DNA from: Candidatus Falkowbacteria bacterium
GTDB lineage: Bacteria; Patescibacteriota; Patescibacteriia; JAACEG01
Assembly (NCBI GenBank): GCA_018651725.1
Contig: JABIDK010000014.1
Span: 70,625 to 134,624, forward strand
Direction of reading: 5' to 3'
Length of the DNA: 64,000 bases
Positions within the stretch are counted from its first letter, which is position 1, and each line of letters begins with the position of its first letter. Below the pieces are notes generated by a model. That model saw only the letters and a program-made list of their open reading frames with translations. It was not told the DNA's origin and made no database searches. Shown one piece after another: positions 1 to 64,000 of the stretch. A program made the translations under genes and the position numbers.

Positions 1-66
1 AAAATTTCCAAAAACAACTTCTGGAAATAGTTCGTGCTTTGGCCGATAAAAGTGTAAAAAAACAAG

Positions 67-552
67 ATGAGAATAAATAATTTTATGACCCCAGATTTTT
101 TTAGAAAAGGTAAAATCCCTGAGAGTCTGCCGGAAGGTATGACGGTTGTTATTAGTGATTTGAAGAATTTAACAAACAAAGAAGAATGTCTAAAGCAGGC
201 TTATGATATTTTATCTGAAAAATATCGAGGATATAGGATAGAAACTTATTTAAAATTATTTAATCTATTTGAGTCTAATTTGAACAAGATTTGGAATAGG
301 TCAGGTTTCCTTCATTGTAATACTTTAAATTATTTGTTAAGAATTTTGCTTATCAAAAGTGGTTTTTTTAGCGAAGAAGATATAAAATTAAAATGGACTC
401 TGGTTTATTATATTTCTCCGCATCAGTATTTGAGAATTAAGACTGACAAAGGCGAGTGGGTAAATATTGATCTTTGGGGAAAAACTTACGGAATAAAATT
501 TGGAAATTACGCCCACGGTTTTAACAGCAGATTATTTTCTGTAAAAAAATAA
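67..552 (+). CDS. Hypothetical protein, possibly a transglutaminase-like Cys/His/Asp papain-fold domain
   Basis: 161-aa ORF. A Cys (SGFLHCNT), a His (SPHQYL) and an Asp (NIDLW) are spaced as in transglutaminase-like cores. This is recalled from memory only. Confidence 0.3.
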   Translation: MRINNFMTPDFFRKGKIPESLPEGMTVVISDLKNLTNKEECLKQAYDILSEKYRGYRIETYLKLFNLFESNLNKIWNRSGFLHCNTLNYLLRILLIKSGFFSEEDIKLKWTLVYYISPHQYLRIKTDKGEWVNIDLWGKTYGIKFGNYAHGFNSRLFSVKK

Positions 553-686
553 TCAAATAAGATTATAATAAATTTACTAAAAAAGAACAAAAATCCCGTT
601 ATTGTTTTAGTGGGATTTTTATTTTTTTAAAAAATTTGGTATACTGTAATTAGTCAAAAGTTGTTTGAATTATTTTTTTATTTTTT

Positions 687-1577
687 ATGGCTTATTTGCT
701 GAGTGATTTTAAATTGAAAGTTGGGTATTGGATTGTTACGCATAAGATTTTTATTAAAAAATTAGCGGTTTTTGGTTTGTTTGTTTTAAATATTTTGTTG
801 GTTAGTTTTTCTTTTGTAAAATTGGTGGAGTATTATTCTGTTGGCTCGGTTCAGTTTGAGAAGATGATTCATCAGCTCGGTATTTATAATATTGATTATG
901 TTAGTTATCAAAGAAAAAACGCTCCGCAGAATATTAAGATTATAGAAATAGACTCCATAAATTTAGGGAATAATAAATATAGCTTTATTGCCAAGGCAAA
1001 AAATCCCAATATAAATAAATGGGTGGCAACAGAACTGGAATATTATTTTGTATATAATAATCAAAAAACCGAGAAAAGCAAAACTTTTATTTTACCTGGA
1101 GATGAAAAATTTTTTGGAAGTTTTAATATTGAAAGTCCTACAAAAATTGCACGTCCTCGACTTGTTATCTCTGGCGTAAAATGGGAAAGAATCAGAGCCG
1201 GGGATCTGGAGGATTTTTTAAACAAAATAAAAGAGCATGTTAATTTTAGCATTACAGACGAGAAATTTTTAAACGCAAGTGATCTTGGGGTTCAAAGTGA
1301 GGGACCAATGAGCGCTATTAGATTTACTGCTGAGAACAAAACAATCTATGGTTACTATGAAGTTGGTTTTTTTGTAGTTACTTATGTTGGGCCGGTTATT
1401 ACGAGTGCTAACTTTTTTCAAATAGATAGTTTTTTACCACAAGAAAAAAGAGAAGTTGAGCTTCGTTGGCATGGAGCTATTTCTCGGCCATCGCGGATTG
1501 AGATTATCCCGGAGATAAATATTATGGACAAAAATTTTATTATGCGAGAGAATGATACTGTCGGGCTACCTAAGTAA
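687..1577 (+). CDS. Hypothetical membrane-anchored protein
   Basis: 296-aa ORF with a hydrophobic N-terminal segment. No motif recognised. Confidence 0.4.
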   Translation: MAYLLSDFKLKVGYWIVTHKIFIKKLAVFGLFVLNILLVSFSFVKLVEYYSVGSVQFEKMIHQLGIYNIDYVSYQRKNAPQNIKIIEIDSINLGNNKYSFIAKAKNPNINKWVATELEYYFVYNNQKTEKSKTFILPGDEKFFGSFNIESPTKIARPRLVISGVKWERIRAGDLEDFLNKIKEHVNFSITDEKFLNASDLGVQSEGPMSAIRFTAENKTIYGYYEVGFFVVTYVGPVITSANFFQIDSFLPQEKREVELRWHGAISRPSRIEIIPEINIMDKNFIMRENDTVGLPK

Positions 1578-1595
1578 TTATTTAAACAAACAGTA

Positions 1596-2690
1596 ATGAT
1601 TAAAATTAAAAATTTAGGTTTTATTGAGTGGGGGTTATTTACAATAACCCTTATTTTATTATTGTTTGGTTTAGTGATGATCTACAGTCTTGATTTGGCT
1701 CAGGATAATGGTTTTTTGTTTTTTAAAAAGCAGTTAATCTTTGCTTGTATCGGAGTGGCCTTGTTTTTTATTTTTAGTAATTTTAACTATAAAATTTTAA
1801 AAACTTATAGTTATTGGTTTTATTTATTTGCCTTAGGATTACTTTTCGCAGTGTTATTTGTTGGAGAAACTATCAGAGGAACCAAGGGTTGGTTTGCTTT
1901 GCCAGGATTTCAATTTCAGCCCGTGGAGCTTACGAAGATATTTTTGATTCTGGTGTTAGCTCGTTTTTTTGCCTATCGCGCTTATGAGATTAAAAGATTT
2001 CAAACAATTATTTTAAGCAGTGTTTTATTTGCACCTTCTTTTTTATTAGTAATGTTTCAGCCCGACCTTGGTTCAGCCATAGTTTTGTTTATGATTTGGT
2101 TGGGAATGGTTTTGGTTAGCGGAATTAAGAAAAAACATCTGGCTATCATTGGAGTGATTTTGCTTGTTGTTTTTATTTTGGCTTGGTTTTTTGGTTTTAA
2201 AGATTATCAAAAAGCCAGGATAGCCACTTTTTTAAATCCGGCTTCTGACTCACTCGGAATAGGCTATAACGTTATTCAATCAACTATTGCGATTGGCTCC
2301 GGACAAATATTTGGCAGAGGAATTTCTTTGGGAAGCCAGAGCCAGCTTAATTTTTTGCCGGAGGCTCACACTGATTTTATCTTTTCCAGCTTGGCCGAGG
2401 CTTTGGGTTTTTTAGGAGCAAGCTTAGTTTTATTTTTATATGGATTTTTATTTTTTAGAGTAGTAAGAAAAATAAAATCAATAAAAGGAGATTTTGCTGT
2501 TTTTTTAGTGGTTGGTATTTTGATTTATTTTATTTCTCAGATTGTTTTAAACATCGCTATGAATATGAGTATCGCTCCTGTTGTCGGATTGCCTTTACCG
2601 CTTCTCAGTTATGGTGGTAGTTCACTTGTAGTAAGTATGATAATGCTTGGGATTATTTCTCAAGTCTTAATAAGGGCTAAGTATGAGTAA
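1596..2690 (+). CDS. ftsW: SEDS-family cell-wall polymerase (FtsW/RodA/SpoVE)
   Basis: 364 aa, polytopic. Conserved SEDS blocks include GTKGWFALPGFQFQPVELTKI, PDLGSA and QLNFLPEAHTDFIFS. Confidence 0.85.
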   Translation: MIKIKNLGFIEWGLFTITLILLLFGLVMIYSLDLAQDNGFLFFKKQLIFACIGVALFFIFSNFNYKILKTYSYWFYLFALGLLFAVLFVGETIRGTKGWFALPGFQFQPVELTKIFLILVLARFFAYRAYEIKRFQTIILSSVLFAPSFLLVMFQPDLGSAIVLFMIWLGMVLVSGIKKKHLAIIGVILLVVFILAWFFGFKDYQKARIATFLNPASDSLGIGYNVIQSTIAIGSGQIFGRGISLGSQSQLNFLPEAHTDFIFSSLAEALGFLGASLVLFLYGFLFFRVVRKIKSIKGDFAVFLVVGILIYFISQIVLNIAMNMSIAPVVGLPLPLLSYGGSSLVVSMIMLGIISQVLIRAKYE

Positions 2691-4107
2691 ATCAAAAATA
2701 TTGTTATTTTCTTCTATTTCTTTTATTCTCGGTATTGCTTTTTCAGAATTTTTAGCAGTACCTTTTTTTATTGTTTATACAATATTTATTTTAACAGTTG
2801 TTACCCTGTTTTTAAAAAATAAAAAAAGATTTTTGTTATTTTTTTTACTTTTCTTTTTAGCTGGAATATTGCGCTTTGATTTTTCCAGACCAAAAGAAAT
2901 AAATGTAGAAGAAAAAATAATTTTTAACGGAATTATTATAGAAGAAGTAGAAGATAGAAATGATTATCAAAATTTAGTTGTTCAAGATGAGATAGGCAGA
3001 AGAGCTCTGGTTAGGGTCAATAGCTATCCAAAATATTTTTTTGGGGAGAGTTTAAAAATAAACTGTAAGCCAAAAGCAATTGACTTGGAAAGCTCTTATG
3101 GTCGATATTTAACAAAGAATAAAATAAACTATATTTGCTATTATCCAAAAATTGAAGTTTTATCTTCCGTGTCAGGCAATACGGTATACTCGCAAATTTT
3201 AAAATTCAAGCAAAATGGAAAAGAGATAATTAACAAAAACGTTCCTTCCCCGGAAGCGGAAATTTTAGGAGCTATGCTTTTGGGGTATAAAAAAGAAATT
3301 CCCCAAGAATGGAGAGGGCGTTTTTCAATAGCTGGCATAAGTCATATTGTGGCGATATCCGGAATGCATTTGGTTATAATAAGTATTATTTTAATGATCG
3401 GTTTAATTCGTGTCGGACTTTGGCGTCAACAAGCTTTTTACGCTACTATAATTTTTTTGTGGCTTTACATTACAATGATTGCTTATCCGGCTTCGGCTGT
3501 GCGAGCCGGAATTATGATTAGTTTAGTTTTATGGGCGCAACATTTAGGGCGAGCTCGAAATGTAATTTCTGTAATTTTTTTCGCAGCCGCTATTTTGCTT
3601 TTAGTTAATCCTTTATTTTTATTAAGCGACATTGGTTTCCAGCTTTCTTTTTTAGCTGTTTTGGGTATTATTTATTTAACTCCGATTTTTTCTTTTTGGT
3701 TTCGTAAAGTTCCGGACTTTTGGGATTTAAAGAAAATTTTACTCGTCACTTTATCTGCCCAAATCGTCACTCTGCCACTTTCGGTTTATTATTTTGAAAT
3801 TATTCCGCTTTTGGCTCTTCCTATTAATCTGATTATTATTCCGTTATTGCCGATTATTTTTATTTTAGGGATGTTGATTATATTCACAGGATTTTTTTGG
3901 TCGAGTGTTTCAATTTTTATTGGATATTTAGTTTGGGCAATTTTAAATATTGTGCTTAAAATAGTTTTAGCGATTTCTTCATTAAAATTCAGTAGTTTTC
4001 AAGTAGAAGAAATTAATCTTTTCTGGATATTCGGAGTTTACGCAATTTTAATTTTTGCAGTTTATAAAATAAAAAAGAAGCAAGATTTTGAAATAATGAT
4101 GGAGTAA
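2683..4107 (+). CDS. comEC: ComEC/Rec2 DNA-uptake channel, membrane competence domain only
   Basis: 474-aa polytopic ORF. It has the DUF4131-like N-terminus and competence-domain motifs (ISHIVAISGMHL). It ends before the lactamase domain. Confidence 0.8.
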   Translation: MSKSKILLFSSISFILGIAFSEFLAVPFFIVYTIFILTVVTLFLKNKKRFLLFFLLFFLAGILRFDFSRPKEINVEEKIIFNGIIIEEVEDRNDYQNLVVQDEIGRRALVRVNSYPKYFFGESLKINCKPKAIDLESSYGRYLTKNKINYICYYPKIEVLSSVSGNTVYSQILKFKQNGKEIINKNVPSPEAEILGAMLLGYKKEIPQEWRGRFSIAGISHIVAISGMHLVIISIILMIGLIRVGLWRQQAFYATIIFLWLYITMIAYPASAVRAGIMISLVLWAQHLGRARNVISVIFFAAAILLLVNPLFLLSDIGFQLSFLAVLGIIYLTPIFSFWFRKVPDFWDLKKILLVTLSAQIVTLPLSVYYFEIIPLLALPINLIIIPLLPIIFILGMLIIFTGFFWSSVSIFIGYLVWAILNIVLKIVLAISSLKFSSFQVEEINLFWIFGVYAILIFAVYKIKKKQDFEIMME

Positions 4108-4111
4108 TTTT

Positions 4112-4987
4112 ATGCTTCTAACTAAACAACAAAAAGTTCAAATTTTTTCACTGATTATTTTTTTAGCGGGATTTTTTGGATTTAATATTTTTTCAACTCA
4201 AGAAAATAGCGATAAACTAAGAGTGACATTTTTTGATGTTGGACAAGGAGATTCTTGCTTAATCCAAACTCCTTTTGGACAGGACATTTTAATTGATGGC
4301 GGTCCGGATAAAAGCGTTATTCAGAAGTTAAGTAAAGCAATGCCTTTTTACGATCGAACAATTGATATGATAATTATCACTCATCCGCATGCTGATCACA
4401 TCACCGGCATCATAGAAGTTTTGCAAAAATACAAAGTTGAAAAAATTTATTACAGCGGAGTTATGTATCCGTCTGATTTTTATGTTGAGTTGCTGCAAAA
4501 AATTGAAGAACACAATGTTCCAAAAATTGTGATTAATAAAAATCAAGAAATAAATTTGGAACAAGATTTAAATTTAAAATTTTTATTTCCAAACGAAGAT
4601 TTGCGAGGAAAAGAAGTTTTAAATTTAAATAATACCTCTTTGGTTGTAAGAATGGATTATAAAAAAGATTCTTTTTTATTTATGGCAGATGCCGAGCAAG
4701 AAGTAGAACAAATTTTACTAAAAGAAAGTTTAGATTTAAAAGCAGACATTTTAAAAGTAGGCCACCAAGGCGCGGCTGATTCCAGTAGCCAAGAATTTCT
4801 AAAAGTAGTTTCTCCGGAAATCGCCATTGTCTCGGTTGGAGAAGACAACAAATACGGCCACCCCTCAAGAAGAGTTTTAAAGCGTTTAGAAAAATTAAAC
4901 GCAGAAATATTCCGCACAGATCACAACGGAGACATTAAAATAATATCTAGTGGAGATAATGATTATAAAGTTATAGTTGAAAGATAA
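4112..4987 (+). CDS. MBL-fold metallo-hydrolase, the ComEC C-terminal Lactamase_B-type domain as a separate ORF
   Basis: 291 aa with an N-terminal transmembrane segment. Motifs FFDVGQGDSCLIQTP, ILIDGGPD and THPHADHITG match the ComEC C-terminal domain. It starts 4 nt after the comEC stop. Confidence 0.75.
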   Translation: MLLTKQQKVQIFSLIIFLAGFFGFNIFSTQENSDKLRVTFFDVGQGDSCLIQTPFGQDILIDGGPDKSVIQKLSKAMPFYDRTIDMIIITHPHADHITGIIEVLQKYKVEKIYYSGVMYPSDFYVELLQKIEEHNVPKIVINKNQEINLEQDLNLKFLFPNEDLRGKEVLNLNNTSLVVRMDYKKDSFLFMADAEQEVEQILLKESLDLKADILKVGHQGAADSSSQEFLKVVSPEIAIVSVGEDNKYGHPSRRVLKRLEKLNAEIFRTDHNGDIKIISSGDNDYKVIVER

Positions 4988-5044
4988 AGCTTGTATTGAC
5001 TTTTTCTATATTTATTGCTATAAAACAGGAAACAAAAGAGGAGG

Positions 5045-5073
5045 GACAACCTAGGAAATAGGCTGTCTTTTTT
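5045..5073 (+). terminator. Rho-independent terminator after the MBL gene
   Basis: Hairpin GACAACCT-AGGAAAT-AGGCTGTC with one mismatch, followed by TTTTTT. Confidence 0.5.
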
Positions 5074-5167
5074 GATTTTTGAACTTTGACAATTTAAGGA
5101 GAAAATAGATTGTAATGTAATTTTTGGCTTTTAAATTAAAGAAAAACTCAAACAAAGGAGAACGAAG

Positions 5168-8100
5168 ATGAAGAAAAAAGTTAAACAGTTTTACCGCATG
5201 ATTGATGGCATGGAATTTTGCTTCAATGTGGAGCACACAGAAACTTTGACCGATGCAGAATTAGGTCAATTAAAACTTTTATTTGCAGATGGCTTTATTG
5301 CTGAAACTGTTACAGAGAAACCAGGTATAGCAGATGAGGTAGTAGCTGAGGTTGGACCTCGGCTTAACTTTGAAACGGCTTGGTCGTCCAATATGGTTTC
5401 AATTTGTCATGCAACCGGCTTGGACAAAGTTACTCGCGTTGAGCGATCGAGGAGATATTTTGTTGATAACGATGTGAACAGACAAGAGTTTATTGATTCT
5501 CATCACGACAGGATGACAGAATGTCATTATCTTGAATCGCTTTCAACTTTTGATACCGGTATTGAACCCGAATCTGTGTACGATGTGGAACTTATTGATG
5601 GTGGAGCAGATCTTCTCGAGAGTATCCCTGGTATCTCCATGGATTCGCGGGATCGTAATTTTTACTACGATTACTTTGTAGGTAAGCATGAGCGTAACCC
5701 AACGATTGTAGAGATCATGGATCTGAATAATGCCAACTGTGAACATTCACGGCATGGTTATTTCAGAGGCAAGCATGTGATTAACGATGAAGAAATGGAC
5801 GAAACTCTTTTAGAGATCGTCCAATCAACTCTCGCGGGAAAGGAAGAAAATAGCATTATTGCTTACACGGATAACTCCAGCGGGATTTACGGCAGACCAA
5901 TTAATACAATTATACCGGAAAATCCTGGCTATCCATCCAAGTTTGAAAGCAGTTATCCAACTTATCATATTCTTTTTACCGCGGAAACTCATAATTTTCC
6001 AACCGGCGTGGCTCCTAAACCTGGAGCTGAAACCGGAACAGGTGGAAGAATTCGTGATATTCAGGGAACAGGAAAAGGCGGATTTGTAGTTGCCGGAACT
6101 GCTGGATATTGCGTGGCGAATTTGCATATTTCCGGATACGATCTTCCTTGGGAAGAACGGCTTGAATATCCGTCGAATTTGGCAAGCGCCCTGCAGATTG
6201 AAATTGAAGCCAGTAACGGTGCCTCCGACTATGGCAACAAATTTGGTGAACCGGTTATTCAAGGCTTTACTCATTCTTTTGATATGCGTTTTCCAAACAA
6301 TGAACGATGGGGATTTTTAAAACCCATCATGTTCACCGGCGGAATCGGTCAGATTGATGATCGACACATTGAAAAAGAAGAACAAGAAAAAGGAATGCTT
6401 ATCGTTCAAGTAGGCGGACCGGCCTATCGAGTTGGCTTTGGCGGTGGCGCGGCATCGAGTATGTTACAAGGTGACAACGTTGAAGATCTTGATTTTAACG
6501 CTGTTCAGCGTGGTAATGCTGAAATGGAGCAGAAGATGAATCGAGTTATTCGCGCTTGCAATGAAATGGGTGATAAAACTTTAATTGATGTCATTCATGA
6601 TCAGGGTGCCGGTGGTCCAGGCAATGTCTTAAAAGAACTGGTTGAAAAATCAGGTGGTTGGATTGAAATTCGCAGAATTAATGTTGGTGATCCAACTATG
6701 TCGGTGCTTGAGATTTATGTAGCTGAGTATCAGGAGCGAAACGGTTTTCTGATTTGCCCTGAGAATATTGAGCGTTTTCAAGCGATCTGTAATCGTGAAA
6801 AAGTCAACTGTGAAGTGTTGGGTGAAGTAACCGGTGACATGCGCTTTGTTGTTCGTGACGAACAAGATGGCTCAACCCCGGTTGATGTTGAACTGGACGT
6901 TGTTTTAGGGGATATTCCTCAAAAAACATTTGAAGCTGTTCATGTTGATCCGCACCTTAAACCATTAGTTTTGCCAGAAGAATTGACTGTGAAAGATGCG
7001 CTTCGCGATGTTTTACGTCTTATGTCTGTTGGTTCAAAGCGTTTTTTAACTAACAAAGTTGACCGAGCTGTGACCGGACTGGTTGCTCAGCAACAATGTT
7101 GCGGTCCTTTGCAGCTTTCGGTTGCTGACGTGGCTGTGATTGCGCAAAGCCATTTTGTAAAAAGTGGCGCAGCCACTGCAATTGGCGAACAACCAAATAA
7201 AATGTTGGTTGATCCGAAAGCAGGTGCGCGTATGGCCGTTGGTGAAGCTTTGACAAATCTGGTTTGGGCAAAAATCGATGACTTAGACAGTGTAAAATGT
7301 TCCGCTAACTGGATGTGGGCGCCAAAACTCCCAGGTGAGGGAGCGGCGCTTTATGATGCGGTTGATGAAATGCGTGGCTGTATGAAAAAACTTGGCGTTG
7401 CAGTTGACGGCGGTAAAGATAGTTTGTCAATGGCGACCCGCGTTGGTAAAGAGACTGTTAAATCTCCGCGACAACTTGTACTTTCAACATACGCAACTAT
7501 GTTGGATATCAACAAAGTTGTTACCCCGGATATTAAAAGACCGGGCGAAAGTCGAATACTTTTTATTGATCTTAGTAATGGAAAAAATCGATTGGGCGGA
7601 TCTGCTTTAGCGCAGGTTCATAAGCAAATCGGCAACGAATCTCCGGACATGGATGATCCGGATCTTATCAAACGAGCATTTCAAGCAACACAGGAACTGA
7701 TTGGCAGAGATATTATTCTTGCCGGTCACGATCGAAGTGATGGTGGATTTATAACCACTGTTCTGGAGATGGCTTTTGCTGGAAATTGCGGATTCGCAAT
7801 AGATGTAGCAAAAACAGACGATGTTCTGGCAACACTTTTTTCCGAAGAGCTTGGGTTGATTATTGAAGTTGCTAGTGAACAGGTAAAATTGGTTCAAGAA
7901 ACTTTTGATAATCACAGGGTTCCATGTATTGAAATTGGACATACCAAGAAAGAAAAACTCATAACGATTTTTTCTGATTCCGGTTTTGTCCTGTGGAAAG
8001 ACATGAGAGTGTTGCGTTCGTGGTGGGAAGAAAGTAGCTATCAACTTGAAAAACAACAGATGAACCCGGACTGCGCAAATGAAGAAAAGGAAAATATTTA

Positions 8101-8986
8101 TGATCGCAAAGGACCGAGTTATAATTTGAGTTTTACACCTCAAAAAACATCATCGGAAATTCTTCTGATGAACGATAAACCCAAAGTAGCAATTTTGCGT
8201 GACGAAGGCAGTAACTCCGATCGCGAGATGGCCTCGGCGTTTTATCAAGCCGGGTTTGAGCCATGGGATGTGACCATGACCGATCTGCTTGAAGACCGGA
8301 TTAATTTAGAACAATTTCGCGGTCTGGCTGCAGTTGGAGGTTTTTCCTACGCTGATGTCCCAGAAAGCGCTAAAGGCTGGGCAGCAACGATCATGTTTAA
8401 TGAAAAGTTAAAGGCGATGTTTAATGAATTTTATACTCGCCCCGATACTTTTTCATTAGGTGTGTGTAACGGTTGTCAGTTGTTTGCACTCATTGGCTGG
8501 GTTCCATGGCAAGGAATTGCGCCGGAGGACCAACCGCGATTTGTTAAAAATAAATCCGGTCGTTTTGAATCTCGCTGGTCAACAGTTAAAGTGCTGGAAA
8601 GCTCTTCAATTATGCTCAGTGGCATGGAAGATATGATATTTGGTATTCATGTTGACCATAGTGAAGGACAACTTGTTTTTCCAAACAAGGATGTTTTTAA
8701 AGAGGCAGCAACTAATCTCCAACTACCTGTTGCCTATGTTAATGACAACAATAAAATAACTGAAGATTACCCGTTTAATCCGAACGGATCTGCGAACGGA
8801 TTGACAGCCATTTGTACAGAAGACGGTCGTCATCTGGCAATGATGCCTCATCCGGAAAGATGCTTTCTGCCTTGGCAATGTCATTGGTTACCGGAAGAAA
8901 TGAAAGAAGAATTACGCCAAATTGGTGTGTCGCCTTGGATGAAAATGTTCCAAAATGCATACGATTGGTGTATAAAAGCTGAGTAA
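5168..8986 (+). CDS. purL: Phosphoribosylformylglycinamidine (FGAM) synthase, large single-chain form with a C-terminal glutaminase domain
   Basis: 1272 aa. The N-terminal and AIRS-like domains resemble E. coli PurL. The C-terminus has a class-I glutamine amidotransferase triad (GVCNGCQ ... HPE). The GC content is higher than in neighbouring genes. Confidence 0.9.
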   Translation: MKKKVKQFYRMIDGMEFCFNVEHTETLTDAELGQLKLLFADGFIAETVTEKPGIADEVVAEVGPRLNFETAWSSNMVSICHATGLDKVTRVERSRRYFVDNDVNRQEFIDSHHDRMTECHYLESLSTFDTGIEPESVYDVELIDGGADLLESIPGISMDSRDRNFYYDYFVGKHERNPTIVEIMDLNNANCEHSRHGYFRGKHVINDEEMDETLLEIVQSTLAGKEENSIIAYTDNSSGIYGRPINTIIPENPGYPSKFESSYPTYHILFTAETHNFPTGVAPKPGAETGTGGRIRDIQGTGKGGFVVAGTAGYCVANLHISGYDLPWEERLEYPSNLASALQIEIEASNGASDYGNKFGEPVIQGFTHSFDMRFPNNERWGFLKPIMFTGGIGQIDDRHIEKEEQEKGMLIVQVGGPAYRVGFGGGAASSMLQGDNVEDLDFNAVQRGNAEMEQKMNRVIRACNEMGDKTLIDVIHDQGAGGPGNVLKELVEKSGGWIEIRRINVGDPTMSVLEIYVAEYQERNGFLICPENIERFQAICNREKVNCEVLGEVTGDMRFVVRDEQDGSTPVDVELDVVLGDIPQKTFEAVHVDPHLKPLVLPEELTVKDALRDVLRLMSVGSKRFLTNKVDRAVTGLVAQQQCCGPLQLSVADVAVIAQSHFVKSGAATAIGEQPNKMLVDPKAGARMAVGEALTNLVWAKIDDLDSVKCSANWMWAPKLPGEGAALYDAVDEMRGCMKKLGVAVDGGKDSLSMATRVGKETVKSPRQLVLSTYATMLDINKVVTPDIKRPGESRILFIDLSNGKNRLGGSALAQVHKQIGNESPDMDDPDLIKRAFQATQELIGRDIILAGHDRSDGGFITTVLEMAFAGNCGFAIDVAKTDDVLATLFSEELGLIIEVASEQVKLVQETFDNHRVPCIEIGHTKKEKLITIFSDSGFVLWKDMRVLRSWWEESSYQLEKQQMNPDCANEEKENIYDRKGPSYNLSFTPQKTSSEILLMNDKPKVAILRDEGSNSDREMASAFYQAGFEPWDVTMTDLLEDRINLEQFRGLAAVGGFSYADVPESAKGWAATIMFNEKLKAMFNEFYTRPDTFSLGVCNGCQLFALIGWVPWQGIAPEDQPRFVKNKSGRFESRWSTVKVLESSSIMLSGMEDMIFGIHVDHSEGQLVFPNKDVFKEAATNLQLPVAYVNDNNKITEDYPFNPNGSANGLTAICTEDGRHLAMMPHPERCFLPWQCHWLPEEMKEELRQIGVSPWMKMFQNAYDWCIKAE

Positions 8987-9052
8987 ATTAAAATTGGTCC
9001 TTGTTGAATATTATTCCAACAAGGACCACAACTTTTCACAGGAGGAAAAAGA

Positions 9053-10192
9053 ATGACTGATAAGTACAAAGAAGACGGTGTTGATATTGACGTGGGAGAT
9101 GCTTTTAGTAAGCTTGCAGGATTAATTGCCAGATCTACTTATGATATTTCTCCGTTTGTGAAAGTGCATGATCTTTCCAAAGGAATGTTCAGAGGCCCGA
9201 GAGGATTTACCTGGCAAAATCTTCCAAAAGGATGCATTAACACTGGAACAGTAGACGGTATTGGTACAAAAGTTGTGATCATTGTTGCGTCAGGAAAAGC
9301 GGAGACCAGCGCCAATGATGTGATAGCCATGACAGCAATGGACATTACCCGTTGGGGTGGGTTGCCATTGGTGTTTCTCAATGTTTTTGATGTCAGAACT
9401 CTTGGAGAGATTGGCTCTGAAACCTATCAACTTTGTCAGAATGTTATGGCTGGCCTAGGAACCGTTGCTAAAGAACATGGATATGTTGTTTTGACCGGTG
9501 AGACCGCTGAGCTTGGCAAATGTGTTGGATCTGAAGATGAACAAGCAAAGCTTATGTTTAATTGGGCCGGCACAATGTTGGGAGTCTATCATCCAAATAA
9601 AATGATCTTGGGTGACACGCTTGCTCCCGAACAAAGCATTATTGTCTTTGCTGATTATTTTCGCAGTAACGGCATCAGTAGTGTGCGCAGAGGATTAGCC
9701 AATCATAGAGGACGTATGTGGTGGCAAAATTCTCAAGCAAAAGAAGATATCATTGCTTGTGCAACTCCATCAAAGCAATATGATCGCATGTTCAATGAGG
9801 CTCATGGATGGCTCAATGAGCCAGAATTTGATTCTCTTGTTAAAATGCATTTGATTGTTCATCTTTCAGGAGGTGCGTTTGAATCAAAACTGGGTGAAGA
9901 TATACTTAAGCCCCTTTGTTTGTCGGCTGAACTTTCGGATTTATTTGACCCGCCCGATATAATGAAAAAATGCGCTAATTGGAGGGAAATGGAACCTCAG
10001 GAATGTTATAAAACCTGGAACGGGGGACAGGGTGCATTAGCGGTAGTTGATAAGAAAGATGAAGGAATAATGCTTGCCTTGGCTGAAAAATATGGCATCC
10101 GGGCAAGAGTTGCCGGACAAATCACCGAAAGAAAAGAGCACACCGTTACCATTAAATCAAAATTTGGCAATGGAGAGATGATTTATTATTAA
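9053..10192 (+). CDS. purM: PurM-like AIR synthetase (phosphoribosylformylglycinamidine cyclo-ligase family)
   Basis: 379 aa. It starts MTDK...GVDID.G like PurM and has the DG(I)GTK motif. A GGAGG ribosome-binding site lies upstream. Confidence 0.75.
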   Translation: MTDKYKEDGVDIDVGDAFSKLAGLIARSTYDISPFVKVHDLSKGMFRGPRGFTWQNLPKGCINTGTVDGIGTKVVIIVASGKAETSANDVIAMTAMDITRWGGLPLVFLNVFDVRTLGEIGSETYQLCQNVMAGLGTVAKEHGYVVLTGETAELGKCVGSEDEQAKLMFNWAGTMLGVYHPNKMILGDTLAPEQSIIVFADYFRSNGISSVRRGLANHRGRMWWQNSQAKEDIIACATPSKQYDRMFNEAHGWLNEPEFDSLVKMHLIVHLSGGAFESKLGEDILKPLCLSAELSDLFDPPDIMKKCANWREMEPQECYKTWNGGQGALAVVDKKDEGIMLALAEKYGIRARVAGQITERKEHTVTIKSKFGNGEMIYY

Positions 10193-10220
10193 TAAAATTC
10201 TCGTTCTTTAATAACAATAA

Positions 10221-10249
10221 CAAGCCGTTGGTTTACCAGCGGCTTTTTT
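10221..10249 (+). terminator. Rho-independent terminator after purM
   Basis: AAGCCGTTGG-TTTA-CCAGCGGCTT followed by TTTTTTT. Confidence 0.6.
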
Positions 10250-10345
10250 TCTTGATTTAAAGCCAAATGCTTGCTTGTACTTTTTATAGTTATAAAGTTT
10301 AGAACCGCTAAACCTATTATTATTGACTTTTAAGGTGAAAAATGT

Positions 10346-10395
10346 AAACTTAAATAAAATTAACTTTTTTTATCAGGTTAATTTTATTTAAGTTT
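10346..10395. promoter_or_regulatory. Perfect 19-bp inverted repeat (AAACTTAAATAAAATTAAC / GTTAATTTTATTTAAGTTT) with a 12-nt spacer, upstream of the pyrD-like gene
   Basis: Read directly from the sequence. It lies 55 nt upstream of the 10451 start. It could be an operator or an RNA hairpin. Confidence 0.4.
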
Positions 10396-10450
10396 GAACA
10401 TTACAATTTATTTTATTTTCAATTTTTAAAATCATACAAAGGAGATTAGC

Positions 10451-11428
10451 ATGAAACTTAGAGGGATTGATTTTGGTAATGTTTTTTCGGCTTCAGGCAC
10501 TTTGAATAATTTTGGTGAGGGGTGGGAACCATTTCACAGTTTGAAGAAAAAACTTTCAGGATTTGATTTTACAGGGTCTACTTTTATTTCAAAAACTACA
10601 ACAATCGATTCGCGGATGGGAGAAAAAGAGAAAGAACAAGGTAATTTGGAACTTAATCCGCAGACATTGCAACCAGTAAAGTTATTTCCCGATTGTATTA
10701 AGGTTAATTGGAGAAAAGGCGAAGTTTTAAACGCTGTTGGGTTAAGCGGACCTGGATTTGAGACTCTGCTTAGAACGGGGCGTTGGCAAGAAATTAAACA
10801 ACCATTCTTTATCTCTTATATGGCTACTCGAGCAACTAAAGAGGAGCGATTAAAAGAGGATGAAGAATTTGTAAGATTGCTTTTGGAAAATATTGAAGAT
10901 TTTAAAACTAAAATTGGAATCCAGTTAAATATTTCCTGTCCAAACATAAAAGGTGATTTAACTAGCTTTATACATGAAACAGATGATCGTTTAAAAGTTT
11001 TAGCTCGTCTAAATATTCCAATTAGCGTTAAGATTAATGTTTTGACTCCTATTGAAGCCGTTCAGAAAATTATTGATGGTGGAAATTGTGACGCAATTGA
11101 AATTCCTAATACTTTGCCGTATGGGGAGTATCCTAGTATAGTAAATTGGGAAAAAAAATTTGGACTTGAATCACCATTAAAAAAATATGGTGGCGGAGGA
11201 TATTCAGGAAGAGAAAATTTTTTTCTAGCAGTAAATTGGACTAATAGAGCTAGGCGAGCTGGAATCAGTATTCCGATTATATGCGGAGCAGTTTCTAATA
11301 AGAGCGAGGTAGAGTTAGCGCATAGTGTTGATGCCAGTGGAATCGCCTTTGCTCGTCTATCTATAGTGCGACCATCGCAAGTAAAGCCAATAATTGATTG
11401 CGGAAAGTATATTTTTCGTGACAGGTAG
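10451..11428 (+). CDS. pyrD: Dihydroorotate dehydrogenase-like TIM-barrel flavoprotein (class 1 type)
   Basis: 325 aa. Blocks NVFSASGT, NAVGLSGPGFE, LNISCPN (catalytic Cys as in class 1A) and GGGGYSG align with L. lactis PyrDA. Confidence 0.6.
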   Translation: MKLRGIDFGNVFSASGTLNNFGEGWEPFHSLKKKLSGFDFTGSTFISKTTTIDSRMGEKEKEQGNLELNPQTLQPVKLFPDCIKVNWRKGEVLNAVGLSGPGFETLLRTGRWQEIKQPFFISYMATRATKEERLKEDEEFVRLLLENIEDFKTKIGIQLNISCPNIKGDLTSFIHETDDRLKVLARLNIPISVKINVLTPIEAVQKIIDGGNCDAIEIPNTLPYGEYPSIVNWEKKFGLESPLKKYGGGGYSGRENFFLAVNWTNRARRAGISIPIICGAVSNKSEVELAHSVDASGIAFARLSIVRPSQVKPIIDCGKYIFRDR

Positions 11429-11438
11429 GAGGTAGATA

Positions 11439-12491
11439 ATGATAAAGACTTATAGAAAACCTTATAATATGCATATACATTTTCGGACAGGGCCAATGTT
11501 GATTAATGTTTTGCCTTTTACATCTATTGCTTTTCAAGGCGCAGTGCCTTTCGGTAATACTTTTGTAACAGAAGCAGATGACGTAGTTCGTTATAGAAGA
11601 GAGATTCTAGTTCATGCTCATAAAGGTTTCAACCCTATTATGTCTATCATGCTGGTAAACAAAACTACGCCTGAAATAGTTGAAGAATCTTTTTTGGCAG
11701 GTGCTCGAGTTTTAAAATGGATTCCTGGTGGAACATCCACTAATTCCAAAGACGGTGTCTCTCTCCTGGATATGAAAAAGTATTATCCGGTATTTGCTAA
11801 AGCTGAATCTTTGGGAATGATTGTTTCTGTTCACTGGGAAGCTATTTTGAATTTTGCCAGCGGAAAAGAAATCCCAATGTTATATCGAGAAGAGGCCGCA
11901 ATTCAATTTTTTGTTCAACTTGCAACTGATTTCCCAGGTTTGAAAATTGTTGCTGAACATATTACAACTAAAGAGATGGTTAAAACAGTTGAAATATTGT
12001 ATGGTATGGGTTGTAATGTAGCAGCCACTATTACCTCACATCATCCAGTGCTTACTTATAGTGATGTGTGTGATGCTGATGGTAATGTAATTAATCCTTT
12101 GAATTATTGTTTGCCAATTGCCAAGTTGGATCAAGATAGATTAGCTATCAGAAAGGCTATGGTAAGTGGAAAGCCATATAATTTTTATGGAGGAGACAGT
12201 GCTCCACATCCAATTTTTTGGAAGTCACTTAAGTTGTTAAAAGGGAAGAGTCCAAGGGCAGGAATTTTTTCTGCGCCTGTTGAAATACCGCAACAACTTG
12301 AAACTTTTGAAAAAGAGGGTGCATTGGACAAGTTTGAAGATTTTCATTCTGTATTTGGGCCACAATTTTATGGCATACCACTAAGCCAGGAGACTTTAAC
12401 CGTAAAAAAAGAAACCTGGCGCGTTCCTTATGAATACGAAGGTATTCCAATTTTTCGAGGGGGAGAAGAGTTAAGTTGGCAAATAGCCTAA
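11439..12491 (+). CDS. pyrC: Dihydroorotase, type II (E. coli-like)
   Basis: 350 aa. HIHFR, EHITTKE, AATITSHHP, YCLPIAK, GGDSAPH and FGPQFYGIPL are collinear with E. coli PyrC. Confidence 0.85.
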   Translation: MIKTYRKPYNMHIHFRTGPMLINVLPFTSIAFQGAVPFGNTFVTEADDVVRYRREILVHAHKGFNPIMSIMLVNKTTPEIVEESFLAGARVLKWIPGGTSTNSKDGVSLLDMKKYYPVFAKAESLGMIVSVHWEAILNFASGKEIPMLYREEAAIQFFVQLATDFPGLKIVAEHITTKEMVKTVEILYGMGCNVAATITSHHPVLTYSDVCDADGNVINPLNYCLPIAKLDQDRLAIRKAMVSGKPYNFYGGDSAPHPIFWKSLKLLKGKSPRAGIFSAPVEIPQQLETFEKEGALDKFEDFHSVFGPQFYGIPLSQETLTVKKETWRVPYEYEGIPIFRGGEELSWQIA

Positions 12492-12560
12492 TGAATTAAA
12501 AAACAAGATAAGATTAAAATATTTGATCCAAAAGGATTATATATACTTTTAGAATGTTAA

Positions 12561-12590
12561 CCCCGCTGAGCAGAATTCAGTGGGGTTTTT
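12561..12590 (+). terminator. Rho-independent terminator after pyrC
   Basis: CCCCGCTGA-GCAGAAT-TCAGTGGGG (one G:U pair) followed by TTTTT. Confidence 0.65.
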
Positions 12591-12847
12591 AATTGCTACA
12601 ATAGTGAAGTAAAGGGAAAATATATGAAACCGATTGATTAGAGTCCGGACACTAGGGCAAACATAATAAATAAGTACACTTTTTAGTGTATTTTTTTGTT
12701 TATCAATTGTTTGAATAAATAATAAATTAAATAAAAAATGTTTTAGGCACATTACCCTATTTTTCTTGACTATTTTTTTATTTTATATATAATATAGATA
12801 ACTCTTAAATAGACCTGCAAAGGGTCTATTTTAAAATACAAAAATTT

Positions 12848-13051
12848 ATGATTATTACGAATAATAAATTAGTAAATTATGTTAAAGCGTCTTATTCTGA
12901 GATGCGGAAGGTTACTTGGCCAACTAAAGAAACAACCATTAAATTAACATGGGTTGTGGTTCTTATCAGTCTTTTTGTAGCTGCTTTTTTAGGTAGTTTA
13001 GATTTTGGTTTTTCTCAAGTAGTTAAAAAGATAATTTCTACTTTTAATTAA
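12848..13051 (+). CDS. secE: Preprotein translocase subunit SecE
   Basis: 67 aa with a single C-terminal transmembrane segment and a typical SecE N-terminus (VKASYSEMRKVTWPTKEE). It is immediately upstream of nusG. Confidence 0.75.
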   Translation: MIITNNKLVNYVKASYSEMRKVTWPTKETTIKLTWVVVLISLFVAAFLGSLDFGFSQVVKKIISTFN

Positions 13052-13066
13052 TAAAAAAGCTAATAT

Positions 13067-13609
13067 ATGGCTAAACAAATTTCTCAAGGTAGACGTTGGT
13101 ATGTAATTCATACTTATTCCGGTTATGAAGAAAATGTTGCTTATAATTTAAGGCAGCGTATTGAATCTCTTGGCATGGAAGATAAGATTTTTAATATTTT
13201 AATTCCAACAGAAAAGAAAATAAAAATAAAAAACGGTAAAAGAAAAGTAATTACAGAAAAGATTTTCCCAGGTTATGTTTTAGTTGAAATGACCGTAACA
13301 GATGAATCTTGGTACGTTGTTAGAAACACTCCGAATGTGACTGGATTTATTGGTTCAGGAATTACACCGGTACCGATTTCACAGCAGGAAATTGAAGGCT
13401 TACAAAAAAGAATGGGAGTGGAAGAGCCAAAGTTCAAGATTGATTTTACTGCCGGAGCAGTTGTAAAAATTATAGACGGACCTTTTAAAGGTTTTGAAGG
13501 AAAAGTTTCAGAGATAGACGAAGACCGAGGAAAAATTAAAGTCATGGTATCGATGTTCGGGAGGGAGACCCCGGTAGAGTTAGATTCTCTGCAGGTTAAG
13601 AAAATATAA
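13067..13609 (+). CDS. nusG: Transcription termination/antitermination factor NusG
   Basis: 180 aa. It has an NGN domain (WYVIHTYSGYE, GYVLVEM) and a KOW motif at the C-terminus. Confidence 0.9.
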   Translation: MAKQISQGRRWYVIHTYSGYEENVAYNLRQRIESLGMEDKIFNILIPTEKKIKIKNGKRKVITEKIFPGYVLVEMTVTDESWYVVRNTPNVTGFIGSGITPVPISQQEIEGLQKRMGVEEPKFKIDFTAGAVVKIIDGPFKGFEGKVSEIDEDRGKIKVMVSMFGRETPVELDSLQVKKI

Positions 13610-13631
13610 TTAAAATTAATCATTAAACAGT

Positions 13632-14057
13632 ATGGCTAAAAAAGTAAAAACAATTATTAAATTACAAATTCCAGCAGGGAAAGCTAATCCGGCTCCTCCG
13701 GTTGGTCCGGCCTTGGGTCAACACGGTTTGAATATTGCTGAGTTTTGTCAAAAGTTTAACGCTGCTACTCAGGATAGGGGCGGAGATGTTGTGCCTTGTG
13801 AAATTTCTGTTTATGAAGACAGGAGTTATGATTTTATTTTAAAAGTTTCTCCGGCTTCAGCTTTAATCAAAAAAGCGATTAATTTAAAAAAAGGATCAGG
13901 GAAACCTTTGACCGATAAAGTTGGGGAAATAACCAAAGCTCAATTAAAAGAAATCGCTGAAAAGAAAATGCCTGATTTGAATGCTAACGACATTGACGCA
14001 GCCATGAAAATTATGGCCGGAACCGCCAGACAAATGGGGGTAGAAGTTGTTGATTAA
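13632..14057 (+). CDS. rplK: Ribosomal protein L11
   Basis: 141 aa. It carries the [19 protein letters not shown] signature. Confidence 0.95.
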
Positions 14058-14121
14058 AATTATTAATTAAATTGTGGGAGGTGGATTTTATTTTCATCGT
14101 TAGTACCACGAATAAAACATT

Positions 14122-14802
14122 ATGAAAAAAGAAAAAAAAGAAGTAAAAGCTACAACAGTAGTCGACAAAAATAAAGCCTACCCTATTGAGGAGGCTGTAA
14201 AATTAACCAAAGAACTTTCAAAAACAAAATTTGATTCTTCAATTGAAATTCATCTTCGTTTAGGGATTGATGTTAAAAAAGGTGATCAACAGGTCCGGGG
14301 AACAGTAGTGTTACCACACACCGTGAGCAAGCCAAAAAAGATTATTGCTTTTGTGGATGCAAGTAAAGAAAAAGAAGCCAAAGATGCCGGAGCGGATATT
14401 GTTGGGACAGAAGAAGAGATTCAAAAAATAAAACAAACTAAAAAAATAAATTTTGATATCGCGATTGCTACTCCGGATATGATGAAAAAATTAGCTCCGA
14501 TTGCAAAAGTTTTAGGACCAAAAGGAATTATGCCTTCTCCTAAAAATGAAACTATTACCACTGACTTGAAAAAAACCATTGGTGAGTTAAAGAAAGGAAA
14601 GGTTGCTTTTAAAAATGATGATACCGCTAATATTCATCAAATAGTCGGAAAAATTTCTCTTGACGATAAAAATATTTTAGAAAATTATCAAGTATTTTTA
14701 ACGGCGATAAATAAAGCTAAGCCCTCCGGAGCAAAAGGAATTTATATTAAAAATATTTCCATGTGCTCAACAATGGGGCCTGGAATAAAAATTGAGTTAT
14801 AA
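14122..14802 (+). CDS. rplA: Ribosomal protein L1
   Basis: 226 aa. It follows rplK and has conserved L1 blocks (RGTVVLPH, KVLGPKGIMP). Confidence 0.93.
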   Translation: MKKEKKEVKATTVVDKNKAYPIEEAVKLTKELSKTKFDSSIEIHLRLGIDVKKGDQQVRGTVVLPHTVSKPKKIIAFVDASKEKEAKDAGADIVGTEEEIQKIKQTKKINFDIAIATPDMMKKLAPIAKVLGPKGIMPSPKNETITTDLKKTIGELKKGKVAFKNDDTANIHQIVGKISLDDKNILENYQVFLTAINKAKPSGAKGIYIKNISMCSTMGPGIKIEL

Positions 14803-14874
14803 TACTTTAATACGTTTGTTTGGTAGATTTTATTTTCTAAAAATAAATTTTACTCAGCACCCTGTGAATAATTT

Positions 14875-15228
14875 ATGTTAAATGCTAAAAAAAAGGAAAA
14901 AGTTATTAAGGAGTTTCAACTCCACAAAGGAGATACCGGTTCGTCTGAAGTTCAAATCGCTATTTTAACCAAAGAAATTGAAGAACTGGCAAAACATTTG
15001 AAAAAACATTACCATGATTTTTCTTCTCGAAGAGGACTTCTTAAAAAAATTTCGCAAAGAAAGAAATTAATAAAATATTTAATGAAAGAAAACGCTGACA
15101 GCTTGTTTAAATTGGCTAAAAAGTTAAAGTTAAAAATCGCTAAAAAAATAGAAGAACAACGAGCCATTGAAGCAGAGGAAAAAGCTATTTTAGAAGAAAA
15201 GGCTAAGAAAGAAAATAATAAAAAATAA
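14875..15228 (+). CDS. rpsO: Ribosomal protein S15 with a K/E-rich C-terminal extension
   Basis: The GDTGSSEVQIAILT...HYHDFSSRRGLL core is S15. At 117 aa it is about 28 residues longer than usual, with a lysine/glutamate-rich tail. It sits directly upstream of pnp. Confidence 0.85.
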   Translation: MLNAKKKEKVIKEFQLHKGDTGSSEVQIAILTKEIEELAKHLKKHYHDFSSRRGLLKKISQRKKLIKYLMKENADSLFKLAKKLKLKIAKKIEEQRAIEAEEKAILEEKAKKENNKK

Positions 15229-15237
15229 AATTATATT

Positions 15238-15265
15238 CAAGAGACGCGATAAATCGCGTCTCTTG
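15238..15265 (+). other. Perfect 13-bp stem-loop (CAAGAGACGCGAT-AA-ATCGCGTCTCTTG) after rpsO; terminator or processing site
   Basis: Perfect palindrome 10 nt after the rpsO stop. It lacks an immediate U-run. Confidence 0.4.
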
Positions 15266-15382
15266 AAAGTTTAAACAACTTGGTCTATAGATAAATAGCA
15301 CTGTGAAATATATTTTTCATAGTTCTGTAATTCCATAGATTTGTTACATAATAAGCTATGTAACGAAATTTCCAGATTTTGA

Positions 15383-15448
15383 GGAAATTTCTATGTAAAA
15401 TTTTTTGCTTATGCCTTAGCATAGGCCAAAAATTTTACAGAGAAATTT
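15383..15448 (+). promoter_or_regulatory. Long imperfect hairpin in the pnp leader; candidate RNase III autoregulatory stem
   Basis: GAAATTTCTATGTAAAATTTTT ... AAAAATTTTACAGAGAAATTT is an inverted repeat with a GC-rich inner palindrome (TATGCCTTAGCATA), about 70 nt upstream of the pnp start. Confidence 0.4.
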
Positions 15449-15514
15449 ACCAAAATATGGGGATTGCAGTAGTAGTTTATTATTTAATAAATCTACCAGA
15501 CCAAGTCAAAATTT

Positions 15515-17749
15515 ATGAGAAAAATGAATGGTGAACAATCGTTTACCACCAAATGGCTTGGTCGAGATCTTACCTTTAAAACAGGTAAATTGGCCAAACA
15601 TGCAAATTCAGCCGTAACTGTACAGTACGGCGAAACAGTTGTTCTAGCAACAGTTGTAGAGTCAAAAGAAGAAAAAGATATAGACTGGTTTCCTTTGATG
15701 GTAAGTATTGAGGAGCGTCTTTATGCTGCCGGAATTATTAAAGGATCTCGTTGGATAAAACGCGAAGGTCGTCCAACCGACGAAGCTGTTTTAGCCGGTA
15801 GAATGATCGATCGATCTATTCGCCCGTTGTTTTCAGGGGAGTCAAGAAAAGATGTTCAAGTTATGTTAACTGTTTTGTCGGTTGACAAAGAGAACGATCA
15901 CGACATCGTTGGCCTTGTTGCTGCTTCTGCGGCTTTGGCTATTTCCGGTGTTGATTGGGATGGACCGATTGGCGGAATTCGTGTTGGTAAAATTGAAGAT
16001 AAATTTGTTTTTAACCCTACCTATGAAGAGCGCGAAAAAAGCAATTTGGATTTAATCGTAGTTGGAACAGAGCAGAAGACAATTATGATTGAGGCCGGAG
16101 CAAAAGAGGCTAAAGAACAAGAAATATTTGAGGCAATTAAAGCCGGGCAAAAAGAATTGCAAGGCGCTGTGGAATTAATTAAAGAAATGAAAAATAAAAT
16201 TGTTGTGGACGAAGATAAGAAAGTAGAAGAAAAATTAAGCGAAGCAGAAATCGAAGCTAGAGAAGAAAAAACAAAACTTATTAACATTGCCAACGAGTGG
16301 TTAAAAGAAAATGTTAATAAAATATTATTTAATAAAGAACACTATAAAACAAAGAAAGAACGCAAAGCTTCAGTTACGGCAATTAAGACTGGTTTGAATG
16401 ATTATTTATTTGATAAAGGAATTGAAAAAAATGACCGTACATTTGCTATTAAAAAAACAGTTGAAAAGGCAATCGATGGCGAGGTTACAAGAGAAATAGT
16501 AGACAACGAAAGAAGAGTTGACGGAAGAGGGTTAACAGAGATCAGAGGATTGGAGGCCGATGTTGAGATTTTGCCAAGAAATCACGGAGCTGGACTTTTC
16601 TCCAGAGGAGAAACACAGGTAATGTCTATTGTTACTTTAGGACCTCCGGGGTTGGAACAACTTTTAGAAGGAATTGAAGGAACAGGCACTAAGAGATTTA
16701 TGCATCACTATAATTTTCCTCCGTTTAGCGTTGGTGAAGCAAGACCTGTTTTTGGCCCAAGTCGAAGAGATATCGGTCATGGCGCTTTAGCTGAAAAAGC
16801 TTTGGAACAAGTTATTCCTTCTAAAGAAGATTTCCCATATATTATTAGAATAGTTAGTGAAACTCTTGGTTCAAACGGATCATCTTCAATGGCATCAACT
16901 TGTGCCGCTACCCTAGCTTTGATGGACGCTGGAGTACCAATCAAAAAACCAGTCGCTGGAATTGCAATTGGTTTGGCATCAAATGATGATATGAGTAAGT
17001 GGAAAGTTTTAACAGACATTCAAGATTTGGAAGACGGTAAAGGTGGAATGGACTTTAAAGTCACCGGAACCAGCGAAGGTATTACCGCTATTCAACTTGA
17101 TACAAAAACAAACGGCTTAACCGAAGAAATTATTGCTCAAGCCTTAAAGCAAGGTCGTGAAGCAATTAATCAAATTTTGAATGTGATAAATGAATCAATC
17201 GCAGCACCAAGAGAAGAGCTTTCAAAATATGCGCCACGAGTTATTACTTTGAATATTAATCCCGAAAGAATTAGAGATGTTATCGGGCCGGGTGGAAAAA
17301 TTATCAACAAAATTATTGACGAAACAGGAGTATCTATTGATATCGAAGACGACGGAAGCGTGTTTATTGCATCTGCTGAAGCCGAAGGATTAGAAAGAGC
17401 TGTGCAGTGGGTGAAAGATTTGACTCACGAAGTGGAAGCCGGAGAAGTCTATGAAGGAAAAGTTGTACGAATTATGGACTTCGGTGCTTTTGTAGAAATT
17501 TTACCAGGCAAAGATGGTTTAGTTCATATCTCTGAACTGGCTCACGCCAGAACTGAAAAAGTTGAAGATGTTGTAAAAATTGGAGATGTTATCTCCGTGA
17601 AAGTAATCGAGATCGATAAAATGGGAAGAATTAATTTGTCATTTAAAGCTACACAACCAATGCCGGACGGTCCAATAAGTAAAGATTTTAATAGTAGAAA
17701 AAAAGATGACAAACCAGGTGGATTTTTCAAAAGAAAACCAAGGAGATAG
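15515..17749 (+). CDS. pnp: Polynucleotide phosphorylase (PNPase)
   Basis: 744 aa with two RNase PH domains, a KH domain (VIGPGGKIINKI) and an S1 domain. It continues the classical rpsO-pnp linkage. Confidence 0.95.
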   Translation: MRKMNGEQSFTTKWLGRDLTFKTGKLAKHANSAVTVQYGETVVLATVVESKEEKDIDWFPLMVSIEERLYAAGIIKGSRWIKREGRPTDEAVLAGRMIDRSIRPLFSGESRKDVQVMLTVLSVDKENDHDIVGLVAASAALAISGVDWDGPIGGIRVGKIEDKFVFNPTYEEREKSNLDLIVVGTEQKTIMIEAGAKEAKEQEIFEAIKAGQKELQGAVELIKEMKNKIVVDEDKKVEEKLSEAEIEAREEKTKLINIANEWLKENVNKILFNKEHYKTKKERKASVTAIKTGLNDYLFDKGIEKNDRTFAIKKTVEKAIDGEVTREIVDNERRVDGRGLTEIRGLEADVEILPRNHGAGLFSRGETQVMSIVTLGPPGLEQLLEGIEGTGTKRFMHHYNFPPFSVGEARPVFGPSRRDIGHGALAEKALEQVIPSKEDFPYIIRIVSETLGSNGSSSMASTCAATLALMDAGVPIKKPVAGIAIGLASNDDMSKWKVLTDIQDLEDGKGGMDFKVTGTSEGITAIQLDTKTNGLTEEIIAQALKQGREAINQILNVINESIAAPREELSKYAPRVITLNINPERIRDVIGPGGKIINKIIDETGVSIDIEDDGSVFIASAEAEGLERAVQWVKDLTHEVEAGEVYEGKVVRIMDFGAFVEILPGKDGLVHISELAHARTEKVEDVVKIGDVISVKVIEIDKMGRINLSFKATQPMPDGPISKDFNSRKKDDKPGGFFKRKPRR

Positions 17750-17755
17750 TAAACT

Positions 17756-18661
17756 ATGTTTTTAATTTTTAAAAACATTACTAAAGCAATCAACAAAAAA
17801 CCTCTTCTGCAAAAAGTTGCAAGAGGTTTTTTGGTTTTAGTTATTTTAATTTTTGTTTGGTGGATTTTTGGATTAGAGTTTAAGGATCAGACAGTTATAA
17901 AAATTAAAAATAATACACATTTGTCGTCTTGGGAAAAAGCAAAAATATTTTTTTACAAACCATTTTACAATAAAGCCTCTGTCATTCCTGTAAAGACAGG
18001 AATTCAAAAGAATATTACAATAAATAATATTAACTTAAAAGATTTGTTATTAGCATATGAAAATTTAACTAAAAATTCTTTTGTTTCAATTTTAGGTTTA
18101 GATAGTTTAACAAATAATTTTTCAAAAGAACAAGAAGAAGGTATTTTAGAAATTTTAAATGGACAAGCAAGCGTAGTTATAAATACGAAAGACGGAAATT
18201 ATTATGGAAAAATAAAATTAGCTAATACTAAAAACATTGAAACTAAACTTAATAATTTTGAAAAAGCGATTACGCGATCCCTGGCTATTTTATCACCGGA
18301 AAGTAAAAAAGTAATTTTGCCTGACAGCACTTATATTTATGAGTTAGTGATGAATCAGGAAAAATTTTCTTTTGAAGACAAAGAAATAGACAATAAAAAT
18401 GCAAGATATATAAAAGAAGATAGTTTTAATTTCGAGTTTATATATTATATAGAAGACGACACAATATTTTTCTCTAATTTATTTGATGAGTTAATACAAG
18501 AAGATAACAATAAAGAAGAGTCGTTCGTTACGATCCCAATGAAGTTTTTAGATAATTTTGATTTTGTCCAAGAAATTTTAGGTGAGAATAAAGAAAAATA
18601 TAATATAGTTGTTTTAACGGAAAATAAAAAATTAAAAGAAACAGTTTTGATTTTTAGATAA
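17756..18661 (+). CDS. Hypothetical membrane-anchored protein
   Basis: 301 aa with an N-terminal transmembrane segment. It starts 7 nt after pnp. Confidence 0.4.
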   Translation: MFLIFKNITKAINKKPLLQKVARGFLVLVILIFVWWIFGLEFKDQTVIKIKNNTHLSSWEKAKIFFYKPFYNKASVIPVKTGIQKNITINNINLKDLLLAYENLTKNSFVSILGLDSLTNNFSKEQEEGILEILNGQASVVINTKDGNYYGKIKLANTKNIETKLNNFEKAITRSLAILSPESKKVILPDSTYIYELVMNQEKFSFEDKEIDNKNARYIKEDSFNFEFIYYIEDDTIFFSNLFDELIQEDNNKEESFVTIPMKFLDNFDFVQEILGENKEKYNIVVLTENKKLKETVLIFR

Positions 18662-18739
18662 TGTTGTCTTGGCAACTTTTGTTAATATGATAAACTGTAA
18701 GTAAGAGCAAAATATATTTGCAGTTCACAAGATTTAATC

Positions 18740-20491
18740 ATGTTTAAAACAAACTCTAAAATTGAAGATAAATTTACAAACCTTGTTGTCAAGGAGATTT
18801 TTGGGTTGCTTGGGAAAGTTTTAGATAAAAAAGATTTGAAAAATTTGGAAATTGTTTACTCTCCGGAGCCGGAGATGGGGGATTTTAGTTTGCCTTGTTT
18901 TACTTTGGCAAAAACAGAGAAAAAGTCTCCGGTACAAGTTGCTAAAGATTTGGCAGGGAAAATAAAACTAAAAAAAACCGGGATTATTAAAAAAGTAAAA
19001 AACGATGGCCCTTATTTAAATTTTTTCGTTAATGATGTTAAAAGAGCTGAAATTGTTTTGACTGATATTTTTAAGAAAAAAAATAAATTAGGCGAAAATA
19101 ATTTTGGCAAGGGTAAAACCGTAATGATTGAATATGTTTCACCAAACACTAATAAACCTCTTCATCTTGGACACGGCCGGAATGCTTTTTTAGGGTTTGC
19201 TCTTTCTAATATTTTGGAGGCTAATGATTACAAGGTAGTTAAAGTTTGTTTAGTTAACGACCGAGGAATACATATTGCCAAATCAATGCTTGCTTATCAA
19301 GAAAAAGGCAAGAACGTAATTCCTGAAGATATTGGAATGAAAGGGGATCATTTTGTTGGCGATTATTATGTTTTGTTTGATGATATGAAAAAGAAGAATA
19401 AAAAAGTAGAAGATGAAGCTTATGAATTACTTAGAAAATGGGAGAAAGGAGACAAAAAAACAGTTGAACTTTGGAAGAAAATGAACAACTGGGCGCTAGT
19501 CGGGATGAAAAAGACCTTTAAAAAAATTGGAATTGAATTTGATAAGCTTTATTTTGAAAGTGATATGTATAAGGAAGGTAAAGATATTATTGAAAAAGGT
19601 TTAAAAGAAAAAAAGTTTGTTAAAAAAGATAAAGCTGTTACAGCCGATTTAAGTAAGTATAATTTGCCGGATAAAATTTTACTTCGTAGCGATAACACAG
19701 CTTTGTATATTACTCAGGATATTTATTTAACTTATTTAAAATATAAAGATTACAAGCCAGAAAAAATAATTCATATTATCGGCTCTGAACAAGACTTGGC
19801 ACAAAAACAACTTTTTGCCATAATGGATAGCTTAGATTTTAAACAAGCAAAAAATTTGCACCACTTAAGTTATGGAATGGTTAATGTTGAAGGAGGAAAA
19901 TTAAAATCCCGAGAAGGTACTAGAGTTGATCTTGATACTTTAATAAAAGATTTAGGTAAAATGGCAAGTTTGGAGATCAGAGCCAGGAATGAAAAATTAA
20001 ACGAAGAAAAATTGGAAAGAAGAAGTGAAAAAATCGCTCTTAGCGCACTTAAATATTATATTCTACAATACGGACCAAAATCAATTGTGAATTTTAATCC
20101 CAAAGAGTCTTTATCTTTTAATGGAAAAACCGGGCCATATTTACAATACTCTTATGCTCGGATAAAAAGTATTTTGAAAAAGTCAGGAGAAAAAATTGAC
20201 AAAAAAGTTGATTTTTCAAAATTAAAAAATAAAGAAGAAAAAGAACTCTTAAACTTACTAGGCAGATTTTCTGAAACTATTAAAGAGTCTGGAGAAAAAT
20301 ATGACCCTTCAGTTTTGGCAAAATATTTATATGAACTCGCTAAAGCTTTTCACGGTTTTTATCACTCTTCTCCGGTCTTGGATACAGACAAAAAAACAAA
20401 ACAAGCCCGCTTGCTTTTAATCCACTCTACTGCCGAAGTTATCAAAAAAGGACTGAATTTATTAGGAATTGAAGTGTTAGAGGAAATGTAA
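18740..20491 (+). CDS. argS: Arginyl-tRNA synthetase
   Basis: 583 aa class I enzyme. It has the PNTNKPLHLGHGRN HIGH region and an anticodon-binding C-terminal domain ending in M. Confidence 0.9.
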   Translation: MFKTNSKIEDKFTNLVVKEIFGLLGKVLDKKDLKNLEIVYSPEPEMGDFSLPCFTLAKTEKKSPVQVAKDLAGKIKLKKTGIIKKVKNDGPYLNFFVNDVKRAEIVLTDIFKKKNKLGENNFGKGKTVMIEYVSPNTNKPLHLGHGRNAFLGFALSNILEANDYKVVKVCLVNDRGIHIAKSMLAYQEKGKNVIPEDIGMKGDHFVGDYYVLFDDMKKKNKKVEDEAYELLRKWEKGDKKTVELWKKMNNWALVGMKKTFKKIGIEFDKLYFESDMYKEGKDIIEKGLKEKKFVKKDKAVTADLSKYNLPDKILLRSDNTALYITQDIYLTYLKYKDYKPEKIIHIIGSEQDLAQKQLFAIMDSLDFKQAKNLHHLSYGMVNVEGGKLKSREGTRVDLDTLIKDLGKMASLEIRARNEKLNEEKLERRSEKIALSALKYYILQYGPKSIVNFNPKESLSFNGKTGPYLQYSYARIKSILKKSGEKIDKKVDFSKLKNKEEKELLNLLGRFSETIKESGEKYDPSVLAKYLYELAKAFHGFYHSSPVLDTDKKTKQARLLLIHSTAEVIKKGLNLLGIEVLEEM

Positions 20492-20514
20492 TTTTAGCTT
20501 ATAGCTTTTAGGTT

Positions 20515-21447
20515 ATGTCAACTCAAAATAAAATTCAAAAATTGATTACAGAGTTTTTAGAGTATTTAGAGATTGAACGGGGAGTGTCGCTTAAGACTAT
20601 CCGGAACTATAAGTTTTATTTGGAGAGGTTTGTTGGTTTTTTAGAAATTACTTCTCCTAGCCAAATTACTTTAGAGAGCGTGAAAAGATTTCGGCTTTGG
20701 CTAAACAGGCAGAAGAATTTTAAAGGTGATACTTTGAAGAAATCTACACAGAATTATCACTTGATTGCTATTCGAAATTTTTTAAAATATTTAGCTCGGT
20801 TAGATATAAAAAGTTTAGCTCCGGAAAAAATAGAACTATCAAAACTTGGTGAGCGAATAGTGGAGTTTTTAATAAAAGAAGATTTGGAGCGATTTTTAGA
20901 AGCTCCATTAAAAACAGATAACCTATCTATCATCAAAAAAAGAGATAAAGCGATCTTAGAACTGTTTTTTTCTACCGGACTTCGTGTTTCCGAACTTGCT
21001 AGTTTAACCAAAGAATCAATAAATTTAAAAAGAGACGAATTTACGATTCGAGGAAAGGGCGATAAACCTAGAATTGTTTTTTTATCTGAAGTAGCAAAAA
21101 AATATATTAAAGAGTATTTAGACATTAGGCCAGACATGAGCCCATATCTTTTTGTTCGTCACGATAAAGCTTCAAAGAGGATTCAGAACCAAGAAGATAA
21201 TTCTTTAACTCCAAGATCAATCGAAAGGTTAGTTCAAAAATACGCGCGTCTTGCCGGTATTACCAAAAAAGTGACTCCGCACACAATTCGGCACAGTTTT
21301 GCCACTGATTTATTATATAACGGAGCTGACATCAGAAGCGTGCAGTCTATGCTCGGGCACTCTTCAATCACAACAACTCAAATCTACACTCATATTACAA
21401 ACAGACAGTTAAAAGAAGTCCACAAAAAATTTCACGATAAAAAATAA
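20515..21447 (+). CDS. xerC: Tyrosine recombinase of the XerC/XerD (phage integrase) family
   Basis: 310 aa with an N-terminal SAM-like domain. The catalytic box is R..HTIRHSFAT...GHSSITTTQIYTH. Confidence 0.85.
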   Translation: MSTQNKIQKLITEFLEYLEIERGVSLKTIRNYKFYLERFVGFLEITSPSQITLESVKRFRLWLNRQKNFKGDTLKKSTQNYHLIAIRNFLKYLARLDIKSLAPEKIELSKLGERIVEFLIKEDLERFLEAPLKTDNLSIIKKRDKAILELFFSTGLRVSELASLTKESINLKRDEFTIRGKGDKPRIVFLSEVAKKYIKEYLDIRPDMSPYLFVRHDKASKRIQNQEDNSLTPRSIERLVQKYARLAGITKKVTPHTIRHSFATDLLYNGADIRSVQSMLGHSSITTTQIYTHITNRQLKEVHKKFHDKK

Positions 21448-21448
21448 G

Positions 21449-22288
21449 ATGAAACAAGCCTACTTTATTTTTACAATTTTAATTTGCTTGCCCCTTATCG
21501 GGGTTTTTATTTTTCAGAATAATAACTTTGATAAAGAGCTTGTTTTAATGTACGATGAATTACTTTTTGATTTTGAGAAGCTGGCGAAGACAAGCTTAAA
21601 GCCTGATCAGGTTTTAGATAAAAAAATTGAGAATACGTCCGAAGACGAAAACAAAAAAGATGAAAACATTAAAGAAAAAGAAGAAAAAATCGAGTTTGAA
21701 GTTTTACCAAATAAAATTCATTACAACGTTCCTTTTACCTCGCAAGCCCCATTTCGTGATTGGAGTTATCCGTGGCAAGAGTTTTGTGAGGAGGCAGCGG
21801 TTTTGATTACTATGAGATATTTTGATGGTCGGGGAATTAAAGATAAAGATGATGCTAATGATGCTTTGCAGGAAATTATGAAATGGGAAAATGAAAACCT
21901 TGGTTTTTATAAAGATACAACTGCGACAACAACTATGAAAATCATTACTGATTTTTACGAATATGATAATGTAGAATTAAGTCATGACACAACAATAGAA
22001 AAAATAAAACAAGAATTAGCTAAAGGTAATTTAATCATAATTCCAACGGCCGGGCGTAATTTGGAAAACCCATATTTTACTCCACCTGGACCGATTTATC
22101 ATAATTTAGTGTTAGTAGGCTACGATAATGAAAAACAAATTTTTTACACCAACGACCCCGGAATAATGAGCGGTAAAGATTTTAAGTACAGTTATAAAAA
22201 TATAATAGAATCAATAGCTGATTGGAGCTACGAGAAAGAAACTATTGATAAATCAAGAAAAGTTATGATAATTGTGCGAGGTGGTTAA
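21449..22288 (+). CDS. Secreted peptidase C39-like domain protein
   Basis: 279 aa with an N-terminal transmembrane/signal segment. Cys (QEFCEEAAV) and His (HNLVLVGYD) spacing is as in Peptidase_C39_2-type proteins. Confidence 0.5.
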   Translation: MKQAYFIFTILICLPLIGVFIFQNNNFDKELVLMYDELLFDFEKLAKTSLKPDQVLDKKIENTSEDENKKDENIKEKEEKIEFEVLPNKIHYNVPFTSQAPFRDWSYPWQEFCEEAAVLITMRYFDGRGIKDKDDANDALQEIMKWENENLGFYKDTTATTTMKIITDFYEYDNVELSHDTTIEKIKQELAKGNLIIIPTAGRNLENPYFTPPGPIYHNLVLVGYDNEKQIFYTNDPGIMSGKDFKYSYKNIIESIADWSYEKETIDKSRKVMIIVRGG

Positions 22289-22360
22289 AATATTTAAGTA
22301 TTGATTTTTTGAAATTATGTTGTATAGTTTTAATTAAGATGTTTAATAATAACTTCACAT

Positions 22361-24337
22361 ATGGAAAATCCAAATTTTTTAAAACAAAAATACAACTTAC
22401 ACAACACTCCGGAAGCAGATTCAGCCGCCAAAAGAACAAAAAAAAGAACAGGCGAAAAAGTTTCTCAAAAGCCGGGCGAGAAAATACAGAATTATTTAGA
22501 TAGATTCAATGAAATTATCGAACGCAAAGATCCGGACAAAAAAGAACGAGGCATTGGAGCGCTTAAAAGAATACTCCATAATAAATTTGTTCTTAAAGAG
22601 GATGAGATTCCGCAAACATATTACAATTTACAAGGCGAAATCGCCGTAGAGGAAGGCAGGACACAGGAGCTTATTGATAGTGGCGTAGAAATAGAAAATA
22701 AAAAAACTAAAAACAAGAAAGGTGAAGAAATTGAAGAAAAAGAATTTATTTTTCCAAATAAGATAAAAAAGGAATTATCAGAAGTCATTATTGCCGATCA
22801 AGAAAGCACTATGGATAACTGGATTGATTATTTATCATCAGATGATGCTCAATATCCTGATTGGCTTAAGTATTATGCTTTTCGAAATATGCTTAACTTA
22901 GGTAAATACGACAAGGAAAGAAAAAAGTTTCCGCCAAGAGAGCTTCCTGACCGCTCGGATAAGCCAAAGAAAAAAGAAAATTTAACCACCGCCCCTTTTC
23001 CCGACTTAAATCGTGAAGCCCTGGCTTATGTTTTGGATGCAATCGAAAAGAAGCATAAAAAAGAAGGCATTAACCTGGAATTCCAAGACGAAGAAGAAAA
23101 AAATAATTTTCAAAAAATACTTCAAGGAGAAAATTTTGCCAAGCTCTACGCCTGGGCGATTGAAAAAGTAACTCCGGCCTCACAAGAAGTCTTGGAAACC
23201 GTCAAGGGCAAATGGATAAAATACGACCAAGGCACAGATCATATGCCTTTGGTTAACTCTCTCCAGGGCCACGGCACTGGCTGGTGCACAGCCGGAGAAT
23301 CAACTGCTCGGACCCAATTACAAGGAGGAGATTTTTATGTTTTTTACTCTGAAGATGAAAATAATAATCCAATTATTCCTCGCGCCGCTATCAGAATGGA
23401 GGGGCAAAGCAAAATAGCCGAAGTAAGAGGCATTGCCCATGAGCAGAACTTAGACGCTCATATCACAGATACGGTTAAAGAAAAAGTGAGCGAATTCGGA
23501 GAAGAGGGCAAAAAATACGAGAAAAAATCAAAAGACATGAAGCACTTGACTGAAATAGAAAATAAAACTAAAAATAACCAAGAATTAACTAAGGATAATT
23601 TAATTTTTCTCTATGAGATAGATGACCCTATTGAAGGCTTTGGCTACCAAAGAGATCTAAGAATCGAAGAAATCCGAAAGATAAGAGACACGGAAAAAGA
23701 TGCATCTATTGTTTTTGAATGCGACTCAAATCAAATCGCCAAAAACATAAGCGAAATAAACGAAAACACCGAAGCCTATATCGGAGAGTGGGATCCAAGT
23801 ATCTATCAAGAAATCAGAAAATACCCAAACATCAAACATCTTTACGAATCTTTTCCGGATAAAAAGATATTCAAGATGAATTTGGAGACTGATCCAAGTA
23901 TCAATTCTCCTCAAACCGCCCTAGAAGCGCTGGAAGGCGAAAATATATATTTAACAAACTGGGCAAAGGATATTTTAAAAGAAACTAAGTTCAGTAAAGA
24001 AAAACAAAACCAAAACCACGAATTAGTCAGATTTACAGTTAAAGAGCTTGGATTTCCAAACGGAGCAACAACCAAAGAAATTTACGATAAACTAGAAGAG
24101 CTTGGGCTGGATCTTTGCCCAACTGAAACAGGACCACAGCTCAGGCTAAAGTATCCGGGCAAAGAGTGGATGTTGATTGCCATGGAACCGATTGCCGACT
24201 CCGATGGCGATCCGGACGTGTTCGATCTGCGCGGGGCTTACGGGCAGCTGGGGCTCCTTGCCCATGACGCTCGGCCCGGCGACAGGTGGCGTCCAGGCGA
24301 CAGGTTCGTCTTCCGTCCCCGCAAGTTGGATTCTTAG
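22361..24337 (+). CDS. DGR target protein; C-terminal about 45 aa form the variable region
   Basis: 658 aa. The 3' 135 nt are a GC-rich repeat with a near-identical copy 476 nt downstream (the TR). The C-terminus ...RGAYGQLGLLAHDARPGDRWRPGDRFVFRPRK resembles the end of a C-type-lectin-fold VR. No N-terminal signal peptide is visible. Confidence 0.7.
   Translation: MENPNFLKQKYNLHNTPEADSAAKRTKKRTGEKVSQKPGEKIQNYLDRFNEIIERKDPDKKERGIGALKRILHNKFVLKEDEIPQTYYNLQGEIAVEEGRTQELIDSGVEIENKKTKNKKGEEIEEKEFIFPNKIKKELSEVIIADQESTMDNWIDYLSSDDAQYPDWLKYYAFRNMLNLGKYDKERKKFPPRELPDRSDKPKKKENLTTAPFPDLNREALAYVLDAIEKKHKKEGINLEFQDEEEKNNFQKILQGENFAKLYAWAIEKVTPASQEVLETVKGKWIKYDQGTDHMPLVNSLQGHGTGWCTAGESTARTQLQGGDFYVFYSEDENNNPIIPRAAIRMEGQSKIAEVRGIAHEQNLDAHITDTVKEKVSEFGEEGKKYEKKSKDMKHLTEIENKTKNNQELTKDNLIFLYEIDDPIEGFGYQRDLRIEEIRKIRDTEKDASIVFECDSNQIAKNISEINENTEAYIGEWDPSIYQEIRKYPNIKHLYESFPDKKIFKMNLETDPSINSPQTALEALEGENIYLTNWAKDILKETKFSKEKQNQNHELVRFTVKELGFPNGATTKEIYDKLEELGLDLCPTETGPQLRLKYPGKEWMLIAMEPIADSDGDPDVFDLRGAYGQLGLLAHDARPGDRWRPGDRFVFRPRKLDS
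24191..24325 (+). repeat. DGR variable repeat (VR)
   Basis: About 135 nt. It aligns with 24667..24801 with roughly 22 differences. In every one the TR base is A and the VR base is G, C or T. Confidence 0.8.
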
Positions 24338-24386
24338 AAACTTTGAACCTTTGTATTTTTTGAAATTTGGACACTTTGACATTTTT

Positions 24387-24408
24387 CCGCCGCCAGAGGC
24401 GGTCGCTG
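24387..24408 (+). other. GC-rich hairpin (CCGCC-AGA-GGCGG) downstream of VR
   Basis: TCCGCCGCCAGAGGCGGTCGC sits in an AT-rich spacer about 60 nt after the VR end. It is a candidate DGR-associated stem-loop. Confidence 0.3.
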
Positions 24409-24666
24409 TAATTTTTAAGATTGACGATATTTTGCTATAATGAAATTAGCTTGATTTTATCAGGCGGTTACGGCTTCCTGAGATTTGGCTGGCAAATATG
24501 GATTTAGAGTGCAAGCGGCCATGGCTTTTTGCAGAGTGATTTATATTTTGTCTTTAAAAAAGAAATTAACTTTGTGTATCGCGCTAAGGCATTTAAGATG
24601 TCGGATAAAATACAGCCAGATCTTTTTTGCATCAGGTCGGCAGTGGCAAATGGAGGTGCGATATAC

Positions 24667-24801
24667 ATTACCGACTCCGATGGCGATCCGAACGTGTTCA
24701 ATCTGAACGAGAATAACGGGCAGCTGAAGCTCAATGCCAATGACGCTAAGCCCGGCAACAGGTGGAATCAAGGCAACAGGTTCGTCTTCCGTCCCCGAAA
24801 G
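24667..24801 (+). repeat. DGR template repeat (TR)
   Basis: It is rich in AAC/AAT codons (aac gtg ttc aat ctg aac gag aat aac ...). All mismatches to the VR fall at TR adenines. Confidence 0.8.
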
Positions 24802-24819
24802 TCGTTTCTTTTTCCGCGG

Positions 24820-25224
24820 TTACCTAAAATTGCGGTTTTTCTTTTCAAAGTTTTTTAGACTATTTTTCCAACCCCCAAACATTTTACCGATTTCATCCAA
24901 CTTGAAAACAATTTCTTCATATTGTTTATTTGAAATAAATTTTGCTTCCCAAGCAACATGAATCAAAAATTTAAGCGTATCTAAAATAAGGATACACTTT
25001 GAAATTTTATCCATCTTCGTTTCTTTTTTAGAAAAATATGCGATATAGGAAATTTCAAGCAAATCAAGAAATTTATTTTCAATTCTAGCGCCAATGGTAA
25101 AGCGCGCAGTTTTCTTAATATGAGGAACAATATTAATCCAAATCAAATATCCCTCTTTGATGCGTTGCAAAATAGAAGATTTATCGAGAGAGAGAGAGAG
25201 AGAGAGAGTAAAAGGCTTCGCCAT
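24820..25224 (-). CDS. avd: Avd-like accessory variability determinant (four-helix-bundle protein, TIGR02436/23S-IVS family)
   Basis: 134 aa. ...IVPHIKKTARFTIGARIENKFLDLLEISYIA...FKLDEIGKMFGGW aligns with Bordetella phage bAvd (...IPRKHGVAREMFLKCLLGQVEL...IAEVGRILGSW). It is one of only two minus-strand genes in the window. Confidence 0.7.
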   Translation of the reverse strand: MAKPFTLSLSLSLDKSSILQRIKEGYLIWINIVPHIKKTARFTIGARIENKFLDLLEISYIAYFSKKETKMDKISKCILILDTLKFLIHVAWEAKFISNKQYEEIVFKLDEIGKMFGGWKNSLKNFEKKNRNFR

Positions 25225-26193
25225 ATTTACAATAATATCATTTCTTTTGATAATTTGCTAATTTCCTGGCAGGAATTTTTGCGAGGGAAAAGAAAAAGAA
25301 AGGATGTCGCGGAATTTCAACTTAATTTTAGTGATAACGTTTTACAGCTTCATCATAATCTTCAAAATAAGACATATAATCATGGTGCTTACCAGGCGTT
25401 TAAAATAAACGATCCGAAGCCAAGAAATATCCATAAAGCTAGCGTGCGAGATCGGATGGTACATCACGCGATTTATAGAATTCTATATCCTTATTTTGAT
25501 AGAAAATTTATTTATGATTCTTATTCTTGTAGAATTAATAAAGGGACACATAGGGCAATAAATAGATTTCGGGATTTTAGCTATAAAGTTTCAAAAAATA
25601 ATATCCGTATTTGTTGGATTTTAAAATGCGACATCAAAAAATTTTTTGCCAGCATTGATCATAAAATTTTGAAAGATATTTTAGAAAAATATATAGCGGA
25701 CAAAAACGCTTTGTGGTTGCTCTTGCGAGTTATAGATAGTTTTAGCAGTAAAAATAAAATAGGAGTCGGCTTGCCGCTTGGAAATTTAACTTCACAACTT
25801 TTAGTAAATATTTATATGAACGAGTTTGACCAGTTTATGAAGCGTGAAATTAAAGCAAAATATTATATCCGCTATGCCGATGATTTTGTTATAATAAGTG
25901 AAAATAAAAAATATTTGGAGGATCTTATTCCAAAAATTTCAAAATTTCTTGAAGAAAAATTAAAGCTCTCACTTCATCCAAATAAATTATTTATCAAAAC
26001 GTTAAATTCCGGAGTTGATTTTTTGGGTTGGGTTAATTTTTCTTATCATCGGGTATTGAGGACGACAACAAAAAGGAGAATGATTAAAAAAGTTACATTG
26101 AAACATAATACGGAATCAATTGCTTCATATTTAGGAATGCTTTCGCATGGAGATGCTTATAAGCTTTCCGAAGAAATTTTATCTAATTTATAA
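25120..26193 (+). CDS. DGR reverse transcriptase (bounds of the ORF from the first ATG; the real start is probably near 25225-25255)
   Basis: LISWQEFLRGKRKRK...KPRNIHKASVRDRMVHHA...SYSCRINKGTHRA...GLPLGNLTSQLLVNIYMNEFD...IRYADDFVII is collinear with Bordetella phage Brt, including the YxDD box. Homology to Brt begins at about codon 36 of the ORF, and there is no in-frame ATG there. Confidence 0.8.
   Translation: MRNNINPNQISLFDALQNRRFIERERERESKRLRHIYNNIISFDNLLISWQEFLRGKRKRKDVAEFQLNFSDNVLQLHHNLQNKTYNHGAYQAFKINDPKPRNIHKASVRDRMVHHAIYRILYPYFDRKFIYDSYSCRINKGTHRAINRFRDFSYKVSKNNIRICWILKCDIKKFFASIDHKILKDILEKYIADKNALWLLLRVIDSFSSKNKIGVGLPLGNLTSQLLVNIYMNEFDQFMKREIKAKYYIRYADDFVIISENKKYLEDLIPKISKFLEEKLKLSLHPNKLFIKTLNSGVDFLGWVNFSYHRVLRTTTKRRMIKKVTLKHNTESIASYLGMLSHGDAYKLSEEILSNL
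25186..25208. repeat. (GA)11 dinucleotide microsatellite, which is (TC)11 on the avd coding strand
   Basis: gagagagagagagagagagagag read directly. It encodes LSLSLSL at codons 7-13 of avd, and ERERERE in the upstream extension of the RT ORF. Confidence 0.95.
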
Positions 26194-26270
26194 TTAAAAT
26201 AAATTTATAATTGAAGTCAAAGCACCTCATTTTATTCGTTGATTAACAGATTTGGTCATATTAGTTGGTA

Positions 26271-26299
26271 TTGACATTTAGCTAAAATTGTGCTAAATT
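26271..26299 (+). promoter_or_regulatory. Sigma70-like promoter upstream of tRNA-Arg
   Basis: TTGACA, a 17-nt spacer, then TAAATT preceded by an extended TG. It lies 14 nt upstream of the tRNA. Confidence 0.4.
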
Positions 26300-26312
26300 G
26301 TTTTTATTGTTT

Positions 26313-26384
26313 GCGCCCGTAGTTCAACGGATAGAACACCAGCCTTCTAAGCTGGTTATGGGGGTTCGATTCCCTCCGGGCGTA
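26313..26384 (+). tRNA. tRNA-Arg (anticodon TCT)
   Basis: Manual cloverleaf. Acceptor GCGCCCG/CGGGCGT, D-stem GTTC/GAAC, anticodon stem CCAGC/GCTGG with loop CTTCTAA, T-arm GGGGG-TTCGATT-CCCTC. 72 nt, no encoded CCA. Confidence 0.85.
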
Positions 26385-26454
26385 CTGAGTATTTTATAAA
26401 ACGGTAGAGCGATAAGAATAACCACAAACCGTTGACTTTACATTTTATATTTTA

Positions 26455-26943
26455 GTGGTATACTTAATATGTATGTCGCAAACAAAATGTAAAATTTGTC
26501 AAAAAGAGTTTTATATTAGGCCTAGTCGTTTAAAGATTGGTTGGGGAAAATATTGCTCAATTAAATGTAGAAACGTTTCACAGCGAACAGGACGATATCT
26601 TTTTTGCGCAGTATGTAAGAAGAAAATATGGAAAACTCCCAAAGAAGAAAGATGTTCAAAGAGCGGAAAATTTTTTTGTAATAAATCTTGTCAAACAAAA
26701 TGGAGAAATAAATATTATTCTAGAGAAAAACACCATTTTTGGATTAATGGTAAAAATGTTTATCGGACAATAATGTTAGAGCAAAAAGATAAGCCAGTTT
26801 GTAAAAAATGTAAAGTTAAAGATGTTAGAGTTTTAGTGGTTCATCACAAGGATCATGATAGGGAAAATAATAAAATAAATAATTTAATGTGGTTATGCAG
26901 AAATTGTCATCATTTAGTACATATTCACGATAAAAAAGTTTAA
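26455..26943 (+). CDS. HNH endonuclease with N-terminal CxxC zinc ribbons
   Basis: 162 aa. It has multiple CxxC pairs and a C-terminal HHKDHDRENNKINNLMWLCRNCHHLVH HNH box. Confidence 0.7.
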   Translation: MVYLICMSQTKCKICQKEFYIRPSRLKIGWGKYCSIKCRNVSQRTGRYLFCAVCKKKIWKTPKEERCSKSGKFFCNKSCQTKWRNKYYSREKHHFWINGKNVYRTIMLEQKDKPVCKKCKVKDVRVLVVHHKDHDRENNKINNLMWLCRNCHHLVHIHDKKV

Positions 26944-26951
26944 TATATCAT

Positions 26952-27025
26952 GGCGGGGTTGGTGAAATTGGTTATCACTCGAGTTTGTGGTACTCGCGTC
27001 ACGGGTTCAAATCCCGTACCTCGCC
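26952..27025 (+). tRNA. tRNA-His (anticodon GTG) with encoded G-1
   Basis: Manual fold. G-1, acceptor GCGGGGT/ACCTCGC (one G:U), D-stem GTGA/TCAC, anticodon stem CGAGT/ACTCG with loop TTGTGGT, T-arm ACGGG-TTCAAAT-CCCGT, discriminator C. Confidence 0.8.
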
Positions 27026-27040
27026 CAGAATTTATAACAT

Positions 27041-27379
27041 ATGATTATTTTAAATTGGTTGATAATGGCTTTGTCAATTTTAATTGCAGCCTATATTGTG
27101 CCAGGGGTAACAATCAGTGGGATTTGGGCGGCTTTGTGGCTGGCGATATTTTTAGCTTTAGTTAATGTTATTTTAAAACCGCTTTTAATTTTAATAACTT
27201 TGCCGATTAATATTTTAACTTTAGGACTTTTTACTTTTGTTATAAATGCTTTGTTAATTTTATTATCATCAACTGTTATAAAAGGTTTTGAAGTTAGTGG
27301 ATTTTTAGCAGCAATATTATTTAGTATTTTGCTTTCAATTATTAGTTATATTTTAGGAGCTTTGATTAAGACAAAATAG
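27041..27379 (+). CDS. Small 4-TM membrane protein, phage-holin-4-like (DUF360/YvlD-type)
   Basis: 112 aa. The Gly/Ala/Leu/Pro pattern (IVPGVTISGIWAALWLAIFLALVNVILKPLL...LTLGLFTF) is typical of the family. Confidence 0.45.
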   Translation: MIILNWLIMALSILIAAYIVPGVTISGIWAALWLAIFLALVNVILKPLLILITLPINILTLGLFTFVINALLILLSSTVIKGFEVSGFLAAILFSILLSIISYILGALIKTK

Positions 27380-27438
27380 TTTTAAATATAGTTTATAGTA
27401 ATGTCCTTTTAAATTTAAGCATAAAACAGGAGGTTGTT

Positions 27439-28119
27439 ATGGATTGGCATAAAGCAGTAGATTTAGAAAAATTAAACAAATTAGCAGAAATTAATCCAGA
27501 AGGCTTTGAAAAAAAAGTAAAAGCTATTACTGATAAGTTTATCAGTAGTTGTGGTAGAGAGAGCAGAAAGATGTTAGTGGAAACACAGGTTAGAATAAAC
27601 AGTGGAAAGATTTTATACAAAGCTGATTTGCCGGACGATTTAAAAGAATTTGAAATTAAACGCAGGACGCTTATCGATGAATTACTTCAAGAAAATAAAA
27701 ACAAGGATGTTTTGCGTTCAGTTAACAAACTTCAAGTTGCTATTGATAACGGCCTTAATGAAGCCTTGTTTAATCTAGAGAGATTGGAAGAGCTGGCAGA
27801 AAGTGATTTAGATTTGTTTGAAAAAGAGAAAGAAATTTTAGTCCTGAGGTATATTTTATCTCAACCACAAGAAAAAAGACATAAGGCAAAACAATCTCAA
27901 TGGAAGATTGATGCTGTTTGCAAAACTGCAAAAAATCGTTTGGATCGTTTAGTGAAATTTCAAACATTGTTTTATAAAGGTGTTTATGGAGAGGGAGGCT
28001 TTGTTGATTCGTTGAAATCGTTTAGTCCTGTGAGCCAGAAATTTCAAGAATCAGCAACTAAAGTTGTTGCAGAAGAAAAGAAACAAAAAAGAAGAGCTCA
28101 CCTAACGGTAATGAAATAA
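27439..28119 (+). CDS. Hypothetical soluble protein
   Basis: 226-aa ORF with a GGAGG ribosome-binding site. No motif recognised. Confidence 0.4.
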   Translation: MDWHKAVDLEKLNKLAEINPEGFEKKVKAITDKFISSCGRESRKMLVETQVRINSGKILYKADLPDDLKEFEIKRRTLIDELLQENKNKDVLRSVNKLQVAIDNGLNEALFNLERLEELAESDLDLFEKEKEILVLRYILSQPQEKRHKAKQSQWKIDAVCKTAKNRLDRLVKFQTLFYKGVYGEGGFVDSLKSFSPVSQKFQESATKVVAEEKKQKRRAHLTVMK

Positions 28120-28203
28120 TAGAACGCTTAATTTAACCGTCAAGACGAAAAGTTTTGGCGGTTTTTTCATTGCCTAAATTTTTTTAGATGATAATATTAA
28201 ATT

Positions 28204-29415
28204 ATGAGTAAATTTATTAAAAATTCACCTTTGGCTGATAGGGTGCGGCCGGATAGTTTGGATAATCTTTTGGGTCAAGATGAGATAATTGGAAAAGGAA
28301 AATTGTTAAGAGAGGCGATCAAAAAAGACGAACTGCCGTCGATGATTTTTTGGGGTCCGCCAGGGTCAGGGAAAACAACCTTGGCTTTTATTATTGCCAA
28401 AAAAACAAAATCAAATTTTATAAAAATCAGCGCTGTTTCTAGTGGCTTAAAAGATTTGCGTAGTATTATAGAAGAGGCCGAGACAAATAAAAGGCTTGGA
28501 GAAAAAACAATTTTATTTATCGATGAAATTCATCGTTGGAATAAAACTCAACAAGACGCGCTTTTGCCTTATGTTGAAAATGGCACAGTTATTTTAATAG
28601 GAGCAACAACGGAAAATCCCAGCTTTGAGGTGCGGAGTGCTATTTTATCGCGAGCTAGAGTTTTCGTCTTACAAGAATTAAAAGAAAAGCAACTTATAGA
28701 TATTTTAAACAAAGCCATAAAAGATAAAGAAAAAGGATTGGGAAAGTTAAATTTGAAAATCAGCAAAGATGTTGTAAAAACAATTGCCAAAATGAGCAAT
28801 GGAGACGCCCGGACAGCTTTGAATGTCTTGGAGTACGCCGGTTTAATCAGTAAAAAAATAACCTTGGAAATAATTAAAGAATCTTTTCAAAAATCACATC
28901 TTTATTACGATAAAGACGGTGATGAACACTATAATATAATTTCCGCTCTTCATAAGTCAATGCGGGGAGGAGATGAAAACGCATCCTTGTATTGGTTAGC
29001 AAGAATGTTAGAGGCTGGAGAAAATCCACTTTATGTTGCCAGAAGAATTGTACGGTTTGCTTCAGAAGATATTGGCCTTAAAAATTCCCGCGCTTTAGAA
29101 CAGGCAGTGGCGGCTTACCAGGCCTGCCATTTTATCGGCATGCCGGAGTGCAATGTAATTTTAGCCCAAGCCGTAGTTTATATGGCAAAATGCCAGAAAT
29201 CAAACGAGCTATACACAGCCTACGGAAAGGTAGCTAGAGATGTAAAGGAATTTGGCAATTTGCCGGTGCCACTTCATCTGAGAAATGCGCCAACTAAATT
29301 AATGAAAGACCTAGACTACGGAAAAAATTATAAATACAGTCCAGAGCATAATTATGAAGAGCAACAGGAATATTTGCCAAATGAGCTTAAAGGAAGAAAA
29401 TACTTTAAAAAATAA
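28204..29415 (+). CDS. rarA: Replication-associated recombination protein A (AAA+ ATPase RarA/MgsA)
   Basis: 403 aa. Walker A WGPPGSGKTTLA, Walker B ILFIDEIHR, and the MgsA C-terminal domain. Confidence 0.9.
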   Translation: MSKFIKNSPLADRVRPDSLDNLLGQDEIIGKGKLLREAIKKDELPSMIFWGPPGSGKTTLAFIIAKKTKSNFIKISAVSSGLKDLRSIIEEAETNKRLGEKTILFIDEIHRWNKTQQDALLPYVENGTVILIGATTENPSFEVRSAILSRARVFVLQELKEKQLIDILNKAIKDKEKGLGKLNLKISKDVVKTIAKMSNGDARTALNVLEYAGLISKKITLEIIKESFQKSHLYYDKDGDEHYNIISALHKSMRGGDENASLYWLARMLEAGENPLYVARRIVRFASEDIGLKNSRALEQAVAAYQACHFIGMPECNVILAQAVVYMAKCQKSNELYTAYGKVARDVKEFGNLPVPLHLRNAPTKLMKDLDYGKNYKYSPEHNYEEQQEYLPNELKGRKYFKK

Positions 29416-29418
29416 AAA

Positions 29419-30729
29419 ATGTTAAAAATTAATAAAAAAATAATATTACTCGTGGTTTTTAATTTTTTTATTTTAATGAGTTTGATAACTTTATTAAACC
29501 CTTCTTGGATTATTGCTGGTGACGGTTATGGTTATTATATTTATTTGCGTTCACTTATTTTTGATCATGATTTAAATTTTCAAAATGAATATTCACAGTT
29601 CGATGCTATCTACGGAGCTCATATGAGCACTAATATAACCCCGTTAGGTAAAGTTGGTAATATGTTTTCTGTTGGGCCGAGTATTTTGTGGGCGCCATTT
29701 GTCTTTATTGCTTTTTTAATTGATTTGTTTTTTAATTTCTCTCAAAATTATTTTTTACCTGGTTTTAATTATCCTTTTGAAATAGCAATTGCTATTGCAG
29801 CTTTTTTTTATTTTTTTATTGGACTTGTTTTTTTGTACTTAGGACTTAAAAAGCTATTTGCAGAAAAAATATCTTTTTGGTCAACCACAATAATTTGGCT
29901 TACCTCCCCTTTGGTTTATTATTTAGTTTACGAACCATCAATGTCTCATGCTCTATCGTTTTTTTCTGTAAGCGGATTTTTATATTTTTTTATAAAATAT
30001 AAAAATAGTTTTGACAGAAACAATTTTTTAATTATTGGATTTTGGCTAGGACTTGCTATGCTTGTTCGTTGGCAGAATCTATTGTTTGCAGCCTTGCCGG
30101 TTGTTTGGATTTTGTGGCAACAGAAAATTGTGATTAAAAATAGATTAAGATTGTTATTTTATTTTTTTACTTCGGCTTTTGTTGTTTTTTCACCACAACT
30201 TTTAATGTGGAAATATTTATATGGTTCATTTTTGGTAGCTCCTCAAGGGGGTAAATTTTTTGATTTATTTAATCCGCATTTTGTTAAATTTTTATTTTCC
30301 GGTTACCATGGTTTTTTTGTTTGGCACCCATTTTTATTGTTTTCTGTTTTAGGATTATTTTTTTACATAAAGAAAAATAAAAAATTAGCTGTTCTTTTTT
30401 TATTAACTCTTTTTTTACAAATTTATATGAACAGCGCTTTATCGGATTGGTTTGGAGGAGGATCTTTTGGGGCAAGAAGAATGATCAGCTCTATTTTTAT
30501 TTTAGCAATTGGTTTGACTTTTATTATGTCGCAGTTGAATAGAAAAAGAATAGCCCTAATTTTTTTTAGCTTGATTATTTTTTTAGCAATTAGCTGGAAT
30601 ATTCTTTTAATGATAAGTTGTGCTAGAGGAGTAGTGCTGGTTAATGTACCGATCACAACAAAAGAATTGTTTAGCGAACAAAAAAAAATATTTTTAAATA
30701 TTGTAGAACGGAAATTTTTAAATAATTAG
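29419..30729 (+). CDS. Polytopic integral membrane protein, possibly a glycosyltransferase-like membrane protein
   Basis: 436 aa with at least 10 predicted transmembrane segments and a GDGYGYY.YLRS...DHD loop near the N-terminus. Confidence 0.4.
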   Translation: MLKINKKIILLVVFNFFILMSLITLLNPSWIIAGDGYGYYIYLRSLIFDHDLNFQNEYSQFDAIYGAHMSTNITPLGKVGNMFSVGPSILWAPFVFIAFLIDLFFNFSQNYFLPGFNYPFEIAIAIAAFFYFFIGLVFLYLGLKKLFAEKISFWSTTIIWLTSPLVYYLVYEPSMSHALSFFSVSGFLYFFIKYKNSFDRNNFLIIGFWLGLAMLVRWQNLLFAALPVVWILWQQKIVIKNRLRLLFYFFTSAFVVFSPQLLMWKYLYGSFLVAPQGGKFFDLFNPHFVKFLFSGYHGFFVWHPFLLFSVLGLFFYIKKNKKLAVLFLLTLFLQIYMNSALSDWFGGGSFGARRMISSIFILAIGLTFIMSQLNRKRIALIFFSLIIFLAISWNILLMISCARGVVLVNVPITTKELFSEQKKIFLNIVERKFLNN

Positions 30730-30797
30730 AAGTCTTGCAAATTATTAATAAAACTGTAAAATAAAACGTAATCAACTAATAACTAAATAATTTTTCT

Positions 30798-31454
30798 ATG
30801 AAACAAATAGCAACTATTTTATTTTTATTAATTTTTTTAACAGGTTGTACAAAAAACACTATGACTACAAACACAAATGAAAATGATTCTAAGAATCAAG
30901 AGGTAAAAGAAGAAGTTAATTTAATTCAGGAGCAAATTAAAAAAATGGGGCATGAGGATTTGGTTTCTGTTTATGATAAAGCGGTGATGAAAACCAATTT
31001 AGGGGATATTAAAATTAAATTTTATAACAGTGCTTCGCCAGTTACGGTTAATAATTTTTTGAATTTAGCTAAAACTGATTTTTATAATGGAACAAAATTT
31101 CATCGGGTTATGAAAGACTTTATGATCCAAGGTGGAGACCCTTTGAGTAAAGACGATAATTGGGCAATTCATGGTTCTGGCGGGCCAGATTATAAGTTCG
31201 ATGATGAATTTAATAACTACCCAATTGTCAAAGGAAATTTAGCCATGGCTAACTCCGGACCAAATACCAATGGTTCCCAGTTTTTTATTGTTACAGCCGA
31301 GAGCACCCCATGGTTAGACGGTAAACATACTAACTTTGGAGAGGTAACCGAAGGCATGGAAGTAGTGGAAAAAATTGAAGTTGTAGAAACTAACGAACGT
31401 GATCATCCACTAGAAGACATAATTGTCGAAAGTATTGAGTTAATTGCCAAATAG
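30798..31454 (+). CDS. ppiB: Cyclophilin-type peptidyl-prolyl cis-trans isomerase, lipoprotein
   Basis: 218 aa. It has a lipobox (LTGC) and the cyclophilin core (FHRVMKDFMIQGGDP ... MANSGPNTNGSQFFI). Confidence 0.85.
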   Translation: MKQIATILFLLIFLTGCTKNTMTTNTNENDSKNQEVKEEVNLIQEQIKKMGHEDLVSVYDKAVMKTNLGDIKIKFYNSASPVTVNNFLNLAKTDFYNGTKFHRVMKDFMIQGGDPLSKDDNWAIHGSGGPDYKFDDEFNNYPIVKGNLAMANSGPNTNGSQFFIVTAESTPWLDGKHTNFGEVTEGMEVVEKIEVVETNERDHPLEDIIVESIELIAK

Positions 31455-31537
31455 AAAGTTTGGGCAAAAACTAAAAATATGTTATAATAAAAGTGTAAAA
31501 GTTTTAAGCTTTACATTTTGAGCTTTAAGTTTTATTT

Positions 31538-32302
31538 ATGCTTATTCAACCGGAGAAAGTTACTAAAATTCAAAAAAGACATACATTTGAGGCATTATTT
31601 AGAGATAGCACCCCAAGCTATGATTTTTTTCTAATGCTTATTCTATCGGCCATTCTTGTGGCGATTGGTCTTTTAATAAACAACGCAGTTGTTGTTATCG
31701 GCGGGATGTTGGTGGCGCCGATTTTGTCTCCTATTTTAAGTTTTTCAATGGGAATGGTTGTTGGGGATGTAAAATTAATGAAAAGGTCAGGCGAAGTTAT
31801 TCTGCAGTCGATTTTAATTGTGGTAGTTGTGTCTCTTGTTATTTCTTTTTTAACTATTAATCGGGAGTTAACTCCGGAGATTTTTTCTCGCGCTCATCCG
31901 AGTCTAGCTTATTTTTTGATAGCCCTTTTTTCTGGTTTAGCCGCTTCTTATTCTTTAGTTCGTCCCAATTTATCGGAAAAATTGTCAGGTGTAGCGATTT
32001 CTGTTGCTTTAATTCCGCCTCTGGCTTCTCTTGGGATTGCTTTTTCTTTTTTTGATGTTCGAGTCATCGTCGGTTCTTTAGGTCTTTTTGCTTTGAACTT
32101 AGTTGGCATTATTTTGGCGGCCTTAGTTGTGTTTGCAATATTTAAATTTTATGAAGTTAAAGAATCAATAGAGAAAAAAATTAAAGCCGAAGAAAGAATA
32201 ATTAAAGAAGAAGAAAAGGAAAAAACACAAGAAAAAATTGAAGAAATAGAAAAACAAGTCAAAGAAGCAACTGAATTTTTAAAAGAAAATAAAAAGAAAT
32301 GA
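31538..32302 (+). CDS. DUF389/TIGR00341-family membrane protein with a K/E-rich C-terminal tail
   Basis: 254 aa. The GGMLVAPILSPILSFSMG motif and repeated hydrophobic segments are typical of the family. The tail is a charged coiled-coil. Confidence 0.5.
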   Translation: MLIQPEKVTKIQKRHTFEALFRDSTPSYDFFLMLILSAILVAIGLLINNAVVVIGGMLVAPILSPILSFSMGMVVGDVKLMKRSGEVILQSILIVVVVSLVISFLTINRELTPEIFSRAHPSLAYFLIALFSGLAASYSLVRPNLSEKLSGVAISVALIPPLASLGIAFSFFDVRVIVGSLGLFALNLVGIILAALVVFAIFKFYEVKESIEKKIKAEERIIKEEEKEKTQEKIEEIEKQVKEATEFLKENKKK

Positions 32303-32361
32303 GTTAGTCCGTAAAGTCTGTAAGGCCCATAAAGTCGAAAGTCAGTGGAAATTTATAAAAT

Positions 32362-32393
32362 AAAAAAGTACGTACTCGAGTACGTACTTTTTT
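32362..32393. terminator. Bidirectional rho-independent terminator
   Basis: Perfect palindrome AAAAAAGTACGTACTCGAGTACGTACTTTTTT lies between the convergent genes ending at 32302 (+) and 32409 (-). Confidence 0.7.
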
Positions 32394-32408
32394 ATTTTCA
32401 GATTTTAT

Positions 32409-32699
32409 TTATCTTCCTTGTTTTGCTCTGTGACAATCTCTACATAACAATGTAGATTCGTCATTTGGTTGGAATGGAAGTTGAGTGATACCTGTTCCGC
32501 ATTCACTGCATTTCCAGTTTCCTTCAAACATTTGTCGTGGAGAGAAGTTGTCTCTTTTTGCTCTGTGGCATTCACGACAGAAGATTGGTCGACTTCCATC
32601 CGGTTCGAACGGAAGTTCTTTGATTTCAGCTCCGCAGTCACCGCATTTCCAATCACCTTGAAACATTTGGCGTGGAGCGAAAGATCCTTGATTGTCCAT
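32409..32699 (-). CDS. Small protein with two tandem CxxC-x17-CxxC zinc-ribbon repeats
   Basis: 96 aa. The unit PRQMF.G.WKC..CG..I..LPF.P......CR.CHRAK occurs twice. Its GC is higher than that of its neighbours. It is one of two minus-strand genes in the window. Confidence 0.6.
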   Translation of the reverse strand: MDNQGSFAPRQMFQGDWKCGDCGAEIKELPFEPDGSRPIFCRECHRAKRDNFSPRQMFEGNWKCSECGTGITQLPFQPNDESTLLCRDCHRAKQGR

Positions 32700-32840
32700 T
32701 TTTGTTTTTTGTTACGTTTAACTAAAGTTTGAAATTTATTTAAAAACAATTTAAAATTAAACTGAACAAAACATTTTATAGACTTGTTATGCAACAAATC
32801 TAATTAATTTATAAAAATAGTATACTATAAGAACAATGGC

Positions 32841-32870
32841 TTGTCAATAGTTAGAGAGTTATGCTATAAT
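32841..32870 (+). promoter_or_regulatory. Sigma70-like promoter for the receiver gene / pilus cluster
   Basis: TTGTCA, an 18-nt spacer, then TATAAT. It is 27 nt upstream of the 32897 start. Confidence 0.4.
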
Positions 32871-32896
32871 AACATCATAAATTTTAATCAAAATAT

Positions 32897-33268
32897 ATGG
32901 CTAAAAAAGTCCAAAAAATTTTAATTGGTGAAGACGAAAAACCAATGGCTCGCGCTTTAGAGCTTAAGCTTAAAAGTTTGGGTTTTGAAGCAAAAATTGC
33001 CTTTAACGGCGAAGAGGTTCTTCAGGCTCTTCAAAAAGAAAAGTTTAATTTAGTTTTACTTGATTTGATGATGCCCAAGGTAGACGGGTTTTCTGTTTTG
33101 GCTAAGATGCAGGAAAATAAAGATAAAACACCTGTTATTGTAGCGTCTAATTTAAGTCAAAGCGAAGATTTGCAAAAAGCCAAAAAATTGGGTGCAGTTG
33201 ATTACTTTGTTAAATCAGATACACCCATCGCCGAAGTTGTTGTGCGTGTAAAAAAAGCTCTTAATTAA
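32897..33268 (+). CDS. Stand-alone response regulator receiver domain (CheY-like)
   Basis: 123 aa. Phospho-acceptor context LVLLDLMMP, a conserved T/S (VASN) and K (DYFVKS). Confidence 0.8.
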   Translation: MAKKVQKILIGEDEKPMARALELKLKSLGFEAKIAFNGEEVLQALQKEKFNLVLLDLMMPKVDGFSVLAKMQENKDKTPVIVASNLSQSEDLQKAKKLGAVDYFVKSDTPIAEVVVRVKKALN

Positions 33269-33338
33269 TTTAGTAAGATTAGGAGGACTGGGATTATTAG
33301 GATTTTAAATCCTAAATATCTTAAGAATCTTATTAATT

Positions 33339-35000
33339 ATGTCAAAGAATTTAAATATAGACGACAAAAAAATAGCGGATATTTTACTTAAAGAAAGTTA
33401 TATCAGCGAAGAAGATTTTAAAAAAGGCGCGGAGTTTGCCAAGAATTTTCATTCAACGATTGTAAAATATCTTTTATCTGAAGAACTTATTAATAAGGAT
33501 TTATTAGGACAGGCTATTGCCGAGTCTTTTAAGGTTTCTTACTCTGACCTTAATACAAATATTCCCGCGAAGGAACAGGTCTTAAAAATACCGGAGGCTT
33601 TAGCGAAAAAATACAGAGCCGTTCTATTCACAGAAGAAAAAAATAGCGTTGTTATAGCAACCGATAATCTTGAGCAAAAAAACTTAAAAATCGGACTAAA
33701 GAAAATATTTAAAACAAAAAAGATAATATTAAGTTATTCTTTGCCGGAAGATATAGATGAAATTTTTATTTTCTATCGTAAAACACTTGATACTCGTTTT
33801 GCGAGCATAGTTAAAAATCAAAATAAAATTGCCCCGGAAATTATAACAGAGATTTTCCAGGATGCTTTGCTGTACCGGGCATCTGATATCCATTTTGAAC
33901 CTCAGGAAAAAGAAGTTGTTATTCGTTTTCGGGTCGATGGACTTTTGTACGAAGCCGGTCGTTTGCCAAAAGAACACTACGAAAATATTTTGAATAAAAT
34001 AAAGGTAATGGCTAATTTACGAATGGACGATCATTTTTCCGCTCAAGACGGAGCTATTCGTTATACGGCCGAAAAAGGAGTGGCGGTTGATATGCGTATT
34101 TCCATTTTACCGGCCTTAGATGGAGAAAAAATAGTTGTTAGGCTCTTGGCTGAATATGTTAAAGATTTTTCTTTGAGTGACGTTGGTCTTTTAGAAAAAA
34201 ACCAGGAGATGTTACTTAAGGCGGCTAGAAAACCTTTTGGTATGATTTTAGTTTCCGGACCAACCGGATCCGGGAAAACCACGACTCTTTATTCGCTTGT
34301 AAAATATATTAACAAGCCGGAGGTAAATATTACTACTATTGAAGATCCGGTAGAATATAAAGTTGTCGGAGTTAACCAGATTCAGGTTAATCAGCGCACA
34401 GAACTTACTTTTTCTAAAGGACTTCGTTCTATTGTTAGGCAAGATCCGGATATAATTTTAGTTGGAGAAATAAGAGATAAAGAAACAGCTGAAATAGCTG
34501 TTAATGCCGCTTTAACAGGACATCTTCTTTTTTCCACTTTTCATGCTAACGACGCCGCCACCTCAGTCCCGAGATTGTTAGATCTTGGCGCAGAGCCGTT
34601 TCTCTTGGCTTCTACTTTAGAGCTTTTAATTTCCCAGCGTCTGGCCAGACGAATTTGTGAAAATTGTCGCTATAGTTATAAGGAGACAATTTCCAGTCTT
34701 CAGAAAAAAATACCAAACGCGAAAAAATATTTTAACAGTAAATCCTTAACGTTATATAAAGGCAAAGGATGTAAGTCGTGCAATGATACAGGCTATCATG
34801 GACGGACAGCTATTTTTGAATTTATTCAAATTACTAAAGAGTTGGAGGAATTAATTTTAACAAGCCCTTCCAGCCAGCAAATCATCGCACTTGCTAAAAA
34901 ACAAGGATTTAATTCTTTGTTCGATGACGGACTGGAAAAGGTTAAAAAAGGAATAACCACTTTAGATGAACTTTTACGCGTAGTTCCTTTAGACCAGTAG
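33339..35000 (+). CDS. pilB: Type IV pilus / type II secretion assembly ATPase (PilB/GspE family)
   Basis: 553 aa. Walker A SGPTGSGKTTTLYS, Asp/His boxes, and a C-terminal tetracysteine (CENC...CKSC). Confidence 0.9.
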   Translation: MSKNLNIDDKKIADILLKESYISEEDFKKGAEFAKNFHSTIVKYLLSEELINKDLLGQAIAESFKVSYSDLNTNIPAKEQVLKIPEALAKKYRAVLFTEEKNSVVIATDNLEQKNLKIGLKKIFKTKKIILSYSLPEDIDEIFIFYRKTLDTRFASIVKNQNKIAPEIITEIFQDALLYRASDIHFEPQEKEVVIRFRVDGLLYEAGRLPKEHYENILNKIKVMANLRMDDHFSAQDGAIRYTAEKGVAVDMRISILPALDGEKIVVRLLAEYVKDFSLSDVGLLEKNQEMLLKAARKPFGMILVSGPTGSGKTTTLYSLVKYINKPEVNITTIEDPVEYKVVGVNQIQVNQRTELTFSKGLRSIVRQDPDIILVGEIRDKETAEIAVNAALTGHLLFSTFHANDAATSVPRLLDLGAEPFLLASTLELLISQRLARRICENCRYSYKETISSLQKKIPNAKKYFNSKSLTLYKGKGCKSCNDTGYHGRTAIFEFIQITKELEELILTSPSSQQIIALAKKQGFNSLFDDGLEKVKKGITTLDELLRVVPLDQ

Positions 35001-35063
35001 ATAATAGAAACTTAGAAAAATTTTGATATTTGGCGATAGCCTCGTTATGAAACAAGTTTAAAT

Positions 35064-36509
35064 ATGCCTGAAAAAAAACAACAAAAAAAGAAACCACAAA
35101 AAAAACAATCAAAAAAACAACAGTCAAAGTTTGTTATTTTTTTAAACAAGTTGTTTGCCGGCAAAGAGAAAGATTATTTTATTGAAAATTTAACAATGTT
35201 AATCGGTTCCGGGATGAGTATGTCGATTGCCTTACGATCTATAAAACAAGAAACCAGAAACGAATGGATGATAGAAACAATTGATGATATCACAGAATCA
35301 ATCGAAGGCGGGTCTTCGCTTTCTTCTTCATTTAAAGGTAAAGATCTTTTGTCCAGCCATGATTTGTCGCTGCTTCGAATCGGAGAAGAGTCCGGTTATC
35401 TTTTGGAAAATTTAAAAGTTATTGTGGCTGAGCAAAAAAAGGAAAAGATATTCAAGTCAAAAATACGCTCCGCCATGATGTATCCGATCTTTATTTTAGT
35501 TTTGACTGCAATTATTGGGCTTGGTATTGCCTGGTTTATCTTGCCTCGTTTGGCTTCTGTTTTTTCTTCTTTAAAACTAGAGCTACCTTTAGTTACCAGA
35601 ATTTTAATAGCTACTGGAAAATTTTTGGAAGGAAATGGTTTTTGGGCTATCCCGTGTGTTGTGTTAATTTTAGCAATAATTTTTTTCTTTGTATTTATTT
35701 TTTCTAAAACAAAATTTATTGGCCAAAAGATTTTAATCTCTACCCCGGGAGTTAAACAGCTTATTAGAGAAGTGGAGTTGGCTCGTTTTGGTTATTTACT
35801 TGGAACACTTCTAAAAGCATCTTTACCGATAGTGAAATCACTTGATTCGATGAGTAAGGCTACCACTTTTCGCAGCTACCAAAGATTTTATGTGCATTGT
35901 CGCGATTCTATTATGGATGGAAACTCTTTTCAAAAAAGTTTTTTATCGTACCCTAAATCGCATAAATTTATTCCAACCCCGATTCAACAAATCATAATTT
36001 CTGCTGAAAAATCAGGTAATTTAGCTGGATCTTTGATAGAGATAGGAAAAACTTTCGAAGAGAAAACAGACAACTCCACTAAAAACTTAGCTGTTATTTT
36101 GGAGCCAGTTTTATTGGTGGTTGTCTGGGTTGGAGTTGTAGGAGTGGCCTTAGCAGTAATTTTACCTATTTATAGTTTAGTTGGAGGGTTAGGTAATCAG
36201 CAGAATAGTATTTCATCACCACCACCAATAAAAATAGAAAAATTAGAAGAAAATGCGACCATAACAGGGGAGTTTCAAGAAGAAAAATTAATAGAGTTTG
36301 ATAATGGATTAAAAATTTTAAAAACAAACCTTGGTTATTTAAGTGTTCGAGACAAGCCATCTTTAGACGGAGTGATTATCGATGAAGTTAACCCTGATGA
36401 TATTTTTGAATATAAAAAAGAAGAAAATGGTTGGTACGAAATTATTTTAGATAAGGAGGCTCAAAAAACAGGCTGGGTTGTTGAAAAATATATTGAAGTA
36501 ATAAAATGA
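35064..36509 (+). CDS. pilC: Type IV pilus platform protein PilC/GspF with an N-terminal K/Q-rich tail and an extra C-terminal SH3b-like domain
   Basis: 481 aa. There are two GspF repeats. The final roughly 120 aa (LGYLSVRDKPSLDGVII...GWYEIIL...GWVVEKYIE) resemble a bacterial SH3 domain. Confidence 0.8.
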   Translation: MPEKKQQKKKPQKKQSKKQQSKFVIFLNKLFAGKEKDYFIENLTMLIGSGMSMSIALRSIKQETRNEWMIETIDDITESIEGGSSLSSSFKGKDLLSSHDLSLLRIGEESGYLLENLKVIVAEQKKEKIFKSKIRSAMMYPIFILVLTAIIGLGIAWFILPRLASVFSSLKLELPLVTRILIATGKFLEGNGFWAIPCVVLILAIIFFFVFIFSKTKFIGQKILISTPGVKQLIREVELARFGYLLGTLLKASLPIVKSLDSMSKATTFRSYQRFYVHCRDSIMDGNSFQKSFLSYPKSHKFIPTPIQQIIISAEKSGNLAGSLIEIGKTFEEKTDNSTKNLAVILEPVLLVVVWVGVVGVALAVILPIYSLVGGLGNQQNSISSPPPIKIEKLEENATITGEFQEEKLIEFDNGLKILKTNLGYLSVRDKPSLDGVIIDEVNPDDIFEYKKEENGWYEIILDKEAQKTGWVVEKYIEVIK

Positions 36510-36970
36510 TTTTACCAACTACCAACTACCAACTGTCAACTACCAAGGGTTTTACCTTGCTTGAAATTCTCCTGGTGGTCGCAATAATCGTTATTATCGC
36601 TGGATTTTCTATGCCGGTTCTTCAGTCTTTTCAGAATAGAAACGATTTGGATATAGCCACGAATATTTTTGTTCAAAGTCTAAGAAGGTCTCAAGTTCTT
36701 TCTCGATCTGCCGAAGAAGACTCTTCTTGGGGGACTTATATTCAGGCAGGGAATATTACTATTTTTCAAGGATCAACCTATGCGGGCCGAGATAGTGATT
36801 TTGATGAAGTGTTTGAAATATCATCCAGTATTAATTTGTCAGGAGATCAGGAAATTATCTTTGGGAAAGTAACCGGAACGATAAGTTCCTCTAAATCAAC
36901 CATACTTACTTCTTTAAATAATGATTCCAGAACAATAGATATAAATGTAAAAGGAATGATTTCTTATTGA
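36506..36970 (+). CDS. Type IV pilin-like protein (minor pilin/pseudopilin) with a long leader
   Basis: 154 aa. The prepilin motif is G|[18 protein letters not shown], preceded by a 15-aa leader encoded by heptanucleotide repeats. Confidence 0.7.
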   Translation: MILPTTNYQLSTTKGFTLLEILLVVAIIVIIAGFSMPVLQSFQNRNDLDIATNIFVQSLRRSQVLSRSAEEDSSWGTYIQAGNITIFQGSTYAGRDSDFDEVFEISSSINLSGDQEIIFGKVTGTISSSKSTILTSLNNDSRTIDINVKGMISY

Positions 36971-36998
36971 TTATTAACTATTAAACGTTAGCTTATGC

Positions 36999-38978
36999 TT
37001 GATGATTAATAATATGTTTAAAACAACTACAAACCACAAACCACAAATCACAAACCACAACGGTTTCTCCCTTATTGAAGTTCTTTTAGCCGGATCTATT
37101 TTTGCCTTAGCTGTAACTGCTCTTGTTGGGGCTTTTATTTTTGGGCAAGAAAGTACAATGCAGGCCGGTGTAAGAAGTAGGGCAGTATTTTTAATTGAAG
37201 AAGAGGCAGAGGCGCTTCGTTCTATTCGTGACGGTGCTTGGAATGAGCTTACTTATACTCAGAGTGCTGTTGAAATAAGTGATAATAAATGGATTTTTTC
37301 CGGCGAAGGAACAGATGAAACAGTAGGAGATTATACACGCTCTATAATTTTTGAAGATGTTTGTCGGGATAGCTCTCATGATATTGTTAGTTGTCCGGGT
37401 GATTATACAGATGAACAATCTAAAAAAGCAACTATTGAAGTTACTTGGACCGAGGCCAAAGTCGGTTCACAATCAATTAGTCAAGAGATATATCTGACAA
37501 ATTGGGACTCTCGTCATTTTGAGCAAACAAATTGGGTTGGTGGCAGTGGTCAAAGTACTTGGTCGGATAGTACAAGATATTTAAGCGATAATGGAAATAT
37601 AGACGTTTCAACAACTGGAGCTATTAAGTTAAATAGTATAGAAGAAGAAGAGTGTGCAACGAATACTTGGTCCTTTAACGATGGAGGTAATTACACCTTT
37701 GATTCGAATGACATTGAAGTTACCGGCGGCGTAGCACAGTTAAAGTCAGCTGAAGAAACCCAGAGTGGACAAACTGTAAATTCAGCCTTTAACACAAGCT
37801 CTAATTGGACAAGTGGAAACTGGGCATATAGCTCAGGAGATTATGTAAATAATCAACGAATGAGTTCGAATGGCAATCCAAGCTATTGGGTTTATAGTCA
37901 TATCAGGCTGAATAACAACGATACAGCCGGTGGGTACTGGCAGCAAAGTTTTGTTACTACGGTAGATAATCCAGATATTGTTACTTTAGAATTTGATTAT
38001 CAGCCGTATTATCTAACCGTAAGTCCAGGAGATCGGGCATGGTTTTATGTTTTTGTGGAAACAACTTCCGGAGCCCCGTCTAGTATTGGAAACGCTATTT
38101 GGTCTCATGAGTTTACTGGTAGTGACAGTAGAATGGTGTGGGTGGAAGATATTTCCGTTGATGCGTCAAGTAAGGTTGGAGCAGCCGGAACATACTATGT
38201 GAAAATGGCTATGTGGTTTGATACGGCTTATGTTGCTCCTGATGCTTATGGGAATGTGCCGGATCGTTATACATTAGGAGGTTATGATAATGTGACACTT
38301 TCTTGGTCAAATACTTCTTCCAGTTATCCTATTGACGAGCCTTCTATTAACCCAAATAATTCTTATGAGCCAAGTTCTATTGATTCCTGGGCAGGCTTTA
38401 GTGAAACAGCTACAAAAAACGGAGGAGAAATTTATTATCAACTTTCAGATGGATCTGGCTGGAAATATTGGAACGGAAGCAGCTGGACAACGGCTGGAGC
38501 AAGCGACTATAATACAGTTAGTGTTGTTAATAGTAATATCTCAGAATTTAGTGCAGCTACACAAAGCATTATGTTTAAAGCATTCTTAGAAAGTAATGGA
38601 ACGCAGCTTGTTAAATTGGATGATATTAGTATCGAGTGTGATGCGAGTGAAAGCGGGGGTGGCGGATATGTCACTAGTGGAGAATTAATTTCTTCAGCTT
38701 ATGATGCCGGGGCAACATCGCGAGCAGTTCAATCCATTGAATGGGATGAGATAATTCCATCTTGTTCACCTGCCTGTGATGTTACTTTTCAAATTAAATC
38801 AGCAACCACAGAAGGAGGTCTAAGCTCAGCAAGTTGGAGTAGTAGTTATACTGATCCGGATGGAAATATATTATCAACCTCACATAATGCAAATAGATGG
38901 CTACAATACAAAACTATTCTAACCGGAGACGGAACAGAGACACCAACCTTAGAAGAGATAAGACTAAACTATAAATAG
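36999..38978 (+). CDS. Large (659 aa) pilin-like protein with an N-terminal prepilin methylation motif; candidate tip adhesin
   Basis: G|FSLIEVLLAGSIFALAV follows a 22-aa leader. The rest is rich in Ser/Thr/Trp/Gly/Asn. Confidence 0.65.
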   Translation: MMINNMFKTTTNHKPQITNHNGFSLIEVLLAGSIFALAVTALVGAFIFGQESTMQAGVRSRAVFLIEEEAEALRSIRDGAWNELTYTQSAVEISDNKWIFSGEGTDETVGDYTRSIIFEDVCRDSSHDIVSCPGDYTDEQSKKATIEVTWTEAKVGSQSISQEIYLTNWDSRHFEQTNWVGGSGQSTWSDSTRYLSDNGNIDVSTTGAIKLNSIEEEECATNTWSFNDGGNYTFDSNDIEVTGGVAQLKSAEETQSGQTVNSAFNTSSNWTSGNWAYSSGDYVNNQRMSSNGNPSYWVYSHIRLNNNDTAGGYWQQSFVTTVDNPDIVTLEFDYQPYYLTVSPGDRAWFYVFVETTSGAPSSIGNAIWSHEFTGSDSRMVWVEDISVDASSKVGAAGTYYVKMAMWFDTAYVAPDAYGNVPDRYTLGGYDNVTLSWSNTSSSYPIDEPSINPNNSYEPSSIDSWAGFSETATKNGGEIYYQLSDGSGWKYWNGSSWTTAGASDYNTVSVVNSNISEFSAATQSIMFKAFLESNGTQLVKLDDISIECDASESGGGGYVTSGELISSAYDAGATSRAVQSIEWDEIIPSCSPACDVTFQIKSATTEGGLSSASWSSSYTDPDGNILSTSHNANRWLQYKTILTGDGTETPTLEEIRLNYK

Positions 38979-38981
38979 TTT

Positions 38982-39506
38982 ATGAAGCAAGATAATTTAT
39001 CAATTTCAAATTCCAACGCTTTCACTCTTATTGAACTTATTTTGTATATTGGAATAGCAAGCATATTACTTGTTACAATATCAAGTTTTTTATTTATACT
39101 TTTAGAGTCAAGGGTAAAAAATCAAACCATTGCCGAGGTTGAACAGCAAGGAATTCAGGCTATGCAAATAATTACTCAAACGATTCGGGATGCTGAGGGG
39201 GTTAATTCACCAACCCAAGGCACAAGCGGATCAACTTTATCACTTGATGTTATAACCGCCGGGAACGACCCAACTGTTTTTGATCTTTCAAGTAATACGC
39301 TTCAAATAACCGAAGGATCCGGAGGTGCTGTTTCAATTACAAATTCAAGGATCATTGTTTCTGATTTAACTTTTCGTAACTTATCTTATTCAAATGCTCA
39401 AGGAGCAATAAAAATTGAGTTCACGTTAACCCATATTAATCCGGAGGGAAGACAGGAGTATGGTTATTCAAAAACTTTTTATGGTTCAGCCTCGATCAGA
39501 AAATAG
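38982..39506 (+). CDS. Type IV pilin-like protein (minor pilin)
   Basis: 174 aa. It has an N-terminal SNA|FTLIELILYIGIASILLV class-III signal-like segment, with A instead of G at position -1. Confidence 0.55.
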   Translation: MKQDNLSISNSNAFTLIELILYIGIASILLVTISSFLFILLESRVKNQTIAEVEQQGIQAMQIITQTIRDAEGVNSPTQGTSGSTLSLDVITAGNDPTVFDLSSNTLQITEGSGGAVSITNSRIIVSDLTFRNLSYSNAQGAIKIEFTLTHINPEGRQEYGYSKTFYGSASIRK

Positions 39507-39891
39507 TAATAAAGGCTATATTATGCTTTTAAGTATTCTTATTATCAGTGCGATTGGGTCGGCAATCGCTGTTTCATTGTTATTGCTTGGGCTTAGTTCT
39601 TCACAAAACAGTTTCTCCTTACAGCAATCTTATCAAGCTAAATCTTTAGCCGATACTTGCGCAGAAGAAGGTTTAGAGCAGATTAGAAATTTATCTTCTT
39701 TCACAGGGGCTGGTAATTTGACTTTAAGTAATGGCACTTGCTCTTATACAGTTGCAAATTTAGGAGGAGAAAACAGAACTGTTTCAGCAATCGGTTATGT
39801 TGGAGATTTAACAAAGAGAATAAAGGTGGTAATAGACCAAATTAACCCGCAAATAAATATTATTTCCTGGCAAGAGGTAGCAGGGTTTTGA
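39460..39891 (+). CDS. Pilin-like/PilX-like membrane-anchored protein
   Basis: 143 aa. It has an N-terminal hydrophobic helix (GYIMLLSILIISAIGSAIAVSLLLLG) but no Glu at position +5. It overlaps the upstream gene by 47 nt. Confidence 0.4.
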   Translation: MVIQKLFMVQPRSENSNKGYIMLLSILIISAIGSAIAVSLLLLGLSSSQNSFSLQQSYQAKSLADTCAEEGLEQIRNLSSFTGAGNLTLSNGTCSYTVANLGGENRTVSAIGYVGDLTKRIKVVIDQINPQINIISWQEVAGF

Positions 39892-39953
39892 TTTTTTTTA
39901 AATTGTGTTATTATATAAGAGTCAAAAGTCATACCACTTTCGACTGATGCCTT

Positions 39954-40058
39954 ATGACTAAAAGAGAAAGAATACTTTTAATAATCAATATTTTTCTTTT
40001 AACTATTTTTATAGTTACATTTTTTGCGTCGTTTGGCGTGGCGATTTGGTTTTTTTAA
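39954..40058 (+). CDS. Possible 34-aa single-TM micropeptide (MTKRERILLIINIFLLTIFIVTFFASFGVAIWFF)
   Basis: A short ORF found by eye in the 238-nt gap between pilin genes. It falls below the ORF-track length cutoff. Confidence 0.2.
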   Translation: MTKRERILLIINIFLLTIFIVTFFASFGVAIWFF

Positions 40059-40129
40059 TTCATAGAGTTATTAATTAATTTTAAATTATAAAATTTTATT
40101 AAAATCTTATAGTTTAATAAAAAAAATAT

Positions 40130-40597
40130 ATGAAAATAAACTGTAAAAAACAAGAAGGGTTTACCTTGTTGGAAATTCTTTTGGTAGTAGCGGCAATTGC
40201 TATTTTAGCCGGAATAGTCATTGTGGCAATTAATCCTTCAAAACAACTGGCTGATACAAGAAATGCACAGAGACGCGCTAATGTTAACACTATTTTAAAC
40301 GCTGTTTACCAGTACGCTCTTGACAATAGTGGTACATTGCCGGCTAGTATTCCAACATCCTCTACTTGCTCAACAACAGCTACCAATGAAGTTTGTGTTA
40401 CCGATGGTACCTGTACAAGCTTGGTTGACTTGTCTGTCATCACTGCTAGTGAAACTTATTTGACCTCTATTCCGACCGATCCAACAGGGTCCACCACTAA
40501 CGGTGCAGGATACCATATCGCGAAAAGCTCAAATGGTCGCGTAACAGTTTGTGCTCCTGACGCCGAGCAAAGCGCCACTATCAGTGTTACTAGGTAG
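40130..40597 (+). CDS. pilA: Major type IVa pilin (PilA-like)
   Basis: 155 aa. Leader [10 protein letters not shown]|[24 protein letters not shown]. Four Cys lie in the C-terminal half, consistent with disulfide-bonded loops. The region is rich in Thr/Ser. Confidence 0.8.
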
Positions 40598-40607
40598 ATT
40601 TTAAGTT

Positions 40608-41039
40608 ATGCGTTCAGAGAAAAATAAAAAAATAATTAAAAATATAATAGAACCATTTTTATTTTTAGCTGGTTTTTTAGGTGGCTATCTTTTTGCTCGT
40701 CAATTAAGCTGTAGAGGGTATAAGCATTTTTCAGTTTTGTCACAAGAAATCGGTTATATTTTTGTGATTTTAGGACTTTTGCTTTATATTTATTATTTAT
40801 CTAAAGAATCTAAAAGAAACAAAGAAAAACTTATTTTGCAAAATTTAAATCTTAAAAAGGCTAAAAAGTCTGCGGAAGAAGATGAAAAATCTGTTGAAAA
40901 AAGTAAAACTGATATTGAAAACTCTTTGCAACAAGTAGAAAAAAGTAAAGAAGAATTGGAAAAAATGAACGAAATGATGATCGGTAGAGAGTTAAAGATG
41001 ATAGAGTTAAAAAAAGAAATAGAGAAATTAAAAAAATAA
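40608..41039 (+). CDS. Hypothetical membrane protein with a C-terminal coiled-coil
   Basis: 143 aa with two transmembrane segments followed by a K/E-rich heptad region. Confidence 0.4.
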   Translation: MRSEKNKKIIKNIIEPFLFLAGFLGGYLFARQLSCRGYKHFSVLSQEIGYIFVILGLLLYIYYLSKESKRNKEKLILQNLNLKKAKKSAEEDEKSVEKSKTDIENSLQQVEKSKEELEKMNEMMIGRELKMIELKKEIEKLKK

Positions 41040-41043
41040 TTAT

Positions 41044-41355
41044 ATGAACCAAAATATTGATTTAAACGAAGTTACCACACCTCTGATGGTAAGGGATGCC
41101 ATTATAAAATGTTTTAATGAAGCTCATTGCGCTGATGCCGGCGTTGAAGGCGACAAGCAGTTAAACGAAAATTATTGTCGTAGTATTGTAGAAAAAGCTT
41201 TTAAAGATGTGGGTGGAGATTTTAATAAACCCACTAGGGTGGCCATTATAGGTGTATTGGATAAATTGGCCGAGTTTGCTAAAAATTTTCGCGACAAAAG
41301 TATGATTGAAAAACATTATAATGGAATGATAAAGATGGTCAAGAGAATGAAATAG
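41044..41355 (+). CDS. Hypothetical protein
   Basis: 103-aa ORF, tightly spaced with its neighbours. Confidence 0.35.
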   Translation: MNQNIDLNEVTTPLMVRDAIIKCFNEAHCADAGVEGDKQLNENYCRSIVEKAFKDVGGDFNKPTRVAIIGVLDKLAEFAKNFRDKSMIEKHYNGMIKMVKRMK

Positions 41356-41366
41356 AAATTTTTTAA

Positions 41367-43706
41367 ATGAAAATAAAAACAAAAATTTTTTTAATTGTTG
41401 CTTTTTTTGCCTTACTTTCCATAGTTGTTGTAGCCGGTGTTTTTAATTATTTTTACGTTGATTCTTTGAATAAAGAAATTAGCGAACATTTGCGGAATAT
41501 AACTTACGCAAAAAGTCTCCATGTTGACACTATCTTAACAGGAAAAATAGAAAAAGTTGAATTATTAACAAGAGGAGCCGTACTATTTTCAGAAATTTTA
41601 AAAACTCCCATAGGTAGCGAGGGGTATAGTGAAAATTTTATCAAAGTTCAAAATAGATTAAAGCAAATTTCACAAGATAATTTTTACGAAGTCAGCTTAC
41701 TTAATAATAAAGGAGTTATAATTTCCTCAAATAACAGTGAGAGAATAGGTGAAGATAGGTCCGGGCATAAATATTTTTCTAAACCAAGAAATAAAATATT
41801 TATATCTAAAGTTTATTTCTGCGATACCAGCCAGCAATATGCGCTGGCTATTTTTGTACCTATTTTTGATGTTGATAATAAAGAAAAAGTAGTAGGAACA
41901 TTTGTTGCTAAAACAGGTATAGATGATATAAGTAATATAGTGACAAATGAATTTAAAGAAAATAGAGAGTTTTATTTAATTGACAAAGATAGGCTAATGG
42001 TAACACAGTCAAGATTTATTGAAGACAGTATTTTAAAACAAAAAATTGACTCAAGAACCGCACAGGATTGTTTTGCGCTTAAAGAAAATTATTCTCTTGG
42101 GCATAATCTTGAAGATAAGATTGTTGTTCCTTATATGAATTATCGAGGGAGATCGGTTATTGGGCATTATGCCTATTTTCCTCAGATGAACTGGTGTTTA
42201 ATCGCCGAGATTGAAGAGGATGAAGCGTTGGCTCCGTTACAACAAGCATGGAAATTTGGAATAATATTAATTGGTATTATGGCTGTTTTTATTTTATCTT
42301 TGTCTAAAGTAATGGGAAATAGAATCAGTCGTCCGATTGAAGATCTAACAAAAAATGTAAAAAAAATACAACAAGGGGATTTGAGTAGTAAAATTATTAC
42401 TAAAACAGAAGATGAAATAGGAGTATTAGCAAAAGTTTTTGATAAAATGAGAATAACACTGAAGGATTCTTTAGATAATATTAATAAAAAAGTTAAACAA
42501 CAAACAGCTTCGCTTGAACAAAAACAAGTTACAATGGAGAACCAGCAAAAAGCTTTAGTTAATATTTTGGGAGATATTGAAGAAGAAAAAGAAAAAACAC
42601 AGTTTTTAGCTCATGATTTGGAAAAATTTAAACTGGCCGTGGATAATACCTCTGACCATGTGGTAATTACCAATACGGAAGGAATAGTTTTGTATGCTAA
42701 CCGAGCAGCCGAAGAAATGACTGGTTTTAACTTAAAAGAAATTCTTGGAGAAAAAGCCGGTGTATTTAATAAAAGAAAAAAATTAGTTGGTCAAGAGTTT
42801 TGTGATAATTTGTCAAAACAAGTGTTAAAAAATAAAAATTCATTTTTAGGGGGAACCAAAAGAAAAAGAAAGAACAAAGAAGAATACGACGCGCTTGTCA
42901 GTGTTTTTCCTATTTTAGATAAAAAAGAGAACGTATTGTTTTTTGTTGATATAGAAAAAGATATTACTAAAGAAAGAGAAATTGATCAAGCTAAAACAGA
43001 GTTTGTTTCTTTAGCAAGTCATCAACTTCGGACACCTCTTTCAGCAATCAATTGGTATACGGAAATGCTCTTAGACGGTGATGCCGGAAAAATAAATAAA
43101 GCGCAAAAAGAATATTTACAAGAGGTCTCCAAGGGTAGCAGAAGAATGGTTGATTTGGTAAACTCACTTTTAAATGTTTCCAGATTAGAACTCGGAACAT
43201 TTACGGTTGAACCGGAGTTAACAGATATTAAAATTCTTGCCAAGGAAATGGTTAAAGAGTTAACTCCAAAAGTTAAAAAGAAAAAATTAAAGTTAACTGA
43301 AAAATATGACGCTAAATTGTCAAAAATGCAGTTGGATAAAAAATTAGTGACAATGATATTTCAAAATTTATTGTCTAATGCAGTTAAATATACTCCCGAA
43401 AAAGGCAGCATTAGTTTAAAGATTTTAAAGAAAAAAAAGTTTGTTGAGATTACTGTAGCTGACACCGGCATGGGAATTCCCAAATCTCAACAGCATAAAA
43501 TATTTTCAAAGTTATTTAGAGCTGACAACGTTAAAGAAGCAGACTCTGAAGGAACAGGTCTGGGTCTTTATATTATTAAATCAATCGTAGATCATTCCGG
43601 CGGGCAAATATCTTTTATCTCAAGAAAGAACAAAGGAACAACTTTTAGTGTCAAAATTCCTTTAAGCGGGATGAGGAGAAGAGGAGGTACTAAACAATTA
43701 GGTTAA
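41367..43706 (+). CDS. Sensor histidine kinase (N-terminal TM, extracellular Cache-like domain, HAMP, PAS, HisKA, HATPase_c)
   Basis: 779 aa. The H-box is FVSLASHQLRTPL. N, G1 and G2 boxes are present (NLLSNAVKYT, DTGMGIP, GTGLGL). Confidence 0.85.
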   Translation: MKIKTKIFLIVAFFALLSIVVVAGVFNYFYVDSLNKEISEHLRNITYAKSLHVDTILTGKIEKVELLTRGAVLFSEILKTPIGSEGYSENFIKVQNRLKQISQDNFYEVSLLNNKGVIISSNNSERIGEDRSGHKYFSKPRNKIFISKVYFCDTSQQYALAIFVPIFDVDNKEKVVGTFVAKTGIDDISNIVTNEFKENREFYLIDKDRLMVTQSRFIEDSILKQKIDSRTAQDCFALKENYSLGHNLEDKIVVPYMNYRGRSVIGHYAYFPQMNWCLIAEIEEDEALAPLQQAWKFGIILIGIMAVFILSLSKVMGNRISRPIEDLTKNVKKIQQGDLSSKIITKTEDEIGVLAKVFDKMRITLKDSLDNINKKVKQQTASLEQKQVTMENQQKALVNILGDIEEEKEKTQFLAHDLEKFKLAVDNTSDHVVITNTEGIVLYANRAAEEMTGFNLKEILGEKAGVFNKRKKLVGQEFCDNLSKQVLKNKNSFLGGTKRKRKNKEEYDALVSVFPILDKKENVLFFVDIEKDITKEREIDQAKTEFVSLASHQLRTPLSAINWYTEMLLDGDAGKINKAQKEYLQEVSKGSRRMVDLVNSLLNVSRLELGTFTVEPELTDIKILAKEMVKELTPKVKKKKLKLTEKYDAKLSKMQLDKKLVTMIFQNLLSNAVKYTPEKGSISLKILKKKKFVEITVADTGMGIPKSQQHKIFSKLFRADNVKEADSEGTGLGLYIIKSIVDHSGGQISFISRKNKGTTFSVKIPLSGMRRRGGTKQLG

Positions 43707-43727
43707 TTAATTTAAAATATCAATCCT

Positions 43728-44162
43728 ATGAAAAGTAATTCAGGTTATAAAATTGAATGGAAGGATGAATATAGTGTCGGAGTTAAAGAGATTGATAAGC
43801 AACATCAAAAATTAGTTGATTTGATAAATAAAACCATCGATGCTGTACATGCAAAAAATATGAAATTAGTCCTTGAGTCTGTTATTGATGAAATGGAAGA
43901 ATATGTGATAGTTCATTTTTCAACAGAAGAAAAATATTTTAAAAAGTTTAAATATGTAAATACTAAAAGCCATATGCAAGAGCATAAGATTTTTGTAGAT
44001 AGGGTTGGTTATTTTAAAAATAAAATATTAAAAGCAAAACAAGAAGATGTTTTGGCGTTAATATATGAAGTAATTGATTACCTGGAGGATTGGTTAATTA
44101 GACATATAATAGAGAATGATCAAAAATATATTAAATGTTTTAAAAAACACGGACTTTCTTAA
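43728..44162 (+). CDS. Hemerythrin-like (HHE cation-binding) domain protein
   Basis: 144 aa. His/Glu ligand pattern H..LV...N ... HF..EE..F....Y......H..EH ... E.WL..HI.. D is as in bacteriohemerythrins. Confidence 0.7.
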   Translation: MKSNSGYKIEWKDEYSVGVKEIDKQHQKLVDLINKTIDAVHAKNMKLVLESVIDEMEEYVIVHFSTEEKYFKKFKYVNTKSHMQEHKIFVDRVGYFKNKILKAKQEDVLALIYEVIDYLEDWLIRHIIENDQKYIKCFKKHGLS

Positions 44163-44205
44163 AAAAGAAAATAAAAGTAAAAAATAAATTAATTATAAGA
44201 AATTT

Positions 44206-44613
44206 ATGAAAAAGCTAGCGCAAGTCAAAACAATTTTAGTCGTAGAGGATGAAATGCCTTTGCAAAAAGCTATTCGAATAAAACTGGAAAAAAATAATTT
44301 TTCCGTGGTTACAGCCAGGAACGTAAAACAAGCTATAAATCATTTAAAAGACATTGAGGGCATAGAAGCGATTTGGCTTGATCATTATCTTTTAGGGAAA
44401 GAAACCGGACTTGATTTTGTGGTTAAGTTAAAAGATGATAAAAATTGGAAAAAAATTCCTTTATTTATAATTTCCAATACTGCTAGTCCAAGAAAAGTAC
44501 AAAATTATATAAAACTGGGAATAAATAAGTATTACACAAAATCAGATCATCGTCTTGATCAAATTATCTCTGATATCACAAAAGGGCTGAAACCGAAAAG
44601 GAAATGTAAGTAA
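44206..44613 (+). CDS. Stand-alone response regulator receiver domain
   Basis: 135 aa. It has an acidic pocket (VVEDE), the phospho-acceptor in IWLDHYL, and a conserved Lys (YYTKS). Confidence 0.75.
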   Translation: MKKLAQVKTILVVEDEMPLQKAIRIKLEKNNFSVVTARNVKQAINHLKDIEGIEAIWLDHYLLGKETGLDFVVKLKDDKNWKKIPLFIISNTASPRKVQNYIKLGINKYYTKSDHRLDQIISDITKGLKPKRKCK

Positions 44614-44654
44614 AAATTGACTTTTGTTAATATTGGGTTAGTATAGAAATTACT

Positions 44655-46394
44655 ATGAGTAATAAGATACAAAACAATTTAGAAATTATGCGTCATTCTT
44701 TGGCGCATATTTTAATGCAGGCTCTTGAGAATTTATATGGAGCTATTCCCGGGGTTGGTCCGGCTATTGAGGATGGTTTTTATCATGATTTTGATGCTAA
44801 GCATCAAGTTGTTTTAGATAACTTGCCTAAAATAGAAGAAGAGATGAAAAGAATAATTAAAGAAAATTATAAGATAGAAAAAGAAGAGATGAAAATTAAA
44901 AACGGAACAAAATTTTTAAAAGATAAAAAGTATAAATACACTTTAGAGCTGGCTAAGGACTTAGAAAAAGACAATGAAAAGAAAATTACTTTTTACAAAC
45001 AAGGAGGTTTTATTAATATGTGCAAGGGTCCACATGTGGAATTTACTGGAAAAATAAATCCAAAAGCTTTCAAGTTAACAAAGGTAGCTGGGGCTTACTG
45101 GAAGGGTTCAGAAAAAAATAAAATGATTCAGAGAATTTATGGTTTGGCCTTTGAAAGTCCTAAAGACTTAAGGAAACATATTGCCATGCTTGAAGAAGCA
45201 AAAAAAAGAGATCACCGAAAAATAGGTAAAGAAATGGGCTTGTTTAGTCTGCACGAGGAAGGCCCGGGCTTTCCTTTTTGGCATCCAAGCGGGGCTGTTC
45301 TATATACTGAACTCGAATCTTTTATTAGGCAGGAAAATTTAAAAAGAGATTACAGCGAAGTTAAAACACCGATGATTTTAAATAAAAAATTATGGGTGAC
45401 TTCCGGGCATTGGGAGAAGTTTAAAGAAGATATGTATTTTACAGAAATTGACAAAGACGAATATGCGGTCAAGCCTATGAACTGTCCAGGAGGGCTTTTG
45501 ATTTACAAAGAAAATAAGCACTCTTATCGAGAGCTTCCGATTCGTAACGCTGAGCTTGGCTTGGTACATCGCCATGAACTTTCCGGTGTTTTGCATGGAC
45601 TTTTTAGAGTGCGCGCTTTTACCCAGGACGACGCCCATTCTTTTTGTACAACTTCTCAATTAAACAGTGAAATTATTGATATGGTTGATTATGCAATGGA
45701 TGTTTATTCTCAATTTGGATTTAAAGAATACGAAATCTTTATTGCTACCAGGCCGGAAAAATATATTGGAACAGATAAAGAATGGGATAGTGCTACAAAA
45801 GCTTTGGAAAAAGCTTTGAAGAAAAAGAAAATAAAATATAATATCAAAGAAGGAGAAGGTGCTTTTTACGGACCGAAAATTGAGTTTAATATTAAAGACT
45901 CTATCGGACGCAATTGGCAGTGCGGAACTGTTCAGGTTGATTTTTCAATGCCAAAAAGATTTGATGCAGTTTATACGGATAAAGACGGAAAAGAAAAAAT
46001 CCCGGTAATGGTGCATCGAGCAATCTTAGGATCTTTGGAAAGATTTCTAGGAATCTTAATTGAACATTATGCCGGTATTTTCCCGGTTTGGCTATCGCCA
46101 ATACAAGTTAAAATTATCGCTGTTGGAGAAGGTCATATTGAATATTGTCAGAAATTTGCCAGCGAATTTAAAGAAAAAAATATTAGAGTTGAAGTGGATT
46201 CATCTGACGAAACAGTGGGTAATAAAATTAGAAAAGCAGCTCAAGAAAAAGTTCCATATATGTTGGTAGTCGGAGACAAGGAGATGAAAGGCAAAAAATT
46301 AAGTGTTCGTGATCGAGGACAAAAACAGACCAGAGAAGTGAAAAAACAAGATTTTATAGCCGAAATACTGGACAAGATCGAAAAAAAGTGCTAA
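44655..46394 (+). CDS. thrS: Threonyl-tRNA synthetase (no N-terminal TGS domain)
   Basis: 579 aa. It has class II motifs (FRVRAFTQDDAH, GPKIEF...), zinc-site residues and an anticodon-binding C-terminus. Confidence 0.9.
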   Translation: MSNKIQNNLEIMRHSLAHILMQALENLYGAIPGVGPAIEDGFYHDFDAKHQVVLDNLPKIEEEMKRIIKENYKIEKEEMKIKNGTKFLKDKKYKYTLELAKDLEKDNEKKITFYKQGGFINMCKGPHVEFTGKINPKAFKLTKVAGAYWKGSEKNKMIQRIYGLAFESPKDLRKHIAMLEEAKKRDHRKIGKEMGLFSLHEEGPGFPFWHPSGAVLYTELESFIRQENLKRDYSEVKTPMILNKKLWVTSGHWEKFKEDMYFTEIDKDEYAVKPMNCPGGLLIYKENKHSYRELPIRNAELGLVHRHELSGVLHGLFRVRAFTQDDAHSFCTTSQLNSEIIDMVDYAMDVYSQFGFKEYEIFIATRPEKYIGTDKEWDSATKALEKALKKKKIKYNIKEGEGAFYGPKIEFNIKDSIGRNWQCGTVQVDFSMPKRFDAVYTDKDGKEKIPVMVHRAILGSLERFLGILIEHYAGIFPVWLSPIQVKIIAVGEGHIEYCQKFASEFKEKNIRVEVDSSDETVGNKIRKAAQEKVPYMLVVGDKEMKGKKLSVRDRGQKQTREVKKQDFIAEILDKIEKKC

Positions 46395-46456
46395 GATAAT
46401 TCTATTGTAAAAAATAGGTTTTACAATAAAATGAACCTTTAAAACAGGAGAAAAAC

Positions 46457-46705
46457 ATGGCAGAAAGTAAAGTTTACATCGAAGGAACCAGGGGAGAGAA
46501 GTTCGGTGTAGAACATTTCGCACAGAACTCAACAAAAGAAGCGTTAAACTCTGTTGTTGATAATTGTTTTTTTGACGATTTTAAAAAAGTACAAATTGTC
46601 AAATATCATGAAAATAGTCTTCGTGAAGTAGTTTACGATGATGAATATATAGAAGGTCAGCTAAAACAAGAGCTGGCAAGATTTAGAGATATTACTATTG
46701 CCTAG
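46457..46705 (+). CDS. Hypothetical small protein
   Basis: 82 aa with a GGAG ribosome-binding site upstream. Confidence 0.35.
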   Translation: MAESKVYIEGTRGEKFGVEHFAQNSTKEALNSVVDNCFFDDFKKVQIVKYHENSLREVVYDDEYIEGQLKQELARFRDITIA

Positions 46706-46714
46706 GAGGTAATC

Positions 46715-46927
46715 GTGGAAAAGTTGAGAAGAGAACTATTGAAAATTATCACCGCTAATCCAGAAGGTATCTCTTGGGAGGGTATTAAACAAAGGTATTT
46801 TATAACTGGTATAGACGATAAGAAATTTGATGATGTGCAAAACGCATTAACCAAATTAGCTGAAGCAAGAAAAATTAGTATTCAGTGGATTCCTTGTCAG
46901 GGGACTAACTTGTATAGTCCTATATAA
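46715..46927 (+). CDS. Hypothetical small protein
   Basis: 70 aa. It starts 9 nt after the previous stop and may be co-translated. Confidence 0.35.
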   Translation: MEKLRRELLKIITANPEGISWEGIKQRYFITGIDDKKFDDVQNALTKLAEARKISIQWIPCQGTNLYSPI

Positions 46928-46941
46928 TCATCTTGCCATCA

Positions 46942-46980
46942 CTCACCGCAGAGGCTTTCAAAGCTCTGCGGTTTTTTATT
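46942..46980 (+). terminator. Rho-independent terminator; copy 1 of an identical 39-nt element
   Basis: CACCGCAGAGGCTTTCAAAGCTCTGCGGTTTTTTATTGC is a hairpin plus U-tract. Confidence 0.7.
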
Positions 46981-47081
46981 GCGAATAAAACACTAGACAA
47001 AATTAAAAAAAGATTTACTATATAATAAAAAGTAATTTTATAGTTAAAACGAACCCTACAATATAATAAAGGAGGCAAAAA

Positions 47082-47822
47082 ATGGATGCTTGTGTTTTTA
47101 CTCATAAAGGTGACAGAGAGTATATGGAAGACACGATTTCTTTGGTTGAATGCTTTGGCGATCGTAAGGATTGGCTTTTTGGAGGAGTTTTTGATGGACA
47201 CGCCGGAGATAAGGTGGCGAAAAAAGCAGAAAAAAATTTGGCAAACGCTTTTTTGTATAATTTGAACACCTCTTTGTCTGTTCCAGGGGCTTTTAGGCAA
47301 TCGTATAAAACGATTTCTGAAGCAGAAAATTTTTTATTTTCCGGTTGTACCGCCCTTTGCTTTTTTGTAAACAAACAAGATATGTTTATAGCTAATGCCG
47401 GAGACTCACGATTAATTATAGTTGTTGATGGAGACATTGATCAAATAACAGAAGAGCATACTGTTAATAATCTTAAAGAACAAAAAAGAATAGAGAGCAA
47501 AGAAGGTAAAATTGAAGATGGGTATGTCTGGAAAGGACTGGACGGAAGAGTGCCTACTCGTGCTTTAGGTGATCATTATTTTGAGAGCGTTGGCGTAATT
47601 TCTGAACCGGAAATATTTTTTAGAACACTTCCAAAAAATAAAGAAGTTTTTATTATCGCTGCTACCGATGGTCTCTGGGATGAAGTAGATAACAGGGCAG
47701 CCGCAAAAATGGTTAAAGGGAAAAAATCACCCAAAGAAGCCGGTGAAGAGATTATGAACTCTTTTACCGCCTTTAGCACAGGTACATTGGACAACATCAG
47801 CTTGATTGTTGTCAAAATATAA
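47082..47822 (+). CDS. PP2C-family Ser/Thr protein phosphatase
   Basis: 246 aa. Metal-binding motifs FGVFDGHAGD, DG.WD and a C-terminal DN.S are present. An AAAGGAGG ribosome-binding site lies upstream. Confidence 0.8.
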   Translation: MDACVFTHKGDREYMEDTISLVECFGDRKDWLFGGVFDGHAGDKVAKKAEKNLANAFLYNLNTSLSVPGAFRQSYKTISEAENFLFSGCTALCFFVNKQDMFIANAGDSRLIIVVDGDIDQITEEHTVNNLKEQKRIESKEGKIEDGYVWKGLDGRVPTRALGDHYFESVGVISEPEIFFRTLPKNKEVFIIAATDGLWDEVDNRAAAKMVKGKKSPKEAGEEIMNSFTAFSTGTLDNISLIVVKI

Positions 47823-47844
47823 AAAGGTTGTATTATCAATTATC

Positions 47845-47883
47845 CACCGCAGAGGCTTTCAAAGCTCTGCGGTTTTTTATTGC
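47845..47883 (+). terminator. Rho-independent terminator; copy 2 of the identical 39-nt element
   Basis: The same 39-mer as at 46942..46980. Confidence 0.7.
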
Positions 47884-47961
47884 TATTTTAAATAATTATT
47901 GATATAATTTTATTTAAGCCATTGCTTAAATGCTTAAATGTTTATATGTTAAAATGATTTT

Positions 47962-48600
47962 ATGTTTATTATTTTTTCAATTTTTGTTTTAATTTATTCA
48001 GTTATTATTCATGAATACGCTCACGGTTGGATGGCCGACAGATTGGGCGATCCAACCGCTAGACACGCCGGACGGTTGACTTTAAATCCGATGCCGCACA
48101 TTGACCCGATCGGGAGTATTTTGATCCCAGGATTTTTAATTATGTCCGGCGCAAATTTTTTAATTGGTTGGGCAAAGCCAGTTCCGTTTAATCCATATAA
48201 TTTAAAAGACCAAAAGCACGGTTCAGCTAAAGTAGCTATTGCCGGTCCAGCGTCTAATTTTTTAATTGCCCTAACCTTTGGCTTAATTTTAAGATTTTTT
48301 CCAGCTGAAATGTTGTCTAACTATAATGTAGCTGTTTTTGCTCAGTTGCTATCTTACGTTGTTTGGCTTAATTTATTGTTGATGATTTTTAACTTAATCC
48401 CAATCCCGCCGCTCGACGGCTCAAAGGTTTTAATGACTATTCTTCCGTCGCATTACCAAGAAATTTTTCACCGCCTAGAACAGTGGGGAATGGTTATTTT
48501 GATTTTTTTCATCTTTGTTCTTTTCCCTTATGTTGTCCTCCCGATCTTATCTTTTCTCTTCAAATTAATAGTCGGAGCCCCATTTTATTTCTTCTTATAA
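47962..48600 (+). CDS. Site-2 protease family (peptidase M50) membrane metalloprotease
   Basis: 212 aa. HEYAHG (HExxH) lies in the first transmembrane segment, with NLIPIPPLDGSKV (LDG motif) downstream. Confidence 0.7.
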   Translation: MFIIFSIFVLIYSVIIHEYAHGWMADRLGDPTARHAGRLTLNPMPHIDPIGSILIPGFLIMSGANFLIGWAKPVPFNPYNLKDQKHGSAKVAIAGPASNFLIALTFGLILRFFPAEMLSNYNVAVFAQLLSYVVWLNLLLMIFNLIPIPPLDGSKVLMTILPSHYQEIFHRLEQWGMVILIFFIFVLFPYVVLPILSFLFKLIVGAPFYFFL

Positions 48601-48607
48601 AGAGCTC

Positions 48608-48635
48608 TTGACATATTTTTTAAATATGATTTAAT
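48608..48635 (+). promoter_or_regulatory. Candidate promoter of the str operon
   Basis: TTGACA, a 16-nt spacer, then TTTAAT, about 75 nt upstream of rpsL. Calls like this are weak in AT-rich DNA. Confidence 0.3.
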
Positions 48636-48712
48636 AGTAATTAAGGTAATGAATTACTCTTGCCTTTTTTATTTTACATAAAAAAGCTAGTAAAACTAGC
48701 GAAGATAAAAAG

Positions 48713-49132
48713 ATGCCAACAATAAATCAATTAGTTAGAATAGGAAGAAAAAGGACTATTAAGAAAACTAATACTCCGGCTCTTCGGACTACTTTGAATA
48801 CTTTAAGAAGAAGATCAAGAGAGTTACCAAAAGGTAGCCCTTTTAAGCGCGGGGTTTGTTTGAAGGTAACAACTACTACTCCGAAAAAACCAAACTCAGC
48901 TCTTCGTAAAATTGCCAGGGTAAGACTTTCTAACGGGATGGAAGTAACAGCTTATATCCCGGGAGTTGGTCATAATCTTCAAGAGCATTCAATTGTATTG
49001 ATTCGAGGAGGAAGGGTTTCTGATTTGCCGGGTGTACGATATCATATTGTTCGTGGAGTATATGATACTCAAGGAGTAGAAGGTAGAAAACAAAGCAGAA
49101 GTTTATACGGAGCAAAGAAAGAAAAAAAATAA
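48713..49132 (+). CDS. rpsL: Ribosomal protein S12
   Basis: 139 aa. MPTINQLVR...[10 protein letters not shown] is a near-universal S12 sequence. Confidence 0.95.
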
Positions 49133-49153
49133 AAAATAATTTTAATAAAAAAT

Positions 49154-49624
49154 ATGCGAGGAAAAAAAGCGCCAAAAAGAAAAATTAAACCAGATGCAAA
49201 ATTTAACAATCTTAATATTGCTAAATTTATTAACTATATAATGGATGCAGGGAAAAAGTCTACTGCTGAGGCAATTGTTTATAATGCTTTTGATATTATT
49301 TCGGAAAAAACTAAGGACGACCCGGTTGTTATTTTTGACAGAGCTGTTAAAAATATAACCCCATCTTTAGAGGTAAAAGGAAAAAGAGTTGGTGGAGCTA
49401 ACTATCAGGTACCAATGATGGTTAAGGGAACAAGAAAATTTCAATTAGCCAGCCGTTGGATTATTGCAGCAGCTAAAGCAAGAAAAGGAAAACCAATGCA
49501 AGAAAAATTAGCCTTTGAATTAATGGACGCAGCCAAAGGAGAAGGCGCTGCTATGAAGAAAAAAGAAGATGTCAGAAGAATGGCTGAAGCAAACAGAGCC
49601 TTCGCCCATTTTGCAAGATATTAA
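49154..49624 (+). CDS. rpsG: Ribosomal protein S7
   Basis: 156 aa. S7 blocks are present and it sits in the str operon position. Confidence 0.95.
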   Translation: MRGKKAPKRKIKPDAKFNNLNIAKFINYIMDAGKKSTAEAIVYNAFDIISEKTKDDPVVIFDRAVKNITPSLEVKGKRVGGANYQVPMMVKGTRKFQLASRWIIAAAKARKGKPMQEKLAFELMDAAKGEGAAMKKKEDVRRMAEANRAFAHFARY

Positions 49625-49633
49625 AAAATTAAT

Positions 49634-51727
49634 ATGCCAAGAGAATTTCCACTTGAAAAATTAAGAAACATTGGGATTATTGCTCATATCGACGCCGGTA
49701 AAACTACGGTTACCGAGCGTGTTTTGTATTACACAGGAAAAAAACATAAAATCGGTGAAGTTCATGAAGGAGCAGCTGAAATGGATTGGATGGAGCAAGA
49801 GCAGGAAAGAGGAATTACAATTACCTCTGCTGCCACCACTTGTTTTTGGAAAGATCACAACATTAATATTATCGATACCCCGGGACATATTGATTTTACA
49901 GCTGAGGTACAAAGATCTCTCCGCGTACTAGACGGTGGGATTGTTATTTTTGATGGAGTAGCCGGAGTAGAGCCACAGTCAGAAACTGTTTGGCATCAAG
50001 CCGATGGCTTTAAAGTTCCGCGTTTAGCTTTTGTTAATAAGCTGGATAGAACCGGAGCTGATTTTTATTATGACTTAAAAACTATTCACGAAAGATTAAC
50101 TAAAAATGCTTACCCTATCCAATTGCCGATTGGAGCAGAGGCTGATTTCAAGGGAATTATTGACTTAATTGAGGAAAAAGCTATTATCTATCAAGATGAT
50201 ATGGGGACCAAATGGGAAGAAACAGACATCCCGGAAGATATGAAGGAAAAAGCAAAAAAATATCGCGGAGAGCTAATTGAAGCGGTTGTTGAAAACGATG
50301 AAGAGTTAATGAATAAATATTTAGAAGGTAAAGAAGTATCTGTAGAGGAGATTAAAAAAACTTTAAGAAAAGCTGTTATCAATAATAAAATCGTACCGGT
50401 CTTATGCGGGACAGCCCTTAAAAATAAAGGAGTTCAATTTTTATTGGACGCAGCTGTAGAGTATTTACCAAGTCCACTTGATGTTCCGGCAGTTGAAGGT
50501 TATGACCCAAAAGATGAAGAGAAAATTATTCAAGCAAGTCCTTCCGATGATGAGCCTTTTACAGCCTTAGCTTTTAAAATTGCGGTAGATCCATTTGTTG
50601 GAAAGCTATGTTTTTTCAGAGTATATTCAGGATCGTTAAAATCAGGATCTTATGTGTTGAATGTTAATACCGGAAAAAAAGAAAGAGTTGGGAGGATCGT
50701 GAAAATGCATGCCAACAAAAGAGAAGAAGTTCCTGAAATTCACGCTGGTGAAATCGCTGCTATGGTTGGTCTTAAAAGTACTTTTACCGGACACTCTTTA
50801 ACAGATCCGAACAGACCGGTAATGCTTGAAACTATTACATTCCCAGAACCGGTTATCTCTGTTGCTATTGAACCAAAAACAAAGGCTGATCAAGAAAAAA
50901 TGGGGATTGCTCTACAAAAGTTAGGAGAAGAAGATCCAACCTTTAGAATAAAAACAGACGAAGAAACAGCCCAAACTATTATCTCTGGAATGGGAGAATT
51001 GCATTTGGATATTATTATCGATAGAATGAAAAGAGAATTTAAAGTTGAAGCAAATATTGGTGAACCGCAGGTAGCTTACAAAGAAACAATTAAAAAGATG
51101 GCAAAAGCTCAAGGAAAGTATGTTCACCAATCAGGTGGACGTGGGCAATATGGTGATTGTTGGTTAAGGATTGAACCGCTTGAAGACGATGAAAAAGAAT
51201 TTGAATTTTCCAGTGAGATTAAAGGAGCATCAATTCCTAATGATTATATCCCGGCAATTGAAAAAGGCGTAAAAGAAGCCTTGGGTAGCGGAGTAGTGGC
51301 TGGATATCCGATGCTTAATATCAAAGTAGCTGTTTATGACGGATCTTATCATGAAGTTGATTCATCTGAAGTAGCTTTTAAAATAGCCGCAACAAGAGGT
51401 TTTCAGGAGGCAGCTAAACTGGCTAATCCGATTTTGCTTGAACCGATAATGAAAGTTGATGTTGTTACTCCGGAAGATTTTATGGGAGATGTGATTGGAA
51501 ATCTTAATTCAAAGCGTGGACAAATTGAAGAAATGGAAGACAGGGGACAGGGGGTAATGAAGGTAAAGGTTGTTAAAGCTAAGGTGCCACTTTCTGAAAT
51601 GTTTGGTTACGCCACTGAACTTCGATCGATGACTCAAGGAAGAGCATCGTATGCTATGGAGTTTTCTAACTACGCTGAAACACCAAAAAATGTAACAGAG
51701 AAGATTGTTGAAGGAAAGCAGAAATAG
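49634..51727 (+). CDS. fusA: Elongation factor G
   Basis: 697 aa. G-domain motifs [18 protein letters not shown], plus domains II-V. Confidence 0.95.
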
Positions 51728-51742
51728 TTTTTAGATCAACGC

Positions 51743-51770
51743 TTGACAAGTTCTAAAAATGTGTTAATAT
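51743..51770 (+). promoter_or_regulatory. Candidate internal promoter upstream of tuf
   Basis: TTGACA, a 16-nt spacer, then TAATAT with TG immediately upstream. Confidence 0.3.
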
Positions 51771-51855
51771 AAATAAAGTTTTTAATAAATAATTAATCTA
51801 AGCAATTGGATAAAACTCCTTTATTAGGAGGTTGCTTATTAAGGAGAATAAAAAA

Positions 51856-53046
51856 ATGGCAGAAAAATTTGAGAGAACAAAACCGCATGTTAACATTGGT
51901 ACCATTGGTCACGTTGATCATGGTAAAACAACTTTAACTGCGGCTATGTTAAAAGTTTTAGCAGCTAAAGGTCTTGTTGCTTCAACTAAAAATGTAGACC
52001 AAATTGATGCTGCTCCGGAAGAAAAGGAGCGCGGTATTACTATTGCAACTGCTCACGTTGAGTACGAGTCAGAAAAAAGACATTACGCTCACGTTGATTG
52101 TCCGGGACATGCTGATTATGTTAAAAACATGATTACCGGTGCCGCTCAAATGGACGGAGCAATTTTAGTAGTAGCGGCTACTGACGGACCTATGCCTCAA
52201 ACTAGAGAGCATATTCTTTTAGCCCGTCAAGTTGGTGTTCCTTCTATCGTTGTATTTTTAAATAAAATCGATCAAGTAGAAGAACCGGAACTTGTTGATT
52301 TAGTTGAACAAGAAGTTCGAGATCTTCTTAATAAGTATGACTTTCCTGGAGACACAACTCCTATAATTAGAGGTTCAGCTCTAAAAGCTTTAGAAAACCC
52401 TGATAACGACGAACACGCTAAGCCGATTATGGATTTACTTGATGCTGTTGATGAACATATCCCAGAGCCGGAACGTGCAATTGATCAACCATTTTTAATG
52501 CCGATTGAAGATATTTTTTCTATTGAAGGTCGTGGAACAGTGGTTACCGGAAGAGTTGAAAGAGGTATTGTTAAAGTTGGTGAAGAAATTGAAATAGTTG
52601 GTATTAAAGATACTTTTAAAACAACCGTTACCGGAGTAGAGATGTTTAATAAACAACTAGACGAAGGTCGCGCTGGAGACAACGCCGGAATTTTGCTTCG
52701 TGGTATTAAAAAAGATGAAGTAGAAAGAGGTCAAGTTTTAACTAAACCGGGAACAGTTACCCCTCATACTGAATTTGAAGGTGAAGTATACGTATTAAGT
52801 AAAGAAGAGGGAGGAAGACATAAACCGTTTTTTAAAGGTTACAAACCACAATTTTATATTAGAACAACCGATGTTACAGGAGAAGTAATTTTACCGGAAG
52901 GAACAGAGATGGTGATGCCCGGAGATACTGTAAAGATTAATATTAAATTGATTGCTCCTATCGCGCTTGAAGAAAAGCAAAAATTTGCTATTCGTGAAGG
53001 TGGGCGAACAGTTGGGGCAGGAGTAGTTACAAAAGTTATTAAATAG
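51856..53046 (+). CDS. tuf: Elongation factor Tu
   Basis: It starts at [26 protein letters not shown], with an AAGGAG ribosome-binding site 10 nt upstream. The ORF-track start at 51832 is an upstream in-frame extension. 396 aa. Confidence 0.95.
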
Positions 53047-53060
53047 TTTTATTATTTGTT

Positions 53061-53084
53061 AAGCCCGACTTTAAAGTCGGGCTT
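53061..53084 (+). other. Perfect hairpin AAGCCCGAC-TTTAAA-GTCGGGCTT between tuf and rpsJ, without a U-tract
   Basis: Read directly. It is a possible processing site or weak terminator. Confidence 0.35.
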
Positions 53085-53098
53085 AACACACATAACAC

Positions 53099-53449
53099 AT
53101 GACTGACAAGAAAACAACTGAAGAAAAAACTGAGAATACGAGCAAAGAACAAAGAATTCGTATCAAGATTAAAGCATTTGACAGCAAAGTGATCGATAGA
53201 TCAACTAAGACGATCATTGAAACCGCTGAAAGATCAGGGGCTCAAGTTAAAGGACCAGTGCCTTTGCCAACATCTATTAAGAAGCACACCGTTCTTCGTT
53301 CAACTTTTGTTCATAAAGACGCCAGAGATCAGTACGAGATGAGAATCCATAAAAGATTAATCGACATAATCAACCCGAACCCTAAAGCAATCGATGATTT
53401 AATGAGTTTAAATTTACCGTCAGGCGTGAATATTGAGATTAAAATGTAA
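53099..53449 (+). CDS. rpsJ: Ribosomal protein S10 with a roughly 17-aa N-terminal extension
   Basis: The core [10 protein letters not shown]...GPVPLPT is S10. Confidence 0.9.
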
Positions 53450-53575
53450 AAAGATCGTTTTATTTATATAATTTTCAAGTCAAAGAACTTCTAAGTTTTT
53501 AGAAAAGTATTGATAAGAAAATTCGTATATTATTAAGGAGGAAATAAAATAAAGCATAACCACTAGAGGAAAATT

Positions 53576-53624
53576 AAATTTATTGCATAATAATTTATTT
53601 AATGAATTATTATGTAATAAATTT
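53576..53624. promoter_or_regulatory. 20-bp inverted repeat (one mismatch) with a 9-nt spacer in the rpsJ-rplC gap
   Basis: AAATTTATTGCATAATAATT ... AATTATTATGTAATAAATTT. A consensus AAGGAGG lies about 35 nt upstream of it. Confidence 0.35.
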
Positions 53625-53661
53625 AATAAGCTGGCTTTATTTATAGTCAGTTTTTATTTAT

Positions 53662-54444
53662 ATGAAATTTATTTTAGGACAAAAAAGAGAAATGTCTCAG
53701 ATATATGTAGAGAACAATGTAATTCCTGTTACAGCGATTGAAACAGGTGACTGTAAGATTGTTCAAGTTAAAACGATTGATAGCGATGGATATGAAGCTA
53801 TTCAAGTAGGTTTTTTGACTAAAAAAAATATAAATAAACCAGCCAAAGGGCATTGCAAAGGGTTGGGAAATTTTAAGCATTTAAAAGAGTTTAGATCTGA
53901 GAAAAATGAATTTAAAATTGGTGATATTTTAGATATAAATAGCTTTGAAGTAGGAGATAAGGTTCAAGTAACAGGATCGTCAAAGGGAAAAGGTTTTCAA
54001 GGAGTTGTTAAGCGACATGGTTTTCATGGAGCACCTGCTTCTCATGGAACAAAAGATCAATTAAGAATGCCCGGTTCAATCGGAGCAACCGGTCCGGCCC
54101 ATGTTTTTAAGGGAACAAAAATGGGGGGACAAATGGGTAATCAGCAGTCAACTGCTAAGGGCTTAGAAATAATTGAAATTGACAAAGAAAATAATTTAAT
54201 TAAAGTAAAAGGAGCTATTCCAGGTGCAAGAAATTCGTTAGTAGCTGTTAGTTGCGATGGTGAGATGAAAATCATTGAAAATAAAAAACCAGACAAGGTG
54301 AATTCCGGAGGAAAAGAGAGTGACCTGAGTCAAAAAACAGCAGATAAAAAGCAAGAAAATAAAGATTCAAGTAATCAGAAGATCGAGAAATCAACAAAAC
54401 AAGAAGATATCAAAAAAGAAGAAAAGAAAGAAGATAAAAAATAA
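53662..54444 (+). CDS. rplC: Ribosomal protein L3 with a K/E/D-rich C-terminal extension
   Basis: 260 aa. L3 core with an approximately 50-aa charged tail. Confidence 0.9.
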   Translation: MKFILGQKREMSQIYVENNVIPVTAIETGDCKIVQVKTIDSDGYEAIQVGFLTKKNINKPAKGHCKGLGNFKHLKEFRSEKNEFKIGDILDINSFEVGDKVQVTGSSKGKGFQGVVKRHGFHGAPASHGTKDQLRMPGSIGATGPAHVFKGTKMGGQMGNQQSTAKGLEIIEIDKENNLIKVKGAIPGARNSLVAVSCDGEMKIIENKKPDKVNSGGKESDLSQKTADKKQENKDSSNQKIEKSTKQEDIKKEEKKEDKK

Positions 54445-54456
54445 ATTTTTTTAAAT

Positions 54457-55110
54457 ATGTCTGATATTAAAGTAAAATTATATAATCGAAAAGCAGAAGA
54501 AGTTGGAGAAGAGAAATTAAGCTCTGATATTTTTGGCTTAACAGTAAATCAGGAGCTAGTTAAACAGGTAGTAGTGGCTCAGAACGCTAATTCAAGACAA
54601 GTGTTAGCTCACACGAAAGGTAGAAGTGAAGTTAGAGGTGGTGGTAAAAAGCCATGGAAACAGAAAGGAACTGGTAAAGCCAGAGCCGGATCAAGTAGAA
54701 GTCCTATTTGGATCGGCGGTGGAGTTACTTTTGGTCCAACAAAAGACAGAAATTTTTCTTTAAAAATAAATAAAAAGATGAAAAGAAAAGCACTTCTTAT
54801 GGGAGTGTCTGATAAAGTAAAAAATAATAGTATAATACTTTTGGATAAGTTGGAAATGGATAAAATCAAAACAAAAGAAATGGCTAAAATATTTCAAAAT
54901 TTTCAAGAAAAAGTTATAGATAAAAAAACAAAAGCCAGTATGTTATTGATTCTGGGAGATAAAAATGAAAATGTTATTAAGTCTGTTAGTAATATTAACA
55001 AAGTAACTGTAATGGGAGCAGATAGTTTAAATATAGTGGATATTTTAAGATACGAGTATTTATTAATTACTGCAGAAGGTGTTAAGAAAATGGAAAAGAT
55101 ATATAAATAA
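54457..55110 (+). CDS. rplD: Ribosomal protein L4
   Basis: 217 aa. Position and L4 blocks (RGGGKKPWKQKGTGKARAGS). Confidence 0.9.
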   Translation: MSDIKVKLYNRKAEEVGEEKLSSDIFGLTVNQELVKQVVVAQNANSRQVLAHTKGRSEVRGGGKKPWKQKGTGKARAGSSRSPIWIGGGVTFGPTKDRNFSLKINKKMKRKALLMGVSDKVKNNSIILLDKLEMDKIKTKEMAKIFQNFQEKVIDKKTKASMLLILGDKNENVIKSVSNINKVTVMGADSLNIVDILRYEYLLITAEGVKKMEKIYK

Positions 55111-55117
55111 TTATTAT

Positions 55118-55582
55118 ATGGGAATTTTTGATAAAATTAAAAAAAAGGTAATAAAAGATGAAGATAAAAAGATCAAGAAACCATCTTCTGTTAAAGTTGT
55201 GGCTGATAAAGAAATAAAGAAAGACGATGTAAAAAAAGGGCAAGACAAAAAAGTAGAAAAACCAAAACAAGATGTAAAAGCAACGGTTAAGGGTAGAAAA
55301 ATCGCTTACGATGTTTTAGTGAGACCGCTTATTACAGAAAAGGTTACAGATATGGGAGCTTTTAATAAATATGCTTTTGAGATTTCTATTAAATCAAATA
55401 AGCAAGAAGTTAAAAAAGCAGTACAAGAAGTTTACGGAGTAACACCTATTTCAGTTAACATTATAAATACGAAAGGTAAAAAAACAAGATCAGGTAGAAG
55501 GGCGGGAAAAAGAAAGGATTGGAAAAAAGCTATTATTACCTTAAAAAAAGGAGAAAAAATAGAAGTTTACGAAGGAGTTTAG
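55118..55582 (+). CDS. rplW: Ribosomal protein L23 with a K-rich N-terminal extension
   Basis: Start chosen at the ATG just after the rplD stop. The ORF track extends to 55079, inside rplD. The C-terminal core (YDVLVRPLITEK...) is L23. Confidence 0.85.
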   Translation: MGIFDKIKKKVIKDEDKKIKKPSSVKVVADKEIKKDDVKKGQDKKVEKPKQDVKATVKGRKIAYDVLVRPLITEKVTDMGAFNKYAFEISIKSNKQEVKKAVQEVYGVTPISVNIINTKGKKTRSGRRAGKRKDWKKAIITLKKGEKIEVYEGV

Positions 55583-55594
55583 ATAATTATTTAT

Positions 55595-56437
55595 ATGCCT
55601 ATTAAAAGATACAATCCAACTACGCCGGGAAGACGCAAATCATCTGTGCAGGATTTTTCTGATATTACAAAAAAGGAACCGGAAAAAGCATTAACAATGA
55701 TTAAGAAGAGATCCGGTGGAAGAAATAATCAAGGGAAAATTACAGTTAGGCATAGAGGTGGTGGCGCTAAAAGATATATTCGTATTATAGATTTTAAACA
55801 AGATAAATTTGATGTTCCGGCTAAAGTTACAGCAATTGAATATGACCCAAATAGAGGAGCAAGAATTGCTTTGCTTGAATATAAGGATAAGGTAAAAAAA
55901 TATATGATTGCGCCGATAAATGTTAAAGTTGGAGATACGATCGTATCGTCTAAAGATAAGGAAACAGAGATAAAGGAAGGAAACAGAATGATGTTGGAAC
56001 ATATTCCGGCAGGAATGAATGTTTACAGTATTGAGCTTATTCCAGGCAAAGGTGGTCAAGTTGCCAGAGGTGCCGGAACAGCAGTAAAGTTAATGGCGAT
56101 TGAAGGAAAATATGCGCAATTAAAAATGCCATCCGGAGAAATAAGATTGGTTCAAAAAGAATGTATGGCAACGATCGGTCAAGTTGGTAATCCTGATTAC
56201 AGATTAGTTCGATGGGGTAAGGCCGGAAGAACAAGGCACAAAGGAATTCGCCCGACTGTTCGTGGAAAAGTAATGAATCCGGTAGATCATCCTCACGGTG
56301 GAGGAGAGGGAAATCAACCTATTGGTTTGAAACATCCTAAGACCCCCTGGGGTAAACCGGCTCTTGGAGTTAAAACAAGAAAGAAAAATAAAAGTTCAAG
56401 CAAATTTATCTTACAAAGAAGAAAAAAGAAACGATAA
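55595..56437 (+). CDS. rplB: Ribosomal protein L2
   Basis: 280 aa. Has the L2 GGGEG loop ([13 protein letters not shown]). Confidence 0.95.
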
Positions 56438-56454
56438 TTAATAATTTAAATCTT

Positions 56455-56733
56455 ATGTCAAGAAGTTTAAAAAAAGGTCCATATATAAATGAAAAATTGA
56501 TGAAGAAGATTCAGAATTTGAAGCAAGGTGATAAGACCGTGATTAAAACATGGGACAGAGCCTGTACTATTGCTCCGGAAATGGTTGGCTTTACGATCGG
56601 AGTTCATAACGGTAGAGAGCATACCCCAGTTTTTGTATCAGAAAATATGGTTGGGCATAAGTTAGGTGAGTTTTCTCCAACAAGAAAGTTTATATCCCAC
56701 GGAGGAAAAATGGCCAAAACACAAGTAAAGTAA
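56455..56733 (+). CDS. rpsS: Ribosomal protein S19
   Basis: 92 aa. [11 protein letters not shown]...HNGREH. Confidence 0.95.
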
Positions 56734-56765
56734 GTAGATAATTCACAGTTTATAATTAAATTCAT

Positions 56766-57269
56766 ATGGAAATTAAAGCTAAAGCCAGATACATTAAAAT
56801 GAGCCCGAAAAAAATTCGGTTGGTTATTGATGTTATCAGAAACATGGAAGTTGTTGATGCTTTAGCTCAGCTTAAATTTATAAATAAGCTTGCCACAAAG
56901 CCGGTTGATAAACTTTTAAATTCAGCTGTTGCTAACGCTAAGCATAATTTTGACACAGAAAAAGATAACCTATATATTAAAGAAATAAGAGTTGACGAAG
57001 GTCCAACCACAAAAAGATGGAAACCAAGAGCTTTTGGAAGAGCCAGCACGATTAGAAAAAGAAGTTCACATATTTCTATAATATTAAAAGCAAAGAAAGA
57101 GACTATTAAGAAAGAAGATGTTAAAAAAGAAAAATTAGCTAAACCAGAAATTGTTAAAGAAAAGATAAAAGAGTCATCTGAAAAAGAATCTCATAAAGAC
57201 GATAAGGGAAAAGCAGTAAAAACACAAGAAGGAACTTCTAAAAAAATGTTTAGAAGAAAAGCAGTATAA
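56766..57269 (+). CDS. rplV: Ribosomal protein L22 with a K/E-rich C-terminal extension
   Basis: 167 aa. L22 core plus an approximately 55-aa charged tail. Confidence 0.9.
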   Translation: MEIKAKARYIKMSPKKIRLVIDVIRNMEVVDALAQLKFINKLATKPVDKLLNSAVANAKHNFDTEKDNLYIKEIRVDEGPTTKRWKPRAFGRASTIRKRSSHISIILKAKKETIKKEDVKKEKLAKPEIVKEKIKESSEKESHKDDKGKAVKTQEGTSKKMFRRKAV

Positions 57270-57293
57270 ATAATAATATAAACATAATATTGT

Positions 57294-57983
57294 ATGGGAC
57301 AAAAAGTTCATCCAAAATCATTTAGACTAAATAGTATTTATAACTGGGGATCCAGTTGGTTTTCTGAAAAAAAATTCGGTAAATTTTTACGTGAAGATAT
57401 TTTGATAAAAGAATACATAAAAAAGAAGTTAAAAAATATGGGTATTGCCGAGGTGAATGTTAAAAGATCGGGTGAATCTTTTGAAATAGATATTTATTCT
57501 TCTAAACCGGGAATGATAATCGGTCGTGGAGGATCAGGAATTGAAACTTTGCAGAATGATATTATGAAAGATTTTTTCAAAGAATATAATAATAAAAAAG
57601 TTAAACCTTCTATTAATTTAAATATAAAAGAAGTTAAAAATATTAATTTAACAGCTGAACTGGTTGCAGAAAATATTGTAACAGATATAGAAAAAAGAGT
57701 TCCTTTTAGAAAGGTTATAAAACAGGTTGCCGGTAGAGTGAAAAAGGCAGGAGCCAAAGGAGTTAAAATCATGGTTGCGGGTCGTTTAAACGGAGCTGAA
57801 ATTGCCAGAAGTGAACATGTTTCAGAGGGGAATTTACCACTTCATACTTTAAGAGCGGATATTGATTACGCGTCTAAGCCTGCAAATACTATTTATGGAG
57901 TAATTGGAGTAAAAGTATGGATTTATAAAGGAGAAATTTTTGATAAAAAGAATAATAAAATAAAAGATAATAAAGTTTTATAA
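57294..57983 (+). CDS. rpsC: Ribosomal protein S3
   Basis: 229 aa. [12 protein letters not shown] plus a KH domain. Confidence 0.95.
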
Positions 57984-57984
57984 T

Positions 57985-58395
57985 ATGTTAGCACCTAAGA
58001 AAACAAAATATAGAAAAGCCTTTAAAGGAAGAAGACGCGGAAGAGATTTGGCTACTGCCGGGACAGAGGTGTCTTTTGGTGAGTATGGGTTAAAAGCTCA
58101 ATCAGCAAGTTGGATTACTTCTCGCCAAATTGAATCAGCCAGAAGAACAATGACTAATTTTCTTAAGCGTAAGGGAAAAATGTGGATAAGAATTTTCCCC
58201 GATAAACCGGTAACAGCTAAAAGTGCTGAGGTCCCGATGGGTTCAGGAAAAGGAGCGGTTGATCATTATGTGGCGATTGTAAAGAGTGGAATGATTTTAT
58301 TTGAAATGTCAGGGATAGAAGAAAGTGAAGCCAGAAAAGCAATGAAACTCGCAGAATATAAATTACCGGTTAAATGTAAATTTATTGTTAAATAA
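57985..58395 (+). CDS. rplP: Ribosomal protein L16
   Basis: 136 aa. [11 protein letters not shown]. Confidence 0.95.
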
Positions 58396-58410
58396 ACAAA
58401 ATAGTATTAT

Positions 58411-58593
58411 ATGGATATCAAAGAAATAAAAAATAAATCAAAAAAATCATTAGATATATTATTGGCTGATAAAAGGGAGAAATTACGAGAAATGCGTTTT
58501 AAGGTTAGTAATCGTCAGCTTAAAGATGTAAAAAGTATTGATAAAATGAAAAAAGATATTGCTCGAATTTTAACTGTGAAAAATAACATATAA
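58411..58593 (+). CDS. rpmC: Ribosomal protein L29
   Basis: 60 aa, helical, in the conserved position. Confidence 0.85.
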   Translation: MDIKEIKNKSKKSLDILLADKREKLREMRFKVSNRQLKDVKSIDKMKKDIARILTVKNNI

Positions 58594-58599
58594 ATATAT

Positions 58600-58845
58600 A
58601 TGGAAAATAAAAAAACAATCAAAAGAACGTTTAGCGGTGTAGTAACTTCAGATAAAATGGATAAAACCATTGTAGTTAAAATTGATAGGGTTAAAGTACA
58701 TCCTAAATATAAAAAAAGATATACAGTAAGTAAAAGTTATAAAGTGCATGATGAAAAAAATAAGTTTAAAACAGGAAGTAAAGTAACTTTTACAGAATGT
58801 CGACCATTAAGCAAAGATAAAAGATGGAGAGTAATTTATAATTAA
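58600..58845 (+). CDS. rpsQ: Ribosomal protein S17
   Basis: 81 aa. GVVTSDKMDKTIVV is S17. Confidence 0.9.
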   Translation: MENKKTIKRTFSGVVTSDKMDKTIVVKIDRVKVHPKYKKRYTVSKSYKVHDEKNKFKTGSKVTFTECRPLSKDKRWRVIYN

Positions 58846-58851
58846 TTTTTT

Positions 58852-59223
58852 ATGATTCAACACAGAACAATGCTAAAATCAGCTGATAACAGTGGAGCCA
58901 AAAAGCTCCAGTGTATTGGTTTGCCTGGAGGAACAGGAATTAGGTATGGAAGAATTGGCAGTATTGTAAAAGTTTCTGTAAAAGAAGCTCAGCCACACAG
59001 CTCTGTAAAAAAAGGTGAAGTATTAGATGCTGTGCTTGTAAGAAGCAGAAAAGAAACCAGAAGAAAAGACGGCACTTATATTCGTTTTGATGAAAACGCT
59101 GTTGTAATAGTTGATAAAAAAAATAAAGAACCAAAAGCAACGCGTATTTTTGGTCCGGTTGCTAGAGAATTAAGAGATATGGGATTTACAAAAATTGTTT
59201 CCCTAGCTCCCGAGGTACTGTAA
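58852..59223 (+). CDS. rplN: Ribosomal protein L14
   Basis: 123 aa. MIQ..T.L..ADNSGAK. Confidence 0.95.
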
Positions 59224-59239
59224 AACAAATAATTATTAT

Positions 59240-59548
59240 ATGAAAATCAAAAAAGGAGACAAGGTAAAAATAATCAATGGAAAAGATCGCGGTAAAAGCG
59301 GTAAAGTTTTGAAAGTGTCCAAAACAGCAGGAAAGATTTCCGTAGAAGGGTTGAATCTAAGAGTTAAGCATATGCGCCCTAAAAAGCAAGGAGAAAAAGG
59401 ACAAAGAATTCAATTTCCAGCCGGAATAGATGTTTCAAATGTAAAATTAGTTTGTCCGAAGTGCAGTAAAGATGCTCGTATTGCTTATAAAGTATTAGAA
59501 GATAAAAATAAAGTAAGAATTTGCAAAAAATGCAAGGAGATAATATAA
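59240..59548 (+). CDS. rplX: Ribosomal protein L24 carrying a CxxC-x17-CxxC zinc ribbon in place of the usual C-terminal beta-hairpin
   Basis: KOW core MKIKKGDKVKIINGKDRGKSGKVLKV. The C-terminus reads VCPKCSKDARIAYKVLEDKNKVRICKKCKEII. Confidence 0.9.
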   Translation: MKIKKGDKVKIINGKDRGKSGKVLKVSKTAGKISVEGLNLRVKHMRPKKQGEKGQRIQFPAGIDVSNVKLVCPKCSKDARIAYKVLEDKNKVRICKKCKEII

Positions 59549-59555
59549 AAAAAGT

Positions 59556-60095
59556 ATGACTTTTAAAGAAAACTACAATAAAGAAATAATACCAGCTATA
59601 AAGAAAGAGTTTGGTTACAAAAATGATTTAGAAGCGCCAAAGCTAGAAAAAGTTACTATTAATGTTGGTCTTGGTAGTGATATTAATGATTCAAATTTTG
59701 TTAAACTGGTTGAAAAAACACTAACAACAATTGCCGGGCAAAAACCAATTAGAAATAAAGCAAGAAAATCCATTGCCGGATTTAAAATTAGAGAAGGAAT
59801 GACAGTCGGAGTATCTGTTACTTTAAGGAATAAAAAAATGTATGATTTTGTTGATAAATTAATAAATATTTCTTTACCGCGTGTCCGTGATTTTAGAGGA
59901 ATTTCTTTAAAAAGCGTTGATGAAAATGGAAATTTAAGTATTGGTATTAAGGAGTATATAATATTTCCGGAAATTCATATGGATGATGTTGAAAAAATAC
60001 ACGGCCTTCAGATGGTAATCACGACAACCGCAAAGACAAAAAAAGAAGGAACAGCATTATTTAAATTACTGGGAGTTCCATTCAAGAAAAAATAA
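59556..60095 (+). CDS. rplE: Ribosomal protein L5
   Basis: 179 aa. Confidence 0.95.
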   Translation: MTFKENYNKEIIPAIKKEFGYKNDLEAPKLEKVTINVGLGSDINDSNFVKLVEKTLTTIAGQKPIRNKARKSIAGFKIREGMTVGVSVTLRNKKMYDFVDKLINISLPRVRDFRGISLKSVDENGNLSIGIKEYIIFPEIHMDDVEKIHGLQMVITTTAKTKKEGTALFKLLGVPFKKK

Positions 60096-60104
60096 AATAT
60101 TTTT

Positions 60105-60290
60105 ATGGCTACAAAAGCACAGATAGTAAAATCAAATAAAAAACCGAAATTTTCCACTCGAAAAGTTAACAGATGTTGGAAGTGTGGACGTAATAGAAGT
60201 TATATGAGAAAGTTTGAGCTTTGTCGGATTTGTTTTAGGGAGCTGGCAAGAGACGGAGAAATTACCGGAATAAAAAAATCAAGTTGGTAG
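60105..60290 (+). CDS. rpsZ: Ribosomal protein S14, zinc-binding type Z
   Basis: 61 aa. CWKCGR...CRICFRE. Confidence 0.9.
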   Translation: MATKAQIVKSNKKPKFSTRKVNRCWKCGRNRSYMRKFELCRICFRELARDGEITGIKKSSW

Positions 60291-60328
60291 ATTTTGTAAA
60301 ATAATTAATAAATAAATTAATAAAAAAT

Positions 60329-60706
60329 ATGACTGATCCAATAGCAGATATGTTAACAAGAATGAGGAATGCTTTGGCCACTAAAAAGGCCAAGGTTGTT
60401 ATTCCTATGTCTAAAATAAAATTGGATATAGCAAAAATTTTAGAGCGTGATGGTTGGATTGAAAAAATGAAAAAAGAAGACGATCAGATTATTGTTAAAC
60501 TTAAATATAATAAAGAGGATCCAGTAATTACTCTTTTGAAGAGAATCAGCAAGCCGGGATGTAGAATCTATGCTAAGAGTAAAGAGATGCCGATAGTTCT
60601 GGATCATTTAGGAATCGCAATTATTTCAACACCCCAAGGTTTAATGACTAACAAAGAAGCAAAAAGAAAAAAAGTGGGAGGAGAAGTTTTGTGTGAAATA
60701 TATTAA
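60329..60706 (+). CDS. rpsH: Ribosomal protein S8
   Basis: 125 aa. MTDPIADMLTRMRNA. Confidence 0.95.
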   Translation: MTDPIADMLTRMRNALATKKAKVVIPMSKIKLDIAKILERDGWIEKMKKEDDQIIVKLKYNKEDPVITLLKRISKPGCRIYAKSKEMPIVLDHLGIAIISTPQGLMTNKEAKRKKVGGEVLCEIY

Positions 60707-60720
60707 ATAACCAATTTTTT

Positions 60721-61266
60721 ATGTCTAGAATAGGAAAACAACCAATAACAGTACCGGACGGAGTAGAGATTACAATCTCTGACAAAGTTGTTATTGCTAA
60801 AAATTCAAAAGGAGAATTAACATTAATGCTTAATTCTTATGTTAAAGTTGAGCAAAAAGATAAAGAAATTATCGTAAGTATAAAAGACGAAAACAATAAA
60901 AAGCAAAAAGCTTTTTGGGGTTTAACCAGAACACTTATTTTTAATATGATAGAAGGATTAACAAAAGGATTTGAAAAAACTTTGGAAGTTAATGGGGTTG
61001 GTTATAAAGTTGCGCTTGCTGGGAATAAATTAACTTTAAATGTTGGTTATTCTCAACCGGTTGATTTTGAAATCCCGCAAGGTTTAACAGCAAAAGTAGA
61101 AGGAAATAAAATAACTTTAAGCGGAACAGACAAACAACTGGTTGGACAGACAGCAGCCAAAATAAGAAAAGTAAGAAAACCTGAGCCGTACAAAGGTAAG
61201 GGTATTAAATATATAGACGAAATAATAAGAAGAAAAGCCGGTAAAGCCGCTAAAGCAAGCGAATAA
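60721..61266 (+). CDS. rplF: Ribosomal protein L6
   Basis: 181 aa. MSRIGK.PI.VP.GV. Confidence 0.95.
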
Positions 61267-61270
61267 ATAT

Positions 61271-61636
61271 ATGAAAGACAAAAACACAATTAAACAAGAG
61301 ACAAGATTAAGAAGACACGGTAAGGTGCGTTCAAAAATTTTTGGAGATAGCCAGCGTCCTCGTTTGTCTGTTTTTAGAAGCAATAAATATATATTCCTTC
61401 AATTAATAGATGATAAAAACGGAAAAACTTTAGCCAGCGTTAAAGACAGTGAAATTAAAAATATTCAGAAAATAAAAGGGAAAGTAAAAAGAGCGTATGA
61501 AGCAGGAAAGCTATTAGCTGAAAAAGCAAAAAAAGCAGACATTAAAAATGTTGTTTTTGACAGAGGCGGATATAAATATCACGGCAGAGTGAAAGCCGTT
61601 GCTGAAGGAGCTAGAGAAAATGGATTAAAATTTTAA
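61271..61636 (+). CDS. rplR: Ribosomal protein L18
   Basis: 121 aa. [14 protein letters not shown]. Confidence 0.9.
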
Positions 61637-61674
61637 GATTTAGACTTATTATATAATAAGCTATTACTACTATT

Positions 61675-62235
61675 ATGCAGAGAAAAAATAGAAAACAAAA
61701 ATTTAAAAGACAAGAAAAAGAATTTGATCAACAAATTGTTGATTTGGCAAGAGTTACTCGTGTTATGGCAGGAGGTAAACGTTTGCGATTTAGAGCAACT
61801 GTTGTTATTGGTGATAGAAAGAAGAGAGTTGGGATAGGAACCGGTAAGGGAAAAGATGTTAGTTTGGCTATTTCTAAGGCTGTAAAAGTTGCTGAAAAAA
61901 ATATAATGAATACTCCGATAGTAGAAGGAACCATCCCTTGCCAAATAACAGAAAAATTTGGAGCAGCAAAGATTTTGTTAAAATCGGCTAAAGAAGGAAC
62001 CGGTATTATTGCCGGTGGAGCAGTTAGAACAGTGCTTGAGTTAAGCGGATTACAAAATGTAGTTGGAAAAATTTACGGATCAAAAAATAAAATTAATAAC
62101 GTTAAGGCAACTATAAACGCTCTTCAGAAAGTGTCAAAAATGATAGAAAAAAGAGAAGAGATACTTAAAAAAGCAAAAAAACAAAAAGATATTAAAAATA
62201 AAGAAGAAATTAAAAAAGACGAAGAAAAGAAATAA
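61675..62235 (+). CDS. rpsE: Ribosomal protein S5 with a K/E-rich C-terminal extension
   Basis: 186 aa. S5 dsRBD-like and C-terminal domains (GRRFRFRA-type RLRFRATVVIGD). Confidence 0.9.
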   Translation: MQRKNRKQKFKRQEKEFDQQIVDLARVTRVMAGGKRLRFRATVVIGDRKKRVGIGTGKGKDVSLAISKAVKVAEKNIMNTPIVEGTIPCQITEKFGAAKILLKSAKEGTGIIAGGAVRTVLELSGLQNVVGKIYGSKNKINNVKATINALQKVSKMIEKREEILKKAKKQKDIKNKEEIKKDEEKK

Positions 62236-62253
62236 TAATGTTAAAATATTTAT

Positions 62254-62709
62254 ATGAAACTCGGTTTACACAATTTACAAACAAAAAAAGGAGCAATTAA
62301 AAAGAAGAAAAGAGTTGGTCGAGGAAATGCTTCTGGACACGGTACTTATAGCACCAGAGGTCTAAAAGGGCAGCGGTCTCGTTCCGGTGGAAAGGGCGGA
62401 CTTAAACGTTTAGGTTTAAAGTCTTTGATTTTGTCTACTCCTAAAAAGAAAGGTTTTAAAAGTGCTAGACCTAAAAATCAAGTTGTTAATTTAAGTGATT
62501 TGAATAATAAATTTAAGGATGGATCATCGATAAACGCTGAATCTTTGCTTAAGGCAAAATTAATCAAGGACGCTAAAGCACCAATAAAAGTTCTTGGAAC
62601 AGGTGAATTAAAGTTGAAAAAAATAGAAATTAATGGTATAAAGATAAGTAATACCGTTAAAGAACAAGTTGAAAAATTAGGCGGAAAAGTTCTATGTTCA
62701 AAAAAATAA
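62254..62709 (+). CDS. rplO: Ribosomal protein L15; it follows rpsE directly with no rpmD in between
   Basis: 151 aa. L15 G/R-rich N-terminus. The rpsE-rplO gap is only 18 nt. Confidence 0.9.
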   Translation: MKLGLHNLQTKKGAIKKKKRVGRGNASGHGTYSTRGLKGQRSRSGGKGGLKRLGLKSLILSTPKKKGFKSARPKNQVVNLSDLNNKFKDGSSINAESLLKAKLIKDAKAPIKVLGTGELKLKKIEINGIKISNTVKEQVEKLGGKVLCSKK

Positions 62710-63971
62710 TCCAAATTTGGAAAATAAAAGATTTACGAAACAGTATACTGTTTGTTCTTGCCATGCTGGTTATTTTTCGTGTGGCTGCTCAGATTCCGAT
62801 TGCCGGAGTTAATGTTAGTGCTTTAAAAGATTATTTTGATAACAATCAGTTTTTAGGTTTAGTTAATATTTTTACCGGTGGAGGTATGAGTAATTTTTCA
62901 GTTGTGATGCTTGGGATTGGACCTTACATTACCTCTTCAATTATCTTTCAACTTTTAACAATGATTGTGCCACGACTTGAAGAGATGAACAAAGAAGAAG
63001 CCGGAAGAAGAAAAATAAATCAATATACTCGTTTAGCAACCGTGCCTTTAGCCATTCTTCAGGCTTACGGAATGATTACTTTACTTCAAAAAACTTCCAG
63101 TGTTCCGATTATTACCGATTTAACTCTTTTTAAATACTTTACAATGATCGCAACGATTGTCTCCGGAACAATGTTCTTGGTTTGGTTAGGAGAACTTATC
63201 TCTGAAAAGAAAATCGGGAACGGTATTTCCATTATGATTTTTGCCGGTATTGTGTCTAGTATTCCAACAGCAGTTGGACAAAAAATAGCTACATTTGATG
63301 CAACTCAAATTACAACTTTAATTGCTTTCGCCGCTATTGCCGTATTCACTACCGCTTTTATTATCTTTATAAACGAAGGACAAAGAAATGTCCCTGTTTC
63401 TTATGCTAAGCGAGTGCGTGGAATGAAAATGTACGGCGGAATGGATACTCACTTGCCTCTGAAGGTTAATCAAGCCGGAATGATTCCAATTATCTTTGCA
63501 ATTTCCATTATTATGTTTCCGCCAATGGTGGCTCAACTTCTCTCACGATCAAGCAGTGCTTTTATCCAAAGTGCCTCTACTTTTGTGATTGATTTGCTTT
63601 CTCCCGGAACATTTTTCTACGGATTAATTTATTTTGTCTTAGTGGTTGCTTTTACATATTTTTATACTTCAATTATATTTCATCCAAATCAAATCGCAGA
63701 AAACTTACAAAAACAAGGCGCTTTTATCCCTGGAATTCGTCCGGGAAAAATGACCGAAGAATATTTGGCGAACACTGTTCATAGAATAGTATTTACTGGA
63801 GCTCTTTTCTTAGGTTTAGTCGCAATTTTACCTCTTCTTTTACAGTTTATAACTAAAGACCCGTCTTTAAGTATCAGCGGAGCTAGTCTTTTAATTGTGG
63901 TTGGAGTAGTAATTGAATCAATGAAACAAATAGATTCTCAATTAACAATGAGAGATTACGAAGGATTTTAA
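62694..63971 (+). CDS. secY: Preprotein translocase subunit SecY
   Basis: 425 aa with 10 transmembrane segments and conserved SecY blocks. It overlaps the rplO end by 16 nt. Confidence 0.95.
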   Translation: MFKKIIQIWKIKDLRNSILFVLAMLVIFRVAAQIPIAGVNVSALKDYFDNNQFLGLVNIFTGGGMSNFSVVMLGIGPYITSSIIFQLLTMIVPRLEEMNKEEAGRRKINQYTRLATVPLAILQAYGMITLLQKTSSVPIITDLTLFKYFTMIATIVSGTMFLVWLGELISEKKIGNGISIMIFAGIVSSIPTAVGQKIATFDATQITTLIAFAAIAVFTTAFIIFINEGQRNVPVSYAKRVRGMKMYGGMDTHLPLKVNQAGMIPIIFAISIIMFPPMVAQLLSRSSSAFIQSASTFVIDLLSPGTFFYGLIYFVLVVAFTYFYTSIIFHPNQIAENLQKQGAFIPGIRPGKMTEEYLANTVHRIVFTGALFLGLVAILPLLLQFITKDPSLSISGASLLIVVGVVIESMKQIDSQLTMRDYEGF

Positions 63972-64000
63972 AATATAGTTAAAAGTTTGAAAAGTCGAAA

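Follow-up and report, generated by a model that had tools for sequence, protein, structure and literature searches.

The locus described here, in a Candidatus Falkowbacteria genome, is very probably a chromosomal diversity-generating retroelement (DGR) of a lineage specific to Patescibacteria, for which we propose a mechanism based on a distinct template RNA unit and regulation by a simple-sequence repeat tract. The central reading, in which a target gene with its variable repeat (VR), a template repeat (TR), an inverted avd gene and a reverse transcriptase (RT) make up a complete DGR, is supported by profile, structure-sequence, fold and population evidence. A preliminary description of the window (the whole 64,000-nucleotide stretch analysed) had claimed four DGR hallmarks, and all of them were found in place, with every open reading frame of the element intact. 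It had also pointed out that DGRs are known from CPR lineages, and as a cassette the element is indeed an ordinary member of a catalogued CPR kind, with nothing to set it apart from the Patescibacteria group. More interesting than the cassette are a (GA)11 tract, a structured leader RNA and an octamer array, all absent from that description; if the tract puts both enzyme genes in and out of frame, targeted hypermutation could in its turn be subject to switching. We found no description in the accessible literature of the junction repeat tract, of a structured leader that has a separate promoter and terminator, or of the CTTTGA array.

The cassette and its repeats

22361..24337, + strand: DGR target gene, 658 aa (MBT4277746.1, Candidatus Falkowbacteria MAG)
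24191..24326, + strand: VR, the last 45 codons of the target, one copy of a 136-nt direct repeat
24300..24326, + strand: IMH-like 3' end of the VR, with the GC-rich invariant stretch ACAGGTTCGTCTTCCGTCCCCG inside it
24667..24802, + strand: TR, the second copy of the 136-nt direct repeat, with 39 adenines
24776-24802, + strand: IMH*, the TR counterpart of the IMH-like end
24820..25224, - strand: avd, 134 aa
25120..26193, + strand: DGR reverse transcriptase, 357 aa, from ATG 25120 with (GA)11 (alternative ATG 25160 with (GA)10)

The repeat shared by the target end and its downstream copy is present and adenine-specific as first described, but spans 136 nt and not 135 nt. VR and TR are 84% identical, and all 22 mismatches are a TR adenine that reads G (12), C (8) or T (2) in the VR, while the 97 non-A template bases are conserved without exception; 21 of the 22 affect the first or second codon position in the target frame, where most TR adenines also lie (17 at position 1, 20 at position 2 and 2 at position 3). 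Because these mismatches are one-directional and A-specific, within a segment of 68% GC in a window of 34% GC, the repeat is not a product of chance. A search of both strands of the window returned no further VR-like copies. The homology stops at 24326/24802, and its GC-rich end is called IMH-like by analogy with the Bordetella phage BPP-1 element as described in PMC5758913.

The 134-aa product of avd, one of very few minus-strand genes of the window, was taken for Avd at the outset, and it matches Pfam bAvd (PF22296) at E=2.3e-15 and 57.4 bits (cutoff 40); with NCBIfam DivGenRetAVD it gives E=3e-18 and 66 bits, which is under that model's cutoff of 80. Beside the TR, the coding ends of avd and the RT overlap antisense and head-to-head. 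The RT, initially likened to Bordetella phage Brt, matches RVT_1 (E=2e-24) and has as its best PDB sequence match the Bordetella phage DGR RT, bRT (8ub7, E=7e-43), whereas group II intron and retron RTs reach about 1e-21. It carries LGNLTSQ (25777-97, aligned to IGSLTSQ of bRT) and YADD (25873-25884) within the motif IRYADDFVII.

An alternative, named in the preliminary description as far as group II introns and retrons are concerned, would make the RT that of a group II intron, a retron or a defence system and the repeat an ordinary duplication. The RT does share motifs 1-7 and a broad prokaryotic RT class with group II intron and retron RTs, it scores highest in NCBIfam with a group II intron RT/maturase model (152 bits), with Drt3a and the retron St85 RT next, and PADLOC returns generic RT and DRT matches. 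However, those NCBIfam scores are far under the curated cutoffs (152 vs 300, 82 vs 200 and 65 vs 235), bRT is the best single-sequence match by 20 orders of magnitude, Rfam detects no group II intron or retron (msr/msd) RNA, the GxxxSQ motif is not of the intron type, and Avd adjoins the RT together with a TR/VR pair. An ordinary duplication would not yield 22 one-directional, A-specific differences concentrated at codon positions 1 and 2. With a cassette that moreover recurs in 64 loci, each of which carries its own A-specific TR/VR pair, we consider this alternative refuted by the mismatches, the bRT match and the recurrence, and leave it practically no probability.

Lineage, target and activity

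DGRs of CPR bacteria were reportedly first described by Paul et al. in 2017. The layout of the present element, at first called unusual, is the standard Patescibacteria architecture: the order VR, a gap of 256-465 nt, TR and the 3' end of avd holds in 64 of the 64 related loci whose DNA reached far enough to be scored, and avd is inverted and head-to-head with the RT in 76 of 76. This corresponds to architecture B3, 'TR-(avd)-RT', the layout of 90% of the elements in the CPR set of Wu et al. 2018 (126 members; PMC5758913), and Patescibacteria DGRs form clade 2 of Roux 2021 (PMC8144416). The element resembles these DGRs in gene order and orientation, in its chromosomal location, in its origin from aquatic metagenomes, in RTs that are 61-75% identical and in a C-terminal VR.

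The target protein has no match in Pfam, NCBIfam, PADLOC or PDB sequences, but it is not the one-off hypervariable protein that was initially supposed, as more than 3,100 full-length homologues with the same VR-like C-terminus exist in Patescibacteria. Its AF2 model has a pLDDT of 87, and one further feature can be delimited:

23858..24334, + strand: C-terminal VR-bearing module (aa 500-658), a divergent C-type-lectin or FGE-like fold

The last ~115-160 residues appear to adopt a divergent C-type-lectin fold, with which the structure matches are consistent but weak (Z <=5.9). The missing secretion signal had been treated as an oddity; the target lacks a signal peptide, a TM segment and any recognisable domain, and for the Patescibacteria DGR clade this is reported to be the norm (Roux 2021, PMC8144416). 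The protein is probably cytoplasmic, although another location may apply.

A protein from another metagenome, P0001, is encoded on a syntenic 192-kb contig and is 98% identical to the window protein; the two are identical over 610 residues outside the VR and differ at 13 residues, all within it. Each of the 13 corresponds to a TR codon with A at position 1 or 2 and is reachable by A-to-N changes alone, and by this comparison of sequences the element has apparently been active. It might instead be a relic in which the VR differences are old and diversification has ceased, a reading to which the occurrence of an identical VR protein on 17 contigs from several assemblies, and of an Avd-truncating (GA)10 allele in two assemblies, would lend itself. 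Such a relic is nonetheless very unlikely, given that the reading frames are all intact, that the unbroken match of the 97 non-A template bases argues for recent homing, that two haplotypes have 13 independent A-derived changes in the VR, and that flanking DNA is near-identical over 10 kb. What the 17 contigs do indicate for an active element is that VR turnover is not so fast that assemblies all differ.

The proposed template RNA

24433..24441, + strand: extended -10 box TGCTATAAT for the TR RNA
24447..24666, + strand: structured, covarying leader of the DGR RNA, ~215 nt
24461-69/24472-80, 24498-504/24538-44 and 24510-20/24523-33: leader hairpins/helices H1, H2 and H3
24557-65: A-rich strand of the leader, AAAAAGAAA
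24574-85/24655-66, 24589-92/24598-601 and 24615-19/24637-41: leader helices H5 (closing), H6 and H7
24805..24813, + strand: U-rich linker TTTCTTTTT, complementary to leader 24557-65 in a long-range duplex that brackets the TR
24814..24845, + strand: 3' hairpin (8 bp, 6-nt loop) and T-run, overlapping the avd stop codon and resembling an intrinsic terminator

We infer that the TR is part of a separate RNA unit of ~400 nt, and the ends of this RNA and its priming site are assigned on the same footing. Across 65 loci the promoter box is a near-invariant TAnAAT, mostly preceded by TGn, and by a simple criterion a hairpin with a T-run stands 3' of the TR in 46 of the 65. RNAalifold predicts 46 pairs in the leader, with compensatory changes in 40 of them; 93.8% of alignment cells are paired, against 38-48% when the partners are slid, and the covariation score is 0.80 compared with 0.12-0.20 in controls, the observed values being reached by none of 500 shuffles. 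The leader has no match in Rfam. A CGGYYA-NGGYTT loop is common to two of its hairpins, and a 12-bp helix runs up to the first TR base. The duplex of leader and linker has a mean energy of -6.1 kcal/mol within a locus as opposed to -3.6 kcal/mol between loci (0 of 5000 permutations), with compensatory swaps visible among loci.

As it lies downstream of the target gene, the region 24447-24666 could be an unrelated sRNA or a 3'UTR element of that gene, outside the DGR RNA. We think this very unlikely: the region occurs in every cassette between promoter box and TR, its closing helix comes to within a few nucleotides of where the TR begins, the linker immediately 3' of the TR covaries with its A-rich strand, and at locus L007, where the target is elsewhere, the structured leader stays with the TR.

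With the leader placed in the DGR RNA, we propose that the TR would be transcribed as a non-coding RNA of its own, ~400 nt long, from the TGnTATAAT box (24433-41) to the hairpin and T-run (24814-45), and that the ~215-nt leader and the duplex bracketing the TR may serve as a scaffold for RT-Avd binding. This scaffold, mostly 5' of the TR, could do what is done in the Bordetella phage element by the 'Sp' region downstream and by the upstream/downstream 'cPRT Stop' duplex. RT-Avd would then copy the TR starting at the 3' end (CGAAAGT) and misincorporate opposite adenines, and the cDNA would replace the VR via the invariant GC-rich IMH-like end. The BPP-1 DGR (mtd-avd-TR-brt) is alike in its adenine-specific TR-to-VR transfer, in an Avd and an RT with (I/L)GxLTSQ and YxDD, in a GC-rich IMH-like VR end and a CLec-fold variable domain, and in a duplex of sequences flanking the TR with a stem-loop just 3' of it; Handa et al. 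(bioRxiv 10.1101/2023.10.23.563531) place Avd-binding stem-loops at the position matching the 24814..24845 hairpin. Unlike in BPP-1, avd is here inverted and overlaps the RT start, the 140-nt TR-RT spacer is missing, the RNA appears to end ~45 nt past the TR, and no conserved adenosine was found that would correspond to Sp A56, the priming adenosine, in the element, which is cellular and not phage-borne, has a 658-aa protein and not a tail fibre as its target, and contains a candidate repeat-tract switch.

The repeat tract between avd and the RT

25186..25207, strand not assigned: (GA)11 simple-sequence repeat, a candidate phase-variation switch in the overlapping 5' coding ends of avd and the RT

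The tract reads SLSLSLS in avd and ERERERE in the RT. A poly-G or (GA)n tract occupies the avd/RT junction in 69 of 76 related loci (~90%), between the conserved Avd start peptide and Avd helix 1, at a density of 7.6 per kb in junction windows compared with 0.012 per kb outside; this ~630-fold enrichment in AT-rich genomes implies selection for the tract. Among relatives (GA)n ranges from (GA)5 to (GA)18, and tract length is polymorphic, in otherwise near-identical DNA, within all five species tested ((GA)11/10; (GA)12/10/7; G9/G10; (GA)10/8/7; (GA)11/10). Homopolymers and dinucleotide repeats are error-prone and the poly-G alleles are only 1 nt apart, and these length differences might on that account be artefacts of sequencing or assembly. 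We hold this to be highly improbable, since (GA)n alleles differ by 4, 6 and 10 nt, each allele of the window species is present in at least two independent assemblies, the remaining 3-10 kb is identical, and relatives cover so wide a range of lengths.

The consequences of a change in length follow from the reading frames, and Avd gene calls track the tract frame. At n=11, and likewise at 8 or 14, all 134 aa of Avd are encoded and the RT begins at ATG 25120; at n=10 or 13 Avd is cut short after 13-15 aa and the RT is read from ATG 25160; at n=9 or 12 Avd ends after 25-27 aa and there is no in-frame RT start upstream of the conserved N-terminus. As the tract falls where the first ~35 codons of the two genes overlap in antisense, slipped-strand changes in the length of (GA)n at 25186-25207 would turn the Avd/RT machinery on or off, and judged by its frames the window element (n=11) is in what would be the ON configuration. 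The RT part of such a switch would be leaky, because the RT of the window species has an ATG in two of three frames.

It is conceivable, and of the alternatives weighed here the one with the most to be said for it, though still improbable on balance, that the tract is real and unstable without being an ON/OFF switch: it may be tolerated slippery DNA, have another homopurine role (promoter spacing for the divergent genes, DNA or RNA structure), or be compensated by transcriptional slippage or ribosomal frameshifting that keeps expression constant. In keeping with this, 70 of 71 tracts are homopurine (poly-G or GA) on the RT-sense strand, the two RT start codons would soften any switch, and the phase of assembled representatives is near random, an in-frame upstream start being present for avd in 23 of 71 tracts and for the RT in 29 of 71. 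Near-random phase fits frequent switching or mostly-OFF populations, and equally a tract whose genomic length is irrelevant. Weighing against a passive tract, however, are its fixed position, its enrichment, the occurrence at one site of perfect repeats of two unit types, and the fact that in two species the same tract length puts both genes in frame. In a lineage that lacks the tract, moreover, the start codons are adjacent or overlapping instead, and the tract-less species shows no variation among 9 contigs. Control by promoter spacing would still be phase variation.

Read as a switch of avd and the RT, the tract resembles the simple-sequence-repeat contingency loci exemplified by Campylobacter jejuni poly-G tracts and by repeat tracts in phase-variable genes of Neisseria and Helicobacter (background in PMC4965091 and PMC3315296): a perfect homopolymer or dinucleotide tract in a 5' coding region, strongly over-represented for the genome composition and variable in length within species, with length modulo 3 setting the integrity of the reading frame. 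It differs in that the genes gated would be hypermutation enzymes, and not surface or restriction-modification genes, and in that a single tract, read on either strand, bears on two divergent genes.

Possible target-site marks downstream of the VR

24329..24382, + strand: about six degenerate 8-nt repeats nnCTTTGA, beginning at the target stop codon
24387..24402, + strand: GC hairpin CCGCC-GCCAGA-GGCGG, followed by a T-run

The octamer array and the GC hairpin may be target-site marks. The hairpin is likely the terminator of the target gene, the equivalent of the inverted repeat that follows the IMH in BPP-1, or both, and other loci have GC hairpins of different sequence at this position. In the post-VR region of 65 loci CTTTGA is 18-fold enriched, with a spacing of 8 nt in 28 cases and 16 nt in 12, and at L007 the array accompanies the remote VR and not the TR promoter.

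Identity of the cassette

The locus comprises the following features, all in window coordinates:

22361-24337, plus strand: target gene, an ORF of 658 aa whose final 45 codons form the variable repeat (VR)
24191-24326: VR
24667-24802: template repeat (TR)
24820-25224, minus strand: avd (accessory variability determinant)
25120-26193, plus strand: reverse transcriptase (RT) ORF

The preliminary description had claimed a complete diversity-generating retroelement (DGR) at this site, consisting of a target gene with a VR, a TR, an inverted avd and an RT, and each of these components is indeed present. The last 136 nt of the target recur as the TR at 84% identity; all 22 mismatches substitute G, C or T in the VR for an adenine in the TR, and the 97 non-adenine bases of the TR are without exception unchanged. 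All but one of these mismatches (21/22) fall at codon position 1 or 2 of the target frame, and the 39 TR adenines, read in register, are distributed 17, 20 and 2 over codon positions 1, 2 and 3. The pair forms an island of 57-63% GC in a window of 34% GC, and no second VR-like copy was found in the window. An invariant stretch, ACAGGTTCGTCTTCCGTCCCCG, closes both repeats, and the flanking sequence departs after 24326 and 24802; with its GC-rich start and its location at the 3' end of either repeat, it is a candidate IMH/IMH* pair.

Among all solved structures, the RT is best matched by that of the Bordetella phage BPP-1 DGR (bRT, 8ub7; E=7e-43), with retron-type and group II intron RTs following at about 1e-21 (2e-21 for the next class). 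Motif 4 of DGR RTs conforms to (I/L/V)GxxxSQ, and our alignment places LGNLTSQ opposite the IGSLTSQ of bRT, and YADD opposite YMDD. The bRT match, together with 61-75% identity to the RTs of 64 cassettes bearing A-specific TR/VR pairs, assigns the predicted protein to the DGR subclass. It had been suggested that the enzyme might instead derive from a group II intron or a retron, but the family models fall far under their curated cutoffs (TIGR04416, 152 bits against 300, for the intron; St85, 65 against 235 bits, for the retron), neither an intron nor a retron RNA is detected by Rfam, and the neighbours of the gene are Avd and a TR. A defence-associated RT was rejected on similar grounds (Drt3a, 82 against 200 bits; Drt2, 65 against 390 bits). 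Avd is not universal among DGRs; the minus-strand ORF scores 57.4 bits against Pfam bAvd (cutoff 40) and 66 bits (E=3e-18) against NCBIfam DivGenRetAVD, which is under the curated cutoff of 80 for that model, and a phmmer search of PDB sequences returned no significant match. The window lists 67 ORFs that reach 120 aa or more; the plus strand has 58 of them, including nearly all of the large non-overlapping ones, and avd is one of very few credible minus-strand genes.

The locus combines an A-specific TR/VR pair, a coding VR with adenines at positions 1 and 2, an RT of the DGR subclass, an adjacent Avd, IMH/IMH* and a VR carried on a domain of predicted C-type-lectin fold, the domain types listed for the target being FGE/EgtB-like domains, animal CTLDs, invasin and intimin. 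We are highly confident that the finding is real and that its identification as a DGR is right.

The order of these components was initially thought unusual, but it is standard for the lineage. Architecture B3, or TR-(avd)-RT, represents 90% of the CPR collection of Wu et al. 2018 (PMC5758913), and clade 2 of Roux et al. 2021 comprises Patescibacteria-restricted, cell-encoded DGRs (PMC8144416); the TR-(avd)-RT order, an avd on the opposite strand and a Patescibacteria host place the window cassette in both. We assembled a comparison set of 80 loci (L001-L080) with RTs 61-71% identical to that of the window, all from Patescibacteria MAGs. Avd is inverted and head-to-head with the RT in each of the 76 having upstream DNA, and in all 64 with enough sequence for a purpose-written scan the TR abuts the 3' end of avd, the VR lies 380-530 nt upstream on the same strand, and the pair carries 9-29 A-specific mismatches. 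At one further locus, L007, the VR is on the opposite strand. The cassette type, its layout and the properties of its target are already known, and as a cassette this is an ordinary member of a catalogued lineage.

Across the 80 loci, identity to the window Avd falls into two groups. Where the target is homologous to the window's over its full length, most loci have 59-72%; the others have 30-45%, and a single locus, at 47%, has no target match in the fetched DNA. RT identity stays within 56-71% in both groups. Avd, leader RNA subtype and the type of repeat tract at the avd/RT junction, (GA)n or poly-G, seem to co-vary with target family.

Target protein and VR haplotypes

The target protein (MBT4277746.1, from a Candidatus Falkowbacteria MAG) is present on 17 contigs. 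It finds no match in Pfam, NCBIfam, PADLOC or the PDB, the last searched both by phmmer and with a 74-sequence profile. Its family is confined to Patescibacteria and numbers more than 3,100 homologues over the full length, in which the C-termini repeat one arrangement: scaffold residues are conserved, and the positions between are scrambled. Its 90% cluster has one other member, P0001, encoded on a syntenic 192-kb JGI contig. Compared at the protein level, the first 612 residues of the two are identical, and 13 differences are all confined to residues 613-647; every one occurs at a TR codon whose first or second base is an adenine, and adenine changes alone suffice to turn the TR codons into those for the P0001 residues. 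The two haplotypes are therefore independent products of one template, and the population signature called for in the preliminary description, VR-only and A-derived, is present at consensus level. That they differ only by these 13 changes supports past activity of the DGR.

The template itself is also polymorphic at one site, given that TR position 24770 is A in the window and C in all six other assemblies covering it (CAA, Gln, versus CCA, Pro); the VR equivalent, 24294, is C. An adenine gained here would create an extra mutable position.

Directly 5' of the target and on the same strand, a gene at 21449-22288 encodes a protein of 279 aa that is hydrophobic in an N-terminal segment and has a domain resembling Peptidase_C39 (E=1e-11), and it is syntenic in every contig of the window species.

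A length-variable tract at the avd/RT junction

Homology to bRT begins at RT residue 31 (25210), upstream of the avd ATG at 25224, and avd and RT therefore overlap head-to-head, by 105 nt if the RT starts at the ATG at 25120. Within this overlap lies the following feature:

25186-25207: (GA)11, read as SLSLSLS in Avd (codons 6-13) and as ERERERE in the RT (codons 23-29)

A perfect tract occupies the same site in 69 of 76 junction windows. By type, 57 junction tracts are poly-G of 8-12 nt and 14 are (GA)5-18 or (GT)8. The remaining 664 kb hold only 8 such tracts, and the density is about 630-fold higher at junctions (7.6 versus 0.012 per kb). On the avd strand the tract invariably follows a conserved start peptide, often M-x-QLNFH, and precedes the first of the conserved helices. 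Over 25120-25224 the first ~35 codons of RT and avd overlap in antisense, and the N-terminal extension of the RT (MRNNINPNQISLFD...) is conserved in other (GA)n-type species, constrained by Avd helix 1 on the opposite strand.

The length of the tract determines the predicted reading frames of both genes.

Predicted frames as a function of n in (GA)n
n; Avd; RT
8, 11, 14; intact (132, 134, 136 aa); ORF from ATG 25120
10, 13; ends after 13-15 aa; alternative ATG 25160 in frame
9, 12; ends after 25-27 aa; no in-frame start upstream of the conserved N-terminus

Contigs with a target identical to that of the window differ from it over ~10 kb in three respects only: one TR base, one SNP and the length of this tract. 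Within the window species, two assemblies share the n=11 of the window, and another two, independent of each other, have n=10. Comparisons within this and related species, each located by exact RT look-ups, gave the following.

Tract variation within species (the window species and the species of five related RT proteins)
Species; tracts; Avd gene calls
Window species; (GA)11, (GA)10; 134 / 108 aa
P0156; (GA)12, (GA)10, (GA)7; 134 / 104 / 104 aa
P0207; G9, G10; not called
P0163; (GA)10, (GA)8, (GA)7; 132 / 107 / 130 aa
P0199; (GA)11, (GA)10; 105 aa on (GA)11 contigs
P0175 (tract-less control); invariant in 9 contigs; 122 aa throughout

Tract length was polymorphic in all five species tested, in steps beyond multiples of 3, and the tract-less P0175 was invariant. 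The Avd gene calls track the predicted frame. In the P0156 species the flanking DNA is in other respects practically the same; at n=12 Avd and an ATG-initiated RT are both in frame, and at n=10 and n=7 both are broken. Gene callers applied to the same RT DNA return proteins of 304, 312, 343 or 357 aa, and the Avd N-termini are similarly inconsistent (134, 108 or 104 aa).

The position of the tract is conserved, selection for it is strong, and no other site of the locus varies as much; these are the properties of a contingency locus: a perfect tract, over-represented in 5' coding sequence, that is polymorphic in length without restriction to multiples of 3. From predicted frames and gene calls, we lean slightly toward the tract being an ON/OFF switch of diversification. 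Among assembled representatives, avd is in frame with an upstream start in 23 of 71 and RT in 29 of 71. A fraction of about one third fits frequent switching or populations that are predominantly OFF. The same fraction would also fit an alternative in which genomic tract length is irrelevant and transcriptional slippage or frameshifting compensates. Were the tract a switch, one hypermutable poly-G or (GA)n tract, read on both strands, would stochastically toggle the diversification machinery within populations, such that most cells would retain an adapted variable protein and a subpopulation would re-diversify.

How DGRs are restrained, so that useful variable sequence is kept from immediate overwriting, is a standing question, and it is regulation that would matter. 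Known restraints are low intrinsic efficiency and host factors. The tract occurs in ultra-small symbiotic bacteria, a group unusually rich in DGRs. If the switch is real, a length-variable tract framing Avd and RT would be a simple genetic answer to the problem, with one evolvability device (a contingency locus) governing another (a retroelement mutator). On a practical level, roughly two-thirds of assembled CPR DGRs have an avd, an RT or both that appear 'frameshifted' or mis-started, and automated surveys will as a consequence mis-call or discard them.

A proposed structured RNA unit carrying the TR

The gap between VR and TR, 340 nt in the window and 256-465 nt across loci, is conserved in both size and sequence. 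Its elements, with those 3' of the TR, are:

24433-24441: TGCTATAAT, the window copy of a TAnAAT box that is near-invariant across loci and usually preceded by TGn
24461-24480: H1 hairpin, loop motif CGGYYA-NGGYTT
24498-24544: H2/H3 hairpin, with the same loop motif as H1
24557-24565: AAAAAGAAA, a conserved A-rich leader strand
24574-24585 with 24655-24666: a 12-bp helix closing a domain that holds two small hairpins, and stopping one base before the TR
24805-24813: TTTCTTTTT, linker complementary to the A-rich leader strand

A sigma-70 -35-like TTGACG (24422-24427) was discarded, lying only 8 nt from the -10 box. We aligned the leader, ~215 nt from the -10 box to the first TR base, over 58 loci (alignment A3), and RNAalifold returned 46 base pairs, 40 of them with compensatory double changes.

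Pairing statistics of the leader alignment
Quantity; in the alignment; with columns shuffled; with partners shifted by 1-3 columns
Cells in standard pairs; 93.8%; 68.5%; 38-48%
Covariation score; 0.80; 0.30; 0.12-0.20

An independent counting tool found that none of 500 shuffles attained the observed values. On the 3' side of the TR there follow, in order, a conserved CGAAAsT, the U-rich linker, a GC hairpin with covarying arms and a T-run. The duplex of leader and linker, evaluated over 57 loci, has a mean energy of -6.1 kcal/mol within loci versus -3.6 kcal/mol across loci, which none of 5000 permutations attained; a locus's own partner has a median rank of 5 of 57, and compensatory swaps are evident, for example AAATGAAAA/TTTTCATTT.

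Rfam searched over 24100-25400 with E up to 1 gave no match, and over the whole window two tRNAs only. The null result in the former interval excludes the published motifs RT-1 to RT-19; the leader RNA is without an Rfam family, and Weinberg et al. (PMC5737381) do not include it in their RT-associated motifs. It is reasonable to postulate that the TR would be supplied by its own RNA unit of ~400 nt, in which a promoter and a structured leader precede the TR and the linker and a hairpin terminator follow it, and such an autonomous RNA would explain the supply of a TR that is cut off from the RT by an inverted gene. We consider it likely that the leader serves as an RNA scaffold.

In BPP-1, the cDNA is primed from Sp A56, and its synthesis requires ~20 nt 5' of the TR together with a spacer of 140 nt downstream (PMC6182149). 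A cryo-EM study of the Bordetella system describes a 'cPRT Stop' duplex, formed by upstream and downstream sequence, and a stem-loop directly 3' of the TR that binds Avd, and reports these elements in many DGRs, including those of CPR, from folds of 40 nt upstream and 100 nt downstream (bioRxiv 10.1101/2023.10.23.563531). The leader:linker duplex and 3' hairpin observed here fit the description of the cPRT Stop duplex and stem-loop. The 215-nt covarying leader falls outside the region folded in that study. No priming nucleotide equivalent to Sp A56 was identified in the window DGR RNA. The covariation-backed leader supplies a specific model of secondary structure for another DGR ribonucleoprotein, a very divergent second one, and this model can be set against the cryo-EM structure from Bordetella and would be of use in engineering compact DGR mutagenesis tools.

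We regard it as an even proposition that DGR hypermutation in Patescibacteria is both phase-variable via the junction tract and dependent on a permuted DGR RNA, in which an autonomous transcript of ~400 nt would carry its structured scaffold 5', not 3', of the template.

Repeats and hairpin downstream of the VR

Two further elements lie between the VR and the promoter box:

24329-24382: about six degenerate 8-nt tandem repeats (nnCTTTGA), starting at the target stop codon
24387-24402: GC hairpin CCGCC-GCCAGA-GGCGG, 3' of the octamer array, with a T-run at 24412-24416

Across related loci CTTTGA is 18-fold enriched at the post-VR position, and a spacing of 8 nt dominates; unrelated GC hairpins are seen at the same post-array position in other loci. 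L007 has its VR far from its TR; there the octamers and hairpin go with the VR, and the sequence upstream of the TR promoter has neither, which suggests that they act at the site of the target or within its 3' end. Two other loci (L031, 855-1150; L070, 577-870) have a second VR copy ~3 kb upstream of the main cassette, and with it come the repeats and hairpin that lie downstream of the VR, the promoter box and the leader's first ~12-30 nt; the target 3' end has here been duplicated along with the TR-RNA promoter. Because the promoter was duplicated as well, they are uninformative as to which of the two, VR or promoter, the array is part of, and L007 alone discriminates. The window hairpin could be a terminator of the target gene, an equivalent of the inverted repeat that follows the IMH in BPP-1 (PMC5758913), or both; to equate array and hairpin together with that inverted repeat, by analogy, is speculative.

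The junction tract with its within-species length variation, the covariation-backed leader RNA and the octamer array appear to be undescribed in the literature open to search, in which we found no paper linking DGRs to repeat-tract switching; such a link is also absent from two large surveys. Together, the three mark the Patescibacteria DGR as a variant in regulation and architecture that deserves follow-up.

Neighbouring genes

An ORF at 26455-26943, downstream of the RT, was considered as an accessory gene and rejected: of the 80 related loci just 1 has a homologue, which is situated well upstream of its cassette. Its product is Cys-rich, of 162 aa, with a weak HNH/homing-endonuclease-like C-terminus (HNH_3, E=1.3e-4, under threshold). 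The ORF is flanked by tRNA-Arg(TCT) at 26313-26385 and tRNA-His(GTG) at 26953-27026, and an ORF at 26950-27165 that overlaps the latter is probably spurious.

Follow-up and report, generated by a model that had tools for sequence, protein, structure and literature searches.

A chromosomal diversity-generating retroelement of Candidatus Falkowbacteria with a structured RNA 5′ of its template repeat and a GA repeat that may switch its machinery

We analyzed a 64,000-nt stretch of a Candidatus Falkowbacteria genome (assembly GCA_018651725.1, contig JABIDK010000014.1, positions 70,625–134,624, forward strand), hereafter the window, and found that the region 22361–26193 is very probably a complete chromosomal diversity-generating retroelement (DGR), mechanism included, with a target–TR–(avd)–RT layout in a CPR/Patescibacteria host. 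Its core consists of the template repeat (TR; 24667–24802, plus strand), avd (24820–25224, minus strand), and the reverse transcriptase gene (RT; 25120–26193, plus strand). All DGR-defining sequence features testable here were found present, in line with the DGR reading that an earlier note on this DNA had given to the repeat pair. These sequence features are themselves observed, and we infer the homing mechanism from the Bordetella phage paradigm. The element also displays clade-wide features, namely a ~225-nt covarying RNA 5′ of the TR, a GA/poly-G repeat in the avd/RT overlap, and a CTTWGA array after the variable repeat (VR). We found no description of the leader RNA, the overlap repeat, or the array in the literature searched, which included Wu et al. 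2018, Roux et al. 2021, and Handa et al.

Results

The VR (full homology 24191–24326, mutagenised part 24191–24321; plus strand) aligns to the TR without gaps at an offset of 476, with 84% identity over 136 nt, and the homology ends at 24190/24666 and at 24326/24802. Within the TR, a template part containing 36 adenines (24667–24797) is followed by an IMH*-like end (24798–24802); 39 of its 136 bases are A, and 17 of these adenines are unchanged in the VR. All 22 mismatches correspond to an A in the TR, with G (12), C (8), or T (2) in the VR, and the probability that 22 random mismatches would all fall on A is 4 × 10⁻¹⁵ (hypergeometric). The earlier note had claimed that the two repeats differ only at TR adenines, at about 22 of 135 positions, and had proposed pairwise alignment with tabulated mismatch classes as a check; the alignment bore the claim out over its 136 nt, with no mismatch at a non-adenine TR position. 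Every one of the 16 codon changes that it had listed is correct, and both flanks that it had quoted are the same in VR and TR. Its value of about 60% GC for both repeats holds only as the mean of the two (VR, 67.6%; TR, 52.9%), and the window measured 34.0% GC, not the roughly 32% attributed to the genome. A search of both strands of the 64-kb window found no further VR-like copy.

The same adenine-specific pattern recurs in 25 related loci, which have the same layout and together carry 510 VR/TR mismatches at TR adenines versus 11 elsewhere. Decayed cassettes are also present among related loci: one (L001) is without TR and leader, and another (L028) has a partial leader and no RT. The genes that neighbor the target in the window, encoding an integrase, a C39-like peptidase, ArgRS, and MgsA, are not conserved beside the target in related loci, and we therefore dropped a functional link to them.

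At the 3′ end of the repeats, we read from the sequence an adenine-free block of 19 nt, GGTTCGTCTTCCGTCCCCG (VR 24303–24321 = TR 24779–24797, plus strand), which appears to behave as the invariant homology part of an IMH. It is followed by the IMH-distinguishing base C24322 (A24798 in the TR) and then by AAGT, after which homology stops (24322–24326, plus strand). Of the 22 loci shown, 19 are free of VR/TR mismatches in the terminal stretch that precedes the distinguishing base. All 19 loci with a GAAAG/GAAAC ending pair CGCAAGT in the VR with CGAAAGT or CGAAACT in the TR, whereas 3 loci show the reverse boundary base (TR C, VR A). The earlier suggestion of an IMH/IMH* pair was right about the identical block, which is free of A and looks like the invariant portion of an IMH, but the distinguishing feature is the next base, cgA>cgC (24798/24322), which the note had counted as mutagenesis. 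This difference is fixed across the clade (A>C in all 19 comparable loci), and 21 mismatches are thus attributable to mutagenesis.

Directly 3′ of the VR lies a degenerate CTTWGA repeat array with a period of ~8 nt (24333–24381, plus strand; Tandem Repeats Finder, 24326–24386). The motif occurs on average 2.6 times per 120 nt in DGR loci versus 1.15 times in loci without a VR/TR pair nearby, and the array is possibly a target-site element. Further downstream, a GC hairpin read from the sequence, CCGCC-GCCAGA-GGCGG, with a T run within ~12 nt (24387–24402, plus strand), is likely the terminator of the target gene; several related loci have similar GC hairpins at this position.

The target gene (22361–24337, plus strand) encodes a protein of 658 aa (NCBI MBT4277746.1, hypothetical protein, Candidatus Falkowbacteria), and the VR occupies codons 611–655 of its 658 codons, at the C-terminus. 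Structural modeling predicts that the C-terminal domain carrying the VR (24003–24334, plus strand; ~residues 548–658) has a C-type-lectin fold with a β-α-α-β4 arrangement, the fold class of the solved DGR variable proteins TvpA (Treponema denticola) and Mtd. A Foldseek search of the full-length model against the PDB returned weak lectin matches only (E about 0.4–0.8). Searches of Pfam, NCBIfam, and PDB sequences found no domain and no PDB sequence match for the target protein, and a ‘PcfJ-like’ identity was unsupported by these searches. No hydrophobic segment was detected, the highest 19-residue hydropathy being 0.34. More than 3127 homologues of the target were found, many of them diversified, and at least 295 CPR species have them.

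Another natural allele of the target, P0001, comes from a JGI contig of 192 kb whose genes are ordered as in the window. Compared at the protein level, the two are identical at 645 of 658 residues, including all of residues 1–612, and all 13 residues that differ between these two known alleles correspond to codons with a TR adenine, a pattern that speaks for natural diversification. The same VR allele as in the window was assembled in 17 contigs from several samples; turnover may be slow, or a dominant allele may be under selection. An exact-pattern scan of metagenomic contigs yielded no more VR alleles.

Upstream of the TR, an extended −10 box, TGCTATAAT (24433–24441, plus strand), is the putative promoter of the TR RNA. 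A TGnTATAAT/TATACT box is kept in the promoter column in nearly all of the 22 aligned related loci, and a generic promoter scan called no promoter at 24433–24441. The box is followed by a conserved structured leader RNA of 223 nt, directly 5′ of the TR (24444–24666, plus strand), which was delineated with RNAalifold and nhmmer. All of its elements are on the plus strand: helices P1 (24460–69/24472–81), P2 (24495–504/24538–47), and P3 (24510–20/24523–33), an A-rich single-stranded stretch (24556–24565), and helix P4 (24574–85/24655–66), which encloses P4a, P4b, and P4c. P4 is a 12-bp helix formed by two upstream strands and abuts the 5′ end of the TR; 8 of its 12 pairs covary. RNAalifold predicted 63 pairs in the leader, 43 of them with compensatory changes. 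In the alignment, 94.4% of cells are paired versus 40–47% in slid controls, and none of 500 shuffles reached the observed values. G-U pairs at nearly invariant positions are compatible with the plus strand only.

Searching with nhmmer identified 28 full-length matches to the leader, all on the same strand as the TR and with an end no more than a few nucleotides from its start, and 6 further partial matches, mostly at contig ends. The matches are confined to DGR loci, beside TRs, with L028 being a partial remnant without RT. Against Rfam, including its RT motifs, the segment 24000–27200 gave, at E-values up to 1, only two tRNAs and a sub-threshold antisense match to one of them; at gathering scores, the whole window yielded two tRNAs and no other family. 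Single-sequence folding of the TR RNA region was uninformative (z = −0.04).

A hairpin, CCGCGGTT-ACCTAA-AATTGCGG (24814–24835), with a conserved GGTTTTTCTTTT (24834–24845) whose GG closes the stem, lies 11 nt after the TR and has 8 pairs and a 6-nt loop (24814–24845 in all, plus strand). It received a terminator-like call and is followed by a U-tract, and its stem substitutions compensate across loci. It is a candidate for the stem-loop that binds Avd, for the terminator of the TR RNA, or for both.

Duplexes joining the leader to the 3′ side of the TR were also considered. Two pairings were rejected, one between the A-rich leader segment and the U-rich tracts flanking the 3′ hairpin, the other between the leader ACUU and the AAGU that ends the TR, which would form a template:primer duplex, since cognate combinations were not significantly better than non-cognate ones (125 of 2000 and 405 of 2000 permutations in the two tests). 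Loci with GAAACU showed no compensating change in the leader for the proposed ACUU:AAGU duplex. The sole predicted helix between upstream and downstream strands (24482–85 with 24834–37) comprises 4 pairs, with a two-sided change at one pair in one sequence.

The accessory gene avd (24820–25224, minus strand) encodes 134 aa when the repeat within it has 11 units. The product matches PF22296 (bAvd) with E = 2.3 × 10⁻¹⁵ and 57.4 bits, above the cut-off of 40, and matches NCBIfam NF033474 with E = 3 × 10⁻¹⁸ and 66 bits, below the cut-off of 80. The overlapping DGR reverse transcriptase (25120–26193, plus strand; RVT_1, E = 2 × 10⁻²⁴) has 357 aa from ATG 25120. Its residues 31–340 align to residues 3–302 of the Bordetella phage bRT (PDB 8ub7_A) with E = 7.2 × 10⁻⁴³, and its motifs LGNLTSQ and YADD align to IGSLTSQ and YMDD of bRT. 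An N-terminal leader, MRNNxNPNQISLFD, is kept in relatives, and homology to bRT starts immediately after the GA repeat.

This (GA)11 simple-sequence repeat (25186–25207) lies where avd and RT overlap head to head, and its translation is (LS)n in the avd frame and (ER)n in the RT frame. In the window, both genes are intact and in frame with conserved start codons, and the two frames are on or off together with repeat length, the on lengths being of the form 3n+2. The repeat has 11 units in the window and in two other sequences (L081 and L082) and 10 units in two more (L083 and L084), the sequences being at least 99.94% identical. In principle, assembly errors could account for lengths that differ from one assembly to another. 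Among 26 related avd genes, 17 have (CT)n or poly-C at the corresponding codons, with the start in frame in 8 and out of frame in 9; only 18 such repeats occur in 785 kb of related loci. The locus therefore shows the traits by which contingency genes are recognized: a tract in the coding region whose length sets the frame, polymorphism within a lineage, and a mix of on and off states. Judging from these sequences, repeat length sets both frames, and slipped-strand changes would probably switch the mutagenesis machinery on and off.

Taken as a whole, the features suggest the following course. A non-coding RNA consisting of the 223-nt leader, the 136-nt TR, and the 3′ hairpin with its U-tract would be transcribed from the extended −10 promoter at 24433–24441. 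RT and Avd would bind this RNA and reverse-transcribe the TR, starting at the 3′ end and misincorporating at the 36 template adenines; the cDNA is predicted to begin at or just 5′ of 24798 and to stop at P4 (about 24666). The cDNA would then replace VR 24191–24321 in the target, anchored by the adenine-free block 24303–24321, with the fixed difference 24322/24798 marking the replacement boundary. Up to 23 codons, ten of them AAY, could be recoded, giving ~3 × 10²⁰ possible proteins, and the recoded codons would lie toward the C-terminal end of the C-type-lectin-fold domain in the target, a soluble protein of 658 aa. Through slipped-strand changes, the length of the (GA)n repeat in the avd and RT frames would probably decide whether the machinery is on or off.

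Discussion

The existence of a 136-nt direct repeat, and nothing more, would fit an ordinary diverged repeat left by a partial gene duplication or a gene conversion tract unrelated to reverse transcription. We give this reading practically no credence: it is refuted by a mismatch spectrum in which every one of the 22 differences involves the same base in the same copy (P = 4 × 10⁻¹⁵), and it leaves aside the dedicated RT and Avd genes next to the repeats and the same pattern in 25 independent loci. Nor is the element likely to be a fossil cassette that diversified its VR in the past and no longer works, so that the TR/VR pattern is a historical trace. The dominance of one VR allele across 17 contigs from several samples, the same-strain assemblies whose repeat length puts avd out of frame, and the decayed cassettes in related loci such as L001 and L028 would all suit such a history, but avd and RT are intact and in frame in the window, and the TR, the leader RNA, and the hairpin are likewise intact. 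Moreover, the 13 residues at which P0001 differs are all encoded by TR-adenine codons, while residues 1–612 are unchanged, which indicates diversification newer than any other divergence in the gene; a dead element is thus a very remote prospect. We likewise consider it improbable, if less so, that the RNA at 24444–24666 is an independent small RNA or 5′ UTR element outside the DGR template RNA. Its pairing with the 3′ side of the TR is without statistical support, as such an RNA would allow. Against this, its 28 full-length matches end a few nucleotides from the TR start on the same strand, helix P4 closes exactly at the TR boundary, and, apart from the partial remnant in L028, the RNA is absent from loci in which the target gene and at least 6 kb downstream are present without RT/Avd.

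A regulatory role for the GA repeat has a more substantial competitor, namely that the repeat is a tolerated low-complexity linker or assembly noise, with Avd and RT translated whatever its length. We consider this unlikely, though far from negligible. Only two lengths are seen in the Falkowbacteria strain, both from short-read assemblies, yet each is backed by two independent assemblies, and two loci that are 92.7% identical (L012 and L013) carry G8 and G9 between identical flanks. A pure linker would change in steps of 3 units, whereas the observed lengths include 5, 8.5, 9, 9.5, 10.5, 11.5, 13, 13.5, 15.5, and 18.5 units as well as G8–G10, and about half of them put the conserved ATG out of frame. 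Two repeat chemistries, GA and poly-G, occur at the same spot, with 18 repeats in total in 785 kb. The match to Pfam bAvd starts at residue 29, past the repeat, so a shorter Avd made from a later start could still fold, and RT has alternative in-frame starts in a second frame (ATG 25160); however, no canonical start codon lies between the repeat and the bRT-homologous N-terminus. Returning to the switch, we tentatively propose, with slightly less than even confidence, that the DGR of this CPR clade is a contingency locus in which one GA/poly-G repeat in the avd/RT overlap, read on both strands, acts as a heritable and reversible switch, and in which the RNA scaffold positioning the template has been relocated to the 223-nt 5′ leader from its BPP-1 place 3′ of the TR.

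The element has much in common with the prototype DGR of BPP-1 (mtd–avd–TR–brt): adenine-specific differences between TR and VR, a target protein with a C-type-lectin fold whose C-terminus holds the VR, the accessory protein Avd, homologous RTs (E = 7 × 10⁻⁴³ between ours and bRT), an invariant adenine-free block with an IMH/IMH* difference at the 3′ end, and a stem-loop just 3′ of the TR. In contrast to BPP-1, the avd of this element follows the TR, is encoded on the opposite strand, and overlaps the beginning of the RT gene; the long structured RNA precedes the TR, whereas that of BPP-1 is 3′ (Sp region); and the helix abutting the 5′ end of the TR joins two upstream strands, rather than an upstream and a downstream strand. 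The element is also chromosomal in a CPR bacterium, not carried by a phage, and its target is without recognizable tail-fibre or membrane features. The core order TR–(avd)–RT matches Architecture B3 of Wu et al. 2018, with a TR, then an avd on the reverse strand, and then an RT; the same study has a ‘CPR set’ of DGRs. Roux et al. 2021 reported CPR-restricted DGR clades (clade 2) whose targets have no known domains or transmembrane segments. Our element shares with the CPR/Patescibacteria DGRs of these studies, and reportedly of Paul et al. 2017, the host group, the TR–(avd)–RT core, and a target without transmembrane or known domains, and it does not differ from them in kind.

Handa et al. found an Avd-binding stem-loop after the TR in 207 of 278 DGRs, CPR examples included, typically with 9 pairs and a tetraloop. 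The hairpin ~11 nt after the TR in our element is placed likewise; its stem, however, comprises 8 pairs, its loop is 6 nt long, and the U-tract behind it is reminiscent of a terminator. Similarly, the 12-bp helix P4 borders the TR on its 5′ side, where Handa et al. have the cPRT Stop duplex, but the partner strand in P4 comes from the leader, and the duplex of upstream and downstream strands that characterizes cPRT Stop was not found here. With the contingency loci of Neisseria, Haemophilus, and Campylobacter, the GA repeat shares a dinucleotide or homopolymer tract in the 5′ coding region, a length that varies within a strain, and a mix of on and off states among relatives. It departs from them in that two genes that overlap divergently read a single repeat, one on each strand, and in that these genes encode a mutagenesis machine instead of a surface antigen or a restriction system; the hosts of the putative switch are uncultured CPR bacteria.

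DGRs were already known to be abundant in CPR bacteria, and the TR/VR signature by itself would add one more catalogued element. A repeat that sets the frames of Avd and RT offers a concrete hypothesis for how DGRs are restrained. The conserved structured RNA on the other side of the template bears on the generality of the BPP-1 RNA architecture, which matters for priming and for the engineering of compact DGRs. Finally, the homologues of the target in at least 295 CPR species, many of them diversified, raise the question of what role a soluble lectin-fold protein plays in CPR cells.

A diversity-generating retroelement of a known CPR type

The window holds a single 136-nt direct repeat (24191–24326 and 24667–24802; 84% identity by a repeat finder), and an ungapped base-by-base comparison of the two copies yielded 22 mismatches. 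The downstream copy has A at all 22, where the upstream copy reads G 12 times, C eight times and T twice; at its other 17 adenines the two copies agree. Given 39 adenines among 136 positions, the probability that 22 random mismatches would all fall on A is 4 × 10⁻¹⁵. The pairwise comparison thus confirmed the earlier note, which had proposed from the sequence alone that VR and TR differ only at TR adenines; the sixteen codon changes it listed are all correct, and the two flanks it quoted are identical in both copies. Similarity is lost abruptly at both ends of the pair. The VR has a GC content of 67.6%, the TR of 52.9% and the window of 34.0%; the earlier figures of about 60% for the repeats and 32% for the genome were approximations. 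A scan of both strands of the 64-kb window with each TR adenine set to N found no further VR copy.

A plus-strand ORF of 658 codons (22361–24337) has the VR as its final 45 codons. Eighteen bases past the TR copy lies a minus-strand avd ORF (24820–25224); its Pfam bAvd match exceeds the curated cut-off, and it also matches the NCBIfam DGR Avd model, with a score under that model's cut-off. The RT ORF (25120–26193, plus strand) diverges from avd, overlaps it and matches RVT_1; its residues 31–340 align to bRT, the reverse transcriptase of Bordetella phage BPP-1 (PDB 8ub7_A, E = 7 × 10⁻⁴³), with LGNLTSQ paired to IGSLTSQ and YADD to YMDD. This TR–(avd)–RT order is Architecture B3 (Wu et al. 2018) and, together with the ORF position, avd and RT, bears out the assignment of the upstream copy as VR and the downstream copy as TR. 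All the DGR hallmarks testable in sequence were found, and the identification as a DGR stands. Because published CPR DGRs share the order of the cassette, the host group and the lack of known domains in the target, we regard the locus as a further CPR DGR of an already described type.

An XerC/D-like tyrosine recombinase (20515–21447) lies directly upstream of the target region, and a Peptidase_C39_2-like protein (21449–22288) lies between it and the target; neither is a conserved neighbor in related loci. The segment 3′ of the RT (26313–27379) carries tRNA-Arg(TCT), an ORF with a weak HNH_3 match (26455–26943), tRNA-His(GTG) and a Phage_holin_4_2-like ORF.

Evidence for natural diversification of the target

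The target protein is exactly MBT4277746.1 in NCBI (hypothetical protein, Candidatus Falkowbacteria, assembly GCA_018656705.1) and has no sequence match in Pfam, NCBIfam or PDB. Because it lacks a hydrophobic segment (top 19-residue Kyte–Doolittle mean, 0.34), it is predicted to be soluble and to carry no classical secretion signal. The protein collection contains more than 3127 homologues of ~610–630 residues, all unnamed, and relatives occur in 295 species-level genomes across many CPR lineages. The closest database protein, P0001, is a second natural allele; the 192-kb JGI contig that encodes it shares the window's gene order. Residues 1–612 match the window protein without exception, and 13 differences fall within the last 46 residues. 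All 13 are in codons with a TR adenine; at four of them (GAC, GAT, CAG and AGG), VR and TR are still the same in the window. At the sequence level, this allele is evidence for diversification of the target in nature. The window's VR allele was unchanged on 17 contigs from several samples; thus, one allele is dominant.

The same bias extends to the relatives. Across 25 related loci with a recognizable VR/TR pair, 510 mismatches lie at TR adenines versus 11 elsewhere, with a pooled spectrum in 22 of these loci of 254 A>G, 107 A>T and 90 A>C. The template part of the window's TR carries 36 adenines over 23 codons, ten of which are AAY, and allows ~3 × 10²⁰ possible protein variants.

For many target homologues, neither RT nor Avd nor TR lies within 6 kb (related loci L004–L010, L023, L027, L037, L040, L048, L050, L071, L072, L078 and others), and family members lacking an RT within this distance often still end in a VR-like, non-asparagine-rich sequence followed by CGCAAGT. 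Such diversified-looking homologues may be acted on in trans by a cassette located elsewhere in their genome; alternatively, their own cassette may be lost. Beside truncated target homologues, L056 (2489–2617/3212–3340) and L063 (7043–7168/7516–7641) carry a different adenine-only VR/TR pair with the VR peptide WQRPGG..VP.L.DW....RFAAVR. Since no RT was detected there with the window's RT as query, this pair probably represents a second DGR type. Several contigs with a CPR-type gene and cassette (L001, L003, L010, L012, L013, L016, L018 and others) are titled Gammaproteobacteria, Ignavibacteriaceae, Muribaculaceae or Bdellovibrionales in third-party assemblies, probably through binning or labelling errors.

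A fixed base at the 3′ boundary and a downstream array

One change in the earlier list, cgA>cgC, is correct as a codon change but not as a mutagenesis mismatch. Here, the VR reads C (24322) opposite a TR A (24798), and the VR has C opposite the equivalent TR base in every related locus with a GAAAG or GAAAC ending to its TR (19 of 19). A random outcome of mutagenesis is ruled out by this recurrence, and protein-level selection does not account for the fixed base, as both codons encode arginine. Three loci have the boundary base reversed, with C in the TR and A in the VR. Fixation across loci argues that 24322/24798 is a fixed difference between IMH and IMH*, the homology blocks at the 3′ ends of VR and TR, and that it marks the end of information transfer. 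Preceding it is a 19-nt block (24303–24321) that contains no adenine and can therefore never be mutated; four more shared bases follow, after which the two copies diverge. With the boundary base left out, 21 of the 22 mismatches are attributable to mutagenesis.

Directly past the VR stop region lies a degenerate CTTWGA array with a period of ~8 nt (24333–24381). The mean number of CTTWGA motifs per 120 nt is 2.6 after DGR-linked targets versus 1.15 after targets without a DGR. In the Bordetella phage element, this place downstream of the IMH is taken by a GC-rich inverted repeat; speculatively, the array could help in recognizing the target. The likely terminator of the target gene is a GC hairpin (24387–24402) with a T run ~12 nt beyond.

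A conserved leader RNA adjoins the TR

Alignment of the target-to-TR intergenic sequence from 22 loci revealed a conserved TGnTATAAT-like box (24433–24441), followed by ~225 conserved nt that reach the first TR base (24444–24666 in the window, 223 nt). For 20 non-redundant loci, RNAalifold predicted 63 pairs, 43 of which show compensatory double changes. Standard pairs filled 94.4% of the cells versus 40–47% when partners were slid by 1–3 columns, two-sided changes occurred in 212 cells versus 31–57, and none of 500 shuffles matched the observed values on any measure. Many near-invariant G-U pairs are compatible with the plus (TR) strand only. On this strand, the predicted helices are P1 (24460–24469/24472–24481), P2 (24495–24504/24538–24547), P3 (24510–24520/24523–24533) and P4 (24574–24585/24655–24666), a 12-bp long-range helix that encloses three short hairpins and closes exactly at the TR boundary.

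An nhmmer profile of the leader found matches in 34 sources, every full-length one directly 5′ of a TR. The leader was absent from target-bearing loci with at least 6 kb downstream and no RT/Avd, except for a partial remnant in L028 (7975–8159), where the RT is absent; the region matched no Rfam family. L001 (~1970–2430) retains avd, RT and the 3′ hairpin and lacks TR and leader, and L003 contains two leader copies (7992–8219 and 11098–11325) with an exact 200-nt duplication of the target gene 3′ end.

The window's 3′ hairpin (24814–24835, plus strand) follows an 11-nt U/C-rich linker 3′ of the TR; its stem shows compensating substitutions between loci, and it ends in an invariant GGTTTTTCTTTT, the GG of which closes the stem. 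In Bordetella phage, Sp, the segment 3′ of the TR, contains the RNA elements for Avd and RT binding, primer presentation and polymerase arrest, and the stop duplex pairs Sp with sequence just 5′ of the TR (Handa et al.). The hairpin's location agrees with that reported for the Avd-binding stem-loop. However, the window's TR-adjoining helix consists of two upstream strands, whereas the stop duplex joins upstream with downstream sequence, and the bulk of the conserved structure lies 5′ rather than 3′ of the TR. Tests for leader-to-3′ pairing were not significant, and no primer strand was found. The DGR survey of Handa et al., CPR included, extended no further than 40 nt 5′ and 100 nt 3′ of the TR. 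We infer that the RNA scaffold of B3-type CPR elements has for the most part shifted to the leader.

A bidirectional repeat as a candidate DGR switch

Tandem Repeats Finder identified (GA)11.5 at 25186–25208, within the head-to-head overlap of avd and RT (25120–25224), where it is part of both reading frames. On the minus strand, it forms avd codons 7–13 (MAKPFT-LSLSLSL-DKSSILQRIKEGY); on the plus strand, it reads (ER)n in the RT ORF, and the bRT homology starts at KRLRH just after. Because no canonical start codon lies between the repeat and KRLRH, and because the leader peptide MRNNxNPNQISLFD, encoded upstream of the repeat, is conserved in relatives, repeat-less ones included, the predicted RT start is the ATG at 25120. 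When the unit number was varied in silico, both genes were on with 8, 11 or 14 units and both off with 9, 12 or 15; with 7, 10 or 13, avd is off and the RT is readable only via an alternative-frame ATG at 25160. Many database RT homologues begin with the matching peptide MILCRIEALL... from this other frame upstream of the repeat; two of the three phases may thus be acceptable to the RT, against one for avd.

Repeat length varies in nature. Other assemblies of the strain are at least 99.94% identical over 8 kb and carry 11 units, like the window, in L081 and L082 and 10 in L083 and L084; the avd length assigned by gene callers, 134 or 108 residues, follows the repeat length. Besides these four, repeats occur in L002, L011–L013, L029, L030, L038, L051, L053, L060, L061, L066, L067, L075 and L079, with lengths among relatives of 5 to 18.5 units or G8–G10, about half of which put the conserved starts out of frame. 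In related loci, 17 of 26 avd genes contain (CT)5–18.5 or C9–10 at the same codons, with the conserved ATG in frame in eight and out of frame in nine, and only 18 such repeats exist in the whole 785 kb of 80 related loci. L012 and L013, which are 92.7% identical, have G8 versus G9 between identical flanks. Among 18 loci scorable for both genes, eight were on for both, five had the RT in the alternative frame with avd off, and five were off for both; avd on with RT off occurred in none of the 18. The best 60 RT homologue clusters include 44 with (ER)n or GGG immediately ahead of the bRT-like N-terminus; of all 60, the conserved leader is in frame in 28, the alternative-frame leader is present in 13, and 19 are shorter forms.

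Loci with out-of-frame repeat lengths do not look like decayed pseudogenes, judging from RT alignments that are still full-length and VRs that are diversified. The pattern reads as a signature of slipped-strand phase variation acting on the mutagenesis machinery, which makes the GA/poly-G repeat a candidate switch for turning the entire DGR on and off. A literature search of incomplete coverage found no paper linking DGRs or Avd to such repeats.

In the literature searched, we found no earlier description of the leader RNA, the fixed boundary base, the bidirectional repeat or the CTTWGA array, all of which comparative sequence evidence marks as clade-wide features. The identification of the DGR is by itself of modest interest; these clade-wide features make the locus more valuable as an entry to studies of DGR regulation and RNA architecture.

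Follow-up and report, generated by a model that had tools for sequence, protein, structure and literature searches.

A putative slippage switch in the shared 5' end of avd and the reverse transcriptase gene of a Patescibacteria DGR

Natural on/off control of DGR mutagenesis is poorly understood, and with a permanently active mutator any variant of the variable repeat (VR) just favoured by selection would be destroyed again. A DGR of Candidatus Falkowbacteria, found in a stretch of 64,000 nt referred to here as the window, raises the question of whether a simple repeat could provide such control: a GA/TC dinucleotide run lies a few codons past the start of its avd gene, and the initial annotation, made from the letters of the window, had taken it as a candidate slippage switch for DGR activity. 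The tract and its counterparts in related genomes show the pattern of a contingency locus, in their placement, local excess, motif turnover (C, CT and CA), length polymorphism and random phase and in the intactness of the genes that carry them; the repeat is likely to be a slipped-strand contingency switch, located in the 5' end that avd and the reverse transcriptase (RT) gene share.

The DGR and the repeat at its avd/RT junction

The element is a genuine DGR, as indicated by its RT, by adenine-specific differences between template repeat (TR) and VR and by the fold of Avd. TR (24667..24802, plus strand) and VR (24191..24326, plus strand) form a pair of 136-nt repeats with 22 mismatches, all of which (22/22) fall on adenines of TR, which has 39 adenine positions; VR occupies the 3' end of a target gene (22361..24337, plus strand) and encodes the C-terminus of its 658-aa product, which has no Pfam hit. 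Straight after TR, a terminator-like hairpin with a T-run (24814..24835, plus strand), detected by a consensus scan only, overlaps the avd stop codon. As expected of a DGR, the TR/VR pair is adjoined by a DGR-type RT of 357 aa (25120..26193, plus strand; RVT_1, E=2e-24, YADD motif), which is 55-72% identical to the RTs of about 150 CPR loci with the same layout. The avd gene is inverted between TR and RT, so that avd and RT are divergent.

The avd gene (24820..25224, minus strand, ATG at 25224-25222) codes for a protein of 134 aa. The recognition of this ORF as Avd-like, proposed in the initial annotation, is borne out both by a match of residues 29-122 to the Pfam family bAvd (PF22296, E=2.3e-15) and by the fold: an AlphaFold2 model built on 25 homologues (pLDDT 81.6) matches Bordetella phage Avd (4DWL, TM 0.87-0.89, rmsd 1.5 A) and the Avd chains of the RNP structures 8UB7 and 8UBE with TM 0.84-0.89, the chains of 4DWL and 8UB7 being those of a pentameric Avd. 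Thus, the four-helix bundle that characterizes Avd in DGRs is found here by profile and by model; a PDB sequence search with the Avd profile retrieved a designed coiled coil alone, and the Avd match came from the fold search. In the model the helices span residues 18-35, 38-64, 67-93 and 99-124. The conserved core begins at I18, with ILQRIKEGY at the start of helix 1, and comes shortly after the repeat, whose codons end at L13, as had been stated from the sequence; K23, E24 and Y26 are invariant among relatives. The leader (residues 1-14) has pLDDT <50 and is predicted to be disordered and dispensable; since this leader is encoded by the tract, in-frame changes of length should be tolerated. 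NCBI MBT4277747.1, which comes from a MAG of Candidatus Falkowbacteria, has the same sequence as the window protein; this protein is present in at least 18 contigs, one of them from the JGI sample SI48aug10_135m, which we take to be from Saanich Inlet.

Direct reading of the window confirms a perfect 23-nt GA/TC run in the 5' coding region of avd. Positions 25186-25208 are GAGAGAGAGAGAGAGAGAGAGAG, i.e. (GA)11G on the plus strand and (CT)11C on the avd strand; the tract starts 15 nt past the avd ATG and 66 nt past the RT ATG and is translated in both ORFs, as TLSLSLSL (T6-L13) on the avd strand and as ERERERES on the RT strand. The assignment of LSLSLSL to avd codons 7-13 agrees with the minus-strand translation of the ORF at 24820-25224, and the leader peptides of the locus are MAKPFTLSLSLSLDK and MRNNINPNQISLFDALQNRR. 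The placement of the repeat in avd holds for codons 6-13 of this gene; however, it is not confined to avd, since the same bases also lie inside the RT ORF (25120-26193). The tract does stand out from its surroundings, as claimed: in the window, with a G+C content of 34%, it is the sole dinucleotide repeat of at least five units, and a 14-nt GA pattern with at most one mismatch, expected 0.04 times in dinucleotide-preserving shuffles, was found six times, all of them overlapping within the (GA)11 tract. Eleven dinucleotide units in a 5' coding region are above the slippage-prone length.

Tracts at the equivalent site of related loci

The initial annotation had called for a check of whether orthologous CPR avd genes carry simple repeats, and the comparison, which overall comprised about 180 related loci, gives a positive answer. 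A search with Avd returned 830 homologues, nearly all from CPR/Patescibacteria, whose predicted N-termini show (LS)n of widely varying length after unconserved residues, many calls being truncated to 107-115 aa. From species-representative genomes and metagenomes 160 loci were taken, 153 of which had a usable Avd anchor; an RT lies on the opposite strand within 250 nt in 149 of the 153, and a tract is found at the equivalent site in 127/153 (52 CT and 75 poly-C), its end typically about 12 nt (4 codons) ahead of helix 1. Thus, the arrangement reported for this locus is present; nevertheless it is not a one-off, but a feature found across the clade. The (CT)n tracts are 10-43 nt long and belong to loci whose Avd is at least 56% identical to that of the window, while the poly-C tracts measure 7-15 nt and accompany Avd proteins that are mostly 34-50% identical. 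One locus (L008) carries C8 followed by (CT)8, and another, L159, counted as tract-less, carries (CA)n. With a tract definition slightly stricter than that of the 127/153 count, 123 tracts were found in 150 junction windows (21 kb), compared with 11 in 542 kb of flanks, of which one was poly-C and none CT.

In all these loci the tract is pyrimidine on the avd strand. This constant bias is not required by a pure slippage switch, and descent from one poly-C ancestor, to which the mixed tract of L008 would point, could explain it. It also provides an argument for a different explanation, in which the polypurine/polypyrimidine tract would itself be conserved and act as DNA or RNA, for example as a divergent-promoter spacer, as H-DNA, as a protein-binding site or as a purine element of the TR/RT-sense transcript for the RT-Avd complex, with only incidental effects on the avd frame: whether it is C, CT or, once, CA, the tract has its C-rich side on the avd strand, and the TR/RT-sense strand carries the purine-rich one. 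Moreover, the RT of 40/74 poly-C relatives starts at an ATG of its own outside the tract, and the tract, lying upstream of this start codon, could sit in the RT promoter or 5' UTR; the coupled gating of RT is thus a subfamily feature and not a clade-wide one. Only -24 to +48 nt separate the divergent start codons, and each promoter must consequently lie inside the opposite gene. Nevertheless, lengths of 7-43 nt and three different motifs point to instability as the selected property, and not to a fixed sequence, spacing or structure; in the window subfamily the tract is inside both ORFs and downstream of both ATGs, and no covarying partner of the tract was identified. A role as promoter spacer was rejected, since in a promoter consensus scan the tract did not fall in the spacer of any site and hits were no more numerous than in shuffled sequences. 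A function at the DNA or RNA level is therefore considered quite improbable. Another candidate role, that of the purine tract as a Shine-Dalgarno sequence, was dropped because in the poly-C relative L035, whose RT has its own ATG, the tract lies about 37 nt upstream, too far.

Start codons, reading frame and tract length

The head-to-head overlap of the avd and RT ORFs, read from the sequence, extends over 105 nt (25120..25224), with the codons of both strands in exact register. Either gene begins opposite a conserved His codon of its partner: the avd ATG is antisense to CAT of RT His35, and the RT ATG at 25120, the sole in-frame one, to CAT of Avd His35. The conserved cores of the two proteins are 36 nt apart, and the repeat takes 23 of these. 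An N-terminal extension of the RT, consisting of 30 residues (MRNNINPNQISLFDALQNRRFIERERERES), is read antisense to avd codons 6-35, and the RT core starts at K31 (25210), one base past the repeat (KRLRHIYNNIISFDNLL). No ATG, GTG or TTG occurs between the repeat and K31, which rules out an RT start after the repeat.

Constraint on this extension was analysed in the 50-52 related loci with a CT tract. Avd His35 is encoded by CAT in 52/52 of them, compared with 23 CAT and 9 CAC for His at this position in poly-C relatives (Fisher p=8e-5). The codons that give antisense stops (TTA, CTA and TCA) are absent from avd codons 14-35 of the CT subfamily (0/1100) and make up 188/4100 (4.6%) elsewhere in the same genes (p=2e-20), which argues that selection keeps the RT antisense frame open; in the poly-C and tract-less families no such absence is seen, codons 14-35 having about 4% (67/1650 and 23/572, respectively) versus about 6% elsewhere. 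Both strands of the overlap show coding constraint, as expected for overlapping genes, and these codon data indicate that translation of the RT in the CT subfamily begins with the ATG at 25120 and passes through the repeat. Since the RT ORF also crosses the repeat in the window's subfamily, one repeat would gate avd and RT together. An alternative RT ATG (25160..25162, plus strand), in the frame of the RT core at 7, 10 or 13 units, yields the 343-aa RT called in L001 and L002 and is not conserved among relatives.

For avd, the initial annotation had found no start downstream of the repeat and ahead of the conserved core, and this stands. Neither ATG, GTG nor TTG occurs between repeat and core in the window; the first candidate, TTG of Leu19, falls in helix 1, which runs from residue 18, and is excluded as a general avd start since the codon varies among relatives (TTG 18, CTT 10, CTG 6, CTC 15). 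A start at TTG of Leu27, from which gene callers derive products of 107/108 aa, is also excluded, because it would remove half of helix 1 together with K23, E24 and Y26; in the CT-tract loci Leu27 is encoded by TTG or CTG only, a usage for which a conserved Gln on the RT strand is the better explanation. The invariance of these three residues, the beginning of helix 1 at residue 18 and the lack of a conserved start at Leu19 thus argue against a downstream avd start. Upstream of the gene, a promoter-like site (25232..25261, minus strand; TTAGCA, 18 nt, TG-n-TATTAT) has a -10 element that ends 7 nt ahead of the start codon, so that a leaderless avd mRNA is possible, and TGATATnAT is found 5-9 nt upstream of the ATG in 34-37/50 subfamily loci; as the same bases encode the conserved RT N-terminus, the assignment of this site as the avd promoter is tentative.

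Changes in the number of units have clear consequences for both ORFs. In the window both are open at n=8, 11 or 14, its present state being n=11. Lengths of 10 or 13 units bring the avd ORF to an end at a TAA straight after the tract and leave the lineage-specific ATG at 25160 as the only way into the RT frame, and with 9 or 12 units both genes are without a start. The loss or gain of one unit thus breaks the avd frame, as proposed from the sequence. When one unit was removed, kept or added in simulation, each of 50 CT-subfamily loci passed through one or more phases in which both genes were on and one or more in which both were off; 31/50 were strict one-in-three switches, and 11/50 showed the pattern of the window (one phase both on, one RT only, one both off). 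At present, both genes are on in 16 of these 50 loci and off in 25; avd alone is on in 3 and RT alone in 6.

Among tract-bearing loci, 41/125 (19/50 CT and 22/75 poly-C) possess an upstream ATG in the frame of the Avd core, compared with 25/26 tract-less loci, in which the exception is the locus with (CA)n. The stretch from tract to core is open in 125/125 tract loci, and none of the 125 has an in-frame ATG between tract and core. Out-of-phase loci have an intact Avd core in 83/83 cases and an intact RT core in 70/79, similarly to in-phase loci, and are by this evidence no pseudogenes; as in contingency genes, a length change shifts the frame while the gene body stays intact.

These figures may be read in another way, namely that phase is irrelevant and the tract is a hotspot tolerated in a disordered leader, with functional Avd and RT made at any length. 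The in-frame fraction (41/125) is the neutral one third, and since 33% is the expectation with no selection this value alone cannot separate a contingency switch from an irrelevant phase; the intact cores of out-of-phase loci agree with it equally. Translation could then begin just past the tract, at non-canonical or internal sites such as ATT/ATC of Ile18 or TTG of Leu19 in the window; indeed, TTG of Leu19 is used as a start by some gene callers (P0038, P0132, P0139), and Ile18 is ATT, ATC or ATA in 48/52 subfamily loci. However, Leu19 is CTT or CTC in 25/52 of these loci, which leaves no conserved start, and the lack of any ATG, GTG or TTG from tract to core in the window, and of in-frame ATGs in every tract-bearing locus, also speaks against such initiation, as does the use of an upstream in-frame ATG by 25/26 tract-less relatives. 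Alternatively, slippage of RNA polymerase or of the ribosome could restore the frame in a fraction of the products, and poly-C and poly-Pro runs do promote frameshifting; conversely, to our knowledge no slippage mechanism corrects a 2-nt repeat during elongation, and many out-of-phase loci are without any in-frame RT start codon. Furthermore, a mere hotspot is not expected to remain pure in 83% of loci, over 34-100% Avd identity, and to be nearly absent from flanks. It is therefore unlikely that phase is of no consequence, and a contingency switch remains the preferred explanation.

Tract length is polymorphic among close genomes, as in known contingency genes, and all the variation observed is between assemblies. 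A (GA)10 tract is present in three contigs from three samples (L001-L003), 99.6-99.95% identical to the window, the flanks of the (GA)10 and (GA)11 tracts agreeing at 99.9%; over the 6.3 kb spanned by L001, a single SNP is, besides the repeat, the sole other difference that L001-L003 share with respect to the window. (GA)11 is found in the window and in nine other contigs that belong to its strain complex and stem from several projects. In a sister lineage with near-identical flanks, 20 contigs carry C8 (3), C10 (11), C11 (4), C12 (1) or C13 (1), poly-C lengths from short-read assemblies carrying some error. At the protein level, full-length Avds within 90%-identity clusters differ by whole LS units (P0046 and P0171), P0176 and P0179 use different upstream ATGs in different frames, and truncated calls of 107 aa share such clusters with full-length calls of other (LS)n. 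The VR consensus is identical in every covering contig of the window's strain complex, in those with (GA)10 as in those with (GA)11; VR thus says nothing about activity, and no link between phase and diversification was seen.

The out-of-phase lengths could in principle be assembly errors, given that homopolymer lengths are error-prone in short-read assemblies, or they could mark DGRs that are being inactivated toward loss, two thirds of the loci being out of frame. Both possibilities are largely refuted and appear very improbable: three samples independently gave (GA)10, and (GA)11 was recovered, besides the window, in nine or more contigs that stem from several projects and assemblers; reads easily span dinucleotide repeats of 20-40 nt, and differences such as 8, 10 and 13 in poly-C go beyond typical miscalls. 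Decay, in turn, is contradicted by the intact cores of the out-of-phase loci given above and by the clear purifying constraint on the RT-extension ORF.

The proposed switch and its relation to known systems

In a contingency switch of this kind, replication slippage would add or remove 2-nt units in the tract, presumably at high frequency within populations, and out-of-phase alleles would yield no functional Avd or RT. Bordetella bRT requires Avd for cDNA synthesis (PMC6182149) and, with RT itself also gated, out-of-phase alleles should be mutagenesis-off; both out-of-phase states should shut off adenine mutagenesis of the target VR, heritably yet reversibly. This would allow cells to hold on to a useful VR variant, with the mutator re-armed in a minority of them, and the tract would be selected as a regulator of DGR activity. 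It is fairly probable, on balance, that the whole CPR DGR clade possesses a heritable, reversible hypermutation switch in the form of a hypermutable tract long kept at the avd 5' end, with one slippage arming or disarming both genes in the window subfamily. The activity of the CPR-restricted DGR clade 2, below average in metagenomes (Roux et al. 2021, PMC8144416), fits such a switch.

The closest mechanisms, by analogy, appear to be those of 5' CT-repeat genes for outer membrane proteins (OMP) in H. pylori and of poly-G/C contingency genes in Campylobacter and Neisseria. The H. pylori OMP genes oipA/hopH, sabA, sabB and hopZ have a 5' (CT)n that encodes Leu-Ser repeats in a dispensable leader; one unit toggles the frame, and strains vary in repeat number. 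The likeness extends to the position of (CT)n a few codons past the start, to the Leu-Ser leader and to the toggling of the frame; in H. pylori, however, the gated product is a surface adhesin, while here the gated products would be the Avd and RT of a DGR, and a second, overlapping gene reads the present tract from the opposite strand. For the control of two divergent genes by one tract, the closest system would be H. influenzae hifA/hifB, where (TA)n lies in overlapping divergent promoters and acts on the -10/-35 spacing; that control is transcriptional, whereas the present tract is inside both coding sequences and would act on the reading frame. For the gating of a mutator or of a global modifier, the nearest parallels are phasevarions and Salmonella mutL, a mutator gene with a 6-bp repeat switch. 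As in these two systems the repeat would provide second-order control; however, the mutator here is site-directed, with adenine mutagenesis of one VR, and neither genome-wide nor epigenetic. In phasevarions, a repeat toggles a mod methyltransferase with many downstream phenotypes (PMC5909438).

In Campylobacter, Neisseria and Haemophilus, poly-G/C contingency loci are tracts of 7-15 nt at the 5' ends of ORFs, strongly over-represented at particular genes and found in mixed on and off states (PMC6321876, PMC11868660), and the 5' homopolymer C tracts described here have the same lengths, 7-15 nt, and are likewise mixed on/off among genomes. Those loci belong to host-adapted pathogens and mostly to genes for surface structures or restriction-modification, whereas the present carriers are CPR bacteria with a free-living or episymbiotic life, and the tract lies in a component of a DGR; furthermore, reversible switching has been measured there, while here it is a prediction from sequence comparison. 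With the DGR of Bordetella phage BPP-1 (mtd-avd-TR-brt) the locus shares a C-terminal VR, adenine-specific TR differences, a four-helix-bundle Avd and a DGR-type RT; unlike BPP-1, which is on one strand and has no repeat tract, it has an inverted avd, a 105-nt avd/RT overlap and a repeat in this overlap.

The arrangement had been noted as undescribed, and no paper on it was found in the literature searched: full-text searches, and the papers PMC5758913, PMC8144416 and bioRxiv 10.1101/2024.11.15.621889, yielded nothing on repeats, on homopolymers or on phase variation in connection with avd or a DGR RT, and an earlier mention in Paul et al. 2017 (Nat Microbiol) is possible. What seems to be new is the application of a known mechanism, the repeat-driven contingency switch, to a DGR, and its reading on both strands of an overlap; the locus illustrates neatly how, in nature, a single repeat can be translated from both strands where two genes overlap head to head. 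If the proposed role is correct, CPR bacteria, the largest reservoir of cellular DGRs, would have a simple genetic answer to the problem of stopping the mutator, in the form of a second-order control in which a random mutator gates a directed one, and this would explain why many CPR DGRs look inactive. Repeat phase and VR diversity are directly comparable in existing metagenomes.

The tract and the overlap also affect gene annotation, and because of them public annotations are systematically truncated; thus, DGR surveys that require intact accessory genes under-count or mis-score these loci. In databases, roughly two thirds of the avd and RT genes concerned are wrongly called or cut short, with Avd products of 107, 108 and 115 aa and RT products of 296-351 aa.

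Promoter-like site upstream of avd

On the minus strand, the promoter-like site at 25232-25261 includes an extended -10-like element, TGATATTAT, which ends 7 nt upstream of the avd ATG. At the matching distance from the avd start codon, TGATATnAT is found in 34-37 of 50 related CPR loci that carry a (CT)n tract, a conservation that is ambiguous, since the same bases also encode the conserved N-terminus of the RT. The position of the element and the recurrence of the motif suggest, at the sequence level, that avd may be transcribed as a leaderless mRNA.

Template repeat, variable repeat and neighboring genes

At position 24770, within the TR, the window has an A, while C is present in all the eight other contigs of the strain complex that cover this position (near-identical contigs), and the corresponding VR base is also C; thus, the TR of the window contains one adenine more than its near-clones and, consequently, one additional mutable site. 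Downstream of the TR, 12 nt past its end, the plus strand contains at 24814-24835 a hairpin resembling a terminator, CCGCGGTTACCTAAAATTGCGG, with a T-run after it, and this feature covers the avd stop codon. It could act as a bidirectional terminator that keeps the RNA of the TR and the mRNA of the RT apart; alternatively, it could belong to the DGR RNA as a 3' structure.

In DGRs, the IMH and hairpin elements are often found just past the VR, around the stop codon of the target gene. A tandem repeat with a 25-nt unit (2.4 copies, 78% matches) is located at 24326-24386; it starts at the final base of the VR and spans the target-gene stop codon. Directly upstream of the target gene and on the same plus strand, positions 21449-22288 encode a Peptidase_C39-like protein (E=1e-11), which may have a functional connection with the target, an unannotated protein of 658 aa. 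Directly 3' of the RT, a Cys-rich ORF of 162 aa (26455-26943, plus strand) displays a weak match to HNH_3, with an E-value of 1.3e-4, under the Pfam cutoff; it may represent an accessory nuclease of this type of DGR.

Related loci with another repeat or another taxonomic label

Among the related avd-RT loci, the metagenome contig OBEQ011941534.1 (L159) contains a (CA)n stretch of about 24 nt upstream of the Avd core, at the site occupied by poly-C or (CT)n in its relatives. This adds a third repeat motif at that site; L159 is an out-of-frame locus. A CPR-type divergent avd-RT DGR, devoid of the tract, is also found on CAWIRC010000001.1 (L053), a 3.4 Mb contig labelled as Pirellulales, and DGRs of the same type are present in several MAGs labelled as Gammaproteobacteria, Bdellovibrionales or Ignavibacteriaceae; these non-CPR labels could reflect either mis-binning or mislabelling, or a real spread of the cassette beyond CPR.
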